Source: Paramicrosporidium saccamoebae KSL3 (Eukaryota > Fungi > Cryptomycota). Taken from it: DNA of 13,554 nucleotides. The DNA lies in assembly GCA_002794465.1 (NCBI GenBank), contig MTSL01000054.1, positions 25,143 to 38,696 of the forward strand, written 5' to 3'. Numbering within the stretch: position 1 is the first letter of the stretch; each line of letters opens with the position of its first letter. Below are positions 1 through 13,554 of the stretch, piece by piece. The translations under genes and the position numbers were made by a program. The notes below the pieces were generated by a model. That model saw only the letters and a program-made list of their open reading frames with translations. It did not search any database and was not told the origin of the DNA.

Positions 1-198
1 CGACTTACAAATTGATAATAAAAGAGTTCCCTTGCCTCCCAAATAAATAGTAGTGACAAAGTCCGTAGTATTATCCCCCCTACGCGACATAATCATTTCA
101 TATAATCATTGGTATAATCATTCTATTGTATCATTCTATAACGGTAAAACCTTTGGTTAATCAAATCTTTGGTGCTGAAATGAATGGGAGCTCGAGCA

Positions 199-783
199 TT
201 AATTTACCTCCTCAGATTGATCGACTTTGGTCTCATCGGGGAAAATCCATTCGGTGACATCCTCTGCCAACATTACAAAAGCTTCTTCCATGTCAAGGCC
301 GCTCTTCAATCGACTAACAAGATTCTCAAAGATGAAACGTCGATTTCTAATCATGTATTTTCTAGCATCTTCCTTAAAATGTGGCTTCCCTTCGACGGTA
401 TTCGGAATATATTTCAAGGACCATTCTCTCAATCCTTCTGCGCATTCCTTAACAGTCTTGTTGGCAAGCAATATTTCAAATGTGGTGGTACTATAGTTGA
501 CGAGTATTTCGTTAATATCCTCCAAGATGCCAAGGTCGGTGGATATCTCATTCAGCTCTTCGATTGAATGCTCGAGTGTACGCACATGGTCATGTACATT
601 TTTTTCGTGAGCCAAGTCGGGCGACTGAATAGTTTCTCGAACACGCGAAATAATTTGGGAAATCCGCTTCGCTTCATTGGCAAGATTAATGCGCTGTGCT
701 GAGTCATCATAAGACACTTTGCTAGAGCTAACGGACACGACGCTACAGGCGAGTGCGAAACAGACGACAGTCCAAAGTTGCAT
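199..783 (-). CDS. Uncharacterised secreted protein, 194 aa, helical/coiled-coil
   Basis: ATG at 783, TAA at 199-201. Hydrophobic N-terminus MQLWTVVCFALACSVVSVSS resembles a signal peptide; heptad-like segment (VRTLEHSIEELNEI); N-glycosylation sequons NYS and NKT. No family recognised. Confidence 0.75.
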   Translation of the reverse strand: MQLWTVVCFALACSVVSVSSSKVSYDDSAQRINLANEAKRISQIISRVRETIQSPDLAHEKNVHDHVRTLEHSIEELNEISTDLGILEDINEILVNYSTTTFEILLANKTVKECAEGLREWSLKYIPNTVEGKPHFKEDARKYMIRNRRFIFENLVSRLKSGLDMEEAFVMLAEDVTEWIFPDETKVDQSEEVN

Positions 784-867
784 TGTCCAGGGTAGGCCAT
801 CCTGAACAGCAGCGAATTAATAGGAAGCTCTGCAATAAAAGGCACTGTAAGGACATGTTAGAGTCTC

Positions 868-930
868 TGATCCATATATAATATACCCTCGTAATAGTAA
901 AGACACGTTGGACTTTTTGATCCATATATA
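868..930 (-). promoter_or_regulatory. Duplicated TATA-like element upstream of the secreted gene
   Basis: TGATCCATATATA occurs at 868-880 and 918-930, exactly 50 bp apart. It reads TATATATGGATCA on the minus strand, ~85-145 bp upstream of the ATG at 783. Confidence 0.4.
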
Positions 931-1011
931 TGAGATGACATGCTATGCTATCTATCTCACGACATCACTCGAATTTCTATTTTTATTCAAATACACCATA
1001 AAGCATGTTGC

Positions 1012-1728
1012 TTAATCAAAGAACTTGCGATTTGGAGAGGGTCCAAATAGACGAACGCGCAAATCAGGCAACATCAGCTCGAATGTCTGCTCCAGCCTCG
1101 TTTCCAGAGTATTATCGCATTTCACTTTACCCCCCAGAGAGGTGGCGATTACTCCACCGGCGCAGTCGCCCAGATGCTGAGAGTCCATGGATACGGCGCA
1201 ACGGGTGCCAGTTGCCTTGCTGTACTCTTTCGTAGCATTCATGATGGCCTTTTCTACCAACGCTTCGTCCTGCTGGCGGCACATTACTGTCACCTTGTCG
1301 CTCGCTAGGCGGAACAAACACTGGAGAACAATTTCGTCAAGCAGCTTCTGGTAGGAAGGTCCAGAGGCAGCGTCCTTAAGATGTTTCTTGGTTTCTTCAA
1401 AGACTTCATCCAGAACCTGGTCTCTGGCCTGCAGCACCTGCAGCCTCGCTCTATTAATCTGCACACTCTGCGCACTACACCATTAACCCTCACAGGAAGC
1501 TTACATTCTTCTCTTCACTTCTGCTTGTCTCAACTTGCGTGCGAATTGTGCCTCAATAGTGGCCGTCTCCTGGTGTACCAACTTGGCCTTTTCAATATTA
1601 AACTCTTCGTCAGCTTTGACGTGAATTTCGCGGGATTTTTCGGCAGCCTCTTGCATAATAAAGGCGACCATTTTCTTCATTTCCTTGCTCGCCTCATCGT
1701 CGGACAACGGCTTCATAGTGGTAGACAT
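1012..1728 (-). CDS. VMA4: V-type proton ATPase subunit E, 228 aa; complement(join(1012..1474,1505..1728))
   Basis: N-terminus KEMKKMVAFIMQEAAEKSREIHVKADEEFNIEKAKLV and C-terminus GGVIATS..KVKCDNTLETRL..LPDLRVRLFGPSPNRKFFD are typical of ATP6V1E/Vma4. A 30-nt intron (GTAAGC...TAG, 1504-1475) joins the two ORF-track pieces as KRRIAQSVQINRARLQVL. Confidence 0.97.
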
Positions 1729-1830
1729 GGTGAAAGTGAGAGCAGTATGAGGGGGAGGAAAGCAAACACTGGTATTTGGGGTGGGCTTGAACTTGAACAA
1801 AAGATAACTGGCCGGGCCGGGGTGCTATTC

Positions 1831-3186
1831 ATGCATACAGAGTCATCGGAGGATGAACAAGTTCTCATTAACACTGTCTTTACATTCAAGTAACCATCAT
1901 CAATAATACATAATTACTAGAAAGGGAGCCGGGAAGCCCAGCGCAGCAGCAAAACCAAAGGCGTACAAGCCAAAGCATTCATTTGCCAAGTTGATTTCTG
2001 ACGGCACAGGGCCGCGCTCCGTCCTTGCTGATGATGGCTTCTGGAAGTACACACACGACAGTGACCGCAAATCCGAGCTGGAGGAACCTGACCTGGATTG
2101 TCTTGGCTCAGAAGACCCGGCCTTGGAATGTCCTAAAGACACGGGGGTCCCGTTCCCAACAATGGGGGCAGGATCTGATTGCAAAGATGGTGTCGTAAAG
2201 ATAGCACGGATACTGCTGGGAAACCATCATGTTTCATCTTTTATGGCCGAACAATTACTGGATGATGGTCTTCTCGAGGAACAGTGTGTTGGCAGTGGAA
2301 GAGCCAACCGCTGCGTCAAGTACATGGCTAGTCTGATAGAATGTTCTGCAGATCCCAAGAGGAATAGGGCCGGATTTAACCTATGCATGAAATTGGTCAA
2401 ATCTGCACAAGGACGTGCAACTGATAAATTGTGGAGTGCCTTCAATCTACTGAACATGATTACACGACAAAATTGTAAGCCCCTGCTAACACTCCATTTG
2501 ACAGTCATGCAAGTCTGGTACGCTCTTCCAATTCTAATGACAATGCTAGCTCTAATTGGATTTCCAAAGATTATGTCAAGGACACCTTTTTTTTGCTAGT
2601 CCGTCTGACATTGGATAAGGAGATATCCAGAACATGTTGGATCGAACTGAGCCAAACTTTTGAATACGTCGTGACATGGCTGGACATGGACAGGATCCAT
2701 CTGATTATTGATTGGATCCGTGCAGAACAGGATCAAGTCCTATCAGAACATTGTCACCGGCCCATTCAAGTGGCCAAATTGTTAAATGGAAGTAGTCTGG
2801 GCCAACTTGCGGGGAAAATTATCATTGATTGCTTCCTATGGCAAACCAAGGGGGGTGGTGCTTGCGACGTGTGCGTAGGGGATGATTATGAATTTATAGT
2901 GACTCTCACAAAGCTGTTAGATCAGAACCCGGACACTGCAAGCGCCGACGCTATTAGATCTTTATACTCCACACTATGCTTGGCCTCTGCTAGACTGCAC
3001 CTCACATTCTTTGAAGGCGAATACAAGAGAGAATGCGAAGCGTTATTAGCTTCACTTAGTACGGCACGAAACACTGTCCCAGCTAGCCACTTTCCCATTT
3101 ACATTGCGTGTCGAGACCTATTATCCAAGATGGAAACGTTTCTTAGATCCTACTTGCTACAAGGACGACGAGGAATCACCCGGTAA
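1831..3186 (+). CDS. Uncharacterised protein, ~430 aa; join(1831..1889,1921..2517,2550..3186)
   Basis: Two short introns (1890-1920 GTAACC..CTAG, 31 nt; 2518-2549 GTACGC..CTAAT..CTAG, 32 nt) join MHTESSEDEQ... to ORF-track pieces 1991-2599 and 2593-3186 in frame. Charged low-complexity N-terminus and helical Leu-rich C-terminus. No family recognised. Confidence 0.75.
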
Positions 3187-3273
3187 ACAGTTTGCTACAA
3201 GAATGACGAGGAATCACTCAACCGACCTTGGGTTCTACTTGCCACAAGGAAGACAAAGAATCACTACTCAACC
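3151..3273 (+). repeat. Three imperfect direct repeats spanning the stop codon of the uncharacterised gene
   Basis: TTGCTACAAGGACGACGAGGAATCAC (3154), TTGCTACAAGAATGACGAGGAATCAC (3192), TTGCCACAAGGAAGACAAAGAATCAC (3239). Confidence 0.8.
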
Positions 3274-3302
3274 TGGATGCCATTTGACGCAAAACTGATT
3301 AT

Positions 3303-4499
3303 TCACGTTTCTATTAAAATGTGAAACGAAATGGGTTTCCTCTGGATTACGGCAGATTCTTCTTCAAATTCAATCCAAAAATGACGAATTTCTACAAGTC
3401 CCGCTTTGATGGGCAAGAGCTGTATTGTGAGCCGCGTCGTATTGAGGGCAGTGAGAGTTCCCAGGTGGATTGCAGTGTTACCCAAGGGCACTAGTGGCGA
3501 CTCTTCGAGCCTGTTCACTTCGTAGATTAGCCTCATATTATGTACATCCTTCTCTGTGCCGTTTTTAAAAATAAAGAGCACCTCAAACGGCGCATTTAGT
3601 GTGACTCGATCAGGGATCCCTCGGACTATGGTAGTGATAATCTCTCTCGTCTCCTCTGGATGGCACAGCTGGCCAGTCTGCAGCCGCCCTGCCTCGCCAC
3701 TTTCAGATCTCCACGAGATGTCCAGTCTTCCCAACGGAGCAACAGCTGTCGCCATTGGATAGATTAATACAAAAACGAACTGGTACATCATCTCCAGTCC
3801 CAATGCCATCCCAGTGTATTCTGCATCTCTCCCCAGGCGGGGCGTTGTGGAGGGAGAAATAACCAGCCCATCTGTAAGAAATGCCAGCAGTTCAGAATCC
3901 CCGTCAAGTGCATCTATTGTTGTGGCGTAAAGAGGCTCAAATGGTTCGAAACGAACCGTGTCCAGTATAAAGCCCGTTCCCGAGACATTTTGCACCTGAG
4001 CTTCCAACAGCACCAAACCGCGACACGGCAGTTCCGTCACCTTTGTCTTGAGCGACAATGGATTTACAACGGTGAATTTGAAAAACTTTCTTGCAAATTT
4101 GCGTTCGTTGGTTATTGGATTGGTATAGTGCACCGAACACACTACAATATGCAATCCGACTTCCCGGATGTCGTGGATCGTCTGCACAGGCAATCTCTGG
4201 CCAGCCGGCAGCTCCATATCATGGTCGGCACCAACAAGCACAACTCTCTGACTCGATGTCTGCAGTTCCACCTTGACTCGCACTGAATGCAGTCCCACTC
4301 CTTCATTGGTGACAATCAACTGGCTACTGAATTTTTCGCCGAGGTACACTGTGCCAAAGGGTGCCTCTGCAGGCATCGACGGCGACCCACCGATGCTCAT
4401 CCTCGGGCCACTCGCATTTAACGGTGTCCCATCCGTAGCCAGCCGCACTAAGCGCACCGCCAATTGGTGTCCCTCCATTGTCCGCGACGCCGACTCCAT
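3303..4499 (-). CDS. TRAPPC13: Trafficking protein particle complex subunit 13 (DUF974 family), intronless, ~398 aa (start 4499 or 4478)
   Basis: HQLAVRLVRL (cf. HLLALKVMRL), FGTVYLGEKFSSQLIVTN..VKVELQTSSQR, HDIREVGLHIVVCSVHY, ARKFFKFTVVNPLSLKTKV, LEAQVQN and LGRLDISWRSESGEAGRLQTGQL match TRAPPC13 hallmark motifs. Confidence 0.92.
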   Translation of the reverse strand: MESASRTMEGHQLAVRLVRLATDGTPLNASGPRMSIGGSPSMPAEAPFGTVYLGEKFSSQLIVTNEGVGLHSVRVKVELQTSSQRVVLVGADHDMELPAGQRLPVQTIHDIREVGLHIVVCSVHYTNPITNERKFARKFFKFTVVNPLSLKTKVTELPCRGLVLLEAQVQNVSGTGFILDTVRFEPFEPLYATTIDALDGDSELLAFLTDGLVISPSTTPRLGRDAEYTGMALGLEMMYQFVFVLIYPMATAVAPLGRLDISWRSESGEAGRLQTGQLCHPEETREIITTIVRGIPDRVTLNAPFEVLFIFKNGTEKDVHNMRLIYEVNRLEESPLVPLGNTAIHLGTLTALNTTRLTIQLLPIKAGLVEIRHFWIEFEEESAVIQRKPISFHILIET

Positions 4500-4543
4500 T
4501 AATGCGATTTGCCCCACCTGGCCAATAGAAATCGACCTTTACC

Positions 4544-5267
4544 ATGGTAATTCGCTCCTTTGTGACGACTGATGAGTAGGGTGACAATATTATGGAACTG
4601 AATGGTGGCGCCATTGTGGCAATGGTGGGAAAGAATTGCGTGGCCATTGCATCGGACAAGAGGCTTGGCCAGCAATTCCTGACCCTTTCCACAGAATTCC
4701 CCAAACTGTTCCAGGTAACAGATAGGCTTTACTTTGGACTGGCTGGACTTGCCACCGACGTCCAGACACTGTAAGCAAAGGGTATACAGCAATTAATGTC
4801 CTTTAGTTCCGAGCTGTTCGAGTTTCGCACAAACTTGTACAAGCTGCGCGAGGAACGCGATATCTCACCCAAGGCCTTTGCACATTTGGTCTCCTCCACC
4901 CTCTACGGAAAACGTTTTGGTCCGTACTTTGCAGAGCCGATTTTGGCGGGATTGGGAGGTGCAAAGGGCAATGAGCCGTTCATTTGCTCCATGGATTTAA
5001 TCGGTTGCATCAACTGGGCCAAGGACTTTGTCGTCGCCGGCACCGCTGGTCCTCAGCTCTACGGTATCTGCGAGGCACTCTATGAGCCCAATCTCGAGCC
5101 GGAACAGCTGTTTGAATGTATCTCCCAGTGTCTCCTAAATGCCGTCGATCGGAACGCCCTCAGTGGATGGGGAGCTCTTGTGCATGTCATGTAAGCCCAT
5201 GTCCTATTTGATCTGTAGAACACCGACATCCGTAATTACGCGCACGCTCAAGACCCGTCAAGATTAG
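4544..5267 (+). CDS. PUP3: 20S proteasome subunit beta-3, 208 aa; join(4544..4546,4580..4770,4807..5190,5219..5267)
   Basis: [58 protein letters not shown] and terminal TRTLKTRQD are typical of PSMB3/Pup3. Introns of 33, 36 and 28 nt restore one frame; exon 1 is only the ATG. Confidence 0.97.
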
Positions 5268-5298
5268 GAATTTTAATGCAATAAATGTAGTATTCTCC

Positions 5299-5816
5299 AT
5301 GGCATATGCTCCGCACTCGGTGTACTGGGCGCCCCTACCTCTCATTTCGTACGCCATGTCGTCATCCCCCGCTGATAATCAACAGGTGGATTCTTCCCTT
5401 GGTTGGACACGTGGGGATTACCGACACGGAGGGAAACTTGTACGATTTCGTCGGCAGCTATCGCATCAACGTCAATTCTATGATGTGCGGTCCGCCTGCT
5501 CGAAGGCTTTCATTCCCCTCATATCCGCAGTGGGATTCGGCTGTGCAAAGAGCAAGTGATATCTATGCCGGCCGAGTGCACAATCTCCTGTGGCAGAATT
5601 GCCATTCTCATGTCTGCGAGGCATTGGCGATGGGTACTGGTGAGAGATGGAGCAATTTTAGGCTCTATTATCAAATCCTCCTCCATGGTCAGTCCGTTGG
5701 GTAGAAACCTCTGGGGGTCTGATTACTGTTGTAGGGCATGGGCATTTGTCCGCACTTTTGGTGGCTTCATCGCACTCTGTATTATACTGACATTGGCGTG
5801 GGCGATATGGTTATAA
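5299..5816 (+). CDS. TMEM222: TMEM222/RTE1-like membrane protein (DUF778), 148 aa; join(5299..5348,5386..5700,5735..5816)
   Basis: PHSVYWAPLPLISWILPLVGHVGI, YDFVGSY, WDSAV and HNLLWQNCHSHV, plus a C-terminal TM helix (FGGFIALCIILTLAWAIWL). Introns 5349-5385 (37 nt) and 5701-5734 (34 nt) join the frames. Confidence 0.9.
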
Positions 5817-5839
5817 AATTATAAAGCTCTCTGCTCCCG

Positions 5840-5911
5840 GCCCATTTAGTATAGTGGTAAGTATGTCGCATTGTGGCTGCGCTGACCCAAGTTCGAATCT
5901 TGGAATGGGCA
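5840..5911 (+). tRNA. trnH-GTG: tRNA-His (GTG), intronless
   Basis: Cloverleaf: acceptor GCCCATT/AATGGGC, D-loop AGTGGTAA, anticodon loop TTGTGGC, T-arm CCAAG-TTCGAAT-CTTGG, discriminator A. T-runs follow at 5916-5919 and 5923-5927. Confidence 0.96.
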
Positions 5912-5925
5912 TCTCTTTTGACTTT

Positions 5926-6579
5926 TTAGTTGAGCAACATTTTATTGACAATCCAGCCAACAGACTCGTGGATTCCCTTCCTAGACAGTTAATAACTGAA
6001 CAGAGAGTACCCGTGGAGAGCAGAACAGCTGGCAACTTTGCACTCTCGTGCGCCAATGTCCTCCAAGATGGGATTAAATACTTCCTTTATCCTGGCCACA
6101 AAATCCACATTCTCCTGCAAGTCTTGCTTGTTCACCAGAATCAACACTGGAACACCCGCTAGTCCATCACTCTCGGTCACACCCACAAAGCAGTTACGCA
6201 CTGTCTCGATTCTCTTCCAATCACATCCATCCACGACAAATATAATCCCGTCACTCTCGTCATAGTAATTCTTCCATATGGATTGCAAATTGCCGCCGAG
6301 ATCCCAGAACTTGACTGTAGTGCTCTCAAACGACACAATTGCCACTAAACATGAAATTGAGCACAAATTAGTGCACTATTCATGCCAATTGTGGGAATTG
6401 TTCGCAAGTCTTCAGCTGGAGTGCCCTCTCGTGCTTTAAGTCGTTCCAGCAACGTCTATGATCACAATCACTGACACCAAAGATACAGTCTTGCCTGCTC
6501 CATCTAATCCGAGGATAATTACATTATAGAGTTTGTTCTGCGACCAACGCTCGTATGCTCCAGTAATGAGCGTAAACAT
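5926..6579 (-). CDS. ARFRP1: ADP-ribosylation factor-related protein 1 (Arl3p/ARFRP1), 186 aa; complement(join(5926..5980,6011..6344,6377..6455,6487..6579))
   Basis: MFTLITGAYERW N-terminus (no Gly2, aromatic residue 2, as in Arl3/ARFRP1), G1 GLDGAGKT, PTIGMN, WDLGG, G4 NKQD, IGARECKVASCSALHGKGIHESVGW. Introns of 31, 32 and 30 nt. Confidence 0.93.
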
Positions 6580-6592
6580 CCAACCGGTCTGT

Positions 6593-6619
6593 CCAATAGA
6601 AACTCACCTTTCCTATAAA
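6593..6619 (+). promoter_or_regulatory. CCAAT box + TATA box of RDSRNF peptide gene 1
   Basis: CCAAT 6593-6597; TATAAA 6614-6619, starting 38 nt before ATG 6652. Confidence 0.6.
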
Positions 6620-6651
6620 TAGTCCTTGCAGGTGTCATTGGGCCCTCCAAG

Positions 6652-6810
6652 ATGGCCGACGATATGAAGCAGCCCGTAGGGGTGAACATACAGCCAGCAC
6701 CGACTGCCACCAAAGCAAGCGAAGAGCCAGATCGTGACTCGCGGAACTTTATCACCAAATTCATCTGTCAGGCGTATAAGCCGAAACCTCGTAGGCCGGT
6801 GGGCAACTAA
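6652..6810 (+). CDS. Small hydrophilic protein, 52 aa (RDSRNF family, copy 1)
   Basis: MADDMKQPVGVNIQPAPTATKASEEPDRDSRNFITKFICQAYKPKPRRPVGN*. Below the ORF-track cutoff. Supported by an upstream TATA, a CCAAGATG start context and paralogy to 7129-7314. Confidence 0.72.
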   Translation: MADDMKQPVGVNIQPAPTATKASEEPDRDSRNFITKFICQAYKPKPRRPVGN

Positions 6811-7067
6811 GCGCTACTCTGGGAAAGCCAGGGAAATTAGAGAAATAAAACTGAATCTTTTCTGCATGTCACTGATTAAACAATTATAGAACTGGGGCAG
6901 CAGGCGCTCTAGTAGTCACGCAGAGTTGGCAGGCGAACGTATCGACCCAGCATATAAATATCCAAAGAGAAGGCTGTTGAGGGTGCAGACCTGTTTACGC
7001 TAACTTACCCAGGGATGACTAGATTGTAGTTTCCTTTGGGGTCCCCATTAGTAGGCGATGTGATCAT

Positions 7068-7098
7068 CCAATAATAATAGCCCGCTGCCCCTATAAAA
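7068..7098 (+). promoter_or_regulatory. CCAAT box + TATA box of RDSRNF peptide gene 2
   Basis: CCAAT 7068-7072; TATAAAA 7092-7098, starting 37 nt before ATG 7129. Confidence 0.6.
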
Positions 7099-7128
7099 GG
7101 GCCCGCCGGGAGCATGGGGTCACCCAAG

Positions 7129-7314
7129 ATGACTAACGACAAGAAGCATACCACCCCGGAGACAGAAAATGCGGCTGATGCTAAGCCGGAACAAACTGAG
7201 ACCAAGACAGAGGAAAGGCATAAACCGGAGCAGTACCGTGACTCGCGTAACTTTTCCTCCGAGGTCCATGCCCAGGTGCACAAGCCGAACTTACACAAGC
7301 CGATGAACCATTAG
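7129..7314 (+). CDS. Small hydrophilic protein, 61 aa (RDSRNF family, copy 2)
   Basis: MTNDKKHTTPETENAADAKPEQTETKTEERHKPEQYRDSRNFSSEVHAQVHKPNLHKPMNH*. CGTGACTCGCGTAACTTT matches copy 1 at 17/18 nt. Start 7129 chosen from the CCAAGATG context and TATA spacing; an in-frame ATG at 7114 is an alternative. Confidence 0.78.
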   Translation: MTNDKKHTTPETENAADAKPEQTETKTEERHKPEQYRDSRNFSSEVHAQVHKPNLHKPMNH

Positions 7315-7602
7315 TGCCCCTCTGAGGTTGGATAGATAACCCGAAAGAACTAAGGAAAAATAAATAAATTTAAAGTGTAACGCCTCATTATCTTTTCTAC
7401 GTGCCACCAAGTGATCAGAACTGGAATGACAGCAGCCTTTTTATTATGCAAAGCATGACCATCACACTCTAGATGGGAGCTGCTTTGTGAATTGATGATG
7501 TATGTAATAGTCGGTGTACAGGCCGCGGGCTTTAATAAAAGTCTAATCTAGTCCCACAAAAGGTGCTACTTCCCAGGGCCGCGATTTTCACATGATTTTC
7601 CC

Positions 7603-7867
7603 TTTAATTTGGGACTTTGGGGGCCTAAACGTAGCTGATTGGTCCGCTACGCCACAAAAAGATCATGGGCGATTACAAGGCTACAGCTTTTACCTTATTT
7701 TCACCTTAATTTGGGACTTTGGGGGCTGGAATGCAGCTGATTGGTTCACCATGCCCCAGGGAGATCACAGGCGATATTAAAGCTCCTATCTTCACTTTAG
7801 TTTGGGACTTTGGGGATCCGAATGTAACCGATTGGTCCAACGCGCCACCGGAGGAACGGCTATAAAA
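7603..7867 (+). promoter_or_regulatory. Triplicated promoter module with inverted CCAAT boxes, followed by TATA
   Basis: TTTGGGACTTTGGGG core (GGGAC at 7611, 7713, 7804), each followed 27 nt later by ATTGG (7638, 7740, 7831); TATAAAA at 7861. Confidence 0.8.
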
Positions 7868-7888
7868 TGGGGTCCTAGAAGCCAGAGG

Positions 7889-7923
7889 CAACAGCACAAC
7901 AGCAACAACAACAACAATACAAC
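7889..7923 (+). repeat. (CAA)n-rich tract in the predicted 5' UTR of LEA-A
   Basis: CAACAGCACAACAGCAACAACAACAACAATACAAC directly before ATG 7924. Confidence 0.8.
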
Positions 7924-8328
7924 ATGCTATCTGAAGATCAAACTAGCTACGCAGAGTCGGCCGGCAAGCGCACTGGCGAACTATACGAACAGGCCAAGGG
8001 AAAAGTTGCCCAAGGTGTAGAGGCGACCAAGGGAAAGGCAGTCGAGATCAAGGATGCCGCCATAGAAATGACTAAGGGAGGAGCAGAGAAGGTTAAAGAC
8101 GCCGCACTCGGAGGAGCGGAGAAGGTTAAAGACGTCGCAGTCGCAGCCAAAGATAAAGCAGTCGAGCTCAAGGACTCTGCTGTAGAGAAGACTATGGAAG
8201 GGGCCGAGAAGGTTAAGGACGCAGCAGTCGCAGCCAAGAATCGTGCTGTGGAGGGATGGTCCAAGGGCAAAGGAGAAGAAGAAGGCCGTCAAGAAGTAAA
8301 GAACGATGCCGAAAAGAACTCGTACTAA
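7924..8328 (+). CDS. Group 3 LEA-like protein (LEA-A), 134 aa, intronless
   Basis: A/K/E-rich 11-mer repeats (KVKDAALGGAE, KVKDVAVAAKD, KAVELKDSAVE, KTMEGAEKVKD) resembling the group 3 LEA motif TAQAAKEKAXE. Ends AVEGWSKGK; AATAAA-like signal follows. Confidence 0.88.
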   Translation: MLSEDQTSYAESAGKRTGELYEQAKGKVAQGVEATKGKAVEIKDAAIEMTKGGAEKVKDAALGGAEKVKDVAVAAKDKAVELKDSAVEKTMEGAEKVKDAAVAAKNRAVEGWSKGKGEEEGRQEVKNDAEKNSY

Positions 8329-8761
8329 ATAATTGCAAATAAATATTAGATTCGGCAAACAAATTGTGAGTTCATTGATGAGCCGTTGCTGGCATCTCTG
8401 GTTCATGCTAATGATAAAATCAACATTTACCCACTCATGTCGCGTAGTTAAGAAGATGCCACAGGTAAAGTCGGGCGGGAATAGATGGAAAAACTCGTTC
8501 GCTACCGATCCTAAAATCACAAGGATACAGATCCCACTATTCTTCTCAAACATTCAACTAATCAATCCAGTCCATCTCACAGTTATTTATGATCTCAGTA
8601 AGTCCACTGGCAGCTGATCTGACGAGAATGAACATTCGACTTGGATTCAGATTCAGCTAGTGAAAATTTTGTCCGCACTCTGATTTGCAAGCAAATCGGT
8701 GAAAGACTCATGCCATGCTAAGACTGGTCAATCCAAGGGAGCTAAAGGGATAGAAAGAATT

Positions 8762-8938
8762 ATTGGGCCATTTTCACATTGACGATTGTTCCATTCTCCA
8801 CTAGGGATTGGCCATTGCTCTACAGTAGTAATTGGCCACCTTCCGCCCTGACAATTGGTCGTTCCACAACAACGATTGGTCAATTGTCCACGCCGATGAT
8901 TGGAGGACTTGGAAACACAGGGACAAACAACTATAAAA
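8762..8938 (+). promoter_or_regulatory. Phased array of inverted CCAAT boxes + TATA (LEA-B promoter)
   Basis: ATTGG at 8762, 8807, 8831, 8854, 8875, 8899 and ATTGT at 8785; TATAAAA at 8932, 38 nt before the ATG. Confidence 0.75.
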
Positions 8939-8969
8939 CCACCTCCTGTGCGGTGCCCGTTGTTTCAAC

Positions 8970-9339
8970 ATGTCATCTGGAGGTATGATGGGTGGTCATC
9001 TGGTGCTTAATACAATGTATAGATAAAACTTTTACCGAAACTGCCGCTGAGCGCACTGGCCAAGCCTACGAACAGACCAAGGAGACCCTAGCCAAGGGTG
9101 CCGAGAAAACTAAGGAAGGAGCCATCCAGGCCAAGGACAAGGCGGTCGAACTCAAGGATCAAGCCGTAGAGAAGACCAAGGAGGGAGCAGAGAAGGTCAA
9201 GGACAAGGCGGTTGAACTCAAGGACCAAGCCGCAGAGAGAACCAAGGCGGGAACTGAGAACGCCAAGGAAGGAGCAGCCAAGACCCAGGATCAAGCCGCA
9301 GCGGGGTGGAACAAGGGTAAGCAAGAAGGCGCTAACTAG
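8970..9339 (+). CDS. Group 3 LEA-like protein (LEA-B), 109 aa; join(8970..8982,9023..9339)
   Basis: MSSG|DKTFTETAAERTGQAYEQ..., with 22-mer (2x11) repeats KAVELKDQAVEKTKEGAEKVKD; ends AAAGWNKGKQEGAN. 40-nt intron GTATGA..TAG. Confidence 0.9.
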
Positions 9340-9589
9340 GCGACGCCCAACCAAGCAGAGTCGGAAGTGTAAATAGGTTCAATAAAAAAATCGTGTTCTG
9401 AAGTGAGTCATGCGCCCGAATCAATCAAGTGAATCATGCATCTACGTCAACCAAATGCGTCAATCCAACGTTTATTGTGTTTGGCATGACCAGAACCACG
9501 TCGGTCGTGCGTTAGTCGAGAGATGGAGGGGAAAGTCAAAGACCCACAAGCGGTAGATACTTGGAGAAGTGGTCCTAGTCGGTCCGGCG

Positions 9590-9635
9590 CACGTGATTGG
9601 AGGAAACCGAAACAAGGGGGTAAACATCTATAACA
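9590..9635 (+). promoter_or_regulatory. CACGTG-ATTGG + TATA-like box (LEA-C promoter)
   Basis: CACGTG 9590-9595, ATTGG 9596, TATAACA 9629 (39 nt before ATG). GATTGGAGGA..GAAACA..AAACA.CTATAA is homologous to the LEA-B promoter. Confidence 0.65.
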
Positions 9636-9667
9636 CTGCGACCCCAACGCCCTCTCATTGTTTCATC

Positions 9668-10047
9668 ATGTCATCTGGAGGTAAGCACTGCATACACTTG
9701 ATTTATAATACGATATTTAGATAAAACTAACGTACCCCAAGATCACGGTAAGGCCTGCATCATCACAGCTAACATTCATAGAGCCCTCTCTTCCTGAAAG
9801 ATTCGTTAACTCGGTCAGAGATATAGCCAGTCGCGTTGACTCACACTTAGAGGGTACCGATAAGGACCAACGCACCACTGAAAACGCTGTCGAGTACACG
9901 GGCCCTGTCGATGGACAGGCAAAGGCGGGCTACCCGAAAGGCGCAGATTCAACCAAGGCGCCGGTCGCTGTTGTCAAGGATGATGCCGCACAAGGATACG
10001 CCAAAGGAAAGCAAGAAGGCCACGTGGATGTGGTAAGAAAAAGCTAA
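9668..10047 (+). CDS. Divergent LEA-family paralog (LEA-C), 101 aa; join(9668..9680,9721..9747,9782..10047)
   Basis: Not in the ORF track. First exon ATGTCATCTGGAG is identical to LEA-B. Introns of 40 nt (GTAAGC) and 34 nt (GTAAGG..GCTAAC..TAG). Protein MSSGDKTNVPQDHEPSLPERFVNSVRD...TGPVDGQA...DDAAQGYAKGKQEGHVDVVRKS. Confidence 0.82.
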
Positions 10048-10123
10048 AGCGTGCACTGGTAGCGACTGCAGAAAGAAAAGTAGGTTCAATAAACGTGAAT
10101 TGTTCCTATAAATAAAGTGTAAT

Positions 10124-10260
10124 AGAGTGACTTGCATCAAAGTGAATTGTATTAGGGTGGCTTGTATTAAGGTGAGCTGGTTCAAGTGAATGGTTTCCAT
10201 GCAAGCGGTTCTAGTGTGAATTACTTTGATGTAAATAGTTCCAATGTGAATAGCATTTCT
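10124..10260 (+). repeat. Degenerate 15/30-bp minisatellite downstream of LEA-C
   Basis: GTG-centred units at 10127, 10142, 10157, 10172, 10186 (e.g. AAGTGAATTGTATTA, GGGTGGCTTGTATTA), then GTGAAT at 10216 and 10246. Confidence 0.6.
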
Positions 10261-10504
10261 ATTTTACCATGAGCTAAATTAGGGCTACTTGTGCGCTAAT
10301 CTCCAAAATATTTCAGAACTAAACTATGGCTCGCAACCATTTCAAGAGTTCAGTTGTCGGATTCGCAAGCCAAAGCCCGACAATCCCCTCGGATCGCTGG
10401 AGACACAGAACTTGGCTCTCTGGGCACCGCTGATAGGGAAACTCTGAAACAAGGAGATTGAGACTCATATGGATGCGACTGTAGTAGGGAGCTGATAACC
10501 AAAC

Positions 10505-10922
10505 ATGTCTTCTGAAGGTAACCATCCAAGCATATAATTTCTAATGCAACACATAGATCAGGTTAACACGACCAAAGACCAAAGTAAATCCACAGAGTTA
10601 CAACTAATTTTCAGAGGCCACTCTGCCAGAAAAGGCCAAGGATGCGATTAACGACGTTACCGGGGAAGAAAATGCATCCAAGGACATTCCCGAAAAGGGA
10701 CCGTCTTTAGTAGAAGAAATTGCCGAATTCACGGGACGCCTCTATGGACAAGCAACAACAGTCTTCTCCAAAGGTGCAGAAGCGACGGCAGATGAGACTA
10801 ACAAAATCGCAGCTGAAGTCACCAAAATGAATGACGACGCGGCAAAGGGATGGGCCAAGGGCAAAGAAAAAGGGCACCAAAATGTGGAGGACGGAGAACG
10901 AAGAATGACTCAAGAGGAATGA
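10505..10922 (+). CDS. Divergent LEA-family paralog (LEA-D), 115 aa; join(10505..10517,10557..10583,10615..10922)
   Basis: Not in the ORF track. Same exon sizes as LEA-C (13 + 27 nt); introns of 39 and 31 nt. Protein MSSEDQVNTTKDQKATLPEKAKDAIND...FTGRLYGQATTVFSKGAE...DDAAKGWAKGKEKGHQNVEDGERRMTQEE. Confidence 0.85.
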
Positions 10923-11025
10923 AAATAGGGTAAATAAAGTGTAAAGTGTTCCAACCTAAAACGCGTCTCGGGTTCGACCAATAACGTGTCGATCTAACAG
11001 TTGTGGATATGTGCGCGACAACCCA

Positions 11026-11579
11026 ATGGCACCTGCATCCGACATGAGTGGAACCGCAGCTGCTGAATCCAAAGTCATTGAGAAGCCCGTTAATGTCCCG
11101 GTTGCGGGACAGACTGGGAATCCTGCTACCACTGACCAGCCAGCAATGACCAATTATCTGAACGAATACGTTTCGCAGGCCATTCCCGCTACGAATGAGG
11201 AGCATCAGCAGCCGGCAAAGGATTGTCCCAAAGATTGTCCTAAAGATCGCAAGCCGTTTACACTACGCTCGTTCCTCCATGAGAATGTTAGTCAGGCAAT
11301 CCCCAGGGAAGCGCCACCACGTCGAACAGCGTCAAAGGTAGAGGGACCAGCAGGGTCAGTAGCGCCAGCTAAACCCGCAGAGCCAGAAAAGCCCTTGACG
11401 CAAAAGATTAAAGAAGCATTTACTGGCGGGGAGAAGCAGACAGCCCCACCAAAGGTCGAGGAGAACATCGAAGCGGCAAATGTTGAGAAGGAGGTGGTAA
11501 TGGAAGAGCCAGATGTCCAGGGACCGGGTAAATTTACACCATCTTTATTGACATTATAGATCCTAAGCCCGCAAAGTAG
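11026..11579 (+). CDS. Intrinsically disordered hydrophilin-like protein, ~173 aa; join(11026..11527,11560..11579)
   Basis: P/A/E/K/T-rich. Duplicated motif NYLNEYVSQAIP / SFLHENVSQAIP, KDCP tandem repeat, EKPLTQKIKEAFTGG. A probable 32-nt terminal intron (GTAAAT..TTGAC..TAG) gives the C-terminus PDPKPAK. Confidence 0.8.
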
Positions 11580-11651
11580 TTTCCGACCCAATTTCCAACA
11601 TAAAGTCCAACTTGACGTTGTGTAACATAGCTAAAAGATCAGAGTAAACGA

Positions 11652-12176
11652 CTAAATATTACCAATTTGTTCATCGAGATGGCCGATGGCCACCGGCATT
11701 TCACCCTCCAGAATGGACAGTTGACTTTCGAGCCCGAGGAGCTTGGATCGACAATCGTACATGGCCTCGTCCAGGACAGTATGCGAAATTGATTGAGAAA
11801 TTTGAACACTAGTCACATCCTTGGTATCGGGCTCAGGTTCAGGTTCAGAGGAGAGGTCTAATACGCTACTGGTGGGCACTGCTGCCTCGATGCTCGGCTT
11901 GGGCTCTTCATATTTCATGTTTAATAATCCTTCACGTTGTAGGTTCAATTTTGGCGCATTGGCGGGCTTGAACTCTGGCGGCGGGTCTGCCGAAGCACTA
12001 TTCGATGGAGAGCTGTTGCCCGAATCTGAGGTAGGACCAGAGTCAAAAGATGCTTCTTTCTTGATCAACTCGGCAAATTTTTTCGAAAAATCAAAGCGTG
12101 GCGTGTCCTTTTTTTGTTCGCCAGGTCGCACAGTCTTGAGGACCGGACGATACATGTTCTTTTTGAATTGGTCCAT
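11652..12176 (-). CDS. Uncharacterised protein, 174 aa (basic N-terminus, Ser/Pro-rich middle, C-terminal coiled-coil)
   Basis: ATG 12176, TAG 11652-11654; long open frame filling the gap between the island and SNU114. No family recognised. Confidence 0.7.
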   Translation of the reverse strand: MDQFKKNMYRPVLKTVRPGEQKKDTPRFDFSKKFAELIKKEASFDSGPTSDSGNSSPSNSASADPPPEFKPANAPKLNLQREGLLNMKYEEPKPSIEAAVPTSSVLDLSSEPEPEPDTKDVTSVQISQSISHTVLDEAMYDCRSKLLGLESQLSILEGEMPVAIGHLDEQIGNI

Positions 12177-12239
12177 CCCCACCGCATGATTTATGCGCCG
12201 GAGCTATATAGGTCCATTACCGAAACCCCGGCTGTCTGG

Positions 12240-13554
12240 ATGGAAGAGGACTTGTTCGACGAGTTTGGCAATTATATTGGACCCGAACAACCGGTGGACG
12301 GCGAAGGATACCAAGACTACCCACAAGATGACCAGTTCCAGCCCGATGCCGCTGAAGGTATCGAACATTTCAGTCTCCTTGACATTTTAGAATATACTTT
12401 GGCCAGACAGCAAATAGTCCTGCATGAGGACAAGAAATACTACATGTCTGCTGAGGAGGTTTATGGCCCTGATGTGGAGAATTTGGTGCAAGATGAAGAC
12501 ACCCAGCCTCTAACAGAACCAATTATTGCGCCCATAAAGCTAAAGACATTTCAGCACAAAGGTGAGCCTCTACCCACCACCTATGACAAGGAATTTATGC
12601 TGGGACTGATGGATAATCCCAGTCGTGTCAGGAATCTGGCGATTGTTGGTCATTTGCATCACGGAAAAACGTCGCTCCTCGACGTGTTGGCCACGTCGGG
12701 CCATCCAACAATCCGGATTCCCGAGGGCAAAATGCCTCGGTACATGGACAATTTATTTTTGGAGCAGGATCGAGGCATCACATTGAAGAGTAAACCAATG
12801 ACCACCCTGCTGCCTACGCTGCAAGGGACGTCTATGGTGTTGAATATGATGGACACTCCAGGACACTTGGATTTTGGCGATGAGATGAGCGCGGCAATGA
12901 GGATGGCAGACGGTATTGTTCTTGTTGTAGACGTCGTTGAGGGCCTGATGAGTACGGGCGAGGATCTCATCCAAGCGGCCTTGGCCGGTGGATTGCCCGT
13001 TGTTCTGCTCCTGAACAAGGTTGAACGTCTCATCTTGGAGCTCAAACTGCCCCCAACCGATGCATTCTACAAGCTGCGACATGTGATTGAAGAGATTAAT
13101 ACGGCAATTCAAAAATTTGGAGGTTCTGAGCAGGATTTTGTCTCTCCCGAAAAGGGAAACGTGCTCTTTGCATCCACCATGTCTGGCTGGATATTTTCGC
13201 TTTATTCTTTTGCTTCGGTCTATTTAAAACGGATGGTGCCTGCAGACAAGAGGAAATCTGTGGATGTAGAGGAATTTTCCCGACGTCTTTGGGGAGACTT
13301 ATATTATAGTGTCGAGCAGGGCATATTTAGGAAACGGCCTGTAGAGGGCGCCACCAAACGATCCTTTGTTTCATTCATCCTAGAACCCCTCTACAAGCTG
13401 TATGGACATATTTTGAGTGACGAAAAGGACGAACTAGAGCCAATTTTGACGTCCCTACGGATCAAATTGAAAGAATCCGAATATGGACTGAACACGAAGA
13501 CTGTTGTTCGCATGGTGTTTGGACTGTTCTTGGGAAACTCGGTCAATGCGTTTG
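12240..13554 (+). CDS. SNU114: U5 snRNP GTPase Snu114/EFTUD2, 5' part, truncated by window end; join(12240..12357,12391..>13554)
   Basis: MEEDLFDEFGNYIGPE, VLHEDKKYY..AEEVYGPDVE, DEDTQPLTEPIIAP, G1 GHLHHGKT, EQDRGITLKSKP, DTPGHLDF, NKVERLILELKLPPTDAFYKL, PEKGNVLFAS, RSFVSFILEPLYKL. The frame has no stop before the window end, which explains its absence from the ORF track. Confidence 0.97.
   Translation, partial: MEEDLFDEFGNYIGPEQPVDGEGYQDYPQDDQFQPDAAEGIEHFSLLDILEYTLARQQIVLHEDKKYYMSAEEVYGPDVENLVQDEDTQPLTEPIIAPIKLKTFQHKGEPLPTTYDKEFMLGLMDNPSRVRNLAIVGHLHHGKTSLLDVLATSGHPTIRIPEGKMPRYMDNLFLEQDRGITLKSKPMTTLLPTLQGTSMVLNMMDTPGHLDFGDEMSAAMRMADGIVLVVDVVEGLMSTGEDLIQAALAGGLPVVLLLNKVERLILELKLPPTDAFYKLRHVIEEINTAIQKFGGSEQDFVSPEKGNVLFASTMSGWIFSLYSFASVYLKRMVPADKRKSVDVEEFSRRLWGDLYYSVEQGIFRKRPVEGATKRSFVSFILEPLYKLYGHILSDEKDELEPILTSLRIKLKESEYGLNTKTVVRMVFGLFLGNSVNAF

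Follow-up and report, generated by a model that had tools for sequence, protein, structure and literature searches.

Introduction

LEA proteins protect seeds and dried animals. Tardigrades possess lineage-specific, tandemly duplicated, disordered protectants, the CAHS, SAHS and MAHS proteins, whose function has experimental support. Group 3 LEA proteins (Pfam LEA_4, PF02987) occur in plants, nematodes, rotifers, Artemia and bacteria, and LEA3 repeats of 11 residues have an established role in desiccation protection (PMC6559209, PMC6403280). Hydrophilins are delimited by composition, with more than 6% glycine and a hydrophilicity index above 1 (Garay-Arroyo et al. 2000).

Paramicrosporidium saccamoebae is a microsporidia-like parasite of amoebae that belongs to the Rozellomycota, sister to Microsporidia. 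It forms resting spores, the source of its published DNA and RNA, and it is a compact obligate parasite (PMC5701793), as a sequence-only reading of the locus had rightly guessed. The window that we analysed, the terminal 13.5 kb of contig MTSL01000054.1, holds a cluster of small genes that resembles the tardigrade repertoire: several unrelated families of small, probably disordered proteins, confined to one clade and duplicated in tandem, for which protection of a dormant state is proposed. Unlike the tardigrade proteins, to which they have no sequence relation, the families described here are physically linked in one syntenic interval, and their function is inferred.

Results

Seven conserved genes between Arf and SNU114

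The island consists of seven co-oriented genes on the plus strand (g1 to g7, 6652-11579) that encode hydrophilic products of 52 to 167 aa. It is bounded by an Arf-family GTPase gene on one side and by the hyp174/SNU114 pair on the other, just as the sequence-only reading had described; that reading's orientation of SNU114 was corrected, SNU114/EFTUD2 being on the plus strand. The wider intergenic spacing that it reported also held, at 103 to 655 nt within the island versus 4 to 228 nt among flanking genes, as did the paralogy: RDSRNF is common to g1 and g2, while g3 to g6 have in common a 13-nt first exon, an intron position, a TG..Y.Q block, a C-terminal GWxKGKxEG block and a 3' motif. The genes form four families (g3 and g4, g5 and g6, g1 and g2, and g7), and every gene makes up a transcription unit of its own.

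Every one of the seven either showed a dN/dS of 0.14 to 0.39 in an orthologue or paralogue pair or had orthologues in five uncultured relatives (species A to E); control values for Arf and RTE1 were 0.07 to 0.13. Intron positions are kept between P. saccamoebae and the relatives while intron sequences have diverged, and micro-exons are confirmed by relatives that have lost the intron. We conclude that g1 to g7 are real genes under purifying selection. Public annotation misses g1, which the NCBI Arf model wrongly overlaps, and g5; it fuses g3 with g4, and its g6 model (PSACC_00672, 106 aa) omits a 27-nt micro-exon.

Synteny of the Arf-SNU114 interval, which the earlier reading had named as a check, is kept in all five uncultured species. 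Gene number varies, with 7 in P. saccamoebae and 2, 4 or more in relatives: species B has four genes in the interval, species C has two, and in species E the order is g4-like, g5, g6.

g3 and g4 are repeat proteins of probable LEA descent

The intronless g3 (7924-8328, plus strand) encodes 134 aa ending in GWSKGKGEEEG plus a tail, and closes with a separate stop codon, 10 nt before an AATAAA. It contains a 33-nt tandem repeat, its residues are periodic at lags of 7, 22 and 29, and its hydrophobic moment peaks at 100 degrees. The 109-aa product of g4 (8970-8982 and 9023-9339, plus strand) is built of 22-mer repeats (a 66-nt tandem repeat of 2.3 to 2.6 copies; lag-22 z score, 9) and ends in AAAGWNKGKQEGAN. 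Its 40-nt, phase 1 intron lies at the same position in the LEAa and LEAb genes of relatives.

Like group 3 LEA proteins, g3 and g4 are rich in Ala, Lys, Glu and Gly and carry tandem repeats of 11 or 22 residues with amphipathic-helix periodicity. Unlike accepted members of that group, both fall below the LEA_4 gathering threshold of 51.1 bits, at 18.1 bits (g3) or without a match. The protein in the same slot of species B, however, is a genuine LEA_4 protein (92.6 bits) and matched g3 (E 2e-6) and g4 (E 8e-6) in BLASTP, C-terminal motif included. Because of these amphipathic repeats and this syntenic, detectably homologous LEA_4 protein, the sequences indirectly support the view that g3 and g4 are diverged descendants of a group 3 LEA protein. 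Of the four LEA paralogs once proposed here, then, two have indirect support for LEA descent, but none of the four reaches the LEA_4 cut-off; likewise, the proposed 11-mer repeats are present in g3 and g4 but not in g5 and g6, which form a separate conserved domain family. Members of these two families further depart from group 3 proteins in having their own ends, MSS(G/E)D(K/Q)T across the 13-nt first exon and a Trp-containing GWxKGKxEG at the C terminus.

Repeats of 11 amphipathic residues also occur in apolipoproteins and synucleins. Might these proteins therefore bind lipids or membranes in a role unrelated to drying, like exchangeable apolipoproteins, perilipins and synucleins? Candidate targets would be lipid droplets, the polaroplast and further membranes of the spore as it develops, or the membranes of the host nucleus. 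The strong amphipathic moment at 100 degrees and the long predicted helices are consistent with this, as are weak Pfam matches (15 to 24 bits) of g4 and of the relatives' g6-type and LEA-type proteins to Apolipoprotein A1/A4/E, ApoLp-III, Synuclein and YtxH. However, these matches lie far below their cut-offs, and only LEA_4 passes one, in species B. The island proteins are unlike apolipoproteins and alpha-synuclein in composition and in the C-terminal motif, they lack the signal peptide of apolipoproteins, and no lipid-related genes lie nearby. Since LEA_4 proteins also bind membranes on drying, the idea overlaps with desiccation protection; as a replacement for it, we consider it unlikely.

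g5 and g6 form a sister family without repeats

The 101-aa product of g5 (9668-9680, 9721-9747 and 9782-10047, plus strand), read through a 27-nt micro-exon, is a non-repeat protein of the g6 type. Its species E orthologue (P0008, L011) has no intron 1 and thus reads uninterrupted as MSSGDRTNANQDH. The three exons of g6 (10505-10517, 10557-10583 and 10615-10922, plus strand) encode 115 aa with the domain pattern TLPEK...EEIAEFTGRLYGQA..FSKGAE.T...AAKGWAKGKEKG; its orthologue in L002 has an identical exon/intron layout (dN/dS 0.39), and the residues of its micro-exon are encoded in the intronless species B gene. The g5-g6 pair gave a dN/dS of 0.33. AlphaFold2 predicted three long helices for g6 (mean pLDDT 52.6). 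Neither protein matched a Pfam model. Their kinship to g3 and g4 follows from the common first exon, TG..Y.Q block and GWxKGKxEG block, and we conclude that they are a sister family in which repeats were lost or never present.

g1, g2 and g7 carry conserved short motifs

Adjoining Arf, g1 (6652-6810, plus strand) encodes a basic peptide of 52 aa (pI 9.4) whose C-terminal block, RDSRNFITKFICQAYKPKPRRP, is conserved. Its orthologue P0004 is 69% identical (dN/dS 0.16), and g1-type genes adjoin Arf in species B and D too. Its paralogue g2 (7129-7314, plus strand; 61 aa; g1-g2 dN/dS 0.37) is annotated from an ATG at 7114, 15 nt upstream of 7129 and only about 22 nt past the TATA box; it was not found between g1 and LEAa in relative A (L003). 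RDSRNF is invariant in g1 and g2, and the family motif is (S/D)SRNF(I/V)xKFICQ(A/S)(Y/F).

At the other end of the island, g7 (11044-11527 and 11560-11579, plus strand) encodes a proline-rich, probably disordered protein of 167 aa with three conserved motifs, NYLNEYVSQAIP, PFTLRSFLHENVSQAIPREAPP and LTQKIKEAFTGGEKQTAP. Orthologue P0006 is 59 to 64% identical; like it, the orthologues of species B (184 aa) and species C (141 aa) lie ahead of hyp174/SNU114, at the position that g7 takes in P. saccamoebae. An upstream ATG at 11026 reads ATA in a relative, which keeps the spliced tail DPKPAK* with an intron differing by 2 nt. The earlier expectation of at least two unrecognised families is borne out: g1/g2 and g7 have no match in Pfam or the PDB and have orthologues only in uncultured relatives.

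Perhaps the linear motifs of g1/g2 and g7 bind and silence spore ribosomes or other complexes, as dormancy factors that parallel the hibernation factors MDF1, MDF2 and Lso2 of Microsporidia without being their homologues? The g1 C terminus is basic, nearly invariant over 25 residues and strongly constrained, g1-type genes are kept in four species, and the g7 motifs stand out sharply from otherwise variable sequence, a pattern that fits partner binding better than it fits bulk protectants. Yet no similar PDB chain was found at E up to 10, ribosome-bound factors included, and the motifs of g1 and g7 are only weakly linked to each other (hhalign probability, 1.6%; PSSM P, 0.01 to 0.76). We regard such a role as quite doubtful.

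The proteins are hydrophilic and lack secretion signals

GRAVY values of the island proteins run from -0.72 to -1.85, versus -0.3 to +0.1 for neighbours, a likeness to hydrophilins, including those of fungal conidia. The hydrophilin label given to the whole island applies strictly to g4 (GRAVY -1.24; Gly, 9.2%) and g6; of the other five, g3 and g5 fall narrowly short on hydropathy and g1, g2 and g7 on glycine. Unlike fungal spore hydrophilins, none of the seven matched Pfam HSP9_HSP12, dehydrin, Con-6 or other such families, the first two of which the sequence-only reading had listed for checking, and no stress-protein family in Pfam matched g1, g2, g5, g6 or g7.

Microsporidian PTP1 and PTP2 are encoded by lineage-restricted, fast-evolving, repetitive, clustered genes. 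The island genes are alike in these respects, and g7 is proline-rich, which would suit either a role as secreted effectors or a structural one in the spore wall or polar filament. We consider this very improbable: the seven proteins contain no signal peptide, hydrophobic or membrane segment (top 15-residue Kyte-Doolittle mean, at most 0.65) and almost no cysteine.

TATA boxes set the island apart

A TATA box precedes five of the seven genes, starting at -37 to -39 in g1, g2, g4 and g5 and at -63 in g3; TATAA was not found upstream of any of the nine flanking genes. Under a uniform model, at least four of seven would fall at -37 to -40 with a probability of about 1e-8, a figure inflated by paralogy. 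CCAAT or ATTGG lies at -59 to -93 in g1 to g5 and at -66 in g7, but CCAAT boxes also precede about half of the flanking genes. The shared CCAAT/TATA layout proposed earlier thus stands for TATA and not for CCAAT as such; what is specific to the island is the TATA box and the multiplication of CCAAT boxes (15 ATTGG/CCAAT in its intergenic DNA versus 5.2 expected; P = 0.0005).

All promoters read on the plus strand. That of g1 (6593-6651) occupies the 72 nt that separate the ATG of the divergent Arf gene (6579) from that of g1, with CCAAT at 6593-6597 (-59), TATAAAT at 6614-6620 (-38) and ATTGG at 6637-6641; these elements are equally spaced in relative A (L003). Counted from ATG 7129, g2 has CCAAT at -61 and TATAAAA at -37. 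Promoters were also said to be repeat-rich, and two are. In that of g3 (7586-7867), three direct repeats of about 91 to 102 nt span 7586-7851 (3 matches versus 0.15 expected). Every copy carries TTGGGACTTTGG and GATTGGT, a CCAAT box of the NF-Y type, and TATAAAA follows at 7861. That of g4 (8762-8938) also has an NF-Y-type array, six ATTGG (inverted CCAAT) boxes between 8762 and 8903, spaced about 21 to 45 nt, and TATAAAA at 8932 (-38). Upstream of g5 are ATTGG (-72) and TATAAC (-39), and upstream of g7, CCAAT (-66) and ATATGT (-37). No canonical CCAAT or TATA box was found upstream of g6, which has CATATG at -39 and, by comparison with a relative, a CCAAT box decayed to GATAGG. In most of the genes a TATA or TATA-like element precedes the ATG by about 37 to 39 nt, or by 63 nt in g3, a distance which implies that leaders are very short.

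At the 3' side, AATAAA lies 10 to 45 nt past the stop codon in each of g1 to g6. The element TAGGTTCAATAAA (9365-9394, plus strand), in which a poly(A) signal is preceded by a further motif, recurs after g5 (10078-10093) and g6 (10923-10938), and the motif also lies downstream of orthologues in L002 and L011.

Tandem duplication accounts for part of the common promoter layout. Could the island then encode general stress or housekeeping disordered proteins, for example chaperone-like or nucleic-acid-binding factors, made at all stages of the life cycle or while the parasite grows in the host nucleus, with clustering a mere by-product? Duplication of whole gene units can explain shared promoter features, CCAAT boxes are common in the genome, and codon usage of the island genes gave no sign of very high expression. 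Against this, four different families stay together across species whose Arf cores are only 52 to 93% identical, and TATA boxes occur at island genes but not at their neighbours, with the same TATA-type layout kept in relatives. Yeast promoters that contain a TATA box typically belong to regulated or stress genes. Constitutive roles of this kind are unlikely in our view.

Discussion

The island is a conserved, tandemly expanded cluster encoding small cytosolic, probably disordered proteins, and we give about an even chance to their being LEA-type protectants of the resting spore. In such a scheme, the TATA-type promoters would drive strong, stage-specific expression as spores form, and the proteins would build up in the resting spore. 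As water is lost, they might fold into amphipathic helices that shield proteins and membranes, and they may help the cytoplasm to form a glass. The free spore would thereby outlive drying and freezing between hosts. With a putative role in desiccation tolerance or dormancy, the cluster is a good candidate for what keeps P. saccamoebae resting spores alive.

Gene models of the island

Paramicrosporidium saccamoebae is an intranuclear parasite of Saccamoeba with a genome of 7.3 Mb and 3750 genes; its resting spores measure about 1 µm and carry a polar filament, and poly(A) RNA-seq of these spores has been published (PMC5701793). The sequence-only reading had guessed at a compact parasitic genome, and the small size and the intranuclear parasitism bear that guess out. 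The window is the terminal part of contig MTSL01000054.1 (38,696 nt; assembly GCA_002794465.1), and a window coordinate equals the coordinate in L001, the P. saccamoebae locus of our comparisons, plus 504.

We modelled the seven plus-strand genes between Arf, an Arf-family GTPase gene, and SNU114 (the island) by reading the sequence and removing GT..AG introns 31-40 nt long. Short basic peptides are encoded by g1 (6652-6810, 52 aa) and g2 (7129-7314, 61 aa), and LEA-like proteins with repeats by g3 (7924-8328, 134 aa) and g4 (8970-8982 and 9023-9339, 109 aa). The non-repeat proteins come from g5 (9668-9680, 9721-9747 and 9782-10047, 101 aa) and g6 (10505-10517, 10557-10583 and 10615-10922, 115 aa), and a proline-rich protein from g7 (11044-11527 and 11560-11579, 167 aa).

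Set against these models, the errors of the reference-genome annotation are systematic: small genes are missed (g1 and g5), a pair is fused (g3 and g4, as a single 290-aa product at 7924-9339), the 27-nt micro-exon of g6 is skipped, and the Arf model (5989-6764, minus strand) is over-extended, starting at 6764 and running across g1. The Arf N-terminus MFTLITGAYERW at 6579 is conserved in five of five relatives, and we therefore place the true start there. An AATAAA lies 10-45 nt past the stop codon in each of g1-g6, so that g3 and g4 are separate transcription units. The g5 gene of species E, an uncultured relative, lacks intron 1 and reads continuously through MSSGDRTNANQDH, while an intronless g6-type gene of species B codes for the micro-exon residues; hence the micro-exons of g5 and g6 are both coding. 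Public starts for g2 (7114) and g7 (11026) are in-frame upstream ATGs, which we rejected as not conserved and too near the TATA element to be likely. The g7 ATG at 11044 is conserved, and position 11026 is ATA in species A. Terminal g7 introns of two species differ by 2 nt, and the spliced tail is kept (DPKPAK or DPMPAK).

Could g1-g7 simply be spurious ORFs? The ratio dN/dS was 0.16 for g1, 0.39 for g6, 0.14-0.31 for g3 and g4 compared with the two LEA-like genes of species A (LEAa and LEAb), and 0.22-0.37 between paralogues; the controls gave 0.13 (Arf) and 0.07 (an RTE1-like gene). Together with synteny, these values rule spurious ORFs out. Two long antisense ORFs lie opposite g3 (7981-8553, minus, 190 aa; 7947-8270, minus, 107 aa), and we regard them not as genes but as by-products of a repetitive, purine-skewed coding strand. 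Exact-protein look-ups with g1, g3 and TRAPPC13 returned no database record. Elsewhere in the window, the public model for the proteasome subunit (4592-5559, 279 aa) apparently enters a separate RTE1-like/TMEM222 gene in another frame; the ORF of this gene (5306-5704; Pfam PF05608, 82 bits) has no public model of its own.

Conservation in uncultured relatives

Contigs of five uncultured relatives (species A-E) were recovered via protein databases; scans of metagenome contigs were empty, both with a protein pattern and with the GWAKGK block written as degenerate DNA. Species A (JGI 3300042204), whose Arf core is 93% identical, is represented by three contigs. The first (L003) carries an RTE1-like gene, tRNA-His, Arf (minus strand), a g1 orthologue and a pair of LEA-like genes, each with an intron following codon 4; the second (L002) has a g6 orthologue that includes the micro-exon and the two introns; and the third (L004) carries a g7 orthologue, the bordering gene hyp174 (minus strand) and the start of SNU114. 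On the 42-kb contig of species B (L005; Arf 71% identical), the order of the neighbourhood is unchanged: V-ATPase E, TRAPPC13, proteasome and Arf, then hyp174 and EFTUD2. Four plus-strand genes stand between Arf and hyp174 there, namely g1-type, 11-mer LEA, g6-type and g7-type. In species C (L008; Arf 52% identical), only one g6-type and one g7-type gene occupy the interval. On the contig of species D (L010) are Arf and one gene each of the g1 and g6 types, and on that of species E (L011) the tail of a g4-like gene, a g5 orthologue and the start of a g6 orthologue. The synteny check proposed with the sequence-only reading showed a conserved interval with island-type genes, 2, 4 or 7 of them.

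Intron presence varies within families. Besides the losses in species B and E, g3 lacks the intron that follows the 13-nt first exon in g4-g6, and in species B and D the g1-type genes begin with a 13-nt exon and an intron that P. saccamoebae g1 lacks. A tRNA-His (GTG; 5840-5911, plus strand) lies between the RTE1-like gene and Arf, and its placement and sequence are conserved in species A (L003, about 540-610). Convergent to g7, hyp174 (11652-12176, minus strand) encodes a conserved, seemingly disordered protein without a match in Pfam. Species A, B and C all conserve its N-terminus, MDQFKK.YRPVLKTVRPGE, and the relatives' versions show Ser/Thr-rich repeat expansions. A long inverted repeat at the start of L004 (about 75-115 and 225-265) precedes the g7 orthologue and may represent a small mobile element or an artefact of assembly.

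LEA-like genes g3 and g4

Pfam LEA_4 has a gathering threshold of 51.1 bits for the whole-protein score. The g3 protein scored 18.1 bits, below this cut-off, as did LEAa and LEAb (17 and 13.9 bits), and g4, g5 and g6 gave no LEA_4 match at E <= 1. The same-slot protein of species B, which contains eight TKEKAEQVKDA units and a C-terminal AAEGFQKGKE, passes with 92.6 bits. BLASTP with compositional adjustment matched g3 (E 2e-6) and g4 (E 8e-6) to this protein, and the genes share their syntenic slot and a C-terminal motif. Tandem repeats of 33 nt occur in g3 and of 66 nt in g4; the autocorrelation of their residues has peaks at lags of 7, 11, 15, 22 and 29 (z as high as 9), and the hydrophobic moment is maximal at 100 degrees. 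This is the 11-mer amphipathic pattern known from group 3 LEA proteins (PMC6559209, PMC6403280); unlike members of Pfam LEA_4, however, both score under the family threshold. Since the same-slot LEA_4 protein of species B matches them, we infer that g3 and g4 descend, with divergence, from a genuine LEA_4 gene. Here a LEA_4 gene would have eroded past the point of detection and yet kept its genomic slot and terminal motifs. The earlier description of four LEA-family paralogs accordingly stands for g3 and g4 in repeats and descent, but all four proteins fall under the cut-off and g5 and g6 are not periodic.

The g5/g6 family

Neither g5 nor g6 showed significant periodicity. These genes, which lack repeats, have in common with g3/g4 a 13-nt first exon (ATGTCNTCTGRAG) and the intron phase, as well as the blocks TG..Y.Q..K..KGAE.T and, at the C-terminus, AAxGWxKGKxEG; g6 matches g4 at E 2e-4, in two short blocks. 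Run against 5.8 billion proteins, a profile built from the four LEA-like paralogues matched only two, one of them PSACC_00672 of P. saccamoebae. The g5/g6 profile found only 12 among 1.84 billion representative proteins, almost all small environmental proteins. Their core reads TLPEK..TGEED..K.IPEK..SF.EE..E(F/Y)(T/A)GR(L/V)YGQ.K..FS.G..TT, and the domain has no Pfam model. AlphaFold2 on the family alignment predicted three long helices at a mean pLDDT of 52.6, which fits a disordered g6-type protein with a helix-forming tendency.

Basic peptides, g7 and traits of all seven proteins

No Pfam match of any kind was found for g1, g2, g5 or g7, and profiles of all three families, searched against PDB sequences, turned up nothing meaningful. 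The forecast of at least two unrecognised peptide families held for g1/g2 and g7; in all, three short disordered-protein families without a Pfam model are added. Peptides of the g1 type occur in species A, B and D and share (S/D)(S/R)(R/S)(N/D)F(I/V)xK(F/Y)(I/L)(C/F)Q(A/S)(Y/F), and g7-type proteins of species A, B and C share three conserved motifs. Perhaps the proteins are dormancy factors that act through such motifs? We keep this as a rival reading; among PDB entries, no ribosome hibernation factor matched g1/g2. Kinship of g1/g2 with g7 through xNF(I/L)xK(F/Y)(I/V)xQA was considered and is unproven and not significant: hhalign gives that alignment with a probability of 1.6%, and a PSSM test gave P 0.014-0.06 for three sequences and 0.76 for the species B sequence.

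All seven proteins are very hydrophilic (GRAVY -0.72 to -1.85) and nearly Cys-free. The term hydrophilin island, which the sequence-only reading had used, fits in this broad sense but not by the strict definition (Gly above 6% and mean hydropathy below -1), which covers only g4 (-1.24, 9.2% Gly) and g6 (-1.08, 7.8%). Near misses are g3 (-0.82, 10.4% Gly) and g5 (-0.96, 8.9%); g1 (3.8% Gly), g2 (1.5% Gly) and g7 (-0.72, 5.1%) fall outside. The suggested HMMER-type comparison with HSP9_HSP12 and Dehydrin came back negative: at E <= 1, none of g1-g7 matched these or other named stress hydrophilin families in Pfam. Weak, sub-threshold Pfam matches of g4 are to apolipoprotein, YtxH and synuclein, and a lipid or membrane role of the island proteins is a further rival reading. 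No signal peptide or candidate membrane-spanning segment occurs in any of the seven, and we rejected a secreted or structural (spore-wall) role as unlikely because no hydrophobic segment is present in any of them.

Promoters, spacing and 3' elements

TATAA starts at -37 to -39 from the ATG in g1, g2, g4 and g5 and at -63 in g3, and occurs upstream of none of nine flanking genes. TATA at 4 of 7 genes would arise by chance with a probability of about 1e-8 under a uniform model, although g1/g2 and g4/g5 are duplicated units and the events are therefore not independent. Relatives A, B and C keep a similar layout, which argues for constraint. Upstream of g6 lie a conserved CATATG at -39 and a CCAAT box decayed to GATAGG (intact in species E), and upstream of g7 a CCAAT at -66 and ATATGT at -37; the TATA-like patterns of these two genes are looser and were chosen post hoc.

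CCAAT/ATTGG is enriched in intergenic DNA of the island, with 15 occurrences where 5.2 would be expected (P = 0.0005). The boxes are multiplied at g3, in three 100-nt repeats, and at g4, which has six, just as the earlier description of repeat-rich promoters had it; of the five NF-Y-type matches in the window, four fall at these two promoters. Several housekeeping neighbors also have a single upstream CCAAT box, so CCAAT alone is not island-specific. Hence the claim of a shared CCAAT/TATA layout survives for TATA in g1-g5, a cis-architecture without counterpart in the neighbors as expected of a co-regulated cluster, but not for CCAAT as an exclusive mark nor, other than post hoc, for g6 and g7. 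Island gaps of 103-655 nt against 4-228 nt outside confirm the longer spacing. Codon usage and GC3 showed no difference between island and flanks, are uninformative on expression and give no sign of foreign origin. A bacterial promoter/terminator scan, a model irrelevant to a eukaryote, found nothing above chance.

Other elements were observed in these intergenic stretches. Between the poly(A) signals of g5 and the g6 gene, five same-strand copies of GTGAAT fall within 157 nt (10095-10251, plus strand; spacing 47, 44, 30 and 30), out of 11 on both strands of the entire window; g6 is without a CCAAT box, and the cluster could serve it as an upstream element. The conserved motif (A/G)TAGGTTCAATAAA, which is more than a bare poly(A) signal, follows the stops of g4, g5 and g6 (9371-9386, 10078-10093 and 10923-10938) and of orthologues (L002, about 620-640; L011, about 60-75 and 675-690). 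The g3 promoter repeat (7586-7851; TTGGGACTTTGG ... GCTGATTGGTTCACCA) has a recognisable copy in L004 (about 285-325), upstream of the g7 orthologue, with no LEA gene after it within that contig.

A candidate role in spore survival

For microsporidia-like parasites, spores are the means of persistence outside hosts, and P. saccamoebae is dependent on free resting spores. To our knowledge, the molecules that keep the cytoplasm of such spores viable when dry or frozen are mostly not known. We consider it about an even chance that g1-g7 have a protective role there. This reading draws on the LEA_4 descent of g3/g4, on the hydrophilic and predicted disordered nature of all seven proteins, on TATA-containing promoters of a regulated type that the housekeeping neighbors lack, and on four families staying together across species down to 52% Arf-core identity. 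That they are constitutive stress proteins is another rival reading.

A fuller scenario, which we think doubtful, makes the Arf-SNU114 interval the clade's dormancy island. An ancestral pair of g6-type and g7-type genes would have been joined by a LEA_4 gene and by a gene for a short basic peptide, and the cluster would then have expanded to seven. A common sporulation-specific TATA/CCAAT (NF-Y-type) program would drive all of them, and their products would jointly be the main means by which microsporidia-like spores make their cytoplasm glassy and shut off the cell machinery.

Neither LEA_4 proteins nor tandem families of disordered protectants are novel in kind. Our literature search found no paper joining LEA proteins with rozellids and none tying them to the Microsporidia themselves. 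New here are the LEA-type occurrence in a lineage sister to Microsporidia, the three companion families, the conserved syntenic island and the corrected gene models. The locus offers a concrete, conserved candidate set for spore survival, and if the fuller scenario is true, the three families that Pfam does not cover would represent new classes of proteins for anhydrobiosis or dormancy, equipped with specific binding motifs.
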